NCBI GenBank assembly: GCA_963846525.1
Contig: CAWJWE010000008.1
Coordinates: 2,319-66,318 of the forward strand
Origin: an uncultured Actinomycetota bacterium
Lineage (GTDB): Bacteria > Actinomycetota > Actinomycetes > JACCUZ01
Length of the DNA stretch: 64,000 nt
Direction of reading: 5' to 3'
Program-made: the position numbers and the translations under genes
Shown here: in pieces, positions 1 to 64,000 of the stretch
Layout of the letters: each line of letters opens with the position of its first letter
Position numbering within the stretch: the first letter of the stretch is position 1
Notes under the pieces: generated by a model
What the model was told of the DNA's origin: nothing
The model's database searches: none
What the model saw: only the letters and a program-made list of their open reading frames with translations

Positions 1-2
1 TC

Positions 3-689
3 TACGGGCAGGGGGATGCCACCGTCCATGCCCTCCGTGGCGTCGACGTCACGTTCACCGCCGCAAGGTTCACGGCGATCATGGGGCCGTCGGGCTCGGG
101 CAAGTCCACGCTGCTGCACTGCATGGCCGGGCTCGACACCCCGACCGACGGGCAGGCCTACATCGGTGACACCGACATCACGAAGCTCAACGACAAGGAC
201 CTGACGCAGCTGCGTCGCGACCGGATCGGGTTCGTCTTCCAGGCGTTCAACCTGATCCCCACCCTCACGGCCTCGGAGAACATCACGCTCCCGCTCGACA
301 TCGCCGGGCGCGAGGCCGACCAGGCGTGGTTCGACACCGTGGTCAAAGCCGTCGGGATCGACGACCGGCTCGGCCACCGTCCCTCGCAGCTCTCCGGTGG
401 GCAGCAGCAGCGGGTCGCCGGGGCGCGCGCGCTCGTGTCGCGGCCGGACATCGTGTTCGCCGACGAGCCGACCGGGAACCTCGACTCGAAGAGCGGCGGC
501 GAGCTGCTGGGGTTCCTGCGCAGCGCCGTGGACGACCACGGGCAGACGATCGTGATGGTCACGCACGACGCGACCGCCGCTTCCTACGCGGACCGCGTGG
601 TCTTCCTGGCCGACGGCGACGTCGTGGACGAGATGGTCGCGCCCACGACCGAGCGCGTGCTCGACCACCTGAAGTCGCTCGAGGGCTGA
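3..689 (+). CDS. ABC transporter ATP-binding protein (MacB/LolD-like); 5' end outside window
   Basis: Reading from nt 3 (YGQGDATVHALRGVDVTF...) runs into ORF 81..689. Walker A GPSGSGKST, signature LSGGQQQR, Walker B IVFADEPTGNLD, H-loop VTHD. Confidence 0.9.
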   Translation, partial: YGQGDATVHALRGVDVTFTAARFTAIMGPSGSGKSTLLHCMAGLDTPTDGQAYIGDTDITKLNDKDLTQLRRDRIGFVFQAFNLIPTLTASENITLPLDIAGREADQAWFDTVVKAVGIDDRLGHRPSQLSGGQQQRVAGARALVSRPDIVFADEPTGNLDSKSGGELLGFLRSAVDDHGQTIVMVTHDATAASYADRVVFLADGDVVDEMVAPTTERVLDHLKSLEG

Positions 690-694
690 CGCCG

Positions 695-3250
695 ATGCTG
701 CGTGCCACGATCAAGGGCGTCCTGGCCAAGAAGTTCCGCCTGCTCCTGACCGCGCTGTCGATCGTGATCGGCGTGGGCTTCGTCGCCGGCACCTACGTCC
801 TCACCGACACGATGAACGCCGCGTTCGACGAGCTCTTCGATCAGACCGCGGAGGGAACCGACCTGATCGTTCGCTCCGAGAACGCGTTCACGGGCGAGCC
901 GGCGGGGCCGGGCGGAGGAGGAGGCGACCAGCGCGAGCCGCTCGACGAGGCGTTGGTGTCCGAGGTCGCGGCCGTCCCGGGGGTCGCCGTCGCCTCGGGC
1001 GACGTGACCGGCTACGCCCAGATGGTCGAATCCCGACACCGACGAGGTGATCGGCGGTGTCGGACCGCCGACGATCGGGACCAACTGGTCCGAGCTGGCG
1101 GGAGGGGTCCTGGATATCCGCGAGGGCGGGCCTCCGGCGGCCGACGGCGAGGTCGTGATCGACGCCGGCACGGCGTCGGCGAACACGATCGCCGTGGGCG
1201 ACGAGCTGACGATCCTCTTCCAGGGCCCGCCGGACACGTTCCGGGTGGTCGGGATCGCCGGGTTCGGCTCGGCAGACAACCTCGGCGGGGCGACGCTCGC
1301 GCTCTTCGACCTCGCGACCGCCCAACGGGTGCTCGGGAAGGAAGGGGTCGTCGACACGATCAGCGTCCTCGGCGACGAGGGCGTCGACGTCCGCTCGCTC
1401 GAGGCCGACGTCCGCGCGGTCCTCCCGACCGGTGCGGAGGTCCTGACGAGCACGGCGGTCGCGGACGAGCAGGCCGAGGCGCTGCAGGAGGGTCTGGGGT
1501 TCTTCCAGACCGCGTTGCTCGTGTTCGCCGCGATCTCGCTGTTCGTGGGCGCGTTCCTCATCTTCAACACGTTCTCGATCATCGTGGCGCAGCGAACCCG
1601 CGAGCTCGCGCTGTTCCGCACCCTCGGTGCCAGCCGACGCCAGGTGATGGCCTCCGTGGTCGGCGAGGCGCTCGTGGTCGGGCTGTTCGCGTCCGCGGTC
1701 GGGGTCCTCGCTGGCGTCGGCATCGCCATGCTGCTTCCAGGGCGTGCTCGCCGCGTTCGGCATCGACCTGCCCACGACGTCGATGCAGATCCTCCCGCGC
1801 ACGATCATCGCGTCGTTCGTGGTGGGGGTCGGGGTCACGGTCGCCGCGTCGATCATGCCGGCCAGGCACGCCGCGCGGGTCGCCCCCATCCAGGCGCTCC
1901 GCGAGCACGACGCGCTCAGGGGGCACGGTGGCGCTCGGTCGCCGGATCGCGATCGGCGCCGCGATCGCGCTGGCGGGCGTGGGGGCGCTCGCCGCCGGGC
2001 TGTTCGGGTCCACGGGCAGCGGCGCGCAGCTCGTCGGGCTCGGCGCGGCGCTGACGTTCGTCGGCATCGCGGTCCTGTCCCCGGTGATCGCGCGCCCGGT
2101 CGCCGGCATCCTCGGCCGCCCGTTCCGGGGGCGGAGCGTCTCGGGCAAGGTCGGGCGCGAGAACGCGATGCGGAACCCTCGGCGGACGGCGTCGACCGCA
2201 TCGGCGCTGATGATCGGGCTCGGGTTGGTCGCGATGGTCGCGATCTTGGCGGCATCGCTCAAGGCGTCACTCGACGTCGCGCTCAACGCCACGCTCCGAG
2301 CCGACCTCACCCTGTCGACGACCTCGTTCACGCCGTTCTCCACCGACGTGGCCGCCAGGGTCGGTGAGCTCGACGAGGTCGAGGTGGTCTCGGCGTTCCG
2401 CCAGAACGGGTTCCGGGTGGACGAGGAGACCGACTTCGTGACCGCGATCGATCCGGCGACGATCGAGCAGGTCGCGGGCCTCGACGTGCTCGAGGGGTCG
2501 GTGGCGGATCTGCGCGGGGACACGATCGCGGTCTACGAGGACGTCGCCTCCGAGCGCGGGTGGGAGCTCGGCGACGAGGTGCCCGCCGCCTTCCCCTCCG
2601 AGGGGGACCGGCCGCTCACGATCGCCGCGATCTACGGGGAGAACTCGCTCGCCGGCAACTACGCCGTCTCCCTCGAGACGTACGGGGAGCTCTACACCGA
2701 GCAGCTCGACGCGTTCCTGCTCGTCAAGGGCGCCGAGGGGGTGCCGATCGACGCCGTCCAGGAGGCGGTCACGGCCTCGCTCGCCGAGTACCCGAACATC
2801 GACGTGCAGAACCAAGCGGAGTTCCGCGACAAGCAGGCGGGGTTCATCAACCAGCTCGTCGGGCTCATCACGGTCCTCCTCCTCTTCGCGATCCTCATCG
2901 CGCTGTTCGGGATCGTGAACACCCTGGGGCTGTCGATCTACGAACGCACGCGCGAGCTCGGCCTCCTGCGCGCCGTCGGGATGGCCCGGACGCAGGTGAA
3001 GCGGATGATCCGCTACGAGTCCGTGATCATCGCCCTGTTCGGCGCGCTGCTCGGCATCGTGATCGGCATCGGGTTCGGGTGGGCCCTGCAGCGCGCGCTG
3101 GAGCCCGAAGGGGTCACCGAGCTGGCGATCCCCGTCGGACAGCTGGTCGTCTACCTCGTGGTCGCGGCGCTCGCCGGCGTCGTGGCCGCGATCTGGCCGG
3201 CGCGCCGGGCCGCGAAGATCGACGTGCTCAAGGCGATCTCGTACGAGTAA
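695..3250 (+). pseudogene. MacB-type ABC permease (FtsX domains); frame interrupted at least 3 times as assembled
   Basis: ATG 695 lies 6 nt after the ATPase stop. The protein is recovered by splicing ORFs 326..3250 (MLRATIKGVLAKKFRLLLTALSIVIGVGF), 1047..2054, 1744..2367 and 326..3250 again (LGLSIYERTRELGLLRAVGM). Frame changes near 1029-1030, ~1733 and the G5 run 1919-1923. Confidence 0.85.
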
Positions 3251-3293
3251 GGCGCGCGGCGGAGGCGCCCGGAGGGTCGTCTATCCTTCGGGG

Positions 3294-5246
3294 ATGCCGC
3301 GCTTGACCCTGCCCGACGCGACCTCCACCGAGCTCCCCGAGGGGGAGCCCGTCGGCAGCGCGCTGCCGGCCGGCGTCGTGGCCGCGCGGGTCGACGGCGA
3401 GCTCCGCGATCTCTCCCACGTGCCGGCGGCCGACGCGGCGGTCGAGCCGGTGGATCGTCGCTCCGACGACGGGCTGCACGTGCTCCGCCACTCGGCCGCG
3501 CACGTGCTGGCGCAGGCCGTGTGCCAGCTCTGGCCGGGGACCCAGCTCGGGATCGGGCCGGCGATCGCCGACGGCTTCTACTACGACCTGGCGATCTCCC
3601 GAGCACGTCTCCTCCGACGATCTGCCGCGGATCGAGGAGGCGATGCGCGCGATCGTCGCCGAGGACCAGCCGTTCCTCCGCGAAGAGGTCGGACGCGATG
3701 ACGCCCTCCGCCGGCTCGAGGGCCAGCGGTTCAAACGCGAGATCGTGGAGGGGCTGGCCGGGGACGACGCGTCGGGGGACGCCACCGCAGGCGCCGAGAC
3801 CGTGACCTTCTACCGCAACGGCGACTGGGAGGACCTCTGCCTCGGCCCGCACCTGCCCTCCACCGGGGGCCTCGTCGCGTTCCGGCTGACCGCGGTGGCC
3901 GGCGCCTACTGGCGCGGCAGCGAGGACCAGCCGCAGCTGACGCGGATCTACGGCACCGCGTGGGCGAGCCAGGGCGACCTCGACGCCTACCTCGAGCGGA
4001 TCGAGGAGGCGGAGCGGCGCGACCACCGCCGGCTCGGGATGGACTGGATCTGTTCTCCTTCCCCGACGAGATCGGCTCGGGGCTGGCCGTGTTCCACCCG
4101 CGAGGCGGGCTGGTCCGTCGGGTGATGGAGGAGTACTCGCGGCGCCGCCACGTGGAGTCGGGCTACGACTTCGTCAACTCGCCGCACATCACGAAGCGCG
4201 ACCTGTTCGATACGAGCGGTCACCTGGACTGGTTCGCCGACGGGATGTTCCCCCCGATGGAGGTCGACGGCGGCACCGAGTACTACCTCAAGCCGATGAA
4301 CTGCCCGTTCCACATCCTGATCTACCGGTCGCGCACGCGCTCCTACCGAGAGCTGCCCTTGCGCCTGTTCGAGTTCGGAACGGTGTACCGCTACGAGAAG
4401 TCCGGCGTGGTGCACGGGCTCACGCGGGTGCGCGGCCTCACGATGGACGACGCCCACATCTTCACCACGAAGGAGCAGATGGCCGAGGAGCTCCCCTCGC
4501 TGCTCACCTTCACCCTGTCGTTGCTGCGCGACTACGGGCTGGACGAGTTCTACCTGGAGCTCTCGACGAGGCCCGAGGGCAAGGCGGTCGGGTCCGACGA
4601 GGAGTGGGAGGAGGCGACCGAGGCGCTGCGTCGCGCGGCGCTGGGCATGGACCTCGACCTCGTGATGGACGAGGGCGGGGGCGCGTTCTACGGGCCGAAG
4701 ATCAGCGTGCAGGCGCGCGACGCGATCGGCAGGACGTGGCAGATGTCCACGATCCAGGTCGACTTCCAGATGCCGCAGCGCTTCGACCTGCACTACGCCG
4801 GGTCCGACGGCAAGCGCCACCGGCCGATCATGATCCACCGCGCCCTGTTCGGCTCGATCGAGCGGTTCTTCGGGGTGCTCACCGAGCACTACGCCGGCGC
4901 GTTCCCGCTCTGGTTGGCGCCCGAGCAGCTCCGCATCCTCCCGGTGGCCGATCGCAACGCCGATGCGGCGCACGAGCTCGCGGCGACGGCGCGTGCGGCC
5001 GGACTCCGGGTCGAGGTGGACGACGCCAAGCAGTCGGTGGGCAAGAAGATCCGCGCGGCCCAGCTCATGAAGACGCCGTACGTGATCGTGCTCGGCGACC
5101 GCGACCTGGAGGCCGGGACCGTCACGGTCCGGGACCGCTCGGGCGCGGAGACCGCCGGGTTGTCCTTCGACCACGTGGTCGGCGCCCTCGTGGACGAGGC
5201 GGCGTCCCGCCGGCTCACCCAGACCGACCTCGCCTCCGTGGGCTGA
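3294..5246 (+). pseudogene. thrS: threonine--tRNA ligase; 2 frameshifts as assembled
   Basis: Spliced from ORFs 3294..3701 ([20 protein letters not shown]), 3643..4125 ([18 protein letters not shown]) and 3960..5246 (class II core [36 protein letters not shown]). Shifts near ~3595 and ~4040. Confidence 0.9.
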
Positions 5247-5251
5247 CGTCG

Positions 5252-5746
5252 GTGGAACGCCTCTGGTCGCCGTGGCGGATGGAGTACATCCAGGCGAACA
5301 AGGACGCGCCCGAGGGCGGTGCGTGCGTCTTCTGCGCGCTGCTGTCGGGTGCGCTCGCCGAGCAGACGCCCCCGCTGCGCGTCGAGGACCTCGCGTACGT
5401 GTCGCTGGCGAAGTATCCGTACAACCCGGGCCACCTCGTGGTGATGCCGACTCGCCACGTGGGGGAGTTCGAGGAGCTGACGGGTGAGGAGCACGGGGCG
5501 ATCGCGGGCCTCGTGCAGCGGTGCATCCGGGCGCTGCGCGCCGTCGCCGATCCGCACGGGTTCAACGTCGGGCTGAACCTCGGCCGCGTCGCGGGCGCGG
5601 GCATCCCCGAACACCTGCACTGGCACGTCGTGCCGCGCTGGGGCGGGGACACGAACTTCATGCCCGTGGTGGGGGAGACCCGCGTGCTCCCCGAGCTCCT
5701 GGCCGAGACGCATGCGAAGCTCGCGCCGCACTTCGAGGAGGGATGA
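5252..5746 (+). CDS. HIT family protein (Ap4A phosphorylase-like)
   Basis: GTG 5252 in frame with ORF 4604..5746. Histidine triad HLHWHVVPRW. Position right after thrS, as in other actinobacteria. Confidence 0.85.
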   Translation: MERLWSPWRMEYIQANKDAPEGGACVFCALLSGALAEQTPPLRVEDLAYVSLAKYPYNPGHLVVMPTRHVGEFEELTGEEHGAIAGLVQRCIRALRAVADPHGFNVGLNLGRVAGAGIPEHLHWHVVPRWGGDTNFMPVVGETRVLPELLAETHAKLAPHFEEG

Positions 5747-6564
5747 ACGTGGAGACGACGGTGGACGTGCCGGGCGGCAGCCTGTTCGTCGAGGACGTCG
5801 GCGAGGGACCGGTCGTCACGCTGCTCCATCCCGGGCTGTGGGATCGCCGGACCTGGGACCCGCAGATGCGGCTGCTGCAGGACGAGGGGTTCCGCGTGGT
5901 CCGCTACGACCAGCGGGGCTACGGCCGATCCACCCCGCCCGAGCCCGGCGCCCCCTACTCGGCGGTGCGCGACCTCGGCGCGGTGCTGGATGCTCGCGCC
6001 GTCGACCGAACCGCGCTCGTCGGATGCTCGATGGGTGGGAGCCTCGCGATCGACGCGACGCTCACGTTCCCCGAGCGGGTGTGGGCGCTCGTCCCGATCG
6101 CCTCGGGGCTGGGAGGCGTCGAGCCGACCGAGCAGGAGATCGCCTGGTACGGCGACATCGGGGATCGATTCGACGCGGCCCTCGAGGCGGGCGACGTCGA
6201 GCGTGCGCAGGCCATCGAGCTCGAGGAGGTCTGGGCGCCGCTGGGGATGGACGACCACGCGGGCGGGACGATCCGCACGATCGCGAGGGAGAACCTGGCC
6301 GCGATGACGATGGATGAGAGCGCGAAGGAGGAGCTCGACCCACCGGCGGTCGGTCGCCTCGCCGAGATCGACGCCCCCACGCTCGTCCTCACCGCGGAGG
6401 CCGACCCGCCCGACATGGACCGGCTCGGCTCGCTGATCGCCGAGGGAATCCGCGGCGCGCGCGCTCACCGGATCGAGGGCGCCGACCACGTCGTGAACGT
6501 CCGGCAGCCCGAGCGGTTCAACGACGCCGTGATCCGCTTCCTCAAGGAGCACGCCCCGCGATGA
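5743..6564 (+). CDS. alpha/beta hydrolase fold protein
   Basis: ATG 5743 overlaps the HIT stop (ATGA). HPGLWD oxyanion region, nucleophile elbow GCSMGG, C-terminal GADHVVN. Confidence 0.85.
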   Translation: MNVETTVDVPGGSLFVEDVGEGPVVTLLHPGLWDRRTWDPQMRLLQDEGFRVVRYDQRGYGRSTPPEPGAPYSAVRDLGAVLDARAVDRTALVGCSMGGSLAIDATLTFPERVWALVPIASGLGGVEPTEQEIAWYGDIGDRFDAALEAGDVERAQAIELEEVWAPLGMDDHAGGTIRTIARENLAAMTMDESAKEELDPPAVGRLAEIDAPTLVLTAEADPPDMDRLGSLIAEGIRGARAHRIEGADHVVNVRQPERFNDAVIRFLKEHAPR

Positions 6565-6585
6565 CGTTCGAGCCGCGGGGGCCCG

Positions 6586-8693
6586 CTACCGCTTGTGCGC
6601 TTCCTCGCGGGCCTTCTGATAGGCCTCGATCACCTTCTAGGCGAGGTGCGAGGGCATCTCCTCGTAGTGGGAGAAGGCCATCGTGAACGCGCCGCGGCCT
6701 CCGGTCATCGAGCGGAGGTCGATCACGTACCGCGCGACCTCGGCCTGGGGGACCAAGCGCGTTGATCCGCTGCTTGCCCGCCGCCGATCTGCTCCATGCC
6801 CTGGATCTTGCCGCGCTTCGCGTTGAGGTCGCCCATGACGTCGCCGGTGAACGACTCGGGCACCACGACCTAGAGCTGCACGATCGGCTCCAGGAGCGCC
6901 ACCCCGGCCTTCTCGACCGCCTCCTTGAGCGCGAGCGACCCGGCGATCTGGAACGCCATGTCGGAGGAGTCCACCGAGTGGAACTTGCCGTCGACGAGCG
7001 TCACCTTGACGTCGACCATCGGGTTGCCGCTGATGACGCCCTCGGCCATCGTCTTCACGATGCCCTTCTCGACCGAGGGGATGAACTGGCTGGGGATCGC
7101 GCCGCCGAAGATCTTGTCGTCGAAGACGAAGCCCTCGCCGCGCGGGAGCGGCTCGACCTCGAGTGGCAGACCGCGTACTGGCCGTGGCCGCCGCGTCTGC
7201 TTCACGTGGCGGCCGTCGCCCTTCGCCTTGCCGTTGATGGTCTCGCGGTAGGCGATCTTCGCGGGCGGGTCGGCTCGACCTCGACGCCGAACTTCCGCTT
7301 GAGCCGCTCGATCTGGACGTCGAGGTGCGCCTCGCCCATGCCGTAGATCACGGTCTCGTGGGTCTCCTCGTTGCGCGCGACGCGGAAGCTCGGATCTTCC
7401 TCGCGCAGCCGCGCGAGGCCGGTCGCCAGCTTGTCCTCGTCGCCCTTCGTCTTGGGCGCGATCGCGTAGGCCAGGAGCGGCTCGGGGAGCTCGATCGGCG
7501 GGAGCATGCACGGGGTCGTCCTTCGTGGCGAACGTGTCGCCGGTGTGCGCGTGCTGCGAGCTTCGCGACGGCGCCGATGTCGCCCGCGGCCACCTCCGGC
7601 ACGTTGTCGTGCTCCTTGCCGACGCAGGGTGAAGAGCTGGCCGATCCGCTCGTCGGTGCCCTGGGTGGCGTTGTACACGGACGAGTCCGGCCGCATCCTG
7701 CCCGCTGAACACGCGGAACATCGTGATGTGGCCGACGAACGGGTCCGACACGGTCTTGAACACGAACGCGGTGAGCGGGCCCGGCGGGATCGCAGGCGCG
7801 TTCCTTCTCGTCGCCGCCCTTCGTCGTCGCGACCGCACCGGCCCGCGGTCGATCGGCGAGGGGAACTCCTCGACGATGAACGTCGAGCAGCCGGTCGATC
7901 CCGATCGCCTTCGCGCGCCGACCCGCAGATCACCGGCGCGAGCCGAGCCTTCGCGAAGCCGTCCTTCGCGCCGTGGGCGATGTCCTCCTCGGGGAGCGAG
8001 CCCTCCTCGAGGTACTTCTCGATCAGGGCGTCGTCGGACTCGGCGACCGCCTCCATCAGCTTCTCGCGCGCCGGGTCGGCCATCGCGTGCAGGTCCTCGG
8101 GCCACTCGCGACTCCTCCGCGATGGGGCCGTCGGGTAGCGGTCGGCCTTCTCGTGCAGGAGATCGGCGATGCCCGCGAACTCGTGCTCCTGCGCCGATCG
8201 GGAGCTCGAACGGCGCCACCTGGTTGCCGAAGGACGCCACGAGCTGGTCGAGGGTGGCCTGGAAGTCGGCGCGCTCGCGGTCGAGCTTGTTCACGAAGAT
8301 CGCGCGGGGGAGGCCCGCCTCGACCGCGAGCTCCCAGGCGTACTCGGTCTGGACCTCGACGCCGTCGACGGCCGAGACGACCACGATCACCGCGTCGGCC
8401 GCGCGGACCGCGCGAGCGCAGGTCGCCGACGAAGTCGGCGTAGCCCGGGGCGTCGAGGACGTTGATCTTCGCGTCCTTCCACTCGACGGGCGCCATCGAC
8501 GAGCGAGACGGAGATCGCCGCGCGCTGTTCGTCGGGATCGTGGTCGGAGACGGTGTTGCCGTCCTCGACCGTGCCCATCCGGGTGATCGCGCCGGACGTG
8601 AAGAGCATGGCCTCCAGGAGCGTCGTCTTGCCCGAGCCTCCGTGGCCCGACCAGCAAGACGTTGCGGATGTCCTTCGCGTCGTAGGTCTTCAA
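6586..8693 (-). pseudogene. EF-G-like translational GTPase (fusA2 type); many frameshifts plus two in-frame TAG codons
   Basis: TTG start 8693 with a GGAGG RBS. Pieces lie in three frames: [107 protein letters not shown]. The tail [25 protein letters not shown] continues past the track's stop at 6870. Confidence 0.8.
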
Positions 8694-8736
8694 CGGGCGT
8701 CACCTCCTGGTGCGAGGCGACGGTCGCGGCGCGGTC

Positions 8737-9311
8737 ATGCTAGTCCAGTTGCTACGCTCGCGCCGATCCAGATGGTCCGCTTCCAACGCCAACCCCCGGC
8801 ACCGCGATCACGCGCGGCGCCCTGGTGGTCGGGGGGCGTGGGCACTCGCGGCGGGCGCCTGGGTCGCGGTCGTCCTCGCGGCGCCCGGGCGGGCGGGCTC
8901 GCTCGCCGCGCGCCGGCGCGTGCTGCTGCTGGTCGGGTGGCCACCGCGCGAACCACGGCGCCGGCGGCCCGGTCGACCGGATGCTCGGCGAGCTGCTGGA
9001 CCGTGCCTGGGACGGGCTGGTCCTGGGCGCGATCGCCTGGGCGACGCGCGACGACCGGGCCCGACGTCGCCGCTGGCGGCGATCGTCGCGCTCGTGCGCC
9101 AGCTTCCTGTCCTCCTACGTGCGTGCGCGCGGCGCCGCGCTCGCGCTACTCGGTCGAGGAGAGCCACGTGACGCGGGGCTCCGCTACGCGCTCGCTGACC
9201 TCGGCGCTCGCGGCGGCTGGACTCGACTGGCCGTCTGGGTCGCGGCCGCGGTCTGCGTCGCTCGCCGTGGTGGTGCGGACCAGCCAGGTCGCGAAGGAGG
9301 AACGCGCGTGA
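8737..9311 (+). pseudogene. pgsA: CDP-alcohol phosphatidyltransferase (phosphatidylinositol-phosphate synthase-like); several frameshifts
   Basis: Fragments in three frames: ...LGELLDRAWDGLVLGAIAW..., ...SFLSSYVRARGAAL.... They match the D-x2-D-G...D-x3-D region and following helices of PgsA1-type enzymes. The start is uncertain. Confidence 0.55.
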
Positions 9312-10223
9312 GCGTCGGCGCGGTCGACCGACGTCGAGACGGCTCGCGAACGGCGGTCGTACGCGGACCGATCGCGGTGGCTCGGCCGTGTCGCGCGCGC
9401 TGCCCACGCGGACGGGGCGCGGTGTGTTCGGAGCGCTCGGGTCGGCCGCGTTCCGTCCTGCTGCCGCAAGGTCCGGGCGGTCGTCGCGGCGAACCAGGCG
9501 CAGGTGCTCGGGCGCGCCGCGGACGACCCGCTCGTGCGCGCGTCGACGCGGCGCGGCGTTCCGGAGCTACGCGCGGTACTGGTTCGACACGTTCGACGTC
9601 GATCACGTGGTCCGACGAGCGGATGCGACGCGGCGTTCGCACTGCGAGGGACTCGAGTACGTCGCGCGAGCCTGTCGCGGCCGGGCAGGGGGTGCATCGC
9701 GGTGTTGCCGCATCTCGGCAACTGGGACGCGGCCGGCCGGGCGATGGCGGCGCACGGCATCGCGGTGTCGTCGGTCGCCGAGGAGCTGCGCCCGGACGGC
9801 TCGTTCGAGCTGTTCGTGCGCACCCGCGAGCGTGCGGATGGACATGGTCGGCGCTCGCGGACGGCGGCGTGGGTCGGACGCTCAACGGGCGCTCGCCGAG
9901 GGCCGCATCGTCGCGCTGGTGGCCGACCGGGACCTCGCCGGGCGAGGTGTCGAGGTCGAGATGTTCGGCGCCCGCGCGACGGCTCCCGGCGGGGCCCGCG
10001 CTGCTGCGCCCTGCGACGCGGCGCGCCGCTCGTCACGGCCGACGTCTACGAGACGCCCGATGGGATGGCGCTCGTGTTCCGGCCGCTCCCGTCGGTGCAC
10101 GCGCCGACGGGCGACCGGCGCGCCGACGTCGCGGCGCTGACCCGCGATGGCCGGCCGCGTTCGAGGCGCGATCGCCGCGGCGCCCGCGGAATGGCACCTG
10201 TTCCAGCCGGGCTGGGAGAGTGA
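9308..10223 (+). pseudogene. lauroyl/PIM acyltransferase (HtrB/PatA family); several frameshifts
   Basis: GTG 9308 overlaps the pgsA stop (GTGA). Fragments: YARYWFDTF, IAVLPHLGNWDAAG, VAEELRPDGSFELF, IVALVADRDLAGRGVEVEMFG, EWHLFQPGW. Confidence 0.65.
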
Positions 10224-10227
10224 GGTC

Positions 10228-11353
10228 GTGCGCGTGGCGCTCGCCTGCCCGTACGCCTGGGACGACGCCGGCGGCGTCCAGGTCCACGTCGCGCGAGCTC
10301 GCGGCGCAGCTGCGCGGCCGCGGCCACGAGGTGCTGGTCCTCGCGCCGCTGCGGCGGTCGCAGCCGCGGAGCCCTCGGGTGCGGGCGTCGGCCGGCCCGT
10401 CGACATCCCGTACAACGACTCGAACGCGCCGATCGACCCGCGCGCCGTGGTCGCGTCGCGCCGGTGCGCGGGGCGCTTCGCGCGCTTCCGCCCCGACGTC
10501 GTGCACGTGCACGAGCCCTCCGCGCCCAGCACCGCGATGTGGGCGACGCTGGCGTCGCGAGGTTCCCGTGGTGGCGACCTTCCACTCCGGGGCCACGACC
10601 GCTCGCGGCTCTACGACGTGGCGGCGCCGCTGATGCGACGGGTCGCGCACCGCCTCGCGGTGCGCGATCGCGGTGTCCGAGCGCGCGGCGGCCTTCGCGC
10701 GCCGCGCGGATCGGGGGTCGCTTCGACGTGATCCCGAACGGTGTGGACGTCGAGCGGTTCGCCGTCGGCGAGGCCCCGCGCCGACCTGCCCGACGGGGCG
10801 TCGACTCCTGTTCGTCGGGCGGCTGGATGAGCGGAAGGGGTTCGCCGTGGCGGTGGCGGCGTTCGCGTCGCTCGCGGCGCGGTCGCCCGAGGTCGTGCTC
10901 GTGGTCGCGCGGCGACGGGCCGGCCCGTTCGGCCGTCGACCGCCTCGCGCCGGAGGTCCGGGCCCGGGTGCACGCTGCTCGGGACCGTCGCCGAACGGCG
11001 ACCTGCCGCCGGTCCACGCGGCGTGCGAGCTGTACCTCGGGCCCGCGACGGGCGGCGAGTCCTTCGGCATCGTCGCTCGTCGAGGCGATGGCCGCCGGGC
11101 TCCCGCGTGGTGGCGAGCGACATCGCCGGGCTACGACGAGGTCGTCCGCGACGGCGTCGACGGGCTGCTGGTGCCTCCCCGCGACGCGGCGGCCGTGGCG
11201 CGCGCCGCCGAGCGGATCCTCGGCGACGCGGACCTCGCGGCGCGTCTGGCTGCGGCCGGGCGCGAGCGGGCCGCCTCGTTCGACTGGGGTGTGGTGGCGG
11301 AGCGGATCGAAGCGGTGTACCGGTCGGTGCTCGACGAGCCATCGGTACGATAG
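10228..11353 (+). pseudogene. pimA: GT4 glycosyltransferase, PimA-like phosphatidylinositol mannosyltransferase; several frameshifts
   Basis: Fragments: VRVALACPYAWDDAGGVQVHV, ELAAQLRGRGHEVLVLAP, DVVHVHEPSAPS, VPVVATFHS, LLFVGRLDERKGF, ESFGIV, DGVDGLLVPP. Ends at the stop of ORF 10673..11353. Confidence 0.7.
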
Positions 11354-11358
11354 GTCCG

Positions 11359-11916
11359 ATGGAGCTCTGGATCGCGGTCGGCGTCGTCGCCGTCGTGGTG
11401 CTGTGGGCGATCCTCACGTACAACCGACTCGTCACCCTGCGAACGAGGGTGGACAACGGCTGGTCGCAGATCGACGTGCAGCTGCGGCGCCGCTACGACC
11501 TGATCCCCAACCTCGTGGAGACCGTCGAGGGCTACGCCCGGCACGAACGAGCCACCTTCGAGATGGTCACCCGGGCACGCGCGGCGGCCGAGGCGGCATC
11601 CAGCGTCGGCGCGCAGGCAGAGGCGGAGAACGCGCTGACCGCCGGGCTCCGCCAGCTCCTCGCCGTGGTCGAGGCCTACCCCGACCTCAAGGCGAACCAG
11701 AACTTCCTCGCCCTGCAGGAGGAACTCACCGGCACCGAGTCGAAGATCGCGTACGCGCGACAGTTCTACAACGACACGGTCGCGAAGCTGAACACGGCGA
11801 TCCAGCGGTTCCCCGGGCTGCTCCTCGCGCGCCCGCTCGGGTTCACCGAGCGCGAGTTCTTCCAGATCGACGACCTGGTGCGCGGGCCCGTCGCGGTGGA
11901 GCTCGGGGACGCCTAG
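11359..11916 (+). CDS. lemA: LemA family protein
   Basis: Intact. N-terminal TM helix, then YNRLVTLRTRVDNGWSQIDVQLRRRYDLIPNLVETV and QFYNDTVAKLNTAIQRFPG. Confidence 0.9.
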   Translation: MELWIAVGVVAVVVLWAILTYNRLVTLRTRVDNGWSQIDVQLRRRYDLIPNLVETVEGYARHERATFEMVTRARAAAEAASSVGAQAEAENALTAGLRQLLAVVEAYPDLKANQNFLALQEELTGTESKIAYARQFYNDTVAKLNTAIQRFPGLLLARPLGFTEREFFQIDDLVRGPVAVELGDA

Positions 11917-12830
11917 GTGTACGAGCAGATCGCCGCGAACAAGCGCAAGACGTTCCTCCTGCTGTTCGTGGGCGATCGTCTTCCTGGTCGCGATCGGGGC
12001 GGTGATCGGCTACCTGTGGGGCGCCGGGCCGTACGGCGCGATCATCGCGCTCGTGGTGGCCGGCGTGTTGTCGGTGGTGTCGTACTTCAACGGGGACAAG
12101 CTCGTCCTGGCGTCGACCCGGGCGAAGGCCGTGACGCCCCAGGACGAGCCCCGACTGCACAACGTCGTCGAGGGACTCGCGATCGCGGCCGGGATCCCGA
12201 AGCCGCGGGTCTACGTCGTGCCCGAGCAGGCCCCCAACGCCTTCGCGACCGGCCGTGACCCGGAGCATTCGTCGATCGCGGTGACGCAGGGCCTGCTCGC
12301 ATCGCTGAACCGCGTCGAGCTCGAAGGCGTGATCGGCCACGAGCTCGCCCACGTCCTGGACCGCGACATCCTCGTCGGCACGGTCGTGGCGACCGTCGTC
12401 GGCGCAGCCGTGCTGCTCTCGGAGTTCTTCATGCGCTCGTGGTTCTGGGGCGGGGTGGGGGGCCGCCGCGACAGCGACAGCGGCGGCGGAGGTGGGGTGG
12501 TCGGACTCGTCCTGCTCGTGGTCGGCCTGCTCCTGCTCCTCGTCGCCCCGATCGCCGGACAGATCATCAGGCTGTCGGTCTCGCGCAACCGCGAGTACCT
12601 CGCCGACGCCCAGGGCGTGATGCTCACCCGCTACCCGCCGGGACTTGATCGGGGCGCTCGAGAAGATCGCGGCCTCGCCGACGGCGATGCACTCGGCGAA
12701 CAATGCCACGGCGCACCTGTGGCTGAACCAGCCCTCACGGATCGAGGGGGAGCGGATGGGCTCGCTCGAGCGCCTGTTCAGCACCCACCCGCCGATCGCG
12801 GATCGGATCCGGCGCCTGCAGGAGATGTGA
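11917..12830 (+). pseudogene. htpX: M48 family zinc protease HtpX; 2 frameshifts as assembled
   Basis: GTG 11917 directly follows the lemA stop. HELAH zinc motif (GVIGHELAHVLDRD), NREYLADAQG, and C-terminal piece ORF 12645..12830 (FSTHPPIADRIRRLQEM). Shifts near ~11975 and ~12645. Confidence 0.85.
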
Positions 12831-12884
12831 CCCAGGTCGCTCGAGGTTCGCAGGACCGATCCTGCAGGTGGCGGCGGTAGACTG

Positions 12885-13802
12885 GTGCTTCCGGCAGCAT
12901 CGATCGAGGAGGCGATACCCGTGCAGCGCGAGACCGGCACCTTCACCGTGAAGTCCGGCCTGGCCGAGATGCTCAAGGGTGGCGTGATCATGGACGTCAC
13001 CACGGCGGACCAGGCGAAGATCGCCGAGGACGCAGGCGCGTGCGCCGTGATGGCGCTCGAGCGCGTCCCCGCCGACATCCGCCGTGACGGCGGCGTCGCA
13101 CGGATGGCCGACGCCACGAAGGTCGAGGAGATCCAGCAGGCGGTCACGATCCCGGTGATGGCCAAGGCGAGGATCGGCCACTTCGTGGAGGCGCAGATCC
13201 TGCAGGCCCTGGGCGTCGACTACATCGACGAGTCCGAGGTCCTCACCCCCGCCGACGAGGAGTTCCACATCGACAAGTGGGCGTTCACGGTCCCGTTCGT
13301 GTGCGGGGCTCGCAACCTCGGAGAGGCCCTGCGACGGATCGGCGAGGGCGCCGCGATGATCCGCACGAAGGGCGAGGCCGGCACGGGCAACGTCGTCGAG
13401 GCGGTTCGCCACGAGCGGCAGATCCTCCGCGACATCGCCGAGTGCACGACGCTTCGGCCCGAGCAGGTCGTCACGAAGGCCAAGGAGCTGGGCGCGCCGG
13501 TCGAGCTCGTCCGGATGGTCGCCGAGCAGGGACGCTTGCCGGTCGTGAACTTCAGCGCCGGCGGCATCGCGACCCCTGCCGACGCGGCGCTCATGATGCA
13601 GCTGGGTGTGGACGGCGTCTTCGTCGGCTCGGGCATCTTCAAGTCGGAGGACCCGGCCACGATGGCGCGCGCGGTCGTGGAGGCCACGACCCACTTCCAG
13701 GACCCCGACGTCCTGGCGAAGCTCTCGCACGGGCTGGGCGACCCGATGAAGGGCCAGGAGATCGCGATGCTGGAGACGCGCCTGGCCGAGCGCGGCTGGT
13801 AG
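12885..13802 (+). CDS. pdxS: pyridoxal 5'-phosphate synthase lyase subunit PdxS
   Basis: Intact. [64 protein letters not shown]. An alternative GTG start lies at 12921. Confidence 0.95.
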
Positions 13803-13817
13803 CCCGGCCGCGTCGCG

Positions 13818-14012
13818 ATGGTCAAAGCCGGGGTCCTCGCGCTGCAGGGTGACTTCCGCGAGCACGCGAGCGTCTTCGATGCGCTCGGGGCGAGCCCCGT
13901 CGAGGTTCGCACCGCCGAGCAGCTCGCGGACATCGACGTGTTGGCGATCCCCGGTGGCGAGTCCACGACGATCACGAAACGCTGGTCGGGTGAGGCGGGC
14001 CACGGGGCGTGA
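13818..14012 (+). pseudogene. pdxT: PdxT glutaminase subunit; N-terminal fragment only (~55 codons)
   Basis: [25 protein letters not shown]...[11 protein letters not shown] matches the PdxT N-terminus. The catalytic Cys, His and Glu regions are absent. The frame ends 7 nt from the 3' end of a convergent gene. Confidence 0.7.
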
Positions 14013-14018
14013 GCCGTC

Positions 14019-14757
14019 CTACTCGTCGCTGGTGAGCCGCAGCGCTGCGCAGCCGCCAGCCGGCGTACCAGGTGGACCCGACGATGACGACCAGCAGCAG
14101 CGGGACGGCCGCGCCGAGGCCGACGGCCGAGGTGACACCGAGCTGCTCCGCGTCCGAGCCCGACCACCTTCTCGGTGATCGCGAGCGACCACTGCTGGAT
14201 GCTCAGCGCCTGCGCCCCGGGCACGAAGCTGCCGACCAGGGTCTCCCAGATCAGCGCGTAGAGCAGCCCGACCACGACGGCGTGCCGGGTCAGGACCGCC
14301 AGCAGCAGGAACAACGCGCCGTAGGCGATGCCGGCGACCAGCGCGCCGACCGCGTAGCCGACGGCCAGGTCGTCCGACGTCCCGGACAGGACCAGCCCGG
14401 CGACGCAGCATCGGTGACCGCGCCGAACACGGTGACGACGGCGATCGCCACCACCAGCTTGGTGAGGACGATCGAGGACCGGCTCAGCGGCTTGGACAGC
14501 AGGTAGACGATCGAGCCGTCGTCGATCTCCGGGCCCGATCGAGCCCGGTGCCGGCGATCAGGCCGAGCAGCGGCACGATCGGTGGCGAGCGCGAAGCCGC
14601 CGAGGATGCCGACGGTGATGTCGGTGTCCTGACCGGCGAGCGCCGCGGACGAGCGCGGACAGCACGCAGCAGGATGCAGCGGACAGCGCCAGGAGCAGGA
14701 GGCCCGGCGCCGGCCGAGCAGGCTGCGGGCGGTGAGCTGGGCGACGGTCGCGTTCAT
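14019..14757 (-). pseudogene. ABC-2 type transporter permease (second of two); frameshifted
   Basis: ATG 14757 overlaps the upstream ATPase stop (ATGA). Fragments: MNATVAQLTARSLLGRRR, DGSIVYLLSKPLSRSSIVLTKLVVAIAVV, FLLLAVLTRHAVVVGLLYALIWETLVGSFVPGAQALSIQQWS. Reconstructed end ...LRLTSDE*. Confidence 0.7.
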
Positions 14758-15728
14758 CGCGCCACCAGGTAGGAGAAGACGCTCTCCAGCGACTCGTCGG
14801 CGGGCGAGACCTCGTACAGCCGGATGCCGTGCCGGCTGGCGAGCTGCGGCAGCACCCGCACGAAGCTGGCGAAGTCGGTGGCCTGCACGTGCAGCGCGCT
14901 CGGTCCCGTCCCGGGTGCCGGTGGTGGGCCCGCCGCGGCTGACCTGCCGACCGCCGGTGGGGGCGGCGACCAGCTCGACCGCGGACGCGCTGGCGTCGGC
15001 GATGATCGCCGCCGCCAGCGCCCGGTCGTCGTCGGAGCGGATCGTGTACTGGTGCGGGCGCTCGGTCATCAGCCGCCGGATCTCGCGGAAGTCGCCGGAG
15101 GCGGCGTGCCGGCCGGCGACCATCACCTGGATGTTGCCGGCGATCTGCTCGACCTCCTCGAGGATGTGCGAGCTGAACAGCACCGTGCGGCCGGCGTCGC
15201 CCATCGTCTGCAGCAGGTCCATCAGCTGCAGCCGCTGGCGCGGGTCCATGCCGTTGAACGGCTCGTCGAGCAGCAGCACCGGCGGGTCGTGCACCAGCGC
15301 CGTCGCCATCTTGATGCGCTGCTTCATGCCCTTGGAGTACGTCGAGATGTCGCGGTCCTGCGCGTCGGTCATCTCCACGGTCTCGATCGCCCGTCGGGCC
15401 GCGGCCTCCGGGTCGGCGAGCCGGTGCAGCTTGGCGTTGGCGAGCACGAACTCCCAGCCGGTGAGGACGTCGTACATCGCCTCGCGCTCGGGGACCAGGC
15501 CGATCCGGCGGTAGATCTCCTCGTTGCGCCAGACGACCTCGCCGTCGAGGGTGACGGTGCCGGCGACGGGGGCAGGAAGCCGCCCATCATGTGGATCAGC
15601 GTGGACTTGCCGGCGCCGTTCGGCCCGAGCAGCCCGGTGACGCCGGGGCCGATCGTCATGGTCACGTCGTTGACCGCGACGACGTTGCCGAACCAGCGCG
15701 ACACGTTGTCCAGGAGCAGGGTGCTCAC
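14754..15728 (-). pseudogene. ABC transporter ATP-binding protein (second of two); 2 frameshifts
   Basis: GTG 15728. [61 protein letters not shown]. The C-terminal LYEVSPADESLESVFSYLVAR* lies in another frame. Confidence 0.85.
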
Positions 15729-16614
15729 TAGATCGAGACCTTCCGGTAGCGGAGCAGCAGGGCGCCGAAGCAGGCCGCGACGACCAGGACGGTGGCGGCG
15801 ACGAACACCAGCGCCGCCGAGCGCGCCCGGGCGGCTCGGCCTGCAGCACCTCTCGGCGCCGAGCACCGAGGACATGCACGCCGTGGACCAGGGTGAACGG
15901 CGAGAACAGCCCGGCGTACCCGGCGAAGGTGTCCGCGCCCTCCTCGACCGCGATCGCCTGCACGGCGCCCTGGACCCCGGCCAGCACGGCCAGCACCGCG
16001 ATGATGGCCGCGACCCCGAGGCCGCGGCGCGGCGTGAACGCGGCGATGACCAGGCCGATGCCGGCGAGCACCAGTGCGACGAGCAGCGCGCCGACCAGCG
16101 ACCGCAGGTAGTCGGGCACCTGCTCGTCCGAGCGGCAGCTTCGGCCAGCAGCGCGCCGACGAACATGATCGTCAGCGGCAGCGGCCAGCAGCACGAACAG
16201 CGCCGAGGCCATCGCGGCGTACTTGGCCAGGACGTAGTCGACGCGCTCCAGCGGCCGGGAGAAGTACAGCGACACGACCCGGAACCGCAGGTCGCGCGAC
16301 ACGCTCGCCGGCGCCTGGCCCGCGACGTAGATCATCACCACAGGCTGCACGTTGAGGACGTAGGAGGTGTAGTCGCCGGGCAGCTCGTCGGCGTTGGTCA
16401 CGGTCGCGATGACCACGATGATGACCGCGGGCAGGCAGATCGCGGCGAGCAGCAGCATCGGCATGACCTTGGACTTGGCGGACCGGCCCAGGCCGTAGGC
16501 GCCCTTCGCGCTCTCCAGGAACAGCGCGCGCGCGATGTAGCGGCGGCCCGGCCGCGGGCCGTCGTAGTGCCGGTAGCCGAGGTCGTGGATGACCCCCTGG
16601 TCCGGTCGTCGCCA

Positions 16615-16618
<4 letters not shown>
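15728..16618 (-). pseudogene. ABC-2 type transporter permease (first of two); frameshifted
   Basis: ATGATG at 16618-16613. N-terminus DQGVIHDLGYRHYDGPRPGRRYIARALF after a 1-nt shift, then MPMLLLAAICLPAVIIVV...RFRVVSLYFSRPLERVDYVLAKY. End ...LLRYRKVSI* abuts the next GTG. Confidence 0.7.
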
Positions 16619-17526
<908 letters not shown>

Positions 17527-17736
17527 GCCCCGACACTACGCAACCGGGATGGTCGAGCGTCTCAGGTCGCGGCCTCGACCGGGCAGAAGGTGTCGCCGGA
17601 TACGCGTCCCGTCGCCGGAAAGTTGCTGGTGAGAGGCCCGGGGAGGTCCGGGAAGGAGTACGGTTTTCAGCGCAGACACCCCTGCTGCCGCCCCGGACCC
17701 CGGCGTCCATCGCCCAGGTGCGAGAGCTGGCGGATC

Positions 17737-18108
17737 ATGACGATCCATTCCCAAGAACAAATGCGGCTGTCTATCACCAGACCACGCGACTCCAACGTGG
17801 TCTTCGTCCGGATCGTCGGTGACGTCGACCTTTCCGATGCCAAGGCCCTCGGCGTGGCTGCGCGGCAGCTGCTGGAAGCCCCCGGGAGCGTCACCTACGT
17901 CGACCTCGGCGGCGCGACCCTGATGGGGTCGACGCTGGTCGCCTTCCTGATGCATCTCGCCGACGCCCGCGGCCAGATCCAGCGGCCGCTGGTGCTGTGT
18001 CGCCCGACGCCGCTGGGCGACCGGGTCATCCGGATCACCGGGCTGGACATGGTGGCCGAGGTACGACCCGACCTCCCGTCGGACTGGCCGGAGGTCGCGC
18101 TGGTCTGA
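17737..18108 (+). CDS. STAS domain protein (anti-sigma factor antagonist-like)
   Basis: ATG 17737 in frame with ORF 17323..18108. VVFVRIVGDVDLSDAKALGVAARQLL...VTYVDLGGATLMGSTLVAFL...LVLCRPTPLGDRVIRITGL is typical SpoIIAA/RsbV topology. Confidence 0.8.
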   Translation: MTIHSQEQMRLSITRPRDSNVVFVRIVGDVDLSDAKALGVAARQLLEAPGSVTYVDLGGATLMGSTLVAFLMHLADARGQIQRPLVLCRPTPLGDRVIRITGLDMVAEVRPDLPSDWPEVALV

Positions 18109-18117
18109 TCGCCGCCG

Positions 18118-18528
18118 TCAGCGGCTCGCCCCGGCGTGCAGCCGGGCCAGCACGGCGTGGGCGTAGGCCGTCGCCGGGTCGGCACCGGTCGTCCGGACCT
18201 CGCCTTCGCCGTCGGCCACCACGACGGCGAAGTCCTCCGTCGCGCGTTCCAGCCGGCGGAACGACGGGCCGAGCCAGTCGCGCAGCTGGTCCTCGGCCGG
18301 CAGCCACAGGGCGTCGTCCTGGTCGAGCGAGTCCAGCGCCCACTCGGTGGTGCCGTTGAAGGCGATCACCGGGCCGGTGGGGAACGAGCGCACCTCGACC
18401 GTCATGTCACTGAGGACGAACACCTGGTCGTCCATCCCGCGGTCGGCGACGACGAACCGGTCGCCGGCAGCAGGGACCCAGACGAGGCCGGCGTCGCGGA
18501 GCGCCCGGGCGAGCGGTACGGAGATCAC
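18118..18528 (-). CDS. hypothetical protein
   Basis: 136-aa ORF with coding-like composition, filling the gap between the STAS and DUF72 genes. No motif recognised. Confidence 0.5.
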   Translation of the reverse strand: MISVPLARALRDAGLVWVPAAGDRFVVADRGMDDQVFVLSDMTVEVRSFPTGPVIAFNGTTEWALDSLDQDDALWLPAEDQLRDWLGPSFRRLERATEDFAVVVADGEGEVRTTGADPATAYAHAVLARLHAGASR

Positions 18529-18559
18529 GTCCGACGGTAACCCGACCTAGCCTGGGCTG

Positions 18560-19375
18560 GTGGGCGGCAGCGCGCGGGTGGGCATCTCGGGGTGGAACTA
18601 CCCGCCGTGGCGTGGGGTGTTCTACCCGCCCGGGCTGCCGCAGCGGCTCGAGCTGGAGCACGCGGCCAGCCTGCTGAGCACCATCGAGGTCAACGGCTCC
18701 TTCTACGCGCTGCAGAAGCCGGAGAGCTTCCGGGCCTGGCACGACCGGACCCCGCCGGACTTCCTGTTCTCCGTCAAGGGCGGCCGCTTCGTCACGCACA
18801 TGAAGAAGCTGCGCGGCGTCGAGGTCCCGCTGGCCAACTTCTTCGCCTCCGGCGTGCTCGCTCTCGGCGCCAAGCTCGGACCGTTGCTCTGGCAGCTGCC
18901 GCCGAACCTGGGGTACGACGAGGCGCGGCTGGCCGACTTCTTCGCGCTGCTTCCTCGGACGACCACGGCGGCGGCCGCACTGGCCGCCGGGCACGACGAG
19001 CGGGTCGAGGGGAGGGCCTGGCTGACGACCGACGCGGACCGGCCGCTGCGGCACGCACTCGAGGTGCGGCACCCGACGTACGAGAACCCACGGTTCCTGC
19101 CCCTGCTCCGGGAGCACGGCATCGCGGTCGTCACCGCGGACACCGCGGGGAAGTGGCCGCTGTTCCTGGAGCCGACCGCCCAGCACGCCTACGTCCGGCT
19201 GCACGGGGACGCCGAGCTCTACGTCAGCGGCTACTCCGACGAGGCCCTGGACACCTGGGCGGCGCGGGTCAGGCAGTGGCGCGACGAGGGGCGCGACGTG
19301 GTCGCCTACTTCGACAACGACGTCAAGGTGCACGCCCCGTACGACGCGCAGCGGCTGGCCGCCCGGCTGGGTTGA
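18560..19375 (+). CDS. DUF72 domain-containing protein
   Basis: Intact. GISGWNYPPWRGVFYP, IEVNGSFYALQKPESF, FSVKGGRFVTH, LGPLLWQLPPN and YVRLHG are characteristic of the DUF72/YecE family. Confidence 0.9.
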   Translation: MGGSARVGISGWNYPPWRGVFYPPGLPQRLELEHAASLLSTIEVNGSFYALQKPESFRAWHDRTPPDFLFSVKGGRFVTHMKKLRGVEVPLANFFASGVLALGAKLGPLLWQLPPNLGYDEARLADFFALLPRTTTAAAALAAGHDERVEGRAWLTTDADRPLRHALEVRHPTYENPRFLPLLREHGIAVVTADTAGKWPLFLEPTAQHAYVRLHGDAELYVSGYSDEALDTWAARVRQWRDEGRDVVAYFDNDVKVHAPYDAQRLAARLG

Positions 19376-19418
19376 CGTCCCGGGGAATGAATGTATGCTG
19401 CAACCAGTTAGATGAGGC

Positions 19419-19979
19419 ATGCAAGCAGTTGCGCCGGTGAACCAGCATCCGCCCCAGCCTCCGGAGGACCCCGTGACCGTCGGTCCCGACAGCGTGAGCG
19501 CTCTCGGCGAGCAGGTGATCCGCCTCCAGCGGGCCTTCGCCGGGATGCGTCAACAGCTCGTCGCCAGCCGCAGCACCAGCGGCGACGGCGTCGAGTGGGC
19601 GGCCTACGGCCTGCTCTTCCAGCTGGTCAACGACGGGCCGCGGCGCAGCTCGGCGCTCGCCGAGACGGCGTGCGTCGACCCCTCGACGGTGAGCCGCCAG
19701 GTCGCCCAGCTGGTCAAGGCCGGGCTGGTCGAGCGGCAGTCCGACCCGGAGGACGGGCGGGCCAGCCTGCTCGTCGCCACCGAGCGCGGGCGGACGGCCT
19801 ACGCCGCCAAGCAGGAGCACCGGCAGCGGATGTTCGCCCGCCTCCTCGAGGGCTGGCCGGCCGACGACGTCGACGCCCTGACCGCCCTCCTCGAACGCTT
19901 CAACGACAGCTTCATCGAGCAGCGCAGCGCGCTGACCGACATCGCGCAGAGCCACGCCTCCCAGGAGCACGCCTCATGA
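19419..19979 (+). CDS. MarR family transcriptional regulator
   Basis: Winged-helix core GPRRSSALAETACVDPSTVSRQVAQLVKAGLVERQSDPEDGRASLLVATERG. The stop overlaps the start of the MFS gene (ATGA). Confidence 0.85.
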   Translation: MQAVAPVNQHPPQPPEDPVTVGPDSVSALGEQVIRLQRAFAGMRQQLVASRSTSGDGVEWAAYGLLFQLVNDGPRRSSALAETACVDPSTVSRQVAQLVKAGLVERQSDPEDGRASLLVATERGRTAYAAKQEHRQRMFARLLEGWPADDVDALTALLERFNDSFIEQRSALTDIAQSHASQEHAS

Positions 19980-21827
19980 GCAACGACCCCACGAAGTCCG
20001 CCGGCGCGGCCACGGCACAGAGCCCGGCGTCCGGCGAGCTGAGCCACCGGCAGATCCTGACGATCCTGTCCGGGCTGATGGCCGGGATGTTCCTCGCCGC
20101 GCTGGACCAGACGATCGTGGCGACGTCGATCCGCACCATCGCCGACGACCTGCAGGGCCTGTCGGTGCAGGCCTGGGTCACGACCGCCTACCTCATCACC
20201 GCCACGATCAGCACGCCGCTCTACGGCAAGCTCTCCGACCTCTACGGCCGACGGCCGTTCTTCCTCGCGGCCATCTCGATCTTCGTGCTCGGCTCCGCGC
20301 TGAGCGGCTTCGCCACCTCGATGACCGAGCTCGCGGCGTTCCGCGCGTTCCAGGGGCTCGGCGCCGGCGGCCTGTTCTCGCTGGCGCTGACGATCATCGG
20401 CGACATCGTGCCGCCGCGTGAGCGCGCGAAGTACCAGGGCTACTTCCTCGCGGTCTTCGGCACGTCCAGCGTGCTCGGTCCGGTCGTCGGTGGCTTCTTC
20501 GCCGGCCAGGACAGCATCCTCGGCGTCACCGGCTGGCGCTGGGTCTTCCTGGTCAACGTCCCGGTCGGCATCGGCGCGCTGCTGCTCGTCATGCGCAGCC
20601 TGCACCTGCCGCACACCCGCAGGGACCACCGGATCGACTGGCCGGGCGCGCTCGCGCTGGTCGTCGGGCTGGTGCCGCTGCTGCTGGTCGCCGAGCAGGG
20701 CCGCGAGTGGGGCTGGACCTCGGGCCCGGCGATCGCGTCCTACCTGGTCGGCGCCCTCGGCATCGCGGCCTTCGTGGCGGCGGAGACCCGGTACGGCGAC
20801 GACGCGCTGATCCCGCTGCGGCTGTTCCGCGGCAGGACCTTCGGCATCGGGTCGCTGCTGAACTTCATCCTCGGCATGGGCATGTTCGGCGGCCTGGCCG
20901 CGCTCCCGCTGTACCTGCAGATCGTCAAGGGGGTCTCGCCCACCAAGGCCGGCCTGCTGCTGATCCCGCTGACCTTCGGCATCATGGCCGGCTCCATCGT
21001 CTCCGGCCAGATCATCTCCCGCACCGAGCGGTACAAGAAGTTCCCGATCATCGGCTCGGGGCTGCTGGTGCTGGCGCTCGCCGGACTCGGCCAGATCGGC
21101 GTCGACACCGAGCTGTGGGTCACGATGACGCTGGCCGCCGTCTTCGGGATCGGGCTCGGCTTCAACATGCAGCCGCTGACGCTCGCGGTGCAGAACGCCG
21201 TACCGCCCCAGGACATGGGAGTGGCCACCTCGTCGGCCACCTTCTTCCGGCAGATGGGCGGCACCCTGGGCACCGCGGTGTTCCTCTCGGTGCTGTTCTC
21301 CACGGTGGGCGACAAGATCGCGGCGGCGTTCCGCGCCGACGCGGCGACACCCGCCTTCCAGAGCGGCGCTGACCGACCCGCAGGTGCTGTCCGACCCGAC
21401 CAACAAGCGGGTGGTCGACGCGGTCACCGGCGGCGGAGGGCTGCCGAAGGGCGCGCTGGACGACACCTCGTTCCTGTCCCGGCTCGACGACCGGTTGGCC
21501 AGGCCGTTCCTCGAGGGCTTCACCGGCTCGATGGACCTGGTGTTCACCTCGGCTGCCGCAGTGGTGCTCGTCGCCTTCGTCGTGGTGTTCTTCCTGCCGG
21601 AGGAGAAGCTGCGCACGATGTCCGGCATCGAGGCCCGGCGCCAGGACGCCGCCGAGGCCGCAGATGCTGCGGCGGCTGACCTGGTCCCAGGTCATGACCC
21701 GGCCAGTCGGGCGGCATCGGTCTCGGCGCCGTCCAGCCAGATGGTCGATGGTGCGACCCTCGACGAGGCGGATCTGGACGAGGCCGCGGCTACGGCAGCT
21801 CGGGCCGCCGCACCTCGAGCGCGCTGA
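19976..21827 (+). pseudogene. MFS transporter, DHA2/EmrB-like (14-TMS type); 1 frameshift near ~21370
   Basis: LSGLMAGMFLAALDQTIVATSIRTIADDL, LYGKLSDLYGRRPFF, FQGLGAGG. The C-terminus continues in ORF 21384..21827. Confidence 0.85.
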
Positions 21828-22518
21828 GGGCTCGGTCGACCGCCGCCTCGACGTGCAGCCGGGTCGTCGGGAACACCGGGACCGGGCTGTCGTCCGGGCC
21901 GACGAGCAGCTCGATCTCGGTGCAGCCGTAGATCACGCCCTCGGCGCCGGCGTCGACCAGCCGACGGATGACCTGCCGGTAGATCTCGCGCGACTCCGGA
22001 CGGATCACGCCGAGGCACAGCTCCTGGTAGATGATGCGGTGCACGGCGGCCCGGTCCTCCTCGGACGGGACGAGCACGTCGAGGCCATGGCCGGCCAGCC
22101 GGTCGGCGTAGAACGGCTGGGACATGGTGAACCCGGTGCCCAGCAGCCCGACCCGGCGGACGCCGGCACCGAGGACGGCGGCAGCGGTGGTGTCGCCGAT
22201 GTGCAGGATCGGCAGGTCCACGGCGTCGGCCAGGGTGTCAGCGACCTTGTGCATCGTGTTCGTGCACAGCACCAGGAAGTCCGCTCCGCCCGCCTCGAGC
22301 GCGCGACACGCCTGGGTGAGCGCTGCCGCGGCGTCCTCCCACCGGCCCTCGGCCTGCATCCGCTCGATCGCGGCGAAGTCCACCGAGTACATCAGGCAGC
22401 GGGCGGAGTGCAGCCCCCCTCGCCGGTCCCGGACGCTCTCGTTGACCAGCCGGTAGTACTCCGCGGACGACTCCCAGCTCATGCCACCCAGGAACCCGAT
22501 GAGCTGCATCCAGATCAC
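21790..22518 (-). CDS. aspartate/glutamate racemase family protein
   Basis: Intact. IGFLGGMSWESSAEYY, two catalytic-Cys regions FLVLCTNTMH and VIYGCTEIELL. Confidence 0.85.
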   Translation of the reverse strand: MIWMQLIGFLGGMSWESSAEYYRLVNESVRDRRGGLHSARCLMYSVDFAAIERMQAEGRWEDAAAALTQACRALEAGGADFLVLCTNTMHKVADTLADAVDLPILHIGDTTAAAVLGAGVRRVGLLGTGFTMSQPFYADRLAGHGLDVLVPSEEDRAAVHRIIYQELCLGVIRPESREIYRQVIRRLVDAGAEGVIYGCTEIELLVGPDDSPVPVFPTTRLHVEAAVDRALSALEVRRPELP

Positions 22519-22566
22519 CCCTGCCTCGAGCAGCGCCGCCCCGCCGACGCTAGGGCAGTTCGGCGC

Positions 22567-22944
22567 TCAGCGGAGGACGAACCAGACGTTCTTGCCGTCC
22601 GCCACGGGGTCGACGCCCCAGTCGGCCGACATCTCGGCCACCAGGGCGAGTCCCCGGCCGCTCTCGTCGGTCTGCTGCGCGTCGCGCGCGGCGGGGAGCT
22701 CGGACGAGCCGTCGCGCACCCGGACCTGCAGGGTGTCCTCCGTGCAGTCGACGGCGACCACGACGGGAGGTCCGCCGTGCAGGACCGAGTTGGTCACCAG
22801 CTCGCTGACCATGAGCACCGCGTCGTCGAGGACCTCGCTGTGATGCTCGGCACAGGTGGCGCCGCGCAGGAACTCGCGGGCCAGCGCCGGAGCCTCCCGC
22901 GAGACCGGTAGCTCACGCTCCTGTCGCGGTGTGGTCTGGCACAT
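22567..22944 (-). CDS. RsbW-like anti-sigma regulatory factor (HATPase_c serine kinase fold)
   Basis: ATG 22944 within ORF 22567..23031. N-box MVSELVTNSVLHGG, VRVRDGS, G-box ESGRGLALVAEMSADWG. Confidence 0.75.
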   Translation of the reverse strand: MCQTTPRQERELPVSREAPALAREFLRGATCAEHHSEVLDDAVLMVSELVTNSVLHGGPPVVVAVDCTEDTLQVRVRDGSSELPAARDAQQTDESGRGLALVAEMSADWGVDPVADGKNVWFVLR

Positions 22945-23042
22945 GGCGGACGGCCTCCAAGACGTGGGGGTCGGCGCGCCAGGCGGGCGCCACCCCCCAG
23001 ACTGCCCAGGACCTCGCCGGGTGAACCCCACTTCCGCGACGA

Positions 23043-24371
23043 TCAGTGACCGCCGCTTCGACCCAGCGCGAGGCCGCGGGTCATCTGCTCGACCGTCCGG
23101 CCGCGCAGCGAGGCGTCCAGCACCTCGACGGTGTGAGCGAGCACGATCCGGCGGCCCTGCCGCTGGACGGCCGCCGCGACCTGCATCAGGCAGCCCGGGT
23201 TGGCGGTCACCATGACCTCCGCCCCGGTGGCCAGCACCGACCGGGCCTTCCGGTCGCCGAGCTCGCCGGCGGCCTGCGGGAACAGCAGGTTGTAGACACC
23301 TGCCGAGCCGCAGCAGATGTCCGGGTCGGCCACCTCGCGCAGCTCGAGCCCGGGGATGCCGCGCAGCAGGTCACGCGGCTGGGTCCGCACGCCCTGCGCG
23401 TGACCGAGGTGGCAGGCGTCGTGGTACGCGACGGTCACCGGCAGCGGATGCCGACCGGCCACCGGCCCGAGCTCGGCGAGCAGCTCGGACACGTCCCGCA
23501 CCGAGGCGGCGAACCGGGCGGCCCGATCGGCGTACGCCGGGTCGTCGCGCAGCAGCTCGGCGTACTCCTTCATCGACGACCCGCAGCCGGCGGCGTTGAC
23601 GACGACGTGCTCGACGCCGGCCGCCTCGAAGGTGTCCACCGTGCGGCGGGCGAAGGCCATCGCCTCGGCCTCGCGGCCGTTGTGCACGCTCAGCGCCCCG
23701 CAGCAGCCCTGGTCGCGCGGGATGACAACGTCGCAGCCCTCCATGGCCAGCACTCGCGCGGTGGCGGCGTTCACCCGAGGGAAGAACTCCCGCTGCACGC
23801 AGCCGGTGAGCATCCCGACCACCGCCCGGCGGGGACCGCGGGCGGCCACCCGCTCCGGCAGCCGCGGCGCGGGTCGCACCACGGGGGCCAGCGCCTCCAT
23901 CGCGGCCAGGCTCGGCGAGAGCCGGGTGAGGACACCACTTCCCTGGACCGCGCGCTGCAGCCCGGACCGCCGGTAGGCCGCGAGGGGGCCGCGCAGCAGC
24001 CGCAGCCGCCGCGGGTGCGGGAACAGCGCGAAGATCAGCCCCCGCAGCAGCTGGTCGGTGACCGGCCGTCGGTGCCGGCGCTCGACCTGGGCCCGGGTGG
24101 CCTCGATCAGCCGGTCGTACTGCACGCCGGACGGGCAGGCCGTCACGCAGGCCATGCAGCCGAGGCAGGCGTCGAAGTGCCCGACCATCGCCTCGGACAG
24201 CGGCTCGCCGTCCAGACCGGCCTGCATCAGGTAGATCCGCCCGCGCGGGCTGTCCATCTCCTCGCCCCAGAGCAGGTAGGTCGGGCAGGTGGGCAGGCAG
24301 AACCCGCAGTGCACGCAGTCGGCGGCCAGCTCGGCGGACGGCGGGCGGTGGTCGTCGAACGCTGTTGCCAT
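23043..24371 (-). CDS. glcF: glycolate oxidase iron-sulfur subunit GlcF
   Basis: Intact. Two 4Fe-4S motifs CVHCGFCLPTCP and CLGCMACVTACP, plus CCG repeats (CCGALS, CCGSAG). Confidence 0.9.
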   Translation of the reverse strand: MATAFDDHRPPSAELAADCVHCGFCLPTCPTYLLWGEEMDSPRGRIYLMQAGLDGEPLSEAMVGHFDACLGCMACVTACPSGVQYDRLIEATRAQVERRHRRPVTDQLLRGLIFALFPHPRRLRLLRGPLAAYRRSGLQRAVQGSGVLTRLSPSLAAMEALAPVVRPAPRLPERVAARGPRRAVVGMLTGCVQREFFPRVNAATARVLAMEGCDVVIPRDQGCCGALSVHNGREAEAMAFARRTVDTFEAAGVEHVVVNAAGCGSSMKEYAELLRDDPAYADRAARFAASVRDVSELLAELGPVAGRHPLPVTVAYHDACHLGHAQGVRTQPRDLLRGIPGLELREVADPDICCGSAGVYNLLFPQAAGELGDRKARSVLATGAEVMVTANPGCLMQVAAAVQRQGRRIVLAHTVEVLDASLRGRTVEQMTRGLALGRSGGH

Positions 24372-25619
24372 CTAAATGCCTCCGACGAAGCGACCGGGCG
24401 ACAGCCGGTGCGCCGGGTCGAGCTCGTGCTTGAGGCGGCGCATCACCTCGATGCCGGGCACCGGGCCCCACAGGTCGACCTGGTCGCGGACCTCGCCCGG
24501 AGTGGTGAGCACGGTGACCGTCCCGTGGTACGGCGATGCTGCCGCGCGCAGCCCCACGACGACCGCTGCGACCGTGGCCGGGTCGGTCGACGCGGGCAGC
24601 CCGGCGTAGAGGACACCGGCCGCCGAGCCGCGGACGCTGAGCGCGACGCCCTGGTGCTGCGCGATCAGCTGGGCGGCCGCGAGCACCGGTGCGACACCGG
24701 GCAGCGACGCCGTGACCTTCAGGCCGGTTCCGTCGGCGTCGAACGGCAGGTTCCCGAACCCGGGCGGTGGCTCGGCCTGCTCGGTCGCGTCGTCGCCGAG
24801 CAGGTCCAGCACCACCGCAGTGCGCCCCGCCACGCCGGCTTCGACGCCCTCGACCAGCACGGTGACCGCCACCGTCCCGTCGATCCGCGCGTCGAGCTCG
24901 ACGGCCGTGGGCACGACCTGCGAGCCGAGGACCGCCAGGGCCGCGCGCCCGGCCGAGGCGGCGTCGAGGCAGATCGTGGTGACCGCGCGGCGGGCGGCCG
25001 GCAACGGGTGCAGCCGGAACACCGCCTCGGTGATGACGCCGAGGGTGCCGAACGATCCGGTGAGCAGCTTGCCGAAGTCGTAGCCCGCGACGTTCTTCAC
25101 GACCTTGCCGCCGGCCTTGGCGACGACGCCGTCAGCCCGGACGAAGGTGATGCCGATCAGCAGGTCGCGCGCGGTGCCGTAGAGCAGCCGCCGCGGCCCG
25201 CTGGTGCCCACGGCCAGGATGCCGCCCACGGTCGCGCTGGGGAACGGTGTGTCCAGCGCGAGCTGCTGGCCGGCTGCGGCCACCACGGCCTGTAGCTCGC
25301 TGACCGGCGTGCCCGCGCGGACCGTGACGACCAGGTCGCCGGCGGCGTGCTCGACGACGCCGGTGATGCGAGTGGTGTCCAGCACGAGGTCGGCGCGGGT
25401 GGGCGGCGCTCCCCAGCCGAGCGCGCTGCCGGCGCCGCGGGGGACGACGGTCAGGTCGTGCCGCGCGGCCACCCGGAGCACCTCGGCGACCTCGTCGGTC
25501 GAGGCCGGCGCCGCGACGTGGCGGGGCCGGACCCCGGCGACGTCGTCCCGTGCTCCCCGGACGGCGCGGGTCCGGGCGGCCTTCTTCAGGTCGTCGCGCA
25601 CGAGGTCGGCCGCCGGCAC
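24372..25619 (-). CDS. glcE: glycolate oxidase FAD-binding subunit GlcE
   Basis: GTG 25619, 1 nt after the glcD stop. The longer track ORF start is a shadow over glcD. VVPRGAGSALGWG, VKNVAGYDFGKLLTGSFGTLGVITEAVFRLHP. Confidence 0.85.
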   Translation of the reverse strand: MPAADLVRDDLKKAARTRAVRGARDDVAGVRPRHVAAPASTDEVAEVLRVAARHDLTVVPRGAGSALGWGAPPTRADLVLDTTRITGVVEHAAGDLVVTVRAGTPVSELQAVVAAAGQQLALDTPFPSATVGGILAVGTSGPRRLLYGTARDLLIGITFVRADGVVAKAGGKVVKNVAGYDFGKLLTGSFGTLGVITEAVFRLHPLPAARRAVTTICLDAASAGRAALAVLGSQVVPTAVELDARIDGTVAVTVLVEGVEAGVAGRTAVVLDLLGDDATEQAEPPPGFGNLPFDADGTGLKVTASLPGVAPVLAAAQLIAQHQGVALSVRGSAAGVLYAGLPASTDPATVAAVVVGLRAAASPYHGTVTVLTTPGEVRDQVDLWGPVPGIEVMRRLKHELDPAHRLSPGRFVGGI

Positions 25620-25620
25620 C

Positions 25621-27087
25621 TCAGAACACCTCCGCCAGCCCGGCCTGCTGGAGCGGGTGCGGGCCTTTGTGCCGGCCGGGAACCTCGCCGCACAGCCGCG
25701 GCGTCGGGAACACCTTGCCGGGGTTGGACAGGTGGTGCGGGTCGAAGGCGCAGCGCAGCATCTGCATGGTGTCGAGGTCGTCGTCGGTGTACATCCTCGG
25801 CATGTACCTCGTCTTGTCGACGCCGACGCCGTGCTCGCCGGTGATCGAGCCGCCGTGCTCGATGCACAGGTCGAGGATCGCGCCGGAGACGTTCTCGGCC
25901 TCCTCCGCCTCGCCGGGCACGGCCTCGTCGAAGAGCACCAGCGGGTGCAGGTTGCCGTCGCCGGCATGGAACACGTTGGCGACCCGCACCCCGGAACCGG
26001 CCGAGAGCGCGGCGATGCGTCGCAGCACCTCGGGCAGCGCCGTCCGCGGGATGACGCCGTCCTGCACGATGTAGTCCGGGCTGATCCGCCCGACCGCGGC
26101 GAAGGCCGACCGGCGGCCCTTCCAGAACAGCGCCCGCTCGGCGTCGTCGACGGCGATCCTGATCTCGAACGCGCCGTTGTCGCGGCAGTGCCGCTCCACC
26201 TCGCCGAACTGTGCCTCGACCTCGGCGTGCGGGCCGTCCAGCTCGACGATGAGCACCGCGCCGGCGCCCGCCGGGTAGTTGCAGTGCACCGCTGCCTCAG
26301 CGGCCTCGATCGCCAGCGCGTCCATCATCTCGATCGCCGCCGGGACGACGCCGGCGCCGATCACGGCCGACACCGCACCGCCCGCCTCGTCGGTGGACGG
26401 GAAGGCCGCCAGCAGGGTGCGGACCGCCTCGGGGGAGCGCATCAGCCGGACGGTGACCTCGGTCGCGATGCCGAGGGTGCCCTCGGAGCCGACGAACGCG
26501 CCGATCAGGTCGTAGCCGGGCGGGTCCGGCGCCTGGCCGCCCAGCCGGACGACACTGCCGTCGGGCACGACCAGCTCGAGGCCGGTGACGTGGTGGGTGG
26601 TGAAGCCGTACTTCAGGCAGTGCGCGCCGCCGGAGTTCTCGGCGACGTTGCCGCCGATCGAGCACACCTGCTGGCTGGACGGGTCGGGCGCGTAGTAGTA
26701 GCCGTCCGGCTGCGCGGCCTTGGTGACGTCCAGGTTGATGACTCCGGGCTGCACGACGGCTCGCTGCGCCGAGATGTCGACGTCGAGGATGTCGCGCAGC
26801 TGCGAGGTCACCACGAGGACACCGTCGGCGTGCGGCAGCGCCCCTCCGGAGAGCCCGGTGCCCGAGCCGCGCGCGACGTAGGGCACGCCGGCGTCGATGC
26901 AGGCCCGCACCACGTCGGCCACCTGTGCGGTGCTGCGGGGCAGCACCACGATCGCCGGGGTGACCTTGTAGTGGGTCAGTCCGTCGCACTCGTAGGTGCG
27001 CAGCCTGGCCCGGTCGGTGATGACGGCGTCGTCGCCCAGCTCGGCGCGAAGGCGGCCGGCGAGCTCGTCGATGGTCTCCGCGGTCAT
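25621..27087 (-). CDS. glcD: glycolate oxidase subunit GlcD (FAD-linked oxidase)
   Basis: Intact, 488 aa. VARGSGTGLSGGA, IGGNVAENSGGAHCLKYG, GEHGVGVDK. Confidence 0.92.
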   Translation of the reverse strand: MTAETIDELAGRLRAELGDDAVITDRARLRTYECDGLTHYKVTPAIVVLPRSTAQVADVVRACIDAGVPYVARGSGTGLSGGALPHADGVLVVTSQLRDILDVDISAQRAVVQPGVINLDVTKAAQPDGYYYAPDPSSQQVCSIGGNVAENSGGAHCLKYGFTTHHVTGLELVVPDGSVVRLGGQAPDPPGYDLIGAFVGSEGTLGIATEVTVRLMRSPEAVRTLLAAFPSTDEAGGAVSAVIGAGVVPAAIEMMDALAIEAAEAAVHCNYPAGAGAVLIVELDGPHAEVEAQFGEVERHCRDNGAFEIRIAVDDAERALFWKGRRSAFAAVGRISPDYIVQDGVIPRTALPEVLRRIAALSAGSGVRVANVFHAGDGNLHPLVLFDEAVPGEAEEAENVSGAILDLCIEHGGSITGEHGVGVDKTRYMPRMYTDDDLDTMQMLRCAFDPHHLSNPGKVFPTPRLCGEVPGRHKGPHPLQQAGLAEVF

Positions 27088-27097
27088 GGCGTCGGCC

Positions 27098-28693
27098 CTA
27101 GGGCATCCGCTCGTAGGCCGGGATGGTGAGGAAGTCCTCGAAGTCCTCGGACAGCGCCATCTCGGTGAACAGTCCGCGCGCGTCCTCCCACCGTCCGTTC
27201 GCGAAGGCGTCGTCGCCTACTTTCGAGCGGATGGCTCCGACCTCCTCCTCGATCAGCCGCTCCACCAGCTCGCGGGTGACGACCTCGCCGTTGTCCAGCC
27301 GGATGTCATTGTGCAGCCACTGCCATACCTGTGACCGGGAGATCTCGGCGGTCGCGGCGTCCTCCATCATGTTGTTGATCCCGACGGCGCCCGAGCCGCG
27401 CAGCCAGGCCTCGAGGTACTGCACGCCGACGCTGATGTTCGACCGCAGCCCGCCCTCGGTGACCGCGCCGGGTGTGCTCTTCACGTCGAGCAGCTGCTCG
27501 GCGCTCACCTGCACGTCGTCCCGGGTCCGGTCGACCTGGTGGGGGCGGTTGCCGAGCACCGCGTCGAACACCTCGGTGCACAGCGGCACCATCGCCGGGT
27601 GGGCCACCCAGGACCCGTCGAAGCCGTCGCCGGCCTCACGGGTCTTGTCGTCGCGCACCTTCTCGAAGGCGGCCTTGTTGGTCTCCTCGTCCTTGCTCGG
27701 GATGAACGCTGCCATGCCGCCGATCGCGTGCGCGCCGCGTTTGTGGCAGGTGCGCACCAGCAGCTCGGTGTAGGCCCGCATGAACGGGACGGTCATCGTG
27801 ACCGCGTTGCGGTCCGGGAGCAGGAAGTCCTCGCCGCGGGTCCGGAACTTCTTGATGACCGAGAACATGTAGTCCCAGCGCCCGGCGTTCAGGCCGGCCG
27901 AGTGGTCGCGCAGCTCGTAGAGGATCTCCTCCATCTCGAAGGCGGCCGGGTAGGTCTCGATGAGCACGGTGGCCCGGATCGTGCCTTGCGGGATGCCCAG
28001 CGCGTCCTGCGCGTGGACGAAGACGTCGTTCCACAGCCGGGCCTCGAGGTGCGACTCCATCTTCGGCAGGTAGAAGTAGGGCCCGAGCCCGCCCGCGATC
28101 TGCTTCTGCGCGCAGTGGAAGAAGTAGAGGCCGAAGTCGGTGAGGCTGCCGGAGGTCCGCTCGCCGTCGACCAGGATGTGCTTCTCGGGCAGGTGCCAGC
28201 CGCGCGGCCGGACCACGATGGTGGCGACGTCCTCGTTCAGCGCGTAGGACTTGCCCTCCGGCGAGCTGAAGTCGATCCGCCGGTCGATCGCGTCCCGCAG
28301 GTTGAGCTGTCCCTCGACCAGGTTCTCCCACAGCGGGGTGTTGGCGTCCTCGAGGTCGGCCAGCCAGACCCGGGCACCGGAGTTGAGCGCGTTGATGGTC
28401 ATCTTGCGGTCGGTCGGCCCGGTGATCTCGGCCCGCCGGTCGACCAGCCCGGGAGCCGCCTCGGCGACCCGCCAGCCGTCGTCCTCGCGGACGTCCTTGG
28501 TCTCGCTGAGGAAGTCCAGCATCCCGCCGGCGGCCAGCTCGGCGTAGCGCTGGTCCCGCAGGGCGAGCAGCTCCCGGCGGCGCGCGTCGAAGCGGCGGTG
28601 CAGGTCGGCGAGGAACGCGAGCGCCTTGTCGGTCAGCACCTCGTCGTACCGGTCCTTCATCGGTCCGTCGATCTGGACCCTGCTGTCGGTCAT
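27098..28693 (-). CDS. aceB: malate synthase A
   Basis: Intact, 531 aa. [60 protein letters not shown]. Confidence 0.95.
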
Positions 28694-29892
28694 GCTGCTC
28701 CTTCCGGTTGCAGGCTCGACCCGGTGGGGAGGGCGTGGAACGCCCGGGCGGCGAGCTCGCTCAGCAACGGCCCGGCGCGAACCATGGCCTGCGCGACGTC
28801 GGGCTCGAGGTCGAGCAGCGCATGGCTGCCGACGATCCCGAGATCGAAGAGCCGGGCCCGGTCGGCGGCGTCCAGGTCGACCCGCCCGGCCAGCACCACG
28901 ACCGGCACCGCCGCGGCGCGGGCCCGGCGTGCGACGCCCACCGGCGCCTTGCCGGCCAGCGACTGGTGGTCGAAGGACCCCTCGCCGGTGACCACCAGGT
29001 CGGCGCCGGCCAGGGCCTGGTCGAAGCCGACGAGGTCGAGCAGCAGCTCGATGCCCGGAGTGAGGTGGGCACCGAGGAAGGCCACCGCACCCGCCCCGAC
29101 GCCCCCCGCCGCGCCCGCGCCCGGGATGCGCGCGACGTCGAGGCCGTGGTCGCGGTGCAGCAGCTGGGCCAGGCGGGCCAGCCCGGCGTCGAGCACGGTG
29201 ACGTCAGCGGCGGAGGCGCCCTTCTGCGGTGCGTAGACCGCGGCGGCCCCGGTCGGGCCGGTCAACGGGTTGTCGACGTCGCAGGCGACCACGACCTCCG
29301 TGCCGGCGAGCCGGGCGTCCAGGCGGGTGGTGTCGATCCGGGCCAGCCCGGTCAGCGCCGCGCCGCCGGCAGCCAGCGGACGGTCCTTCCCGTCCAGCAG
29401 GCGGACGCCGAGGGCCGCGGCCATCCCGGTGCCGCCGTCGGTGGTCGCGCTGCCGCCGATGCCGAGGACCAGCCGTTCGACGCCCTCGTCCAGCGCCGCG
29501 GCGATCAGCTCGCCGGTGCCGTAGGTGCCGGCGTTGCGCGGGTCCGTCGTCCCACCGGGCAGCAGCGTCAGCCCGGACGCCGCCGCGAGCTCCACCACCG
29601 CGGTGAGCGGCCCGGCTCCCTCGGGCGACAGGGCGAACGCCGCGCGGACCGGCGCGCCGGTCGGGCCGACCACCGTGCGTTCGCGGCGCCGCCAACCGGC
29701 GGCCAGCAGGATCTCCACAGTGCCCTCGCCGCCGTCGGCCACCGGGTGCCGGCGGACCTCGAGCGCGACCCCGGAGCTCGCGGCCGCGGAGCGCAGGCCG
29801 GTCTCGACCGCCGCCGCCACCTCGTGCGCAGGGAGGCTCCCCTTGAACGAGTCGGGGGCGACGACCACGGTCAGCCGCGACGCTGCGGTCAC
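28690..29892 (-). CDS. glxK: glycerate kinase
   Basis: Intact. [55 protein letters not shown]. The stop overlaps the aceB start (ATGA). Confidence 0.9.
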
Positions 29893-30039
29893 ACCCGTCC
29901 TCCCGCATGTGGAGGTCTCTCCTGCTGCGCGACCCTAGGGAGCAGGTCGTTGCCCGGTCAAGGTCGGTTGATCCGCGTTTGCGTTGGCGCCCCAGGGGTC
30001 GAGGAAGGGGCGTACGGTGACCCGGTGACCAGTGCCTCG

Positions 30040-30974
30040 ATGGTCGACCATATCGGCGGTTTCTCGCACGAGGCATTTCTCTACGCCTCGCTGCCCGAGT
30101 TCCTCGACGAGGTCTGCGGCTTCCTCCGGGAGGGCATCGAGCGCGACGAGGCGGTGCTGGTCGCCACCGTAGGTGAGCGGCTCGCCGCCCTGCGGAAGCT
30201 GTTCGACGGGGAGCCCGACGTGCAGATCGTCGACATGGTCGAGGTGGGGGCCAACCCGGCCCGGATCATCCCGGTGTGGCGCGACTTCCTGGCGAGGAAC
30301 GTCGCCGCCGGGCGCGCGGTCCGCGGGCTCGGCGAGCCGATCTGGGCCGGTCGCAGCGAGGCCGAGCTGGCCGAGTGCCACCAGCACGAGTCGCTTCTCA
30401 ACCTGGCGTTCGCGGGCGGCCCGGCCTGGCGGCTGCTCTGCCCGTACGACGTCACCGCGCTGCCGGGCGAGGTCGTCGAGGAGGCGCGGGCCAACCACCC
30501 GCTGGTCCTGGACGCCGGGACCTGGTCGTCCAGCGACCGCTTCCGGGCGGAGCGGCCGCACCGGGCGCTGCGGCACCGGCCGCTGCCGCCGCCGAGCGAG
30601 CCGCCGGTCGAGCTGGCCTTCGGCTCCGGCGAGCTGGCCGCGGTCCGCCGGCTGGTCGAGAGCGCCTGTGCCGCGCACGATGTGCCGTCCGCCGCGGCCC
30701 AGGACCTGGTGCTGTGCGTCGACGAGATCGCGGCGAACAGCCTGATGCACGGCGGCGGGGCCGGGGTGCTGCGGATCTGGCGCGAGCCCGCGACGCTGGT
30801 CTGCGAGGTGTCCGATTCGGGCAACATCGCCGACCCGCTGATCGGCCGCGAGAGCCCCTCGGTGGACCGGACGGGTGGCCGCGGGGTGTGGCTGGCCAAC
30901 CAGCTCTGCGACCTGGTGCAGATCCGGTCCGGCGCAGCGGGACGGTCGTCCGGCTGCACGCCCGCCTCGCCTGA
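30040..30974 (+). pseudogene. MEDS domain + HATPase_c regulatory protein (RsbA-type anti-sigma regulatory factor); 1 frameshift near ~30935
   Basis: N-terminus FSHEAFLYASLPEFLDEVCGFLREGIERDEAVLVA (MEDS-like). C-terminus VDEIAANSLMHGGG, VSDSG, GGRGVWLANQLCDLVQIRS. The expected end GTVVRLHARLA* lies in the frame of ORF 30276..30974. Confidence 0.75.
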
Positions 30975-31026
30975 GCCGGCTGGTTCGAGCGTCGTTGCCC
31001 GCGAGGCGTGAGTGTGCGCGTGGGAC

Positions 31027-31183
31027 TCAGCGCCGTCGCCGGTACGTCCACCACTGGCCGGTGCCGCAGGACGGGCACGGCGGCAGGCGCTGGGTCGAGG
31101 TCACCTGGAGCTCGTAGTCACAGCTGGGGCAATGGTAGGTGCCGGACGAGACGTCACTGCCGGCGGCGGACGGGGTCGGCCAT
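31027..31183 (-). pseudogene. small zinc-ribbon protein (~52 aa); 1 frameshift near the 5' end
   Basis: AGGAG RBS and ATG 31183 (MADPV). After a 1-nt shift it reads SAAGSDVSSGTYHCPSCDYELQVTSTQRLPPCPSCGTGQWWTYRRRR*, with two CxxC pairs. Not in the ORF track because of the shift. Confidence 0.4.
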
Positions 31184-31295
31184 CTGGTGCTCCTGCGTCG
31201 GGGCGAGCGGGCGGTATCCTCGGCCAGCGCGCCGTAACGTCTTCGATCATGCTCGCAGGCATGCCGGGTTCCTGACAGCCGGTGCGGGGCGGTGC

Positions 31296-32209
31296 ATGTT
31301 CGACTCCCACCGAGGGAAGGGGACGGCCGGAGTGGAGTTCCTCGCGCCGAGCACGTGGGCCGACGCGCTGGCCGCGCGCAGCGAGCACCCCGGCGCGGTG
31401 CCGATCGCGGGTGGCACCGACGTGATGGTCGAGCTCAACTTCGACCGGCACCGGCCGGACGTCCTGATCGACCTCACCCGGGTCCCCGAGCTGGGCGAGT
31501 GGTCCCGCAGCGACGACGGCGGGATCCGGCTCGGCGCCGGCGTGACCTTCGCCCGGGTGATGACCGAGCTGGCCGAGCACGGCTCCCGGGCTGGCGATGG
31601 CGTCCCGGACCGTCGGCTCGCCGCAGATCCGGGTGCGCGGCACGGTCGGCGGCAACCTGGGCTCGGCCTCCCCGGCCGGCGACGCGCACCCGGTGCTGCT
31701 CGCGATCGACGCCGTCGTCGAGGTCGAGTCGGTGCGCGGGGTCGCGGCAGGTCCCGGTCGCGGACTTCTTCACCGGCGTGAAGAAGAGCGCGCTGGAGCC
31801 GGACGAGCTGATCTCTGCGGTGCTGCTGCCGCCGCTGGCCGGCCCCCAGCAGTTCGCCAAGATCGGCACCCGCAACGCGATGGTGATCGCCGTGACGTCG
31901 TTCGGGCTCGCGCTGCATCCCGAGCGGCAGGCGGTCGGCGCGGCGATCGGCTCGGCCGCCCCGACGCCGCGGCACGCGCGGACTGCCGAGCTGTTCCTCG
32001 CGGCGGCGCTGGCCGAGGACGGGCTGTGGGAGTCGCGGGCCGAGGTCCCCGACGCCGTCGCGACGCGGTTCGGCGACCTGGTCGCGGCTGACGCGTCACC
32101 GATCGACGACGTGCGCGGCACCGCGGCGTACCGGCGGCACGCCCTCTCGGTGCTGGCCCGGCGCACGCTGGGCTGGGCCTGGCAGGACTACCGGCGAGAG
32201 GCGGCCTGA
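31296..32209 (+). pseudogene. xanthine dehydrogenase family FAD-binding subunit; 2 frameshifts
   Basis: Spliced from the frames of ORFs 31008..31781 (PIAGGTDVMVELNF), 31597..32091 (MASRTVGSPQIRVRGTVGGNLGSASPAGD) and 31292..32209 (FAKIGTRNAMVIAV, DDVRGTAAYRRH). Confidence 0.85.
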
Positions 32210-32211
32210 GG

Positions 32212-32686
32212 ATGCGGGTCGAGCTCACGGTGAACGGCGAGCGCCGGCAGGCGGACGACGTGTGGGAGGGCGAGAGCCTGCTCTACCTGCTGCGTGAACG
32301 GCTCGGGCTGCCGGGCTCGAAGAACGCCTGCGAGCAGGGCGAGTGCGGGTCGTGCTCGGTCTACCTCGACGGCGAGGTCGTGTGCGCCTGCCTGGTGGCG
32401 GCCGGCCAGGCCGAGGGCCGCGACGTCGTCACGGTCGAGGGGCTCGCCGACGACGACGCGGCCGGGCTGCACCCGGTGCAGACCGCGTTCCTGGAGACCG
32501 GGGCCGTGCAGTGCGGCTTCTGCACGCCCGGGCCTGGTGGTCGCGGTGCACGACCTGCTGCAGCGGGTGCCGGCCCCGGACGACGACACGGTGCGCGAGG
32601 CGCTCGCCGGGAACCTGTGCCGCTGCACCGGCTACGAGAAGATCCTCGACGCCGTGCGGCTGGCGGCCGACCGGATGCGGGCGTGA
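32212..32686 (+). pseudogene. xanthine dehydrogenase family (2Fe-2S)-binding subunit; 1 frameshift near ~32530
   Basis: CEQGECGSCSV and QCGFCTPG, then in ORF 32294..32686 GNLCRCTGYEKI. Confidence 0.9.
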
Positions 32687-34056
32687 GCGACGTGCTCGTG
32701 ATCGAGGGCGCGACGGTCTGCACCGTGGACGCCGCGGGTACCGAGCACCCGGCCGGGCACGTCGTGGTCGAGGGCAACCGGATCAGCGCGGTCGGTGCCG
32801 GGCCGGCACCGGAGGAGGTACGCCGGGCGGCGGACCGCGTCCTCGACGCGACCGGCTGCCTGCTCACGCCAGGCCTGGTCAACACCCACCAGCACCTCTA
32901 CCAGTGGGCGACCCGCGGGCTGGCCGTCGACGCGACGCTGTTCGAGTGGCTCACCGAGCTCTACCCGGTGTGGGCCGGCATCGACGAGGAGGTCGTGCGG
33001 GCCGCGTCGGCTGCGGCGCTCGGCTGGCTGGCACGCACCGGCTGCACGACGAGCACCGACCACCACTACGTGTTCCCGGCCGGCGGCGGTGACCTGCTCG
33101 CGGCCGAGATCGGCGCAGCGGCGGCGGTGGGGCTGCGCTTCCACCCGACCCGCGGGTCGATGGACCTCGGCGCCAGCCAGGGCGGGTTGCCGCCCGACTC
33201 GGTGGTCGAGGACCTGGACGCCGTCCTGGACGCGACCGAGTCGGCGATCACCCGGTTCCACGACCCGTCGTACGACTCGATGCTGCGGGTGGCGGTGGCG
33301 CCCTGCTCGCCGTTCTCGGTGACCGCGAAGCTGATGACCGAGGCGGCCGACCTGGCCCGCCGGCACGGCGTGCGGCTGCACACCCACCTGGCCGAGACCG
33401 TCGACGAGGAGACGTTCTGCGCGCGAACGGTTCGGCGCGACCCCCACCGAGTACGTCGACTCGCTGGGCTGGCTCGGTCCGGACGTCTGGATGGCCCATG
33501 CCGTGCACCTCGACGACGCGGCCGTGGCCCGGTTCGGCGCCACCGGCACCGGCGTCGCGCACTGCCCGTCGAGCAACGCCCGGCTCGGCGCCGGCATCGC
33601 CCGCACCCGGGACCTGGTCGACGCCGGCGTCCCGGTCGGGCTCGGGGTCGACGGTGCGGCGTCCAACGAGGCCGGCTCGCTGCTTGGAGGAGCTGCGGCA
33701 CGCGGCGTTGTTCGCCCGGGCCCGCGGCGGGCCGACCGCGCTCTCGGTGCGCGAGGCGCTGCGGCTGGCGACGTACGGCGGCGCCCAGGTGCTCGGCCGG
33801 GCCGACGAGATCGGGTCGATCGAGGTCGGCAAGCTCGCCGACCTCGCCGCTGTGGCGGCTCGACACGCTGCCGCACGCGGGCATCGCCGACCCGGTCGCG
33901 GCGCTAGCCCTCGGCTCGGCGCCGCCGCTCGAGCTGCTGCTGGTCGACGGTCGCGCGGTGGTGGAGCAGGACCGGCTGGTGACGGTCGACGAGGAGGAGC
34001 TGGCGCGGGACGCGGCGTCGGCGTCCCGGCGGCTGCTCGAGAGGAGCTCCCGATGA
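32683..34056 (+). pseudogene. amidohydrolase (guanine / 8-oxoguanine deaminase-like); at least 3 frameshifts
   Basis: GTG 32683 overlaps the Fe-S subunit stop (GTGA). LTPGLVNTHQHLYQ metal-binding HxH, RLHTHLAET, MAHAVHLDD, VAHCPSSNARLG, GLGVDGAASN spread over three frames. Confidence 0.8.
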
Positions 34057-36342
34057 CGGCACCCGTCAGCACCCCGGTGCGCACCGACGGCGGCGTCGGC
34101 ACCGACGCGGCCCGGCCGGACGGCACCCTGAAGGTCACCGGCGAGTTCGCCTACGGCAGCGACCTGTGGGCCGACGAGATGCTCTGGGGCGTCACCCTGC
34201 GCAGCCCGTACCCGGCCGCCCGGATCAGGTCCATCGACCTCGGGCCGGCGCTGGCCGTGCCCGGCGTCTATGCCGTGCTCACAGCCGACGACGTCCCCGG
34301 CGACAAGCGGTACGGGCTGGAGTTCCAGGACCAGCCGGTGCTGGCGATGGACGTCGTGCGCTACCAGGGCGAGCCGGTCGCGCTGGTCGCGGCCGAGCAC
34401 CCGGAGACGGCCCGGCGGGCCGCCGCGCGGATCGTCGTCGACTACGAGGAGCTCGAGCCGGTCACCGACGCCCGGGTCGCGCTGGGGCACGCGGCCCGCG
34501 AGGTGCACCCGGAGCCGACGCCGGTCGTGGAGCGCAGCCGGGAGGCGGCGCCGCTGCACCCGCACGGCAACCTGATCCGGCACCTGAAGATCCGCAAGGG
34601 CGGCCGCGGACGCCACCGCGGACGTCGTGGTCGAGGGCGACTACGAGGTCGGCATGCAGGACCAGGCGTTCCTCGGCCCGGAGTCCGGTCTCGCGGTGCC
34701 GGCCGAGGACGGTGGCGTCGACCTGTACGTCGCCACCCAGTGGCTGCACGTCGACCAGCAGCAGATCTGCGGCGCCCTCGGCCTGCCACCCGAGAAGGTG
34801 CGCCTCACCCTCGCCGGTGTCGGCGGGGCGTTCGGCGGCCGCGAGGACCTCTCGATGCACGTGCACGCCTGCCTGCTCGCGATGCACACCGGCAAGCCGG
34901 TGAAGATGTCGTACAACCGCGAGGAGTCGTTCTTCGGTCACGTGCACCGGCACCCGGCCCGGCTGCACTACGAGCACGGGTTCACCCGGGCCGGTGACCT
35001 GGTCTTCGTCCGCGCCACGATCTGGCTCGACGGCGGGGCCTACGCATCCAGCAGCGCGGCCGTCGTCGGCAACGCCGGGCTGATGGGCATCGGCCCCTAC
35101 GTCGTGCCGAACGTGCACATGGACTGCTACGGCGCCTACACGAACAACCCGCCGTGTGGCGCGATGCGTGGCTTCGGCGCGGTCCAGGCGGCGTTCGCCT
35201 ACGAGTCGCAGATGGACAAGGGAGCGGCCGCGCTCGGCATCGACCCGGTCGAGCTGCGCTGCCGCAACGCCATGGAGGAAGGCTCGATCGCGCCGACCGG
35301 GCAGGTGGTCGACAGCCCCGCACCGGTGGCCGACCTGCTCCGCCGGCTGGAGGCGATGCCGCTGCCGCCGGACCGGGTCGGCGAGGACCTTCGCCAGCTG
35401 CCCGGAGGGGTGGCGAACTCCACCCACGGCGAGGGCGTACGCCGGGGCATCGGCTACGCGGTGGCGTACAAGAACATCGGGTTCTCCGAGGGCTTCGACG
35501 ACTACTCGACCGCCCGGGTACGGCTCGAGGTGACGGCGGGCGAGCCGGTGGTCACCGTGCACACCGCGGCGGCCGAGGTGGGGCAGGGCCTGGTCACCGT
35601 GCAGCAGCAGATCGCGCGCACCGAGCTGGGTGTCGAGCGGGTCGTGGTCGCACCTGCGGACACCGCGGTGGGCAGCGGCGGATCGTCGTCGGCGTCCCGG
35701 CAGACCTACGTGACGGGTGGTGCAGTGCGCGAGGCGTGCCGGAGGGTGCGCGACCGGGTGCTCGCCCGCTCCGGGGTGTCGTCCTGGGACGAGGTCGACA
35801 CCGACACGCTGGTGGCCGCACTGGGGGGCGACGCGGTCGAGGAGACCGTCGAGTGGCGGCACCGGCCCACCGAGGCCGTCGACCCGTCCACCGGACAAGG
35901 CAACGCGCACGTGCAGTACGCGTTCGCCGCCCACCGCGCGGTCGTCGACGTGGACGTCGAGCTGGGCCTGGTCAAGGTCGTCGAGCTGGCGTGCACCCAG
36001 GACGTCGGCAAGGCGGTCAACCCGCAGGCGGTCGTCGGGCAGATCCACGGCGGCAGCGCGCAAGGGCTGGGGCTGGCGCTGATGGAGGAGGTCGTCGTCC
36101 AGGACGGCATCATCCGCAACCCGTCCTTCACCGACTACCTGATCCCGACCATCCTCGACATGCCGCCGATGACCGTGGAGGTCCTCGAGCTGCCGGACCC
36201 ACACGCGCCGTACGGGCTGCGCGGCGTCGGCGAGCCGCCCACCATCTCCTCGGGGCCGGCGGTGCTGTCCGCGGTCCGTGCGGCGACCGGGCAGTTCCTC
36301 AGCCGGGTGCCGATCCGACCCGAGCACATCTGCGGCACCTGA
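34053..36342 (+). pseudogene. xanthine dehydrogenase family molybdopterin-binding subunit; 1 frameshift near ~34610
   Basis: ATG 34053 overlaps the upstream stop (ATGA). [49 protein letters not shown]. Confidence 0.9.
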
Positions 36343-36352
36343 GTCACGCCGG

Positions 36353-37709
36353 ATGACCGACCTCGTGCTGCACGCCCCCCGTGCCGTGCTGCCAGCCGCG
36401 GCCGGGGAGCAAGCGGTGACCGTCACCGTCGTGGGCGGTCGGATCGTGGGCGTCGGGCCGCTGGACCGCTCGGTCACCGGCCGACCGAACGGCGAGGTGG
36501 TCGAGCTCGGCGACGACGTCGTCCTGCTGCCCGGGCTGGTCGACACCCACGTGCACGTGAACGAGCCCGGCCGCACCGAGTGGGAGGGCTTCGCCTCGGC
36601 GACCCGCGCCGCGGCGGCCGGTGGCGTGACGACGATCGTCGACATGCCGCTGAACAGCCTGCCGCCGACGCTGGACCCCGAGGCGCTGGCGGTCAAGCGG
36701 GCGGCGGCCGAGGGCAAGTGCTTGGTGGACGTCGGCTTCTGGGGCGGCGCCGTGCCCGGCAACCTCGGCCGGCTGGGCGCGCTGCTCGACGCCGGGGTGA
36801 TGGGCGTCAAGTGCTTCCTGCCCGACTCCGGGGTCGAGGAGTTCCCGGCGTTGTCGTCGGCCGGATTGCTCGCCGCGGCCGAGGAGGTGGCGGCGGCCGA
36901 CGGACTGCTGCTCGTGCACGCCGAGGACCCCGGCGTCCTGTCCGGGGCGCCGGCGGCAGCCGGCCCGGCGTACCGGACGTTTCTCGCGTCGCGCCCGCAC
37001 AGCGCCGAGGACCGCGCGATCGACGCCGTCATCGACGCGGCCAGGCGGACCGGGGCGCGGCTGCACGTCGTGCACCTCTCGAGCGCCGCGGCCCTGCCGG
37101 CGCTGGCGGCCGCCAAGGCCGACGGTGTGCGGGTGACGGTCGAGACCTGCCCGCACTACCTGGTGCTGCGCGCCGAGGACGTGCCGGACGGGGCGACGTC
37201 GTTCAAGTGCTGCCCGCCGGTGCGCGACGAGGCCAACCGGGAAGCGCTCTGGGCCGGCCTGGCCGACGGCACCATCGACCTCGTCGTCAGCGACCACTCG
37301 CCGTGCACCGCCGAGCTCAAGCACCTCGACACCGGCGACTTCGGCACCGCCTGGGGCGGCATCTCCTCGCTGCAGCTCGGGCTGCCCGCTGGTGTGGACC
37401 GAGGCGCGCCGGCGCGGGCACTCGCCGGCCGACGTGGTGCGCTGGATGTCGTCAGGACCGGCCGGGCTGGTGGGTCTCACCAGGAAGGGCGGGATCAGGG
37501 CCGGGGCGGCGGCCGACCTCGTCGCGTTCGACCCGGATGCCGAGCAGGTGGTCGACCCGTCGCGGCTGCACCACCGCAACGCGGTGTCGCCGTACGCCGG
37601 TGCGCGGCTCACCGGCGTGGTGCGCGGGACGTGGTTGGCTGGGGCGCCGGTCGGCGCGGACCGGCCGGGTCCGGCGACCGGACGGCTGCTGTCGAGAGGG
37701 GAGGCGTGA
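36353..37709 (+). pseudogene. allB: allantoinase; 1 frameshift near ~37390
   Basis: [58 protein letters not shown]. The C-terminus is in ORF 37392..37709. Confidence 0.9.
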
Positions 37710-38747
37710 TGGCCCAGGAGGAGGCGACCGGCCAGGACCCGCTGGCCCTGCCGGACCTCGCGGTGCGGACCTTCGGCGGCGCCGTGGTGTGGGCCAACGA
37801 CGAGCTGTTCGCCGGGCGGGAGAACCTGATCAACCCCGGACCTGCCGCGTTCACGCCGCGGACGTTCGGTGCGAAGGGTCAGGTCTACGACGGCTGGGAG
37901 ACCCGGCGGCGACGCGAGCCCGGCCACGACGAGGCCATCGTGCGGCTCGGTGCGCCCGGTGTGGTGCGCGCCGTGGTCGTCGACACCAGCCACTTCACCG
38001 GCAACTTCCCGAGCGAGGCGTCGGTCGAGGGGCTGGCCGTCGACGGGCAACCGGCCGTGGCCGCTCTGCGCGAGGCCGAGTGGACCACGCTGGTCGAGCG
38101 CTCGCCGCTCCAGGGCGACACCGCGAACGTCTTCGCCGTCTCGTCGGCGAGACGGTGGACCCACCTGCGTCTCACCATCCATCCGGACGGCGGCGTGGCC
38201 CGGCTGCGGGTGCACGGCCAGGTCGTCGCCGACCCGCGGCCGATCGAGGCGCTCGGCACCATCGACCTCGCCGCGCTCGACCTCGGCGGCCGGGTCACCG
38301 GCTGCAGCAACCTGTTCTACGGGTCGCCGGACCGGCTGATCGCGCCCGGGCTGGCCCGGTCGATGGGCGAGGGCTGGGAGACCGCGCGGCGGCGCGACGA
38401 CGGCAACGACTGGGTCGAGGTGCGGCTGGCCGCGCGCGGCTCGGTGCGCGTCGTCGAGCTGGACACGACATGGTTCCTGGGGAACGCGCCCGGGGCGGCC
38501 GCCCTCTCGGCGTACGACGGCGACGGCGACCGCGCCGATCCTGGGTCGTGGTTCCCGCTGCTGGAACGCACCGCGCTGCAGCCGGACACCCGGCACCGTT
38601 TCGTGCTCGCCGAGCCGTCGGCGCCGGCCAGCCACGTGCGCCTCGACGTCTACCCGGACGGCGGGATGGCCCGGCTGCGGCTCTGGGGTCGGCCCGACCG
38701 ACGACGGGCTGGCCGCGCTGCGGGACCGGTGGGACGCGACCGGATGA
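37709..38747 (+). pseudogene. alc: allantoicase; 1 frameshift near ~38695
   Basis: ATG 37709 overlaps the allB stop. Two repeats: [10 protein letters not shown]...[10 protein letters not shown]...[13 protein letters not shown] and EGWETARRR...[10 protein letters not shown]...[13 protein letters not shown]. The reconstructed tail [15 protein letters not shown] ends at 38747. Confidence 0.85.
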
Positions 38748-39984
38748 TCCTGCCCGACGACGTCCTGCGCGAGCTGGACGACCTGCTCGCCCCTGCCGAT
38801 GCGGCGCTGGCCGCGGGCTGGCCCGGAGAGCCGGCCGGTCGGCAGCCGGTGCACACGCTGTACCTGCCGGCCGACCGGGCCGCCGCCGACGTCGTGACCC
38901 GGGCCGGCGCCGACGCGCTGGACGCGGTGGCCGCCGAGGACGCCGGGTCGATGGCGCGGATCACCGGGCTGGCCGCCGCGGTGGTCGACGAGGTGTGGCC
39001 GCGGGTGCTGGCCAAGCTGGCGGGCGAGCCGGTCGAGGACCTTCGGCTGGACCTCGAGGACGGCTACGGCGCGCGACCTGACGACGAGGAGGACCGGCAT
39101 GCGCGGCTCGCCGGCGAGGTCCTCGCCGGGCTGGGCGGTGCGGGCGCGCCGTTCGTCAGCGGGGTCCGCATCAAGTCGCTGGAGGCGCCGACCCGGCGGC
39201 GCGGCGTGCGCTCGCTGGACCTGGTGCTCGGGGCGTTCGGCGGCGCGCCGCCGGCCGGCTTCGTCGTCACCCTGCCGAAGGTCACCTCGGTCGACCAGGT
39301 GCGGGCGATGGTGCTGCTCTGCGAGCGGCTCGAGGCCGCGCACGGCCTGCCGCCCTCGTCGCTGCGCTTCGAGGTGCAGGTCGAGACGCCGCAGGCGGTG
39401 CTCGGTGCCGACGGGACGGCGACCGTCGCGCGCGCCGTGCACGCAGCCGGCGGGCGGTGCACCGGCCTGCACTACGGCACGTACGACTACAGCGCGTCGC
39501 TCGGTGTCGCCGCCGCGCACCAGTCGATGGAGCACCCGGTCGCCGACCACGCGAAGGCGGTGATGCAGGTGGCGGCGGCGCAGACCGGCGTGCGGGTGAG
39601 CGACGGGTCGACCAACGTGCTGCCGCTCGGTGACCGGGCGCACGTCGAGGCGGCCTGGGCGCTGCACGCGCGACTGGTGCGGCGGTCGCTGGAGCGCGGC
39701 ATCTACCAGGGCTGGGACCTGCACCCCGCGCAGCTGCCGACCCGCTACCTCGCGACGTTCGCGTTCTACCGGGAGCGGGCTGGCCGCCGCGGTCGCGCGG
39801 CTGCGCGGCTACCTGGACCGGCAGTCGGGTGGGGTGCTCGACGAGCCGGCGACGGCGTTCGCGCTGGCTGGGTTCCTTCTGCGCGGCCTCGACTGCGGGG
39901 CACTGGACGCCGACGAGGTCGCGGCGGCCGGCGGCCCGGACGGCGACACGCTCCGGCGGCTGGCCCGGCGCGACGGGGCGCAGC
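38744..39984 (+). pseudogene. HpcH/HpaI aldolase - citrate lyase beta (CitE)-like TIM-barrel protein, function unknown; 1 frameshift near ~39775, 3' boundary undefined
   Basis: ATG 38744 in an ATGA overlap with the alc stop. [56 protein letters not shown]. It continues in the frame of ORF 39630..40034. No stop codon precedes the uraD motifs. Confidence 0.6.
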
Positions 39985-39986
39985 CG

Positions 39987-40466
39987 TGGCTCGACACATT
40001 GCCAGCGGGCGAGCTCCGGTCGAGGCGCTGCTGACGGTGTGCGCCTCACCCGCGCTGGGCCGACCTGGTCGCCGCCGCCGCGCCCTACCGCTCTGCCGAC
40101 GGGCTGCTCGCTGCCGCCGAGCGTGCTCTCGGCGCTCTCGCCGAGCAGGACGTCGACGATGCCCTGGCCGGCCACCCCCGGATCGGTGAGCGGTCCGCCC
40201 ACGCGGCCTCGCAGCGCGAGCAGGCCGGTGTCGGCGACGCCGTGAAGGACGCGCTGGCCGAGGGGAACCGCGAGTACGAGAACCGGTTCGGCCACGTCTA
40301 CCTGGTCTGCGCCAGTGGTCGCAGCGGCGAGGAGCTGCTCGACGTGCTGCGCTCCCGGCTCGGCAACGACCCGGCGCACGAGCGCACCGTCGTGCGTACC
40401 GAGCTCGGCAGCATCAACCGGCTGCGGCTGCAGCGTCTGCTGGACGAAGGAGGACCGACCCGATGA
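39987..40466 (+). pseudogene. uraD: 2-oxo-4-hydroxy-4-carboxy-5-ureidoimidazoline (OHCU) decarboxylase; 1-2 frameshifts, start undefined
   Basis: LDTLPAGE / [11 protein letters not shown] / [12 protein letters not shown] in alternating frames, then GHPRIGER...SQREQAG...NREYENRFGHVYLVCASGRSGEELL. The stop overlaps the uraH start. Confidence 0.8.
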
Positions 40467-40784
40467 GCGTGGTGACCACCCACGTGCTGGACTGCCGTGA
40501 CCGGCCTGCCGGCCCGCGGCGTCGCGGTGCGGATCGAGGGGCGCGACCTGATGGTCGAGGCACGCACCGACGACGACGGCCGGGTCCGCGAGCTCGGCCC
40601 GGACCGGCTGGACCCCGGCACCTACCGGGTGGTCTTCGCGACCGGCGACTGGTTCGCCGCGCAAGGCCGCGAGACCTTCTACCCGGAGGTCGTCGTGAGC
40701 TTCACCGTCGACGACCCGGACGGTCACCTGCATGTGCCGCTGCTGCTGTCGCCGTACGCCTACTCGACCTACCGAGGGAGCTGA
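40463..40784 (+). pseudogene. uraH: 5-hydroxyisourate hydrolase (transthyretin-like); 1 frameshift near ~40493
   Basis: MSVVTTHVLD, then in ORF 40497..40784 VTGLPARGVAVRI...YRVVFATGDWF...HLHVPLLLSPYAYSTYRGS (canonical C-terminal YRGS). Confidence 0.85.
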
Positions 40785-40787
40785 GCC

Positions 40788-41684
40788 GTGGGCATCGTGC
40801 TCGGGGACAACCGCTACGGCAAGGCGGAGACGCGGCTGGTGCGGGTGGTGCGGGACACGGCGCGGCACGAGATCCGCGACCTGACCGTGTCGACGTCCCT
40901 CCGTGGCGACTTCACCGCCGCGCACGTCGAGGGCGACCAGCTCGACATCCTGCCGACGGACACCCAGAAGAACACCGTCTACGCGTTCGCGAAGGAGCGA
41001 GGGGTCGGCGCGACGGAGGAGTTCGCCCGCGAGCTGGCCCGGCACTTCGTCGACGACGTCGGGCCGGTCACCTCGGCGCAGGTGGTGGTCGAGGAGCAGG
41101 GCTGGGAACGCGCGTCGGTCGACGGGCGGCCGCACGACCACACCTTCGTGCGCACCGGCGCCGAGACCCGCACGGCGGTGGTCACGGCATACGACGGCGG
41201 CGAGCATGTGGTGTCCGGGCTGACCGGCCTGGTGCTGCTGAAGTCGACCGGCTCGGAGTTCACCGGGTTCCTGGTCGACGACCTCACCACCCTGCCGCCG
41301 ACCACCGACCGGGTCCTCGCTACCGCGCTGACCGCGCGCTGGCGATGGGCCGCGGTCCCCACTGACGGCTACGACGCGGCGTACGCCGAGGTCCGGGCGC
41401 TGCTCGTCTCGCGGTTCGGCAGCCTGCACAGCCTGGCCCTGCAGCAGACGCTGTGGGAGATGGGCCGGACGGTCCTCGAGGCCCGGGCCGACATCGCCGA
41501 GCTGCGGATGTCGGCGCCGAACAAGCACCACTACCTCGTCGACCTCGCGCCGTTCGGCCTGGAGAACCCGGGCGAGGTCTTCAACGCCGGCGACCGGCCC
41601 TACGGGCTGATCGAGGTCGCAGTCGGCCGGGACGAGGAAGCGCCGCAGCCGGAGGCCTGGCGCGACGTCCCCGGGTTCGTCTGA
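40788..41684 (+). CDS. uox: urate oxidase (uricase)
   Basis: Intact, 298 aa. NRYGKAETRLVRV, PTDTQKNTVYAFAKE, LLKSTGSEFTGF, LQQTLWEM, SAPNKHH. Confidence 0.92.
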   Translation: MGIVLGDNRYGKAETRLVRVVRDTARHEIRDLTVSTSLRGDFTAAHVEGDQLDILPTDTQKNTVYAFAKERGVGATEEFARELARHFVDDVGPVTSAQVVVEEQGWERASVDGRPHDHTFVRTGAETRTAVVTAYDGGEHVVSGLTGLVLLKSTGSEFTGFLVDDLTTLPPTTDRVLATALTARWRWAAVPTDGYDAAYAEVRALLVSRFGSLHSLALQQTLWEMGRTVLEARADIAELRMSAPNKHHYLVDLAPFGLENPGEVFNAGDRPYGLIEVAVGRDEEAPQPEAWRDVPGFV

Positions 41685-42238
41685 TGGCCCTGACGCAGTA
41701 CAACACCGCTACCAGCATCGACGGGTTCATCGCCGACGAGAACGGCTCGCTGGACTGGCTGTTCGAGGTGCCGGCCGACGGCAGGTCGCGCTTCGCCGGC
41801 TTCATGGCCGAGGTCGGCGCCATGGCGATGGGCTCGACGACCTACCAGTGGGTCCTCGACCACGAGCGGGTGCTCGAGGAGCCGGCCAAGTGGACCGGCT
41901 GGTACGGCGACCGCCCGTCCTGGGTGTTCACCCACCGCGACCTGCCCGCCGTGCCCGGCGCGGACATCAGCTTCGTGCAGGGCGATGTCCGGCCGGTGCA
42001 CGCCGAGATGGTCCAGGCCGCGGGCGGTCGCAACATCTGGCTGGTCGGCGGCGGCGACCTGGTCGGCCAGTTCGCCGACCACGGCCTGCTGGACGAGATC
42101 ATCCTCGGGGTCGCGCCGGTGACCCTCGGCGGCGGTGCGCCGCTGCTGCCGCGTCGCCTGACCGGGACGGCGCTGGCGCTGGCCGGCGTAGAGGTGGTCG
42201 ACGACGCGTTCGTCGAGCTCCGCTACCGCGTCGGGTAG
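41684..42238 (+). CDS. dihydrofolate reductase family protein (RibD C-terminal domain-like)
   Basis: ATG 41684 shares 1 nt with the uricase stop. TSIDGFIADENGSLDWL, MGSTTYQW, NIWLVGGGDLVGQF, LDEIILGVAPVTLGGG. Confidence 0.85.
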   Translation: MALTQYNTATSIDGFIADENGSLDWLFEVPADGRSRFAGFMAEVGAMAMGSTTYQWVLDHERVLEEPAKWTGWYGDRPSWVFTHRDLPAVPGADISFVQGDVRPVHAEMVQAAGGRNIWLVGGGDLVGQFADHGLLDEIILGVAPVTLGGGAPLLPRRLTGTALALAGVEVVDDAFVELRYRVG

Positions 42239-42248
42239 CGGGGTCGGC

Positions 42249-43136
42249 TCAATCGGCGGTCCCGCTGCGGCGCGCGACGTCGATGATGCTGCTCTCGTTC
42301 GCGTCGCCGAGGCCCATGGCCAGCAGCCGGTCGAGCCCGTCCAGGGCTGCCCGGCCGAACGGTGCGGGCACGCCGAGGGTGTCGGCCAGCCGGACGCCGT
42401 ACTCGGCGTCCTTGCGGCGCAGCCGACCGGAGAACACGACGTCGTGCTCGTGGTCGCCGTCGGCCATCCGGCGGCTGTTGCGCACCACCTGCGGGCTGGC
42501 CGCCTGCCCGGCGGCGATCGCCCGGGCCACCTGGTCGAGGTCGAGACCGGCGCGTTCGGCGAGCGCCATGCCTTCTGCCGCGGACGCGATCTGCACGGCG
42601 CCCATCAGGTTGATGATCAGCTTGTAGACCGTGCCGGCACCGACCGGGCCGAAGTGCAGCTGGTCGTCGGACAGCGCCAGCAGCAGTGGCCTGGCGTCCT
42701 CGAGGTCGGCGGCGTCGGCCCCTATGAGCAAGGTCAGGCGGCCGGCCGCGGCAGCGTCCGGCAGGCCGGTCACCGGGCAGTCGAGGTAGCGCAGCCCACG
42801 GTCGTGCACCGCCGGCGACAGCTCGCGCACCCACCCGTGCGACAACGTCGAGCACTCGATCGCCAAGGCGCCGGGCGCGGGGTCGGCCGCGAGCACGCCG
42901 TCGTTGCCCTGCCACACCGCCCGGGACGCCTGGTCGTCGCTCACCATGACGAACACCGCGGACGCGCCGTCCGCCGCATCCCGGGGACTCGTCGCGAGCC
43001 GGGCGCCGCGCTCGACCAGTGGCGCCGCCTTCTCCCGCGTGCGGTTGTAGACGGTCAGCTCGTGCCCGGACTCCAGGAGGCGACCGGCCATGCCGCTGCC
43101 CATCCGACCGAGACCGATGAACGCGAGAGCTGCCAT
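42249..43136 (-). CDS. NAD(P)-dependent beta-hydroxyacid dehydrogenase (tartronate semialdehyde / 3-hydroxyisobutyrate reductase-like)
   Basis: Intact. FIGLGRMGSGMAGRL Rossmann motif, LDCPVTG, GAGTVYKLIINLM, KDAEYG. Confidence 0.85.
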   Translation of the reverse strand: MAALAFIGLGRMGSGMAGRLLESGHELTVYNRTREKAAPLVERGARLATSPRDAADGASAVFVMVSDDQASRAVWQGNDGVLAADPAPGALAIECSTLSHGWVRELSPAVHDRGLRYLDCPVTGLPDAAAAGRLTLLIGADAADLEDARPLLLALSDDQLHFGPVGAGTVYKLIINLMGAVQIASAAEGMALAERAGLDLDQVARAIAAGQAASPQVVRNSRRMADGDHEHDVVFSGRLRRKDAEYGVRLADTLGVPAPFGRAALDGLDRLLAMGLGDANESSIIDVARRSGTAD

Positions 43137-43160
43137 GCCGCCAAATCTAGGACGTCGGCG

Positions 43161-43874
43161 TCAGTGCACCCGGTCGCCGGCGTGGGTCATGAGTCCTTCG
43201 CGACGGGCCACCTTGACCGCGGCGACGATCGTCACCGCAGCCGCGACGACGGTCATCGCGAGGAACAACGCACTCTTCATCACGACGAACGTGGTGAGCG
43301 ACTGCGACTCGTAGAGCCACAGCGTCATGACGGCCTTGGCGAGGCAGACCATCGCCCACATCAGGGTGAGGTGCCAGAACAGTCGCTGCAACCGCGGGCG
43401 CCCCGCCAGGTCGTCGGTCATCGGGTAGAAGTCTGCCGCGAGCCGCGCGACGAACGGGCGGGCCGTCGCCAGCGACAGCAGAGCGGCCGAAGCGATCACG
43501 GCGTTGCTGATCGCCGGCTGGATGAAGTAGAGGTAGGTGTTCCCACTGGCGAACGTCATGGCGGTCTTCGCGGTCAGGCCGACCACGGTGAGGACGAGCA
43601 GCCCGGACATCCGTCGCCGGGTGGCCAGCCGCCAGCCGATCGCGCCGTAGCACCACGCGAGCGCGGCCACCAGAGCCGCCCAGACGTTCATCGTGACCAG
43701 GCAGAGGTAGAACAGGACGGCGGGCACGACGTTGGCGCAGAGCAGGCTGAGCGTCAGGTGGCCGATCACCCGGCGCAAGCGAGGCCGGGCATCGGAGCCC
43801 CGAAGCCCGGAGTCGGGTGTGACGGGGGACGGCGGTCGGGCGAGCATCGTGGCGGAGCTCATGTGAGACGTCAC
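43161..43874 (-). CDS. polytopic membrane protein (about 6 TM helices), function unknown
   Basis: 237-aa ORF with six hydrophobic stretches, for example HLTLSLLCANVVPAVLFYLCLV and FVVMKSALFLAMTVVAAAVTIVAAV. Confidence 0.7.
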   Translation of the reverse strand: MTSHMSSATMLARPPSPVTPDSGLRGSDARPRLRRVIGHLTLSLLCANVVPAVLFYLCLVTMNVWAALVAALAWCYGAIGWRLATRRRMSGLLVLTVVGLTAKTAMTFASGNTYLYFIQPAISNAVIASAALLSLATARPFVARLAADFYPMTDDLAGRPRLQRLFWHLTLMWAMVCLAKAVMTLWLYESQSLTTFVVMKSALFLAMTVVAAAVTIVAAVKVARREGLMTHAGDRVH

Positions 43875-43923
43875 TGTACGCCCGGCGGCCCTCTGGCCCC
43901 CGGGCGTCCACAGTGGGAGACGG

Positions 43924-45326
43924 TCAGCGCTGGGTTGGTAGCGCGATGGTGTCGGCGGCGATGTGGTGGTTGGCCATCAGGGTGCCGTCGGGGTCCATCG
44001 ACGCCCGGAGGGCCTGCAGCCGCGCGAAGGAGTCGGCGTCGTAGCCGGTCCGCGGGTCACCGGGCTGCTCGAGGAAGTTCAGGTACTGCCGGCCGTTGGC
44101 CCACGGTGCCATCGCGGCGACCAGGGCGTTCGCATCGGCGTGCCCCGCGGCGCCCATCTCCGGTGTCGCGGCGATGGCGACGCCGAAGAGCACGAACTGA
44201 CCGTCGACCTGCGGTAGCGCCCCGGCGCCGAGGTGCGGACGGCCCAGCGCGCCACCGAGCTGGCGCAGCTCGGCCGCGAGCAGGCTCTGCTCCGTGCCGT
44301 GCCCGACCGTCGCGAGGAACGCGTCGACGGCCTCGTCGGGCAAGGAGCCGAGCACTGTCGTCGCGCTGATGCCCGGCGTCGGGCCCTCGGGGTCCATGTG
44401 CAGGCGCACCAGTGAGGCCGACGGCACCCGGGCGAAGGTGTCGATCTCGGGCTCGAGCGCGCGCAGCTCGGCGAGGATCGCCTCGGCCGTCGCGTCGTCG
44501 CCGAGCACAGCTCCGTTGATCATGACGAGCTGGCGTCCGCGCACCGGCGCCGGGATCTCCTCGAACGGTGGCAGCTGCAGGATCCGGAACGACGTCGTGA
44601 CCGCGTCCGGCGCGTCGACCGCCCAGCGGGCCCAGGTGCGCAGGACCTTCTCGGCGTCGGCGCGGTCCCAGACCAGCATCCCGGCGTACGCCGTCTCGAT
44701 CGGGAACAGCCGGAACTCCAGCGCGGTGACCACGCCGAAGTTGCCCCCGCCGCCACGGACCGCCCAGAACAGCTCCGGCTCGGAGTCCGCGTCGGCCCGG
44801 ACCAGCCGGCCGTCGGCGGTGACGATCTCGACCGCGGTGACGTTGTTGGTGGCCAGGCCGAGCTCGCGGGCGTACCAGCCCATCCCGCCGCCGAGCGAGT
44901 AGCCCACGACGCCGACGTCGGGGGAGGAGCCGTGCAGGGCGGCGAGCCCGTAGCGGCGCGACAGCCTCGACGACGTCGATCCACAGCGCGCCGGCACCCA
45001 CCCGGGCGGTGCGCGATGCCGGCGTCGACCGTCACCTCACGCATGGCCGAGGTGCGAACCAGGACGGCGTCGCTCAGGTCGCCGAGCGGACCGGCGTTGT
45101 GACCGGTGCCCTGCGGGGCGACGCGCAGACCGGCGGCCGCTGCGGCGCGGACGACCTCGACGACCTCGTCGGCGTCGGCCGGGTAGGCCACCGCGGCCGG
45201 GTGCTGCGGGACAGCGACGTTCCATGGCGTCCGAGCGGCGTCGTAGCCCGGGTCACCGGGCAGGTGCACGGCGCCGCCGCAGAGCTCGCGAAGACCCTCG
45301 ACGGTCGTGATGGGCTGGGTGGTCAC
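43924..45326 (-). pseudogene. FAD-binding PCMH-type oxidoreductase (BBE/vanillyl-alcohol oxidase-like); 2 frameshifts near 44960-45010
   Basis: GTG 45326 with a GAGGAG RBS. VAPQGTGHN, then GAGALWIDVVEA, then ORF 43924..44997 (GVVGYSLGGGMGW, LFWAVRGGGGNFGVVTALEF, YLNFLE). Confidence 0.8.
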
Positions 45327-45432
45327 ACTGGCTCCTCGATGGGTGCATGGGGCGCTGCTCTCGACGGGAGCAGAGTGCGGCCAGGTACTTGTGGGCACCT
45401 TGGAGCCCACTTGAGAGGCGCGTTGTCGCAGG

Positions 45433-48400
45433 TCAGGCGGGGGTGAGGGCGGCGCCGAGCTCGGCGTCGGTCTGCACGCCGAGCCGCTCGCGGACCTCGG
45501 CGAGGACCCGCTCGACCACCGCGGGGGTGAGGAAGAGCTCCTGCGCGACCGCGCTGGGTGCCGCGCCGGCCGCGGCGAGCTGCGCGACCCGCCGCTCGGT
45601 CGCCGTCAACGACACCACGTCCTCGAACGGCGCGGGCGGCTCCGCGCCGTCGGCGACCAGCTCGTCCGAGACCTGGCGGTACAGCCCCGGGGAGCCGCAC
45701 TCCGCACCCAGGGCCAGCGCGCTGCCGAGCAGCGCCGTCCGCTCGGCCTGGTCACCGGTCACCCGGGCGAGCGCCAGCTCGGCGCAGGCCCGCTCGTAGC
45801 GCGCGACCGTGGGACGGAGCAGCTCGTAGGCCTCGCGCAGCATCGCCTCGGCGTCCTCTCCGCCGACCTCGCCCGCGCACCGCAGGGTGCGGCCGAGCAC
45901 CGACGGCGCACCCCAGTGCCGGGCCAGCGCCACCTCCTCGGCCATCAGCGCGCGGGCCTCCTCGACCCGCCCGAGCGCGGCCAGCACCGGCGCCCGGTAG
46001 GTGCGCCAGGGGCGCCACACCGGGTTGATCACCGTGGTCTGCATCGTCGTCGCGGCCTCCAGGGCGGCCAGCGCCTCCGCGTAGCGGCCCTCCGCGGCCA
46101 TCAGCCGGGCGTGGTTCTCGTCGAACAGTCGCGCCCCGTCACCGATCCGGGTCTGGTGCAGCACTCCGTCGACGTACCGGCGGGCTTCGGCGATCTCGCC
46201 CTGCTCCAGCAGGATGCCGATGATGAACGCCTGGCCGTAGGGGACGCCGACGTCGGGTGCGCCCCACTGCTCGCTCTGCTCGTTGGACGTCTGCACCGAG
46301 CGCAGCGCCTCGCGCAGCTGGCCGCGGTGCCAGAGCATGTGCCCGCGCCACAGGTGCACCGACAGCGCGGAGAACAGCGAGCCGCGGGCGAAGGCGTCGG
46401 CCAGGGTGCGGTCCCAGAAGTCGCCCATGTCGACCTCGCCCATCTCCTGGACGAAGGCCGAGACCACCCAGAGCAGACCGGTGTCGACCCGTTGCAGGTG
46501 CCCGCCGGCCAGGGCGAACCGGGCGAGCTCGATGCAGCGCAGCCGGTCGCCGTTGCTGATCAGCTCCTCCCAGGCCAGCGTCGCGGCGAGCATCCGGGCG
46601 CCCACGCCGTCCCCACGGACCTCGAGCCGGCCGCGTCCCCACTCGGACTCCGGCAGGCCGTGCATGTAGGCGCCGATCCGCTCCAGCGCCGTGCAGGCCC
46701 TGCCGCGCGTCGTCGAGCTCGTCGGGCAGCGCTGCCGCGGCCGCCCGGGCGAACCGGGTCGCCTCGCCCGGCGCGCCGGCGAAGACCAGCGTGCGGGCCA
46801 GCATGGTGGCGACCTCGGCGCGGACGTGCGGCGTCGGTGACGGTCGTCGTACGCCGCCCGCAGGTGGGCGACTGCGGCCGGACCGTCGGTCAGCGTGCCG
46901 AGGTGGCCCAGCTCGAACAAGCAGGTCCGGGCGCTCCGCGTCCTGGGGCGGCTCGGCGAGGGCCCGTTCGAGGTAGGTCGAGGCGGCGTCCGCCGCACCG
47001 CGCTCGGCGGCGGTGGCGGCCGCGAGCCGCAGCACCCGCACCGCGTCGGCGCTGCCGCGCCGCGGGGCGAGCAGCAGGTGGGCGGCCACCTGCTCCGGTG
47101 TCGCTCCGCGCGCAGAGCAGCTCGGCGGCGGCCCGCTCGTGGTGCAGCTCGCGCTCCCCGGCGGACAGGGCCTGGTAGACCGCGTCGCGGACCAGCGGGT
47201 GCACGAAGCCCAGCGGGTGGTCCGGCCGCAGACACCTCGGCGCGGGCCAGCGCCGGCGAGCGCCGCCGCGGTCGGCCGCCTCGTCGAGCCCGGCCAGGGC
47301 GGCGACGTCGGCGAGCCGGCAGCCGTCGCCGAGGACCGCCACCGCGCGGGCCGACCGCGGTGCAGTCGGCCGGCAGCCGGGCGAGGCGCATCAGGACCAT
47401 GCTCGACACGGCTCGCGACCCGATCGCGTTCACCGTGTCGGCGTGCGACGCGTCGGGTCGCACGCCCTCGACCTGCAGCGCGCGCAGCAGCTGGCGCAGC
47501 AGCAGCGGGTTGCCGCCGGTCGTGCGGTGGCAGGCGGCGACGAACGGGTCGTGCGCGTCGGCGCCGAGGCGGTCGCGCACCAGCTGCGTCGGTGGCCTCC
47601 GGCGCCAGCGGCCCCGGGTGCACCTGCACCGTCGCCGTGGTCCTCGGCCAGCTCGGCGAGCAGTGCCTCGTCGTCGTGCGTCTCGCCGGTGCGCAGGGTC
47701 GCGGCGATGAGCACCGGCAGTCCCTCCAGCCGGCGCAGCAGGAAGGCGAGCGCGCGCAGCGAGCCGGTGTCGCACCACTGCACGTCGTCGACGGCGAGGA
47801 CCACCGGCTGCTGCTCGGCGCGAGGTTGACGGTCAGCCAGTACAGGCCGTGCAGCACGGCGAACGACCCGTCGGCCCGCTCGGCGGGGTCGGCGGCCGGC
47901 GATCTCGCCGAACACCGACGCGGCCGAGGACGCCGACGCCGCGCGAGCAGCTCGACGCGCCGGGTCGGGTCGGCGAGGGTGCCCTCGAACAGCTGGCGGA
48001 CCGCGCCGAAGCCGAAGTCGCGCTCCAGCTGGCTGCCGCGGGCGGTCAGCACCAGGGCGCCCTCGGCCTCGGCGAGCCGCCGGCGTACCTCCTGCAGCAG
48101 CCGGCTCTTGCCGATGCCGGCCGGGCCGTGGATCAGCGCGAGCCGGCCCTGGCCCTCGACGGCGTCGGCCAGGGCGCCGCGCAGCACCCGGACCTCGCGG
48201 TCGCGGTCGACCAGGTCGGCTCGGCCGGCCGGTCGCGCGTGCGTTCGCCGCGGCCGACCCGCGGGCGCGGGTACGCCGGGCGGCCGGGCGTGCCGGCGCT
48301 CGGAGCCGCTGTGCGGGCCGGGGCGTCCAGCGACGGCGACTGGGCGAGCACCTCGCGCCTCCAGCGAGCGCAGCGCCGGGCCGGGGTCGACGCCCGAGCT

Positions 48401-49156
48401 CGTCGGCCAGCGTGGTGCGGGCCCGGCGCAGCGCGGCCAGCGCGTCGGCCTGCCGGTGCGCCCGGTAGAGCGCGAGCACCAGCAGCCGCCAGCGCTCCTC
48501 GCGCAGCGGGTCCTCGGCGACGAGTCCCTCGATCTCGGGCACCAGCACGGCGGACTCGCCCTGGCCCAGCCGTGCCTCGAGCAGCTGCTCGCGGGCGACC
48601 TCGCGCAGGCCGGCCAGCCGGGCGACCTCGCCGTCCGCCCAGGCTCTCGCCGGCGTGGTCGGCGTACGCCGGGCCGCGCCAGAGCGCGCAGCGCCTCCTC
48701 GAGCAGCCGCTGCGCGCGGTCGGCCGGGTCGGCGCTGCCGGCCTGGCGCAGCAGGCGCTCGAACCGCCAGGCGTCGACGCGCAGTCGTCCTCGACCCGCA
48801 GCGCGTAGCCGGGGCCCTGCCGGGCGATCACGCTCTGCCGGTCGCGCGGGCCCGCGGTCGGGCTCCATCCGCTTGCGCAGGTGCGAGACGTAGGCCTGCA
48901 GCGCGCTGGTCGCGCTCGGCGGCGGTGGCCTCGCCCCAGAGCGCGTCGACCAGCCGGTCGGCCGGCACGACGTCGCCGCGGGCCAGCACCAGCAGCGCCA
49001 GCACCGCCCGCTGGCGGGGGCCGCCGAGGTCGAGCGACCGCGCCGTCGCGGGTGGCGGCCAGCTCGCCGAGGACGCCGATCCGCAGCGCGCGGGCCTCGG
49101 TCGAGACGACGACTCGACGCCGTCCCGGCAGTGCGGCACCCGTGCCTGCTCCGCAT
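45433..49156 (-). pseudogene. large SARP(OmpR-wHTH + BTAD)-AAA ATPase-TPR-LuxR HTH regulator; reading frame broken many times
   Basis: Pieces in three frames, from N to C. wHTH: RIGVLGELAATRDG / LDLGGPRQRAVLALLVLARGDVVPADRLVDALWGE / LQAYVSHLRKRMEP / GPGYALRV. BTAD: VDAWRFERLL...ALYRAHRQADALAALRRARTTLADELG. P-loop: LALIHGPAGIGKSRLL, VLAVDDVQWCD. TPR-like repeats follow, then the LuxR HTH LTATERRVAQLAAAGAAPSAVAQELFLTPAVVERVL. The 5' end is approximate. Confidence 0.7.
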
Positions 49157-49290
49157 CCCACCGCCCCGCCCTGACCCTCGTCCGCGGGAAGCCTAGGTCG
49201 GGCCGCGCGGCGTCCGGCAGGATTCGCGGCAGGGATCCCGCTGCCGCGGTCGCGCGCCGATGCGACCCTGCGCGGTCGTACGCTCGGTGG

Positions 49291-50280
49291 GTGAGCAACC
49301 TGGACAGCGGCCGGCCGAGTCCGCGGCCGGATCGGCGGTCGCCCCGTCAGCCGCGCGCCGGCGCGGCGGGTCCTGGCGCCGCGCGAGGTGCCGCTGGGCG
49401 GGCCGCGCGCGATGGTGGTGCGCCGGCACCCTCCCGCACCGCGACCTGCGCACCATCGGCGCGTGGTGCTTCCTCGACGACTACGGCCCGCAGGCCGATC
49501 GCCGGCACACCCGGCATGCAGGTCCCGCCGCACCCGCACACCGGACTGCAGACCGTCACCTGGCTGCTCGACGGCGAGGTGCACCACCAGGACAGCCTCG
49601 GCAGCGACGCCCTGGTCCGCCCCGGCGCCCTGAACCTGATGACCGCCGGGCGCGGCATCAGCCACGCCGAGACGTCACCGGTGGGTGCGACCGGGACGCT
49701 GCGCGGGCTGCAGCTGTGGGTGGCCCTGCCGGCGCGCGACCGCGACACCGTACCGGCCTTCGCCCACCACGCCGACCTGCCTCGGGTCGAGGGGGACGGG
49801 ATCGACGTCACCGTGCTGCTCGGTGCAGTGGCCGGCTCTGCGTCCCCTGCCACGGTCTTCACACCGATCGTCGGGGCCGAGGTGGTGCTCGCGCCGGGTG
49901 CCCGCAGTGCGCTGCCGCTGGAGAGCGGGTTCGAGCACGGCCTGCTCGCGCTGTCCGACGGCCTCACTGTCGACGGCGAGTCGCTGGACCGTGCATCGCT
50001 GGAGCACCTGGCACCCGGGCTGCGGCAGGTGGTGCTCGGTGCCGGGCCGGACGGCGGACGACTGCTGCTGCTCGGCGGTGAACCGTTCGACGAGGAGCTG
50101 CTCATGTGGTGGAACTTCGTCGCGCGCAGCCACGAGGAGGTCGTCGAGGCCCGGGAGGAGTGGACGGCTGCCGTCGGGGGAGCAGCCACCCGGTTCGGCC
50201 AGGTGACCGGGTACGACGGACCCTCGCTGCCGGCGCCGGCCTTGCCCACCAGCCGGCTGCGTCCGCGCCCCAGCCGCTGA
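49291..50280 (+). pseudogene. pirin family protein; 3 or so frameshifts in the first ~250 nt
   Basis: REVPLGGPRAMVVRR / TLPHRDLRTIGAWCFLDDYGP / MQVPPHPHTGLQTVTWLLDGEVHHQDSLG in three frames. The remainder is intact (GLQLWVALP, WWNFV). Confidence 0.8.
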
Positions 50281-50388
50281 CCGTCCCGACCCGATCCGAC
50301 AGGTCACAGGTGGCTCCCAGGCCCGCCCAAGGTTGGTGCCCGACAGTGACGTCAGCGGCCCGCACGGGGCCCGACGAGAGGACACCGC

Positions 50389-50838
50389 ATGCCCAGCACC
50401 CTGGTGCGCAAGTACGGCAGCATGGCTGCGCTGGTCGCCGGAGGCCTCGTCGCGGGGGCCGTCCTGGCCGGCACCCTGACGGCCAACGCGACCGACAGCC
50501 CCTCGCCCAGCGCGACGGCGACCGACGACGGCCCGACCAACCCGAACCCGGGTGACCCGAGCAAGGCGCAGCGCTCCGACGAGACCCTGCTGACCGGCAG
50601 CACCGCGGCCAAGGTGAAGGCGGCGGTCCTTGCCGAGTACTCGGGTGCCACCTTCGTCCGCGTCGAAACCGACAGCGACGGGGTGTACGAGGCCCACATC
50701 ACCAAGGCCGACGGCACCGAGATCTCCGTCGAGGTCGACAAGAGCTTTGCGGTCACCGGTGTCGAGCAAGGCGGCCGCGGCGGGCACCACGGCGGCCGCG
50801 GTGACCACGACGGCGACGGTCCGCCGGACGCCGCCTAG
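50389..50838 (+). CDS. secreted PepSY-like domain protein with His/Gly/Asp-rich tail
   Basis: Signal peptide ending ...TLTANA|TD, Pro/Ser linker, then KVKAAVLAEYSGATFVRVETDSDGVYEAHITKADGTEISVEVDKSFAVTG. Tail GGRGGHHGGRGDHDGDG. Confidence 0.65.
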   Translation: MPSTLVRKYGSMAALVAGGLVAGAVLAGTLTANATDSPSPSATATDDGPTNPNPGDPSKAQRSDETLLTGSTAAKVKAAVLAEYSGATFVRVETDSDGVYEAHITKADGTEISVEVDKSFAVTGVEQGGRGGHHGGRGDHDGDGPPDAA

Positions 50839-50840
50839 CA

Positions 50841-51479
50841 CTAGCCGGGCAGGCCGTCGCGGCGCATCAGAGCCGCGACGGCGTGCGCCGCGGCCGGCTC
50901 CTCGTCGGACAGACCGGCGACGACCCCGTCGACGTCGGCGGCCGACCGGTTCTGGCTCAGCTTCCACTTCGCGTCGATCCGGCGGATCTGCAGCTCGAGC
51001 CCGACGATCGCGCGGAGCTGACCGGTGATGTACGCCGGCGGTGCGTCGTCCACCGACCACGGCTGCCGCTGGTGCGCCTCGTGCTTCGCGGTGAGCCGGC
51101 GTACCAGCGACTCGACCCACGCGGCGTCGTCGTGCACGACCAGCCGGCCGTAGACGTGAGCGGTCACGTAGTTCCAGGTCGGGACGACTCGGCCGTGCTC
51201 GCTCTTGGCCGGGTACCAGGAGGGGGACACGTACGCGTCCGGGCCTCGGACGATGACCAGCGCATCCCCGAGCGCCGGCTCGCTCCACTGGTCGTTGTTG
51301 CGTGCCACGTGCCCGAGCAACCGCCCCGGCCCGTCGTCGTCCGGCTCGTGCACGAACGGCAGCAGGGTCGCGAGCAGCCCGCGGGACGTCGAGGTCACCA
51401 GGTCGGCCGCGCCGTGGTGCTGCAGCAGGTCGCGGACCGCGTCGTCGTCCGGCGCCGCGAAGTGCTTCGGGATGTACAC
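50841..51479 (-). CDS. paiB: FMN-binding negative transcriptional regulator (PaiB family)
   Basis: GTG 51479 (VYIPKHF...). ATLLPFV, HVARNNDQW, GPDAYVSPSWY, VPTWNYVTAH, AKWKLSQNR. Confidence 0.85.
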   Translation of the reverse strand: MYIPKHFAAPDDDAVRDLLQHHGAADLVTSTSRGLLATLLPFVHEPDDDGPGRLLGHVARNNDQWSEPALGDALVIVRGPDAYVSPSWYPAKSEHGRVVPTWNYVTAHVYGRLVVHDDAAWVESLVRRLTAKHEAHQRQPWSVDDAPPAYITGQLRAIVGLELQIRRIDAKWKLSQNRSAADVDGVVAGLSDEEPAAAHAVAALMRRDGLPG

Positions 51480-51493
51480 CCCGGCAGGGTAGG

Positions 51494-51862
51494 TCAGGCG
51501 GGTGTGTTGCCGCCCGGACCTCGAGGGTCGGCTGGCTCGTCGAGCACGACCACGGTGTGCACCCCGGCCGCGCACAGCGCCATCGCGGACTCGAGGCTCA
51601 CCGGACGTCGCACCGGGCCGCGGCGCGACGTCCCGAGGAGCACGCTCGGGTAGGGCGCCCGGCCGCCGACCCGGACGGCCAGCGGCCGGCGGACGGCTGC
51701 CGCATCGGTCCGGGCCGATGCCTCGTCGGCGGCGATCGGCAGCAGCAGGCGGGATCGCCGACCGGAGGCGTGCCGCAGGGTGAGCTCGGTGACCCGCCCG
51801 GTCGCCGTCAACGACACCACGACGGCCGTCCCGCCGGGCGCCGGTGACGCAGCACCTGCCAT
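51494..51862 (-). CDS. hypothetical protein
   Basis: ATG 51862 within ORF 51494..52231, 14 nt upstream of paiB. The start lies 6 nt from the iron box. No motif recognised. Confidence 0.4.
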   Translation of the reverse strand: MAGAASPAPGGTAVVVSLTATGRVTELTLRHASGRRSRLLLPIAADEASARTDAAAVRRPLAVRVGGRAPYPSVLLGTSRRGPVRRPVSLESAMALCAAGVHTVVVLDEPADPRGPGGNTPA

Positions 51863-51867
51863 TCCGA

Positions 51868-51886
51868 TAAGGTAAGCCTTGCCTAA
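51868..51886. promoter_or_regulatory. IdeR/DmdR-type iron box
   Basis: TAAGGTAAGCCTTGCCTAA matches the 19-bp consensus TWAGGTWAGSCTWACCTWA at 18 of 19 positions. It sits in the divergent intergenic region upstream of bfd-bfr. Confidence 0.6.
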
Positions 51887-51914
51887 GGTTCCGTCTACGC
51901 CCGCCGGAGATCTC

Positions 51915-52112
51915 GTGTACGCCTGCATCTGCCTCGCCGTGACCACCCAGGAGGTGGCCGACGTCGTGCGCGCGGGCGCCGCGACCGAAGACGCCGTCGC
52001 GCAGGCCTGCGGCGCCGGGACCGGCTGCGGGTCGTGCCTGGAGCGCATCTGCGGCATCATCACCGCCGTGGACCCGGCCCACGGCGAGCCCGTGCTGCGC
52101 CGGGCCGGCTGA
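51915..52112 (+). CDS. bfd: bacterioferritin-associated ferredoxin (BFD-like 2Fe-2S)
   Basis: GTG 51915 gives the canonical N-terminus VYACICLAVTTQEV. Second Cys pair GCGSCLERIC. The track's TTG 51879 start would overlap the iron box. Confidence 0.85.
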   Translation: MYACICLAVTTQEVADVVRAGAATEDAVAQACGAGTGCGSCLERICGIITAVDPAHGEPVLRRAG

Positions 52113-52163
52113 CCGGACCGGCCGGACCAACCCCGACCGGACGACCGACCGAAGGCGGCGCCG

Positions 52164-52646
52164 ATGCGCGGTGACAAGAAGGTCATCGAGTTCCTCAACG
52201 AGCAGCTCACGGCCGAGCTGACCGCGATCAACCAGTACTTCCTGCACGCGAAGATGCAGGAGAACTGGGGGTACTCGAAGCTCGCCGCCTACACCCGGCA
52301 CGAGTCCATCGACGAGATGCGGCACGCCGAGGTCCTCACCGACCGGATCCTGTTCCTGGAGGGTCTGCCGAACTACCAGCGGCTGCACCCGCTGAAGATC
52401 GGGCAGACCCTCGCGGAGATGTTCGCCGCGGACATGGAGATCGAGGTGGCGGCAGTCACCCGGCTGCGCGACGGCGCGGCGCACATGCGCAAGGTCGGCG
52501 ACCTCACCTCGGCGCGGCTGTTCGAGGACATCCTGGCCGACGAGGAGCACCACATCGACTACCTCGAGACCCAGCAGGCCCTGCTCGGCCAGCTCGGCGA
52601 GGCGCTCTACATCGCGCAGCTGGTCGAGCAGCCCTCGGCGGACTAG
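52164..52646 (+). CDS. bfr: bacterioferritin
   Basis: Intact, 160 aa. MRGDKKVIEFLNEQLTAELTAINQYFLHAKM (heme Met), ESIDEMRHAE, EEHHIDYLETQ. Confidence 0.95.
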   Translation: MRGDKKVIEFLNEQLTAELTAINQYFLHAKMQENWGYSKLAAYTRHESIDEMRHAEVLTDRILFLEGLPNYQRLHPLKIGQTLAEMFAADMEIEVAAVTRLRDGAAHMRKVGDLTSARLFEDILADEEHHIDYLETQQALLGQLGEALYIAQLVEQPSAD

Positions 52647-52667
52647 CCCGCCGGTGTCAGGCCAGGC

Positions 52668-53654
52668 TCACCACCGGGAGTGCACGTGCTCCCGGATGTC
52701 GATGTCGTAGACCTGGCGCAGCTCTTCGAGGGTCTCGTCGGGCAGCGGCGCCAGATCGGCAGCGCCCGCGTTCGCGCGGGCCTGCGCGGCGTTGCGAGCG
52801 CCGGGGATCACGGTGGTCACTCCGGGCTGGTCGATGATCCAGCGCAGCGCCAGCTGGGCGGTGGTCGACCCGTCCGGCGTCAGGGCCGCGACCTTGCGGG
52901 CCGCCCGCAGACCGACGTCGAACGGCACGCCGCTGAACGTCTCGCCGAGGTCGAACTCCTCGCCGGACCGGTTGTACGTCCGGTGGTCGTCGGCGGCGAA
53001 CGTGGTGCCCTCGTCGTACTTGCCGGCGAGCAGGCCGGAGGCCAGCGGCACCCGGGCGATGATGCCGACTCCGGCCTCGGAAGCGGCGGGCAGCACGCGC
53101 TCGAGCGGCTTGCGCCGGAAGATGTTGAGGATGATCTGCACGGTGGCCAGGCGAGGTCGGGCGATCGCCGTCAAAGCCTGGTCGACTGTCTCGACGGACA
53201 CGCCGTACGCCGCGATCACCTGCTCGTCGACCAACGTGTCCAGCGCGTCGAACACCCGGTCGTCGGCGAAGACCGCGGTCGGCGGGCAGTGCAGCTGGAC
53301 GAGGTCGACGGTGTCCACGCCGAGGTTGCGCCGGCTGCTGTCGAGCCAGCCGCGGAACGCGTCGAGGGTGAACGCCTCCGGGACCAACGGGTCGGCCCGC
53401 TGGCCCATCTTGGTGGCGACCGTGACGCCGTGGTCGGCCCGCTCGCGCAGCGCCCGGCCGACGAGTGACTCGCTGCGCCCGTCGCCGTACACGTCGGCGG
53501 TGTCCAGGAAGGTGACGCCGACGTCGAGCGCCGTATTCAGCACGGCCAGCGCGTCGTCCTCGCCGACGTCGCCCCAGTCGCCACCGAGCTGCCAGCAGCC
53601 GAGGCCGATGACCGAGACCTGCCGTCCGGTGCGTCCGAGCGTTCGCGTCTCCAC
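52668..53654 (-). CDS. aldo/keto reductase
   Basis: GTG 53654 (VETRTLGRTGRQVSVIGLGCWQLGG). FLDTADVYGDGRSE, VDLVQLH, GVSVE, IPGARN. Confidence 0.9.
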   Translation of the reverse strand: METRTLGRTGRQVSVIGLGCWQLGGDWGDVGEDDALAVLNTALDVGVTFLDTADVYGDGRSESLVGRALRERADHGVTVATKMGQRADPLVPEAFTLDAFRGWLDSSRRNLGVDTVDLVQLHCPPTAVFADDRVFDALDTLVDEQVIAAYGVSVETVDQALTAIARPRLATVQIILNIFRRKPLERVLPAASEAGVGIIARVPLASGLLAGKYDEGTTFAADDHRTYNRSGEEFDLGETFSGVPFDVGLRAARKVAALTPDGSTTAQLALRWIIDQPGVTTVIPGARNAAQARANAGAADLAPLPDETLEELRQVYDIDIREHVHSRW

Positions 53655-53675
53655 CCGACCGACCCTAGGGCCGGG

Positions 53676-54521
53676 TTGCGACCGTCGCCACGGGGCACGG
53701 GTGCGGACATGCTCCTCCGGGTGGCCCAGCGGCTGCGTCTCAGCCGGTCCGCCCGGCTCCTGGCGCGGGCCGGGCTGCTCGCCCGCGGAGTGCTCTACCT
53801 GCTGCTGGCCTACCTCGCCGCCGCGGTCGCGGGTGGCTGGGGCAGTGACGGCAGCCAGGCCAATGCCAACGGCGCCCTCACGACGGTCGCATCCCAGCCG
53901 GCCGGCTGGTGGGCGCTCGCCGGAGCCGCGGCGGGGTTCGCCGGGTTCGGGGTGATGCGGCTGGCCGGTGCCTATGCCGACCGGACGGTGAGTCGCCGGC
54001 GCCGGCTGACGACTGCCGGGCAGGCGGTGTTCTACCTGGCGATGTCGGCAGCGACCGTGTCGTTCCTCCTCGGTGACCAGGCCACGGCGTCCACGCAGCA
54101 GCAGGACTCGACGGCCGTCCTGCTGGTCGGCTCGACCAGCGGTCGCCTGCTGATGGCCGCTGCCGGTGCCGTGGTGATCTCCGCGTGCCTGTGGCAGCTG
54201 CGGCTCGCCGTGCAGGGCGGGTTCACCGACAGCCTGAGCACGGCCGCGTTGGGGGATCGGATGCGGTCGGCGGCGCACACCGTCGGGCGGGTCGGCATCG
54301 TCGCCCGCGCATCCGCCGTGCTGCCGTTGGGTGCGCTGCTGGTGGCGGCGGCCGCGCAGGCCCGGCCGGGCACCTCGCGAGATCTCGACCAGCTGCTGGA
54401 CGACCTGGTCCGGCACCCCGCGGGTCATGCGCTGGTGTGGGCGGTGGCGGTGGGGTTCGTGGTCTTCGCGCTCTACAGCTTTCTCGAGGTGCGCTACCGC
54501 GAGGTGCAGGCCGGCGACTGA
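53676..54521 (+). CDS. DUF1206 domain-containing membrane protein
   Basis: Three repeated TM-pair units (ARGVLYLLLAYLA..., GQAVFYLAMSAA..., GRVGIVARASAVLPLG...), ending FVVFALYSFLEVRYR. Confidence 0.75.
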   Translation: MRPSPRGTGADMLLRVAQRLRLSRSARLLARAGLLARGVLYLLLAYLAAAVAGGWGSDGSQANANGALTTVASQPAGWWALAGAAAGFAGFGVMRLAGAYADRTVSRRRRLTTAGQAVFYLAMSAATVSFLLGDQATASTQQQDSTAVLLVGSTSGRLLMAAAGAVVISACLWQLRLAVQGGFTDSLSTAALGDRMRSAAHTVGRVGIVARASAVLPLGALLVAAAAQARPGTSRDLDQLLDDLVRHPAGHALVWAVAVGFVVFALYSFLEVRYREVQAGD

Positions 54522-54632
54522 GCGCACGTCGCGTGGTCGTCGCGGTCCCGGCCGGTCGTCCACAGGCCGGGTCTGTCCACGAGTCCGCTGCCGCGGCCCG
54601 GCGGCACCTTCCCGAGCACCAGGCTCGACGAC

Positions 54633-55751
54633 ATGGACGACGACCTGATTGCCCGCCCGGATGACCTGCTGTCCCCAGTGGTCCGGCTGCGCGGACCGGC
54701 CGACATCCTCGGCGTGATGCCCTACCGGCTCGGGTTCCACCCCACCGAGAGCCTGGTCGTCGTCTGCCTCGAGGGGCCGCGCCGACGGGACCGGCTGGTG
54801 ATGCGCCTCGACCTCCCGTCGGCCGTCGACGAGGTGGCGGTGGCGGCCGAGCTGGCCGAACGCGTCGCACACGTCGGCGCCTCGGCGGCGGTGGTCGTCG
54901 TCTACACCGGCGCCCGGTCCCGGCCGCGTCGGGGTCGGCTCGCGCGGTCGGGGCTGGTGCGGGCGGTGCGGCAGGCGCTGGACGCCCGAGACGTCGGGCT
55001 GCAGGAGGCGTTGCTGGTCGTCGACGGTCGGTGGTGGTCCTACCTGTGCCACGACCCGGCCTGCTGCCCCACGTCAGGCACGCCGCTGCCGGCCCGGCCG
55101 ACCGCGGCCACCGTGCGCTACGCGGCCGAGGCCGTCGCCCAGGGCGAGACGGTGCTGGCCGACCGGGACGCGCTGCGTCGCAGCCTCGAGCCCTCCGACC
55201 ACGCGGTGGCCCGGGCGGTGCGCGAGCAGGCGGCACAGGCAGCCGAGCAGCTGCTGATGGCGGCGGGGCAGGACGGTGCCGGACCGGAGGGCCCGCGCGC
55301 GGTGACGACGGCTCGGCTGCAGGCGCTCCGCGGCCGGTGGGAGCGCGGCGACCGGCGGCTGCTGCCCGACGACGCCGCGGTCGTCGTGCTCGGCCTGCAC
55401 GACAAAACCTGCCGGGACGCCGCGATGACCGCCGTGCTGGACGACGACGTGGAGTCGCTGCTCGACCTGCTGGGTGCCCTGGCCCGGCAGGCCGACGACC
55501 TGGACGCCGCACCCGTCTGCACGGTGCTGGGCTGGGTGGCCTACGCCCGCGGCAACGGCGCCCTGGCCGCGGTTGCCGCCGAGCGGGCGGCACGCTGCGA
55601 GCCCGGGTACGCGATGGCCGAGCTGCTGCTGGAGAGCATGGACCGGATGGTGCCGCCGGACCACCTGCGCCGGATCAGCGTCGCGGTCCGGCGCGACCTG
55701 GGCCTGGACCGCTCGGGTGAGGGAGAGGGGCAGGTCCGGGACGCCGGCTGA
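54633..55751 (+). CDS. DUF4192 domain-containing protein
   Basis: LRGPADILGVMPYRLGFHPTESLVVVCL and WWSYLCHDPACCP are characteristic of this actinobacterial family. Confidence 0.75.
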   Translation: MDDDLIARPDDLLSPVVRLRGPADILGVMPYRLGFHPTESLVVVCLEGPRRRDRLVMRLDLPSAVDEVAVAAELAERVAHVGASAAVVVVYTGARSRPRRGRLARSGLVRAVRQALDARDVGLQEALLVVDGRWWSYLCHDPACCPTSGTPLPARPTAATVRYAAEAVAQGETVLADRDALRRSLEPSDHAVARAVREQAAQAAEQLLMAAGQDGAGPEGPRAVTTARLQALRGRWERGDRRLLPDDAAVVVLGLHDKTCRDAAMTAVLDDDVESLLDLLGALARQADDLDAAPVCTVLGWVAYARGNGALAAVAAERAARCEPGYAMAELLLESMDRMVPPDHLRRISVAVRRDLGLDRSGEGEGQVRDAG

Positions 55752-55759
55752 AGGAGACG

Positions 55760-55779
55760 AATATTGAGGGAACAATATT
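55760..55779. promoter_or_regulatory. perfect inverted repeat AATATTG-N6-CAATATT (candidate operator)
   Basis: An AT-rich island in otherwise GC-rich DNA, 58 nt upstream of ATG 55837. Confidence 0.4.
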
Positions 55780-55836
55780 TGCTGAGGCAAGCTTCTATGG
55801 GGTGAACTGCTCGTCCCCACCCGCCAGGAGACCTCT

Positions 55837-56538
55837 ATGACCCGCTCGCCCCAGCTGTTCCGTCTCGACGCCAGCCTGGCCGGGGAGACCTCGGTCTCGC
55901 GGTCGGTTGCTGACACCTTCGAGCGGGTCTGGTCGCTCGAGCACCCGGATGGCACCGTGCTGCGCCGCGACCTCGGCGCCGAGCCGGTCCCGTTCATCGA
56001 CATGACAGCCGTGGGCGCGCGCTTCGTGCCCGCCGAGGACCGCAGCCCCGAGCAGCAGGCAGCCGTCGAGCTGGCCGGCACGTTGACCGAGGAGCTGCTC
56101 TCCTCGGACGCGTACCTGTTCGCCGTACCGCTGTACAACTGGTCGAACCCGGCCAGCGTGCAGGCCTGGGTCGACCGCATCCTCACCGCGTCGCCGCTGC
56201 GCGCCGGCGAGGGCGAGCCGCTCGCGGGCCGGCCGGCGGTCGTCGTCCACAGCAGGGGCGGCGGCTACGGCCCCGGCACCCCGCGCGAGGGCTGGGACCA
56301 CGCCGAGCCGTACCTGCGCCGCATCCTCTCCGACGTCTGGAAGCTGGACGTCACCATGGTCACCGCCGAGCTGACGCTGGCCGCGACAGTCCCCGCGATG
56401 GCCGACCTCAAGCACCTCGGCGCCGCCTCGCTGCAGGCCGCGCACACCGCCGCCGAGGACCACGCCCGCCGGATCGCCGAGCTGGTCGCGGCGGACGAGC
56501 CTGCGGTCGACCTCTCCCGCCTCCGCACCGCCGTCTGA
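55837..56538 (+). CDS. FMN-dependent NADH-azoreductase-like flavodoxin-fold oxidoreductase
   Basis: LFRLDASLAGETSVSR, AYLFAVPLYNWSNPASVQAWVDRI, AVVVHSRGGGYG. Confidence 0.8.
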   Translation: MTRSPQLFRLDASLAGETSVSRSVADTFERVWSLEHPDGTVLRRDLGAEPVPFIDMTAVGARFVPAEDRSPEQQAAVELAGTLTEELLSSDAYLFAVPLYNWSNPASVQAWVDRILTASPLRAGEGEPLAGRPAVVVHSRGGGYGPGTPREGWDHAEPYLRRILSDVWKLDVTMVTAELTLAATVPAMADLKHLGAASLQAAHTAAEDHARRIAELVAADEPAVDLSRLRTAV

Positions 56539-56570
56539 CCGACCGCGCCGGAGTCGACCACGTAACGCAC

Positions 56571-56620
56571 GCCGGCGGACACGTCAGCATGCGTGCACCC
56601 GTACTGAGGTGTCCGCCGGC
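56571..56620 (+). terminator. 12-bp perfect GC-rich stem-loop downstream of the azoreductase-like gene (no U tract)
   Basis: GCCGGCGGACAC (56571-56582) pairs with GTGTCCGCCGGC (56609-56620) around a 26-nt loop. It starts 33 nt after the stop at 56538. Confidence 0.35.
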
Positions 56621-56784
56621 GTGATGCGGTCCGGAGCAAGGACGGTTGGGCGGCCGTTCGTCCGGCATCGCACACCTCGTCCTGCCGCCGTCGTCCGCGG
56701 CTTACCGCTTTCCCTTGTGGATAAAGGATTTCTCCCAGGTACGCCGGGAGGGGTTCTGTCCGGGGTGGCCTCTAGGTTGGGGCC

Positions 56785-58195
56785 ATGTCAGAGGCACCCG
56801 AGCCGCCGGTCACCCACTCGGTGACGGCTGCGATGCAGGGCCTGCGCGACGCGGTCGAGCGGCTCGGCGTCGTGTCGGCAGCGGGTGCCGACGGTGAGCT
56901 GTGGACGATGCCGGGGCCGGACCTGCTCGAGGAGACCACCGAGCTGCACCGGCTGCTCTGCGCAGCTGATGCGGTGCTGCACGGCATGGTCCGCGAGATC
57001 GACACCCGGGGTGCGGCGACCGCGAAGGGTGCGCCGACGACTCAGGCGTGGCTGCGGGAGCGGCTGCACCTGCACCCCGGCGCGGCCAAGCGGCTGGTGG
57101 CCACTGCCCGGGCACTGCACGACGACCCGTCCGGTGCGCTGGTGCACCACGCTGAGCCCGATGAGGTGCCCGCACCGGGCGGCCGCGCGGTGCTGGCAGC
57201 CGCGTTCGCGGCCGGGGCGATCTCCGGCGAGCACGCTGCGGTGGCCTGCCAGACCCTGGCCGAGCTGCCCGCCGAGGTCGCGTCAGGCATGGTGGCCGAG
57301 GCCGAGACCTACCTGTGCGCGGAGGCCGCCCGTCGTGACCCCAAGGTGCTGGCCAAGTTGGCCCGGCACCTGTCCCACGTCCTGGACCCCGAGGCCGGGG
57401 ACACCCTGGCCGAGAACGAAGACCATGACCGGGCCACCCAGGAGCTGCACGTCCGGCAACGTGCAGACGGCGGCTCCGACGTCCGCGCTCGCTTCGGTGC
57501 CGAGCTGACGGCCGAGTTTCTCTCCCAACTCCAGCCGCTGGCCGGTCCCCGACCCACCTGCGACGACCGGCCTGACATGCGCACGGTCGCCCAGCGCAAC
57601 GCCGACGCCCTCGCCGAGCTGCTGCGCCGGTCCGCGATCGCGGGGACCACCCCGGCCCGGCACGGGTCCCGGGCCACGATCACCGTCTCGATGGCACTGG
57701 AGACCTTGGAGCGCCGCCTCGGCGCCCCCGGCGCCACTCTGGACTGGTCCGGCCCGATCTCGGCCGAGACCGCGCGCCGGCTCGCCTGCGACGCCCAGGT
57801 CATCCCTGTCGCTACTCGGCAGCTGTGGCGAGCCCCTCGACGTCGGGCGTGCCTCTTACCCGGTCACCCAGGCCATCTGGCGGGCCTTGGTAGCCCGCGA
57901 CGGCGGCTGCTCCTTCGACACCTGCGGTCGGCCGCCGGAGTGGACCGAAGCCCATCACCGGATCCACTGGGAGGACGGCGGCGAGACCTCGGTTGCGAAC
58001 TGTTGCCTGTTCTGCGACTTCCACCACCGCCGGGTCCATCATGGCGGCTGGGACGTCGAGCTGATCGACGGCGTCATCCACGTCATCCCGCCGCCCTGGG
58101 TCGATCCCGAGCGCGTCCCACGACCCAACCAGCACCCCGACCGGCTCATTGACCTCCGCCGCATCCCTCGACCACCCGGCAACGCCAGGGAATGA
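56785..58195 (+). pseudogene. DUF222 + HNH endonuclease ('13E12 repeat' type); 1 frameshift near ~57812
   Basis: DUF222-like N-terminus (ELHRLLCAADAVLHGMVREID...TQAWL). HNH in ORF 57887..58195: ALVARDGGCSF..C..PPEWTEAHHRIHWEDGGETSVANCCLFCDFHHRRVH. Confidence 0.85.
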
Positions 58196-58306
58196 GCGAC
58201 GTCTTGCCCGGTCGCCGGCTACCTCCTGGACGGTGTGGCCGGCGGTGGCGATCCCGAACTGACCGGTGAGTCAGCACCGGATACGTCGGGGTTCTAGGCT
58301 CCGGCC

Positions 58307-60755
58307 ATGGCCGAGACCGTCCTCCCGCAGCGCGCCCGAGTCGTCGTGATCGGCGGCGGTGTCATCGGGACGTCGGTCGCCTACCACCTGGCCCACCTGG
58401 GCGAGGACGTCCTGCTGCTCGAGCGCGACCGGCTCACCAGCGGCACCACCTGGCACGCGGCCGGCCTGATGGTGACCTTCGGCTCGACGTCCGAGACGTC
58501 GACCGAGATGCGCACCTACACCCGCGACCTGTACTCCCGGCTGGAGGCCGAGACCGGCCTGGCCACCGGGTTCAAGCCGGTCGGGTTCATCGAGGTGGCC
58601 AGCGACGCGGACCGGCTGGAGGAGTACCGCCGGGTGTCGGCGTTCAACCGGTTGTGCGGTGTCGACGTGCACGAGATCTCGGCGCGCGAGGTCGGCGAGC
58701 TCTTCCCGCTCGCGCGTACCGACGACGTCCTGGCCGGCTTCTACGTCGCGGAGGACGGCCGGGCGAACCCGGTCGACGTCACCATGTCGCTGGCCCGCGG
58801 CGCCCGGCAGGCCGGTGCCCGGATCGCCGAGGGCGTGCCGGTGCTCGACGTCCTGACCGACCGCGGCGCCGTGACCGGCGTACGGACCGCGCCATGGCGA
58901 CGTCGAGTGCGAGGTCGTCGTGAACTGCGCGGGCATGTGGGCCCGGCAGCTCGCCGCGCGCACCGGCGTGAGCGTCCCGCTGCAGGCCGCCGAGCACTAC
59001 TACCTGCTCACCGAGGAGATCCCCGGCATCTCCGGCGACTGGCCGGTGCTGGAGGACCCGGCGCGCTACGGCTACTTCCGCGAGGAGGGCGGCGGCCTGA
59101 TGCTCGGGCTGTTCGAGGCGGTCTGCGCGCCGTGGCAGGTCGGCGGGGTGCCCGATGACTTCTCCTTCGGCGAGCTGCCGCCGGACTGGGACCGGATGGG
59201 CCCCTACCTCGAGACGGCGATGACCCGGGTCCCGGTGTCGTCCGAGGTCGGCATCAAGAAGTTCTTCTGCGGGCCGGAGAGCTTCACCCCGGACCTCCAG
59301 CCGGTGGTGGGGGAGGCGCCGGAGGTGCGCAACTACTTCGTCGCGGCCGGGCTGAACTCGATCGGCATCCTCACCGGTGGCGGGCTCGGCCGGGTGCTGG
59401 CGCACTGGATCGTCGACGGCCGCCCGGGGGTGGACATCACCGGGATGAACATCGACCGGCTGCACAGCTACCAGGCCAACCCGGAGTACCGCGCGACGCG
59501 CACCGTCGAGTCGCTCGGCATGGTCTACCAGTGCCACTACCCGAACCGCTCGATGCAGACGGCGCGCGACGCCAAGCGGTCCGCGTTCCATGACCGGCTC
59601 GCGGCCCGCGGCGCGTACTTCCGGGACGTCAGCGGCTGGGAGGGTGCCGACTGGTACGCGCCGGAGGGTCAGACGCCGGACCCCGGTCCGCTGACCTGGG
59701 GCCGGCCGCAGTGGTTCGACCTGTGGGCGGCGGAGCACCGTGCGGCCCGCGAGGACGTCATCGCGATGGACATGTCGTTCATGTCGAAGTTCCTCGTGCA
59801 GGGCCGCGACGCCGGCGCCCTGCTGCAGCAGCTGTCCGCCAACCACGTCGACGGGGAGCCCGGTGTCATCACCTACACCCAGTGGCTCAACGAGGGCGGC
59901 ACCCTGGAGGCCGACCTCACGGTCACCAAGCTCGACGACGAGCGGTTCTGGGTGGTCGCGTCGGACACGGCGCACCGGCACGCCGAGACCTGGATGCGCC
60001 GGCATGCCGGCGACCGGCACGTCACGGTCACCGACATGACCTCGGGGTTCGCCCAGCTCAACGTGCAAGGGCCACGGTCCCGCGAGCTCCTCCAGTCACT
60101 GACCTCGGTCGACCTGTCGAACGACGCGTTCCCGTTCCGCACCGCGCGCTCGATCGACATCGGGTTCGCCCGCGCCCTGTGCATCCGGATCACCTACCTG
60201 GGGGAGCTCGGCTACGAGCTGTACATCCCGGTGGAGCAGGCGACGCACGTGTACGACCGGGTGGTGGCCGCCGGCCCGGCGTACGCCCTGCGGCACGCGG
60301 GGCTCAAGTCCCTCGCCAGCCTGCGAATGGAGAAGGGCTATCGCGACTACGGCCACGACATCGACAACACCGACTCGGTCCTCGAGGCGGGCCTCGGGTT
60401 CGCGGTGTCCTTCGACCACGACTTCATCGGTCGGGCCGCCGTCGAGGCGAAGAAGGCGGAGGGCGCGCTGACCCGCCGGCTCGTCCAGGTGCTGCTCGAG
60501 GACCCGGAGCCAATGCTGCACCACGCCGAGCCGGTGCTGCGCGACGGCAAGCCGGTGGGCTACGTGCGGGCCGCGTCGTACGGGCACACCCTCGGCGGTG
60601 CGGTCGGACTGGCGATGGTCCAGGGCTCCGAGGCCGTCGACAAGGCATGGATGGAGGGCGCCGACTGGCAGGTCGAGGTGGCCGGCCGGCTGCACTCGGC
60701 CCGGGCGTCGCTGCGCCCGCTCTACGACCCGACGAACGCGAAGATCAAGGCCTGA
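58307..60755 (+). pseudogene. FAD-dependent oxidoreductase fused to an aminomethyltransferase (GcvT) domain, dimethylglycine/sarcosine dehydrogenase family; 1 frameshift near ~58893
   Basis: VVVIGGGVIGTSVAYHLA, TSGTTWHAAGL, NCAGMWA; the GcvT part has ITYLGELGYELY and LRMEKGY. Confidence 0.88.
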
Positions 60756-60768
60756 CCACCTGGAAGTG

Positions 60769-61143
60769 TCAGGGTTCCTCGAAGCCGGAGCTCGGGGCCT
60801 GCGCGGAGTTGCCGGACTTGTCGTCGCGGTAGACGACCCAGAGGATGAGCTCACCCGGCAGCGAGTGTCGATGGCCGCGAGGCCACCTCGACTCGAAGTG
60901 GCGGCGCAGCTCGTCGGGCTCGGAGAACGTGTAGGCCATGGGTGCGTCCACGACCTTGGCCACCGGGTCGTCGAGCAGGTCCACCGCCGTCTCGAGGACG
61001 AGCTCGCGAACCATCGCGTGGTTCTCCGCGCCGACGAGCTCGTCGGCGAAGGCGCACATCCTCATGAGGCTGACGTAGTCGTCTTCGAGGTCGTACAGCA
61101 CCTCCCCGCGCAGCCTCGGGATCAGGGCGGCGTCGACCGGCAT
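60769..61143 (-). CDS. small acidic protein, candidate immunity protein for the upstream toxin
   Basis: 124 aa. ATG 61143 is preceded by a GAGAGGA RBS that contains the upstream gene's stop codon. No motif recognised. Confidence 0.5.
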   Translation of the reverse strand: MPVDAALIPRLRGEVLYDLEDDYVSLMRMCAFADELVGAENHAMVRELVLETAVDLLDDPVAKVVDAPMAYTFSEPDELRRHFESRWPRGHRHSLPGELILWVVYRDDKSGNSAQAPSSGFEEP

Positions 61144-61155
61144 GGCGACATCCTC

Positions 61156-62235
61156 TCAATCTCGCGGGCGGTGCACCCGTTCGTAGCCCAGCTGAGGGAG
61201 GTCGCGAACCTCGATCGCGTAGCCCTCGCTGTTGCTGAACCGGCGGAAGGCGATCTTCGCTCCTGAGGGCAGGGTGGTGACAGAGATGGTCTCGTGGCCC
61301 GCCTGGACGATCCTGGTGGGCCCCAGCCACTCGAGGTGGTCGCGGTAGAGCCGTTCGATCGACTCGTCGTCGGGCAGCAGCCGGGTGTGCCGTCGGTCGC
61401 CCCGGACGGTGAGCTGGGACAGCACCTCGATCGCGCGTGTCTCGGCCGGTACGTCGTCGACGACCTTGGCGACGTCACCGGCGTGGTCCAGCGCCTTGCC
61501 GACCTTGGCGCCGCCGGCCACCCAGCCCCCTGGACCAGGCACGGCCGCGGCGGCTGTGAGCAGCCCGTCGGCCCAGCGGCCCTGTGCGAAGTAGACGGCG
61601 GCGTTGACCGCGTCGACGGCGTCGCCGACCACCGGGGCGAACCCGGCCAGGTCGAGCCAGGTCCGGGCCGACAGGCCGGCCCGGACCACCCGCCGACCGG
61701 ACAGCTCGGTCAGCTCAGCAGTGAGCTGACGGGCTGCCCGGTCGTAGCGGGTGCGGGCGTCATACGCACGCTCGCGGGCCCGGTCGAGCAGCGCCACGGC
61801 CCGCGGGTCGTAGAGGTTGCCGTCGGTCCGATGGCCGCCCCACCCGCCCGACGTCCCGGCGCTGGTCAGGGCCCCGTCAACGTGGTCGGCCGCCTGCTGG
61901 GCGGCCCGCGCGGCGATGAGCAGCCGGCTCGCCTCGTCGGCCAGCGACCGGGCCGCATCGACCTGGTGGCCGAACCGGGACAGGGCGTCGGCCGCGCGCA
62001 GCATCCGGCGGCGCTCCTGCCCCAGCGCGACGGCGGTGACGGCCAGCCGTTGGTCGGCTGCGGCGGACGCGACGCCGGACCATCGCTGCACCGGCAGCAT
62101 CGCGGCCAACCGGCGCCCGAGGGCACTGAGCCGGTCGGCGGCCGCGACCAGGCCGTCAGCGGTCCGGGCGGCGTCGGCCGGGTCGTCGACCGGGAGCGGC
62201 CAACCCAGCAGCGGGTCGTCGATCGTGGCCGTCAC
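61156..62235 (-). CDS. WXG-type helical N-terminus + pre-toxin TG domain protein with an unassigned ~115-aa C-terminal module (candidate T7SS polymorphic toxin)
   Basis: GTG 62235 in a GTGA overlap with the upstream gene. QRWSGVAS (W-x-G), an Ala/Arg-rich helical region, then GFAPVVGDAVDAVNAAVYFAQGRWADGLLTAAAAVPGPGG, then an unrecognised C-terminus. Confidence 0.65.
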   Translation of the reverse strand: MTATIDDPLLGWPLPVDDPADAARTADGLVAAADRLSALGRRLAAMLPVQRWSGVASAAADQRLAVTAVALGQERRRMLRAADALSRFGHQVDAARSLADEASRLLIAARAAQQAADHVDGALTSAGTSGGWGGHRTDGNLYDPRAVALLDRARERAYDARTRYDRAARQLTAELTELSGRRVVRAGLSARTWLDLAGFAPVVGDAVDAVNAAVYFAQGRWADGLLTAAAAVPGPGGWVAGGAKVGKALDHAGDVAKVVDDVPAETRAIEVLSQLTVRGDRRHTRLLPDDESIERLYRDHLEWLGPTRIVQAGHETISVTTLPSGAKIAFRRFSNSEGYAIEVRDLPQLGYERVHRPRD

Positions 62236-62495
62236 TGCAGCGGCACCGCCCGGGACTCCACCCGGGCGTAGTCGACCCGAGCCGTGTCGACCAGGACGGC
62301 GACGCTCGTCAACGCCGAGGACAGCGCCTGGAGCTGCTCGGCGCACACGGAGAGCAGGGCCCCGACCGCGTCGGCGGCGCCGATGTCCTCGCACGTCGGG
62401 GGAGCCGGCAGCTCGACCGCCCGGGTGGCACCGGCCGCGTCCCGCACCCCCGCCGACAGGCCGACGAGCGCCTCGGTCTCCACTGTCACGCGCAT
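62232..62495 (-). CDS. small helical protein (87 aa), EspC/WXG100-partner-like
   Basis: ATG 62495 within ORF 62232..62972. MRVTVETEALVGLSAGVRDAAG...LSSALTSVAVLVDTARVDYARVESRA. Coupled to the toxin gene. Confidence 0.5.
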   Translation of the reverse strand: MRVTVETEALVGLSAGVRDAAGATRAVELPAPPTCEDIGAADAVGALLSVCAEQLQALSSALTSVAVLVDTARVDYARVESRAVPLQ

Positions 62496-62534
62496 CCCCC
62501 CACGCTGCCGGTCCTGGCCGGCGAGGGAGGAACG

Positions 62535-62807
62535 ATGTCCACAGCTCCCACGCATGCGGCCGCCGACCGGCTGTTGTCCACAGGGCCGTCGTACGGTGAG
62601 CGGGTGGACGTCGCGATCGGGGAGCAGGGCATCCGGCTCGGTCAGCTGCTCAAGCTGGTCAACCTGGTCGACTCCGGTGGCGCCGCGCGCGGTCTGCTCG
62701 GTTCCGGCGAGGTGCGGGTCAACGGCGAGGTCGAGACCCGCCGCGGCCGCCAGCTGGCTCCGGGTGACGTGGTCGACTGCGCGGGTGAGCACGTCGTCCT
62801 GCGCTGA
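62535..62807 (+). CDS. S4 domain RNA-binding protein (YbcJ-like)
   Basis: GGGAGG RBS 6 nt before ATG 62535. IRLGQLLKLVNLVDSGGAARGLLGSGEVRVNGEVETRRGRQLAPGDVV. Confidence 0.8.
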   Translation: MSTAPTHAAADRLLSTGPSYGERVDVAIGEQGIRLGQLLKLVNLVDSGGAARGLLGSGEVRVNGEVETRRGRQLAPGDVVDCAGEHVVLR

Positions 62808-63034
62808 GTGGATTCGTTCCATTCCGCGCAGGATGCGTGCACCCGGCCGCGCACCTGCTAGCCTGGTCGGCGGTTGCAGTGAGCATTTCCCCGTACGTTT
62901 CTGACGCCCGCGGATTTCTGACACCGCGGGCCTTCCTGTCTCCCGAGATCTCTCGGTCGTAGGACGGTCCACGAGCAGCCCGGGGCGCGCACAGTGCGCG
63001 GCCCCGATCGTTCACCCAGAAGGAAGACAGATAC

Positions 63035-63238
63035 ATGGCTCAGGGCACTGTCAAGTGGTTCAACTCCGAGAAGGGCTTCGGCTTCATCGCTCAGGACGGC
63101 GGCGGCGCCGACGTCTTCGTGCACTTCTCGGCGATCCAGGGCGACGGCTACAAGTCGCTCGACGAGAACCAGCGCGTGGAGTTCGACATCACGCAGGGCC
63201 AGCGCGGCCCGCAGGCGGAGTCGGTCCGCCCGGTCTGA
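63035..63238 (+). CDS. cspA: cold shock protein (CspA family)
   Basis: [34 protein letters not shown] carries RNP1 and RNP2. GAAGGAAG RBS. Confidence 0.97.
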
Positions 63239-63257
63239 CCTGACACACAACCACGTT

Positions 63258-63290
63258 GGCCCCCGTCGCGAGACGGGGGCCTTCGTCGTT
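63258..63290 (+). terminator. rho-independent terminator after cspA
   Basis: GGCCCCCGTC-gcga-GACGGGGGCC (10-bp stem) followed by TTCGTCGTTT. It starts 20 nt after the stop. Confidence 0.7.
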
Positions 63291-63371
63291 TCCGACTGGC
63301 CATAGTGTGCTTCCTGTTCGTGCAGGCCTGGTTGTCGACCGGTCTGGTCTGGGGCGCGGTGAAGGGCTGAG

Positions 63372-64000
63372 GTGAGCGAGCTCGAGACGCTGGCGCATCG
63401 CGTCGTGATGGGGTCGTTTCCCGGTGCCGTGCTGCCCTCGTGGGCCGGTCGGCTGCTGGCCGACGGCCTCGGCGCGGTCTGCCTGTTCGGCTCCAACGTG
63501 CGCTCGGCCGACGACCTGGCAGCTCTCACCGCCGCGGTGCACGAGGCCGGACCGGACGTGCTGGTCGCCACCGACGAGGAGGGTGGAGACGTCACACGGT
63601 TGCACCTGGCAGACGGCTCACCGCACCCGGGCAACGCCGCACTCGGCGCGGTGGACGACCGCGTGCTCACTGAGCGCGTGGCGCACGCGATCGGCGTGTC
63701 GTTGGCCGCGGTCGGGGTCGACCTCGACCTCGCCCCGGTCGTCGACGTCAACAGCAACCCGCACAACCCAGTGATCGGAGTCCGCAGCTTCGGTGCCGAG
63801 CCGGCGCTGGTGGCCCGGCACACCTCGGCGTACGTCGCGGGGCTGCAGTCCGCGGGTGTCGCTGCCTGCGTGAAGCACTTCCCCGGCCACGGCGACACCT
63901 CAGTCGACTCGCATCTCGACCTGCCGACCGTGACCGCGTCGCGGGAGACTCTGCTGTCCCGCGAGCTCGTGCCGTTCGCTGCGGCCGTCGAAGCGGGCGC
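63372..64000 (+). CDS. glycoside hydrolase family 3 (beta-N-acetylhexosaminidase-like); 3' end outside window
   Basis: Hand translation from GTG 63372. The frame is open to the window end, so it is absent from the ORF track. ATDEEGGDVTRL, DLAPVVDVNSNPHNPVIGVRSFG, ACVKHFPGHGDTSVDSH. Confidence 0.85.
   Translation, partial: MSELETLAHRVVMGSFPGAVLPSWAGRLLADGLGAVCLFGSNVRSADDLAALTAAVHEAGPDVLVATDEEGGDVTRLHLADGSPHPGNAALGAVDDRVLTERVAHAIGVSLAAVGVDLDLAPVVDVNSNPHNPVIGVRSFGAEPALVARHTSAYVAGLQSAGVAACVKHFPGHGDTSVDSHLDLPTVTASRETLLSRELVPFAAAVEAG

Follow-up and report, generated by a model that had tools for sequence, protein, structure and literature searches.

The degradation of purines to glyoxylate is a textbook pathway, and the gene for its last step is unrecognised in many soil bacteria, including Actinomycetota. 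Going by the labels of metagenome-assembled genomes (MAGs), the same gap is present in Bacteroidota and Acidobacteriota. The DNA analysed here, called the window below, is a stretch of 64,000 nucleotides from an uncultured Actinomycetota bacterium, and it encodes all steps from xanthine to ureidoglycolate, plus malate synthase A. The question raised by this locus is which protein converts ureidoglycolate to glyoxylate.

Purine catabolism genes of the window

Inspection of the forward strand showed the xanthine dehydrogenase genes for the FAD, 2Fe-2S and Mo subunits at 31332–36339, which were assigned by Pfam and by tblastn in several pieces per gene. This region contains many frameshifts, and an amidohydrolase resembling guanine deaminase sits between the FeS and Mo subunit genes. 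A frameshifted allantoinase (amidohydrolase) gene (36359–37700, +; Pfam Amidohydro_1) follows, whose product, by tblastn, was 38.6% identical to E. coli AllB and shared 58% identity with an acidobacterial allantoinase. The allantoicase gene (37709–38747, +; Pfam Allantoicase, E = 8e-89) has one inserted base near 38690–38693 and was 87% identical to the alc of locus L002 by tblastn. Downstream of the gene under study lie those for HIU hydrolase (40463–40784, +; Pfam Transthyretin, E = 1e-28), with an inserted t at 40493, and uricase (40788–41684, +; Pfam Uricase, E = 1e-53).

On its left edge, the cluster carries a genuine malate synthase A (AceB) gene on the reverse strand (27104–28711, −), whose product was 48% identical to E. 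coli AceB and 62–66% to actinobacterial AceB in full-length tblastn. It is accompanied by a GlxK-like glycerate kinase gene (28942–29874, −; 47% identity to E. coli GlxK by tblastn). AllA, AllC, AllD and Gcl were not found in the window by Pfam scans of selected ORFs and tblastn, and E. coli AllA gave only short chance segments in tblastn against the window at E values up to 10. An earlier reading, made from the sequence only, had seen neither AllA nor an amidohydrolase for this step between 31 and 43 kb; the searches agreed with it, since no AllA-like or M20 gene was found in the window.

A DUF6986–OHCU decarboxylase fusion with inserted bases

The ORF under study starts at ATG 38744 (+), in an ATGA overlap with the stop codon of the allantoicase gene upstream. 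This start had been recognised in the sequence-only reading, and all five motifs quoted there were located in the frame opening at 38744. The end of the gene had to be revised. It had been placed at 39984, after about 415 codons, but the frame runs on into OHCU decarboxylase sequence and closes at the stop codon 40464–40466, with LLDEGGPTR as the C-terminus. Likewise, the gene had been described as lying between alc and uraD, whereas intact relatives indicate that uraD is the C-terminal domain of the same protein.

The whole ORF, a DUF6986::OHCU decarboxylase fusion, spans 38744–40466 (+) and comprises 572 codons when four inserted bases are discounted. The DUF6986 domain, a TIM barrel of the malate synthase/CitE superfamily, occupies 38744–39995 (+; match to Pfam PF22484), and the OHCU decarboxylase (UraD) domain occupies 39999–40463 (+; Pfam PF09349, E = 8e-39, 134 bits versus a gathering score of 24). 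The latter contains an HPRIGE (His-Pro-x-Ile-Gly) motif and showed 81% identity in tblastn with the UraD part of L002. A protein of 572 aa with 96% identity, P0001, covered 38744–40463 across two frames in tblastn. Intact fusions of this kind were found in P0001, P0002 and L002; each of the nearest homologues is one uninterrupted ORF with a length of about 572 aa, and the two-domain architecture was present in 61 of the 120 best matches. Stand-alone DUF6986 proteins also exist, for example P0109 of T. bispora and P0108 of Pedococcus.

The frame is broken at three places, all on the forward strand. An inserted c at 39776 (+1), after FYRE in the DUF6986 domain, joins frames 1 and 2, and downstream of it the frame continues stop-free into the OHCU decarboxylase sequence. 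By comparison with P0001, an inserted tc at 40020–40021 (+2) was located at the start of the UraD domain, which creates an in-frame TGA at 40033–40035, and one inserted base (+1) was located within 40048–40052, where the frame is restored before RWADLV. Three such insertions within 1.7 kb, one of them making a stop, could indicate a pseudogene, that is, a fusion gene decaying in the source organism with the four inserted bases being real. However, the codon-position GC marks the frame from 38744 as coding and keeps its bias after every shift. Similar small frame-breaking indels occur in almost all genes between 31 and 41 kb, and the five indels resolved at base level were all insertions. Moreover, short-read contigs from related soil populations, assembled from other runs, lack exactly the inserted bases: one base fewer was present at 39776 in X2, X3 and X4, two fewer after 40019 in X2 and X4, and one fewer at 40048 in X1, X2 and X4. 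The same type of frame errors was also observed in P0004, the product of a related ENA assembly. Because of the insertions throughout the region, the intact GC bias, the relatives without the inserted bases and the errors in P0004, assembly error fits better than decay. In the window copy, the four inserted bases thus most likely stem from assembly errors, and a decaying gene is improbable. The product of the locus is a single bifunctional protein with a length of about 572 aa, whose translation is coupled by ATGA overlaps to that of allantoicase on the 5′ side and of HIU hydrolase, whose ATG overlaps the fusion stop, on the 3′ side.

Family assignment and fold

The read-through protein matched DUF6986 (PF22484) with an E value of 1.4e-163 and 545 bits (cut-off 27), and the match was full length, with residues 16–408 on model positions 2–405 of 408. 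HpcH_HpaI (PF03328) was matched at 33.6 bits (cut-off 25) by residues 174–285 only, on model positions 87–187 of 221. The match to MS_TIM-barrel (PF01274) stayed below the cut-off (16.9 versus 26.4 bits); some distant DUF6986 members do match this model. The malate synthase domains MS_N and MS_C (PF20656, PF20659) were not detected in the window protein by the Pfam scan, which also gave no match to PF04115 (AllA). The NCBIfam malyl-CoA lyase model scored 33 bits on the DUF6986 domain against a cut-off of 500.

The AF2 model of the DUF6986 domain had a pLDDT of 83 and a pTM of 0.83. Foldseek with this predicted structure yielded a probability of 1.0 to 1z6k, 1sgj, 9nzb and 5vxc, and the Foldseek and HMM matches together included 3qqw, 3r4i, malate synthase A and G, CitE and malyl-CoA lyase. 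The profile matches to the PDB were obtained from a diverse alignment (A1), while a profile of close homologues (A2) gave nothing useful against the PDB. The closest solved structures were 3r4i (‘citrate lyase’), the best HMM match (E = 2e-6), covering nearly the whole barrel and the C-terminal region, and 3qqw (putative lyase Reut_B4148), which led the Foldseek matches (E = 3e-8). Both have DxEDG, TLPK, VET and IHPAQ-like motifs in common with DUF6986; they are about 18–19% identical to it, shorter at about 300–340 aa, and not members of DUF6986. Pfam, hhalign and Foldseek thus place the protein in the HpcH/HpaI–CitE–malyl-CoA lyase barrel group, as had been read from its motifs, and its family was identified as DUF6986, inside the CitE/HpcH/malate synthase barrel superfamily. 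For the fusion protein, the model (pLDDT 81.6, pTM 0.65) contained no confident domain arrangement or interface, so it makes no case for substrate channelling.

The literature search found no paper naming the family. Annotation pipelines label DUF6986 proteins as ‘aldolase’, ‘citrate lyase beta subunit’ or, for some members at NCBI, ‘phosphoenolpyruvate kinase’; for the last label no supporting paper was found for DUF6986, only unrelated uses of the term.

Conserved active-site residues

The alignment of DUF6986 with malate synthase A by hhalign (probability 91.6%, E = 8e-7) paired R150, E224 and D258 with Arg166, Glu250 and Asp278 of the E. coli enzyme. Arg276 of malate synthase was replaced by Thr (T256), and the equivalent of Trp365 was kept (W334). 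When malyl-CoA lyase (4l9y) was aligned, E224 and D258 fell on the same Glu/Asp pair (Glu141 and Asp168). Across 44 diverse DUF6986 members, R150 and D258 were invariant and E224 was at least 90% conserved. The residues of the Mg2+ and glyoxylate site, R150, E224 and D258, are conserved in DUF6986. D376 was paired with Asp447 in a weak, C-terminal-only alignment (E = 0.04), and the full-length hhalign set the C-terminal DEPAT motif apart from the EDAATAE motif of malate synthase. D376 is tentatively regarded as the equivalent of Asp447, and it probably belongs to the conserved Mg2+/glyoxylate-site set.

Gene neighbourhoods

An actinobacterial census covered the 80 best-matching species loci of at least 600 species genomes, all 80 from Actinomycetota. 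Purine, allantoin or glyoxylate genes were linked to DUF6986 in at least 33 of them. Its neighbours included allB, alc, uox, hiuH, uraD, gcl, hyi, glxR and glxK; malate synthase A lay directly upstream in 15 loci, and an AllE-like bicupin was present in 13, directly downstream in eight of the nine clustered cases. In non-Streptomyces Actinomycetota, the DUF6986 gene is surrounded by genes of allantoin, urate and glyoxylate metabolism. At least 38 of the 80 loci were of a Streptomyces type, in which it follows etfB-etfA and purine genes are lacking up to a distance of 10 kb; in Streptomyces coelicolor, too, the gene is unlinked. In M. goodii (L172), allantoinase, the AllE-like bicupin and DUF6986 were found, with no allantoicase or AllC within 8–10 kb. 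M. smegmatis MSMEG_5726, which lies upstream of an ‘allantoicase’, was twofold induced under nitrogen limitation (PMC4617892 supplement). This hypothetical protein of about 405 aa was considered as a DUF6986 protein and set aside, as its identity was not established and the gene order in M. goodii differs.

Outside Actinomycetota, 80 metagenome loci were inspected, of which 49 were linked to purine or ureide genes, and a same-strand purine gene was directly adjacent to DUF6986 in 45. In the remaining 31, no purine gene lay within the sequenced flanks; when only loci with at least 2 kb of upstream sequence were counted, 18 of 49 were without one. The operon takes the form allB-alc-(uox or PuuD)-uraD-hiuH-DUF6986, so that it typically encodes every step from urate to ureidoglycolate, DUF6986 and nothing else. 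DUF6986 was the last gene of such compact ureide operons in Bacteroidota, Acidobacteriota and other phyla, and the linkage recurred in MAGs labelled Bacteroidetes (L086), Pyrinomonadaceae (L087) and Bacteriovoracia (L089), as well as in many unlabelled metagenome contigs. One operon (L166) has the order allB-allC-allE-uraD-hiuH-DUF6986; DUF6986 thus accompanies both routes to ureidoglycolate, by allantoicase or by AllC plus AllE. A uraD-hiuH fusion adjoins it in L101 and L114, and its neighbours in L085 and L088 were unrelated.

No AllA-like gene or M20 amidohydrolase gene was found beside DUF6986 in the local DNA of the censused loci, and the 80 loci of other phyla contained no AllA-like gene and no aceB, gcl, hyi, glxR or glxK. 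AllA was searched for by tblastn with the E. coli protein, a weak detection applied to local DNA only, so allA could lie elsewhere in these genomes. The census thus bore out the linkage of homologues to pathway genes, in both samples. It also answered whether they are restricted to alc/uraD/uox clusters, which they are not: the Streptomyces copies lie beside etfBA, and about one third of the metagenome loci were unlinked.

A candidate ureidoglycolate lyase

The conserved place in these operons makes DUF6986 a strong candidate for the enzyme converting ureidoglycolate to glyoxylate. We propose that DUF6986 is probably a Mg2+-dependent (S)-ureidoglycolate urea-lyase (EC 4.3.2.3), a substrate and a chemistry which we infer. 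This step follows allantoicase, and no AllA or amidohydrolase gene was found for it in the window. That a protein non-orthologous to the known enzymes might supply this step had been suggested from the sequence only; the family, the census and an animal precedent support it circumstantially, as a candidate.

The UraD domain of the protein is an OHCU decarboxylase, which yields (S)-allantoin from OHCU. By analogy with malate synthase and malyl-CoA lyase, the carboxylate and the C2-hydroxyl of ureidoglycolate would chelate the Mg2+ held by E224 and D258, and R150 would polarise the C2 oxygen. An acid/base, probably D376, would either take the hydroxyl proton or protonate the leaving ureido nitrogen, upon which urea would depart and glyoxylate would be left behind. 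The glyoxylate carbonyl would be activated as in malate synthase, with urea in the place of the acetyl-CoA enolate, and the glyoxylate formed would pass to the separate malate synthase A of the window. Against the proposal count the Streptomyces-type loci and the unlinked loci of other phyla, the spontaneous decay of ureidoglycolate, and the reported action of allantoicase on (R)-ureidoglycolate.

Alternative functions

It is unlikely, although it would fit several observations, that DUF6986 consumes glyoxylate as a compact malate synthase, malyl-CoA lyase or aldolase with an acyl-CoA or oxo-acid as partner. Its homology to malate synthase A, malyl-CoA lyase and CitE would agree with this, as would the conservation of the equivalents of Arg166, Glu250, Asp278 and Trp365, tentatively also of Asp447, and the position directly after aceB in 15 actinobacterial loci and after a malic enzyme gene in others. 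Such an activity would nevertheless be redundant, because a full-length malate synthase A is encoded in the window and upstream in those same 15 loci, and in the 80 loci of other phyla the partners were ureide genes and never aceB, gcl, hyi, glxR or glxK. Furthermore, Arg276 of malate synthase is exchanged for Thr, the N- and C-terminal malate synthase domains are missing from the Pfam matches, the barrel score is below its cut-off, and the fusion to UraD binds DUF6986 to the purine pathway itself. On the same points, including the separate AceB, the exchange of Arg276 and the UraD fusion, a plain second malate synthase was rejected as the leading reading.

The retained equivalents of Arg166, Trp365 and probably Asp447 count against a lyase. 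Malate synthase uses Arg166 and Asp447 for its acetyl-CoA chemistry, and a C–C reaction by DUF6986 is thus possible. As these catalytic residues are kept, it is also thinkable that DUF6986 passes nascent glyoxylate on to acyl-CoA, for which we see only a very slight chance.

Action on another ureide, such as the cleavage of allantoate or ureidoglycine, the hydrolysis of ureidoglycolate to ammonia and CO2, or a racemisation, is quite unlikely. It could be suggested by actinobacterial loci like that of M. goodii, which leave more than one step unassigned; yet in most of the linked loci these steps are already covered by allantoicase, or by AllC plus AllE, and the conserved site suits a Mg2+-bound 2-oxy-acid and not the site of an amidohydrolase. 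Finally, a general, non-purine function with an incidental or subfamily-specific position in ureide clusters, as might be read from the etfBA neighbours in Streptomyces, the unrelated neighbours in L085 and L088 and the unlinked third of the metagenome loci, is very unlikely, because the same operon linkage recurs in Actinomycetota, in the three labelled MAGs and in many metagenome contigs, UraD is fused in frame in 61 of the 120 closest relatives, chance would hardly yield such repeated linkage and fusion, and the ‘phosphoenolpyruvate kinase’ label is without a supporting paper among those found.

Comparison with known enzymes

In 2023, Dembech et al. (PMC10120013) identified a malate-synthase-like protein, DrMSL of zebrafish, as the ureidoglycolate lyase of animals, in assays containing Mg2+ and with the release of urea rather than ammonia. 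Its glyoxylate site is retained and Arg276 is lost, and its group consists of eukaryotic sequences only (PMC10120013). DUF6986 is like DrMSL in its barrel superfamily, its Mg2+/glyoxylate-binding residues, the proposed reaction, the loss of Arg276 (Ile in DrMSL, Thr in DUF6986) and the co-occurrence with allantoicase and uricase. In contrast, DrMSL belongs to the malate synthase family proper, with about 560 aa and the architecture of that type, whereas DUF6986 forms a bacterial family of its own, with proteins of about 420 aa, which lies under the malate synthase Pfam cut-off; the position of Trp365 is kept in DUF6986 and is Met in DrMSL. DUF6986 may therefore resemble DrMSL in its putative way of working while standing outside the malate synthase orthogroup.

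With malate synthase A (AceB, PF01274; 3cuz), DUF6986 shares a homologous barrel (Foldseek E = 4.5e-7) and the DFED, LPK, IET and DY motifs, and it is about 110 residues shorter. The CitE, malyl-CoA lyase and HpcH/HpaI aldolase enzymes (PF03328; 1z6k, 4l9y, 5vxc) are alike in the Mg2+ ligands and the predicted fold, but the match is confined to the central part, and DUF6986 has about 100 extra N-terminal residues and a different C-terminal helical region. AllA/DAL3 (PF04115) catalyses the reaction proposed here for DUF6986, at the same position of the pathway after allantoicase or after AllE, with a small, unrelated beta-barrel fold and no sequence similarity to DUF6986. The plant allantoin synthase (HIUase–OHCU decarboxylase) also unites purine-catabolism domains in one polypeptide; unlike it, the DUF6986::UraD fusion would join non-consecutive steps, the third and the sixth.

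Implications for purine catabolism

In our estimate, DUF6986 is rather likely to represent a third, independently recruited family of ureidoglycolate lyases, a bacterial counterpart of the animal enzyme, which in this lineage would be bifunctional through its fusion to UraD. If this is true, DUF6986 would be a non-homologous replacement of AllA, and the malate synthase/CitE barrel would have been recruited for the elimination of urea in bacteria as in animals, with the distinctness of the DUF6986 and animal enzyme families suggesting separate recruitment. The gap would be closed in no fewer than 592 protein clusters (50% identity) and in 600 or more species genomes. Bacteroidota, Acidobacteriota, Ignavibacteria and further phyla known here from MAGs and metagenome contigs would likewise have their last step from urate to glyoxylate filled. 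The annotations of DUF6986 proteins would then be corrected, and metabolic models of nitrogen recycling in soil would be improved.

Gene model

The window has a G+C content of 73%, and codon-position GC revealed a single coding frame on the + strand from 38744 to ~39775. The ATG at 38744 lies within ggATGAtc and overlaps a TGA. The sequence-only reading had described a real ORF with this start, which was borne out by the coding frame, the ATGA overlap and the five quoted motifs, all of which (5/5) were present in the frame of ATG 38744. The gene end it had placed at 39984 could not be retained: the frame there has no stop and continues into sequence of the OHCU decarboxylase (UraD). A +1 frameshift was located at 39776, and the following frame reads through a 28-residue stretch to an 11-residue stretch marking the OHCU decarboxylase start.

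With the read-through protein as query, relatives of up to 96% identity (P0001, the closest) proved to be single ORFs of ~572 aa with PF22484 (DUF6986) and PF09349 (UraD), an architecture shared by 61 of the 120 best matches. By tblastn, P0001 aligned to window positions 38744–40463 in two frames. Compared with P0001, the window carries insertions of c at 39776, of tc at 40020–40021, where a TGA arises, and of a single base near 40048–40052, where the frame is regained. The fusion ends in ...LLDEGGPTR, and its stop (40464–40466) shares bases with the start codon of the HIU hydrolase (HIUase) gene, also as ATGA. The related locus L002, on a 1.25-Mb contig, showed identical gene order with an unbroken 572-aa fusion. 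The real gene (38744–40466, + strand) is a DUF6986::UraD fusion whose translation is coupled to that of allantoicase and HIUase.

Contigs with close relatives from other soil-metagenome runs were without exactly the inserted bases of the fusion gene, and also without one base near 38690 (allantoicase) and one at 40492–40493 (HIUase gene). Nearly all genes at 31–41 kb were broken by small frame-breaking indels, and P0004, the product of a related ENA assembly, carried frame errors of a similar kind. For these reasons, and because the fusion in L002 is intact, the insertions in the fusion gene are most likely assembly errors. That the window copy is a true pseudogene, a question separate from its function, was considered improbable. 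Between 31000 and 41000, the xanthine dehydrogenase (xdh) FAD subunit was split into 3 pieces, the FeS subunit into 2, the amidohydrolase into 4 and allantoinase into 2, with insertions in allantoicase near 38690 and in the HIUase gene at 40493. This pattern looks like systematic assembly error and calls for caution with ORF predictions anywhere in the window.

Family, fold and predicted active site

The N-terminal 414 residues matched Pfam DUF6986 end to end (E 1.4e-163). The HpcH_HpaI model was matched over the core of the domain above the cut-off, and the malate synthase barrel model below it; in NCBIfam, the malyl-CoA lyase match alone was found, far sub-threshold. The family comprises 592 clusters (50% identity) at E < 1e-30 and occurs in at least 600 species genomes. 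A stand-alone member was modelled with AlphaFold (pLDDT 83, pTM 0.83) as an alpha/beta barrel carrying additional helices at either end, and the solved structures nearest to it were 3qqw and 3r4i (structural-genomics 'putative lyases'), malate synthases A, G and H, CitE and CLYBL. These profile matches and fold comparisons confirmed the earlier assignment to the HpcH/HpaI-CitE superfamily. The model of the fusion (pTM 0.65) was without a defined interface between DUF6986 and UraD. No published function was found for DUF6986. Many non-actinobacterial members (P0297, P0300, P0307, P0327, P0342 and others) are named 'phosphoenolpyruvate kinase' in NCBI records and 'citrate lyase beta subunit' by JGI, and no published basis was found for either name.

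Among 44 diverse members (numbering of P0109, the stand-alone protein of T. bispora), the invariant residues include D108, R110, D112, D115, R150, R161, R248, D258, D297 and R344, and E114, E220, E224, TLPK186–189, H253, W334, D335, H337 and D376 are at least 90% conserved. When the family profile was aligned with that of malate synthase A (probability 91.6%; E. coli AceB numbering), a DFED motif emerged as common to both (112–115 and 117–120, respectively), and R150 paired with Arg166, W334 with Trp365, and E224 and D258 with the Mg2+ ligands Glu250 and Asp278. The Mg2+ ligands of malyl-CoA lyase aligned with the same Glu and Asp. Arg276 is lost, its counterpart being T256. The DEPAT/DDAAT motif (D376) paired with the EDAATAE motif holding the catalytic Asp447 in a weak, C-terminal-only alignment (E 0.04). 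The residue pairings with both enzymes thus indicate that a predicted Mg2+/2-oxy-acid binding site is conserved in DUF6986.

Genomic neighbourhoods

On the + strand, genes for a MEDS/HATPase protein, the xdh FAD and FeS subunits, a guanine deaminase-like amidohydrolase and the xdh Mo subunit are followed by those for allantoinase, allantoicase, DUF6986::UraD, HIUase, uricase and a RibD_C protein. On the − strand, full-length malate synthase A (27104–28711) and glycerate kinase (28942–29874) lie to the left, and a GlxR-like dehydrogenase (42249–43136) to the right. For each step leading from xanthine to ureidoglycolate, as well as for glyoxylate use, a gene was present in the window; the conversion of ureidoglycolate to glyoxylate and urea was the step without a recognised gene. 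E. coli AllA, AllC, AllE, AllD, Gcl and Hyi as queries gave no match in the 64 kb, in agreement with the earlier remark that AllA, the cupin-type ureidoglycolate lyase (PF04115), was not seen in 31–43 kb. Since glyoxylate carboligase and hydroxypyruvate isomerase were not found in the 64 kb, the glycerate branch seems incomplete here. The amidohydrolase gene (32683–34053) lies between those of the 2Fe-2S and molybdopterin subunits, an order recurring in L002, Amycolatopsis and Prauserella loci. The protein with MEDS sensory and HATPase_c_2 (anti-sigma-factor-like kinase) domains (29950–31008), encoded immediately before the xdh genes, is a possible regulator of the purine cluster; it and the RibD_C-domain (dihydrofolate-reductase-like) gene after uricase (41684–42232) occupy the same places in L002.

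The 80 best species loci of DUF6986 were all from Actinomycetota (80/80), and in at least 33, genes of purine, allantoin or glyoxylate metabolism lay no more than 10 kb away. Typically, allR(−) / aceB - DUF6986 was followed by an AllE-like bicupin or by hyi-glxR-gcl-glxK-allB-alc. Malate synthase A was immediately upstream in 15 loci and a malic enzyme gene in others; PucR, NCS1 and NCS2 permeases and hydantoin racemase were also nearby. Thermobispora has IclR(−) / DUF6986 ... uricase - glxK - allantoinase - allantoicase, with similar arrangements in Pedococcus and M. goodii. DUF6986 and uricase are separated in Thermobispora and Pedococcus by small Thiamine_BP and HTH_22 genes (L083 11335–11938; L084 12958–13467), joined as one gene in Pedococcus. 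L084 (16071–18005) also encodes a 644-aa product in which a xanthine/uracil permease and an OHCU decarboxylase domain are united, adjoining a separate OHCU decarboxylase gene. Three loci (M. goodii L172, 7062–13989; L024; L069) carry IclR, DUF6986, AllE-like bicupin, hydantoin racemase, NCS1 permease and allantoinase, with neither allantoicase nor AllC within 8–10 kb. In the 38 Streptomyces-type loci (38/80), DUF6986 directly follows etfB-etfA and no purine genes were found within 10 kb; such loci among L003–L082 (e.g. L020 8862–11257) also encode a LacI-type regulator and an M20 peptidase nearby.

A further branch, 36–40% identical to the actinobacterial proteins, was found in Bacteroidota, Ignavibacteria, Acidobacteriota, Bacteriovoracia and Sericytochromatia. 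On four of its six long contigs the genes form a compact operon, allantoinase-allantoicase-OHCU decarboxylase-HIUase-(uricase)-DUF6986, and in the other two DUF6986 is unlinked. Purine genes were present in the available flanks of 49 out of 80 metagenome loci from this branch; in 45 such a gene was the immediate same-strand neighbour, and 29 had allantoicase. An AllA-like gene was found in 0/80, as were aceB, gcl, hyi, glxR and glxK. Operon variants were allB-alc-PuuD-[uraD-hiuH fusion]-DUF6986 and allB-allC-allE-uraD-hiuH-DUF6986 (L166). Directly before DUF6986, L101 (5713–7964) and L114 (5644–7921) encode PuuD (Urate_ox_N membrane urate oxidase) and a single-ORF OHCU decarboxylase-HIUase. 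These operons without glyoxylate genes indicate that DUF6986 travels with the ureide pathway, by either ureidoglycolate-forming route, and has no tie to glyoxylate assimilation. A glyoxylate-condensing enzyme is thus unlikely, as these contexts and the separate AceB in the window both speak against it, and action on another ureide is rather doubtful. Of the linkage expected by the sequence-only reading, recurrence with ureide and purine genes across phyla was found, but the Streptomyces copies and some loci in other phyla were unlinked; a function unrelated to purines appears very improbable.

Proposed function

A vertebrate malate-synthase-like protein was shown to be the (S)-ureidoglycolate lyase, assayed with Mg2+ present (Dembech et al., PNAS 2023, PMC10120013), and the malate synthase barrel is therefore capable of urea elimination. 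The changes Arg276Ile and Trp365Met aside, its glyoxylate site is kept; conservation does not extend to its acetyl-CoA site, and its group was reported as eukaryotic sequences only (PMC10120013). The loss of Arg276 is common to DUF6986 and the vertebrate lyase, whereas the Trp365 change is absent from DUF6986 (W334). The analysis directly established the gene model, the family with its fold class and conserved residues, and the linkage and fusions; for the substrate and chemistry, we infer with moderate confidence that the DUF6986 domain would be a Mg2+-dependent ureidoglycolate urea-lyase standing in for AllA. Ureidoglycolate lyases within the malate synthase superfamily have been known in eukaryotes since 2023; in this lineage, the DUF6986 domain is joined to OHCU decarboxylase in one protein.

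Follow-up and report, generated by a model that had tools for sequence, protein, structure and literature searches.

The locus at positions 60769 to 62495 of the window (the whole stretch of DNA that was analysed, 64,000 nucleotides from an uncultured Actinomycetota bacterium) raises the question of whether three small adjoining genes encode an exported toxin, its export partner and its antidote, and whether the toxin belongs to a family that has already been described. The genes probably form a polymorphic toxin-immunity cassette, located on the chromosome and belonging to the WXG/type VII kind of the actinobacteria, for which we infer secretion, toxicity, neutralisation and catalysis.

The three genes, read directly from the sequence, lie on the minus strand, are coupled and conserved, and encode proteins of 87, 359 and 124 aa. 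In the order of transcription, the genes and their junctions are:

62232..62495, minus strand: g1, ATG start, 87 aa, pI 4.4, with the C-terminal end ...VDTARVDYARVESRAVPLQ
62232..62235, minus strand: GTGA overlap comprising the g2 start codon and the g1 stop codon (translational coupling), read from the sequence
61156..62235, minus strand: g2, GTG start, 359 aa, predicted polymorphic toxin composed of a helical WxG export domain, a linker and a C-terminal toxin module
61151..61157, minus strand: GAGAGGA RBS of g3, 7 nt upstream of ATG 61143, read from the sequence
60769..61143, minus strand: g3, ATG start at 61143, 124 aa, pI 4.6, acidic and cytoplasmic, predicted cognate immunity protein

The original prediction described three coupled genes on one strand, and both the coordinates and the two junctions were confirmed from the sequence: the GTGA at 62232-62235 joins the start of g2 to the stop of g1, and the stop codon of g2 (TGA, 61158-61156) overlaps the GAGAGGA (61157-61151) that precedes ATG 61143. 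Its description of the first product (87 aa) and of the last (124 aa, small and acidic) also holds. The identical 4-nt overlap of g1 and g2 is present in the gene calls of three related loci (L001, L002 and L004). The GC content at third codon positions is 0.90-0.94 in the three frames (0.94 in g1 and 0.93 in g3), in comparison with 0.41-0.55 at second positions, a contrast typical of coding sequence at a genomic GC of ~72%. They also exceed chance open reading frames, because homologues exist (48 of g2 and 24 close ones of g3, besides the proteins themselves), g1 precedes g2 and the flanks are syntenic. The trio is bordered by S4/cold-shock genes and a DAO-GCV_T gene, the same neighbours as in a relative whose g2 is 54% identical, and the chromosomal position of the cassette is conserved across relatives down to this level of identity; many polymorphic toxin loci are more mobile. 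A frameshifted DUF222/HNH element is located ~3 kb from the cassette. The scan of positions 60500-63300 for promoters and terminators found none, as expected for an actinobacterium of 72% GC, and a look through the window's ten largest ORFs found no gene of the type VII secretion (T7SS) machinery.

The product of g1 is predicted from its sequence to be an acidic, helical, EsxB/PE/EspC-like partner of the toxin. A g1 homologue is found directly upstream of every g2 homologue examined, in the long or the short form; the short-form paralogues of g2 have neither the C-terminal tip nor the downstream gene, yet g1 is retained. Near its C-terminus, the protein carries the following motif, which had been overlooked in the original prediction:

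62256..62270, minus strand: Y76-A-R-V-E80 of g1, a YxxxD/E-type type VII secretion motif (as defined by Daleke 2012, cited in PMC8191103)

D75, Y76 and R78 do not vary among the 15 g1 homologues, in which E80 reaches a conservation of at least 90%. Matches of the family to the EsxAB clan are below threshold and recurrent (EspC in 5 and WXG100 in 2 of the 15 members); the best Pfam matches of g1, to EspC (PF10824, E 0.014) and WXG100 (PF06013, E 0.0027), likewise remain under the gathering cut-offs. The alignment with PE25 covers the full length and is not significant (E about 4), and the search of PDB sequences with the g1 profile returned nothing significant.

The larger protein, g2, is divided as follows:

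61696..62235, minus strand: g2 aa 1-180, export domain, a helical hairpin related to Pfam T7SS_signal (PF21725)
62074..62082, minus strand: W52-S53-G54 (WxG) within QRWSGVAS, at the turn linking the first long helix to the second
61516..61656, minus strand: g2 aa 194-240, linker rich in Gly, Val and Asp (LDLAGFxPVVGDAVD...AVPGPxGW), PT-TG-like and distinct from PF14449
61159..61464, minus strand: g2 aa 258-359, toxin module of alpha+beta topology, ~100 aa, with conserved R331, S334 and H355

In the AF2 model of g2, the N-terminal part is composed of three helices (residues 19-45, 55-124 and 144-179, pLDDT about 80-94), and the WxG falls in the loop between the first and the second. The W-x-G that had been pointed out in QRWSGVAS is thereby placed at W52-S53-G54, with W52 and G54 invariant in 42 homologues. 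The relation to T7SS_signal was found in the comparison of profiles: hhalign of the g2 family (aa 77-247, the linker included) with a Sciscionella protein (L018) gave a probability of 97.2% and an E of 3.6e-11, and this protein consists of a PF21725 domain (1.8e-44), the same linker and a GH-E nuclease (3.6e-12). The direct hmmscan of the g2 family against PF21725 reached 16.4 bits at best, below the cut-off of 27 (10-16 bits for g2 itself), and the match of g2 to EspA_EspE (PF18879, E 0.038) is also below the gathering cut-off; all direct matches of g1 and g2 to the Pfam models WXG100, T7SS_signal, EspA/EspE and EspC are under the curated cut-offs. Foldseek with the full-length g2 model retrieved only BAR-domain and coiled-coil noise, and the PDB sequence search with g2 gave nothing significant. 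Two characters of the EsxAB clan are observed, the WxG in the turn of a hairpin and the YxxxD/E on the partner g1. The proposal that the toxin is a T7SS substrate gains support from the invariant WxG, from the conserved YxxxE and from the hhalign match of 97% to a protein with a T7SS_signal domain.

Within the g2 family, conservation is highest in the linker. The AF2 confidence is low over it; the Gly/Val/Asp-rich stretch proper (GFAPVVGD...AVPGPGG) spans aa 198-237. The same linker occurs before the GH-E nuclease in Sciscionella; in a Chloroflexota MAG it comes after an RHS core, and Acidimicrobiales proteins have it too. It behaves like a pre-toxin module, standing ahead of different toxins in other taxa. 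Its earlier assignment as the pre-toxin TG module is reduced to a resemblance: hmmscan gave no match to PF14449 for 18 members of the g2 family (E limit 1) or for 6 proteins from outside the family that carry the linker (E limit 0.1).

The exhaustive HMM search with the toxin module gave 55 matches, among which, by inspection of the sequences by eye, about seven multi-stretch ones resemble false positives from repeat proteins, while most of the single-stretch ones end with the module. The proteins carrying it range from ~75 to 730 aa and their N-termini are unrelated: RHS core TIGR03696 (6e-20, three proteins), WXG100 and WXG100_2 (four each), and, in others, hydrophobic N-termini resembling Sec signal peptides. 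The module is present in a Kitasatospora HINT polymorphic toxin (3.4e-19), in Campylobacter plasmid proteins (1e-17) and in a WxG protein of a Mycolicibacterium plasmid (6e-17), where it is followed by a Pro/Ala-rich tail of ~100 aa; the copies in all three genera are plasmid-borne, and carriers of the module come from Actinomycetota, from Campylobacter and from further phyla. At one locus (L029) it neighbours a Tox-REase-7 fragment within an orphan array, and at another (L028) it follows an RHS-core remnant. Its position, which is C-terminal or nearly so in proteins of the RHS, HINT, WXG and signal-peptide types, marks the module as the tip of a polymorphic toxin. No copy of the tip was found in phage genomes.

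Across the superfamily of the module, R331 and S334 are invariant and H355 is nearly so. Modelled alone with AF2, the tip folds with a pLDDT of 94.8 and a pTM of 0.86. The original prediction had proposed a possibly undescribed toxin family and suggested profile searches and Foldseek on the C-terminal module; these were run, and no known fold was matched. No Pfam or NCBIfam model matches the last ~100 aa of g2, no PDB sequence matches them, and Foldseek found no significant neighbour of the tip model in PDB (best E 0.27) or in BFVD (best E 0.12). The proposal holds for Pfam, NCBIfam, PDB sequences and Foldseek, and, by comparison of profiles, the tip is not Ntox7.

The third protein, g3, has no signal peptide and no match in Pfam or NCBIfam, and the PDB sequence search with it gave nothing significant. 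Members of its family are encoded directly downstream of the toxin in the window and at six related loci (L005, L006, L010, L011, L013 and L016), and also downstream of the module at the distant loci L029, L028, Kitasatospora and Mycolicibacterium, which stand for four unrelated hosts or contigs. At L028, L029 and in Kitasatospora the g3-family gene follows the module though no WXG partner is present. The g3-family profile matches the gene downstream of the distant module with E 1.7e-6 (hhalign 87.5%) at L029 and 3.5e-5 on the Mycolicibacterium plasmid, and the downstream proteins of the distant loci are related to one another as a single family (phmmer 1e-27 to 1e-9). The kinship of g3 to these distant immunity proteins may be held with moderate confidence at the level of sequence (E 1e-6 to 1e-5, hhalign 87.5%).

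In two close relatives of g2 (P0012 and P0014), aa 1-180 are 80% identical and the linker 84%, whereas the tip is only 44-45% identical, and the downstream gene is Imm8 (5e-11) and not g3. With the N-terminus kept and the tip and the downstream gene exchanged, this is a typical case of replaced toxin and immunity modules. Five loci (L007, L008, L009, L012 and L014) form this sister clade of the toxin module followed by Imm8, and the g3-linked and Imm8-linked tips fall into largely separate clusters. The identification of g3 as a divergent Imm8 (PF15586) was also considered and rejected: hmmscan gave no match, BLASTP was negative, the hhalign probability against a local Imm8 alignment was 0.1%, and g3 is without the WEY motif (the C-terminal WEa motif of Imm8). 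The idea of a toxin-immunity pair is strengthened by the presence of the tip on unrelated trafficking domains, by its pairing with g3-family genes in four hosts or contigs and by the swap to Imm8. Two characters by which polymorphic toxins are defined are observed, namely varied N-terminal trafficking domains and an immunity gene that co-varies with the tip.

The mode of action of the cassette can be envisaged as follows. The helical hairpin of g1, with its C-terminal YxxxE, is predicted to pair with the N-terminal WxG hairpin of g2, and the resulting four-helix bundle would present an export signal made up by both proteins, in the manner of EsxB/EsxA or PE/PPE. The signal would be recognised by an ESX-type secretion ATPase, presumably encoded elsewhere in the genome. 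The Gly/Val/Asp-rich linker would join the export domain to the ~100-aa alpha+beta toxin module, for which we take the conserved Arg-x-x-Ser and the C-terminal His as the putative active site. Our best guess is that the module is a small nuclease that works independently of metal and is probably an RNase, which would act in the cytoplasm of a competitor; an RNase-like activity is a guess drawn only from the size, the alpha+beta topology, the conservation of Arg, Ser and His, and the Imm8 of the sister clade. In the producer and its kin, g3 would bind and block the module as the cognate immunity protein.

The tip could also be a very divergent Ntox7, the predicted BECR-fold RNase of Zhang et al. 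2012 (PMC3482391), in which case the family would already be described; we regard this as unlikely. Imm8, which follows the sister clade, is described in the literature as predominant among the immunity proteins of Ntox7, both modules are alpha+beta tips of ~100 aa found on RHS, CdiA or T7SS proteins, and the order of their motifs is loosely alike (DGxRxYRxPSxK ... C-terminal NGH in Ntox7, DG..I..R..SKSGG ... K.H close to the C-terminus in the g2 family). In the comparison with genuine Ntox7-Imm8 pairs gathered from plasmids, however, hhalign of 51 members of the tip family against 9 Ntox7 sequences gave a probability of 0.24%, and hmmsearch with the tip-family profile missed a Pantoea Ntox7 tip. 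Compared with the DGx+xhR motif of Ntox7, the spacing from DG to R is off by one residue, the g2 tip lacks the QANFE 'N motif', and SxSGG is absent from Ntox7, nor is a motif like it present in the text of PMC3482391. No protein of the BECR/microbial RNase fold (RelE, colicin D/E5, barnase, EndoU) is among the 50 PDB matches listed by Foldseek for the tip model (TM ≤0.36); Foldseek is weak on small domains and may miss a remote relationship.

Two further explanations dispense with the exported toxin. In one of them g1 and g2 are a non-toxic pair of ESX substrates, of the PE/PPE or EspC/EspA-like kind, with a tip of structural or cell-envelope function and g3 as a chaperone or regulator. The conserved, syntenic and apparently vertically inherited locus would suit such a pair, as would the weak matches to EspC, EspA/EspE and PE25, and the short-form paralogues that keep g1 without the tip indicate that the N-terminal pair can exist independently. 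This reading is nevertheless very improbable, since the tip follows RHS cores and HINT and sits in orphan toxin arrays, which are toxin-specific contexts, the tip and the downstream gene are swapped together (to Imm8) in close relatives, and g3-family genes follow the module even without a WXG partner. The other explanation, by which the trio would act inside the cell as a toxin-antitoxin or abortive-infection module without ever being secreted, is the least probable of all. It would be in line with the tight coupling of toxin and neutraliser, with the nearby frameshifted DUF222/HNH element and with a neighbourhood whose ten largest ORFs, across the whole window, showed no secretion genes, but it would leave roleless an export-type N-terminus of ~250 aa, the WxG, the YxxxE partner and the homology to T7SS_signal, and the order of helper, toxin and immunity gene is that of polymorphic toxins. 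The reading as an exported polymorphic toxin with its immunity protein is preferred here.

The overall design of such a cassette is already known; its tip and antidote families are widespread, are not modelled in Pfam or NCBIfam and have no match to a solved structure. It is possible, at somewhat less than an even chance, that the tip and g3 constitute a previously undescribed pair of toxin and immunity families, with a fold that has no solved relative, perhaps a new activity, at least four delivery types or contexts (ESX/T7SS, RHS, HINT and the Campylobacter plasmid) and two unrelated immunity folds. The tip is found on plasmids of Campylobacter jejuni/coli (from retail chicken and clinical sources), on mycobacterial and Streptomycetaceae plasmids, and on the chromosomes of soil actinobacteria, and naming the two families would improve the annotation of loci of interbacterial competition. 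As a small (~100 aa), confidently folding domain, the tip is suited to biochemistry and structural work. The split WxG/YxxxE signal on a toxin in non-mycobacterial Actinomycetota can help in studying how toxin substrates are recognised by ESX systems, and the sister loci offer a natural experiment, in which one toxin fold is met by two unrelated immunity proteins.

Known systems resemble the cassette in different parts. With Ntox7-Imm8 it shares a small alpha+beta tip on RHS, CdiA and T7SS carriers, the Imm8 of the sister clade and a loose likeness of motifs (DG...R..S.K and the C-terminal His), whereas the tip profiles are unrelated and g3 is not Imm8. The LXG toxins of the Firmicutes T7SSb and their Lap factors (PMC9600955, PMC10801868) have a helical N-terminus, upstream helical partners, a swappable toxin and a downstream immunity gene; g2 has no LXG domain, is accompanied by one partner instead of two or three, and belongs to another phylum and T7SS subtype, so that the likeness is a functional analogy only. 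In respect to the export signal, g1 and g2 resemble the split type VII signal of the EsxB/EsxA and PE/PPE pairs: a YxxxD/E partner of ~90-100 aa is encoded immediately before the larger partner, which bears a helical WxG domain of ~180 aa, and the signal is composite. Significant matches are lacking (PE25, E about 4; PPE41, Foldseek E about 1.2), and the PE/PPE proteins, unlike g1-g3, are not toxin-immunity systems. The actinobacterial toxins with PF21725, a family without mention in the literature searched, have a WxG-type N-terminus and a C-terminal toxin, as g2 has; in the Sciscionella protein the homology to g2 takes in the helical region as well as the linker (LDVAGFVPVLGDAIDG...AAAAVP), while its tip is a GH-E HNH nuclease in place of the R-x-x-S...H module. 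The WXG-100 polymorphic toxin cassette gp98-gp97-gp96 of the mycobacterial prophage McProf (PMC8191103) differs in its toxin (gp97, 732 aa with a Tde-like DNase tip, Pfam Toxin_43, versus 359 aa with an unmodelled tip), in its immunity protein (GAD-like/DUF1851, versus the unmodelled family of g3) and in its prophage location, as opposed to a conserved chromosomal site. Both cassettes come from Actinomycetota, both are predicted to use the ESX/T7SS route, and both have the same three-gene order of a small WXG100-like helical protein, a WXG-type toxin and an immunity gene.

The cassette comprises three minus-strand genes, a small helper candidate (g1), a putative toxin (g2) and a putative immunity protein (g3). 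Both junctions claimed in the original prediction, the GTGA overlap and the g2 stop codon inside GAGAGGA, were confirmed in the sequence:

62495..62232, minus strand: g1, 87 aa, ATG start, acidic, pI 4.4
62235..61156, minus strand: g2, 359 aa, GTG start
61143..60769, minus strand: g3, 124 aa, ATG start, acidic, pI 4.6
62235-62232, minus strand: GTGA, the g1 stop and g2 start in one overlap
7 nt 5' of the g3 ATG, minus strand: GAGAGGA, overlapped by the g2 stop (61158-61156)

The GC3 values of the three frames (0.90-0.94) are the coding signature of a genome with ~72% GC. The motifs assigned to g2 also lie where they had been placed, WSG at residues 52-54 and GFAPVVGD...AVPGPGG at residues 198-237. 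No above-threshold Pfam or NCBIfam match was found for g1, g2 or g3, and sequence searches of the PDB returned no matches.

Besides itself, g2 has 48 homologues in a search of 5.8 billion clustered proteins (precomputed Pfam domains among them, 0), and g3 has 24. In a scan of species-representative genomes, members of the g2 family occur only in MAGs of uncultured Actinomycetota from soil, of which one bears the label Sporichthyaceae. The neighborhood is kept in a relative with a 54%-identical g2, where the gene order is cold-shock, S4_2, 88 aa, 361 aa, 137 aa and DAO/GCV_T oxidase. The arrangement is identical on the contig bearing the window's own g2 protein, and the S4_2, CSD and DAO-FAO_M-GCV_T genes were confirmed as flanks of the trio in the window. 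With conserved homologues and a shared neighborhood, the trio is therefore a conserved operon with a fixed chromosomal place.

The following plus-strand features lie beside the cassette:

58307-60755, plus strand: dimethylglycine/sarcosine-oxidase-like gene (DAO + FAO_M + GCV_T + GCV_T_C), two overlapping ORFs
58307-59158, plus strand: oxidase ORF part 1, DAO profile positions 1-189
58920-60755, plus strand: oxidase ORF part 2, DAO 200-353 and the other domains
56785-58195, plus strand: DUF222 protein (3e-38), HNH motif out of frame
57887-58195, plus strand: HNH ORF (E 4e-4), in a frame different from that of DUF222

Because its orthologue in the related locus L001 is one 820-aa gene, the split oxidase is a pseudogene with a frameshift or else the result of an indel in the assembly; L004, another assembly of the cassette locus, breaks the gene differently. 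The DUF222/HNH gene lies about 3 kb away from the cassette; it resembles a REP13E12-type element that carries a frameshift and is absent from the oxidase-flavodoxin interval of L001. A purine-catabolism cluster (about 32200-40200, plus strand) contains a [2Fe-2S]/molybdopterin xanthine-dehydrogenase-type enzyme, amidohydrolases, allantoicase repeats and a DUF6986/HpcH-like protein, several of its genes being merged into a single 1303-aa ORF in the mechanical ORF list.

In the AlphaFold model of g2 (42 homologues), residues 19-45, 55-124 and 144-179 form long helices (pLDDT about 80-94), and W52 and G54, both invariant in the homologue alignment, are placed in the turn joining the first two. 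A g1 homologue is found upstream of each g2 homologue examined. The g1 alignment shows D75, Y76 and R78 without variation and E80 conserved to at least 90%; the Y-A-R-V-E near the C-terminus is a motif of the YxxxD/E type, which is the general type VII signal (Daleke et al. 2012, cited in PMC8191103). Sub-threshold matches of g1 members are to EspC (5 of 15) and WXG100 (2 of 15), and the g1 profile gives a full-length, non-significant alignment with PE25. The two proteins may form an EsxB/EsxA- or PE/PPE-like bundle, to which the small partner would bring YxxxE and the large partner WxG. Members of the g2 family give sub-threshold matches to PF21725 (T7SS_signal). The decisive link to the T7SS_signal toxins appears to be a Sciscionella protein, reached via the linker of g2 (residues 194-240), which matches PF21725 at 1.8e-44, carries a C-terminal GH-E HNH nuclease (3.6e-12), and aligns with the g2 family profile at 97.2% probability (E 3.6e-11) over g2 residues 77-247. 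The ten largest ORFs of the window are purine-catabolism enzymes, transporters and regulators, with no secretion machinery among them.

The linker, previously called pre-toxin TG, is the best conserved region of the g2 family; the AlphaFold confidence across it in g2 is low. The module, LD..GFVPV(V/L)GD.ID...VP, stands before the GH-E nuclease in Sciscionella; in a Chloroflexota MAG it comes after an RHS core, and it also occurs in proteins of Acidimicrobiales whose C-termini are different. Since it recurs beside varied domains in other taxa, the linker seems to work like a pre-toxin module. Membership of PT-TG is not supported by PF14449, which was unmatched in the 18 g2-family members and 6 outside linker-bearing proteins scanned.

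Conservation within the g2 family extends over the last ~100 aa (the tip). Modelled alone (51 sequences), this C-terminal module reaches a pLDDT of 94.8 and a pTM of 0.86, and its predicted elements are, in order, a helix, a short strand, a long helix and five strands. In the 51-sequence alignment R331 and S334 (g2 numbering) are invariant, with H355 and several glycines varying only rarely. When 1.84 billion representatives were searched exhaustively with the module profile in HMMER, 55 matches were obtained, of which about seven, multi-stretch matches in long repetitive proteins, were judged false positives by reading the sequences; in the others the module lies at or near the C-terminus, and these proteins are about 75 to 730 aa long. 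Among the N-terminal regions of the carriers are WXG100 (4), WXG100_2 (4), T7SS_signal, an RHS-associated core (3; TIGR03696, 6e-20) and, in some, hydrophobic stretches that are Sec-signal-like in appearance. The module is also borne by a Kitasatospora 'polymorphic toxin-type HINT domain' protein (3.4e-19, plasmid copy), by a Mycolicibacterium plasmid protein with WEG (6e-17), in which a Pro/Ala-rich tail comes after it, and by proteins of 622 aa encoded on plasmids of Campylobacter jejuni and C. coli (1e-17). No Pfam or NCBIfam model matches it in the g2 family or the other carriers scanned, and Foldseek with its model found nothing significant in the PDB (best E 0.27, TM ≤0.36) or BFVD, in agreement with the suggestion that the toxin module may be an undescribed family.

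In Campylobacter, the C. jejuni plasmid pCjS36 (L042, 1926-4530) and about 25 other plasmids encode the 622-aa hypothetical protein ending in the module. A downstream 248-aa gene, unrelated to g3 or Imm8, overlaps it, and the two are probably an unannotated toxin-immunity pair of food-chain and clinical plasmids.

At the actinobacterial loci the module is followed by one of two unrelated families (hhalign probability 0.1%): a g3-family gene in the window, L005, L006, L010, L011 and L016 (frameshifted in L013), or Imm8 (PF15586, 5e-11) in L007, L008, L009, L012 and L014. The typical C-terminal PWEYDY motif is present in these Imm8 proteins. The gene just downstream of the module matches the g3 profile also in L029, a metagenome contig of ~52% GC (hmmsearch 1.7e-6, hhalign 87.5%), and on the Mycolicibacterium plasmid (3.5e-5). 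The downstream proteins of L028, L029, Kitasatospora and Mycolicibacterium, none of them matched by Pfam, form one family (mutual phmmer E 1e-27 to 1e-9) and have in common with g3 a (D/E)D(W/Y)V motif and a C-terminal Trp. The module gene of L028 sits after an RHS-core remnant, and that of L029 in an orphan array, adjoining a Tox-REase-7 fragment and a HEAT-repeat gene, settings typical of toxin loci. Of the evidence available, the recurrent pairing of module and g3 family over such distances speaks most strongly for g3 as the cognate immunity protein.

The g2 homologues P0012 and P0014 share 80% identity with g2 in residues 1-180 and 84% in the linker, but only 44-45% in the tip. L007, the locus of P0012, has the usual S4 gene upstream, yet Imm8 downstream, and the g3-linked and Imm8-linked tips form largely separate clusters. 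This exchange of tip and immunity gene, though the locus stays in place, is the polymorphic-toxin pattern. In some loci a second g1'-g2' pair, with neither tip nor immunity gene, lies directly downstream. Short-form g2 paralogues (~300 aa; L002/L009 (L002 9747-10915), L012, L014, L015 and L017) end in a Pro/Arg-rich tail; each has its own g1-like gene upstream but neither a toxin module nor an immunity gene after it, and in three genomes such a pair immediately follows a complete long-form cassette. They may serve as non-toxic substrates or as a recombination reservoir, or may be decayed copies. The MAG MFD04212.bin.2.192 contains both L005 and L007, two contigs with the same S4-gene/cassette locus that differ in tip and in immunity gene (g3-type on the first, Imm8-type on the second), and probably mixes two strains differing there.

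Ntox7 is a predicted BECR-fold RNase that carries a DGx+xhR motif, and Imm8 is described as its predominant immunity protein (PMC3482391). Ntox7-Imm8 pairs were gathered from plasmids with Imm8 and then the Pantoea toxin tip as queries. An annotated Imm8 gene comes directly after the CdiA, FHA and VENN tips of Pantoea, Paraburkholderia and Enterobacter and, in Methylobacterium, after an unannotated ORF; the gene behind a related RHS tip in Variovorax bears no annotation beyond 'hypothetical'. Common to these tips is DGLRVYRPPSAK...QANFE...NGH. The g2 tip, with the motif order DG..I..R..SKSGG...K.H, loosely resembles the Ntox7 order, but hhalign between the alignments gives a probability of 0.24% and hmmsearch no connection; assignment of the tip to Ntox7 was rejected, and a remote, fold-level kinship is in our judgment unlikely. 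An RNase-like activity of the tip is a guess, made mainly on account of this possible relationship. The occurrence of Imm8 beside a tip that is not detectably Ntox7 widens the range of partners known for Imm8.

The best-supported reading of the trio is a WXG/YxxxE-targeted, ESX-exported polymorphic toxin (g2) with a helper (g1) and a cognate immunity protein (g3), in which YxxxE of g1 and WxG of g2 would target the toxin for export; its secretion, toxicity, neutralization and enzymology are what we infer. The g3-module pairing, the tip/Imm8 exchange, the T7SS_signal homology and the WxG/YxxxE motifs indicate that the initial view of a toxin-immunity pair and T7SS substrate was essentially right. 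The type of system is already known; what is new is that the toxin tip and the immunity protein each represent a family without a model, and how widely these two families occur. Among described architectures McProf gp98-97-96, a WXG-100 polymorphic toxin cassette of a mycobacterial prophage (PMC8191103), comes closest; in it a small WXG-like protein, a toxin and an immunity protein come in that order. The g2 protein lies outside the LXG family of Firmicutes, whose toxins and Lap partners are alike in working principle.
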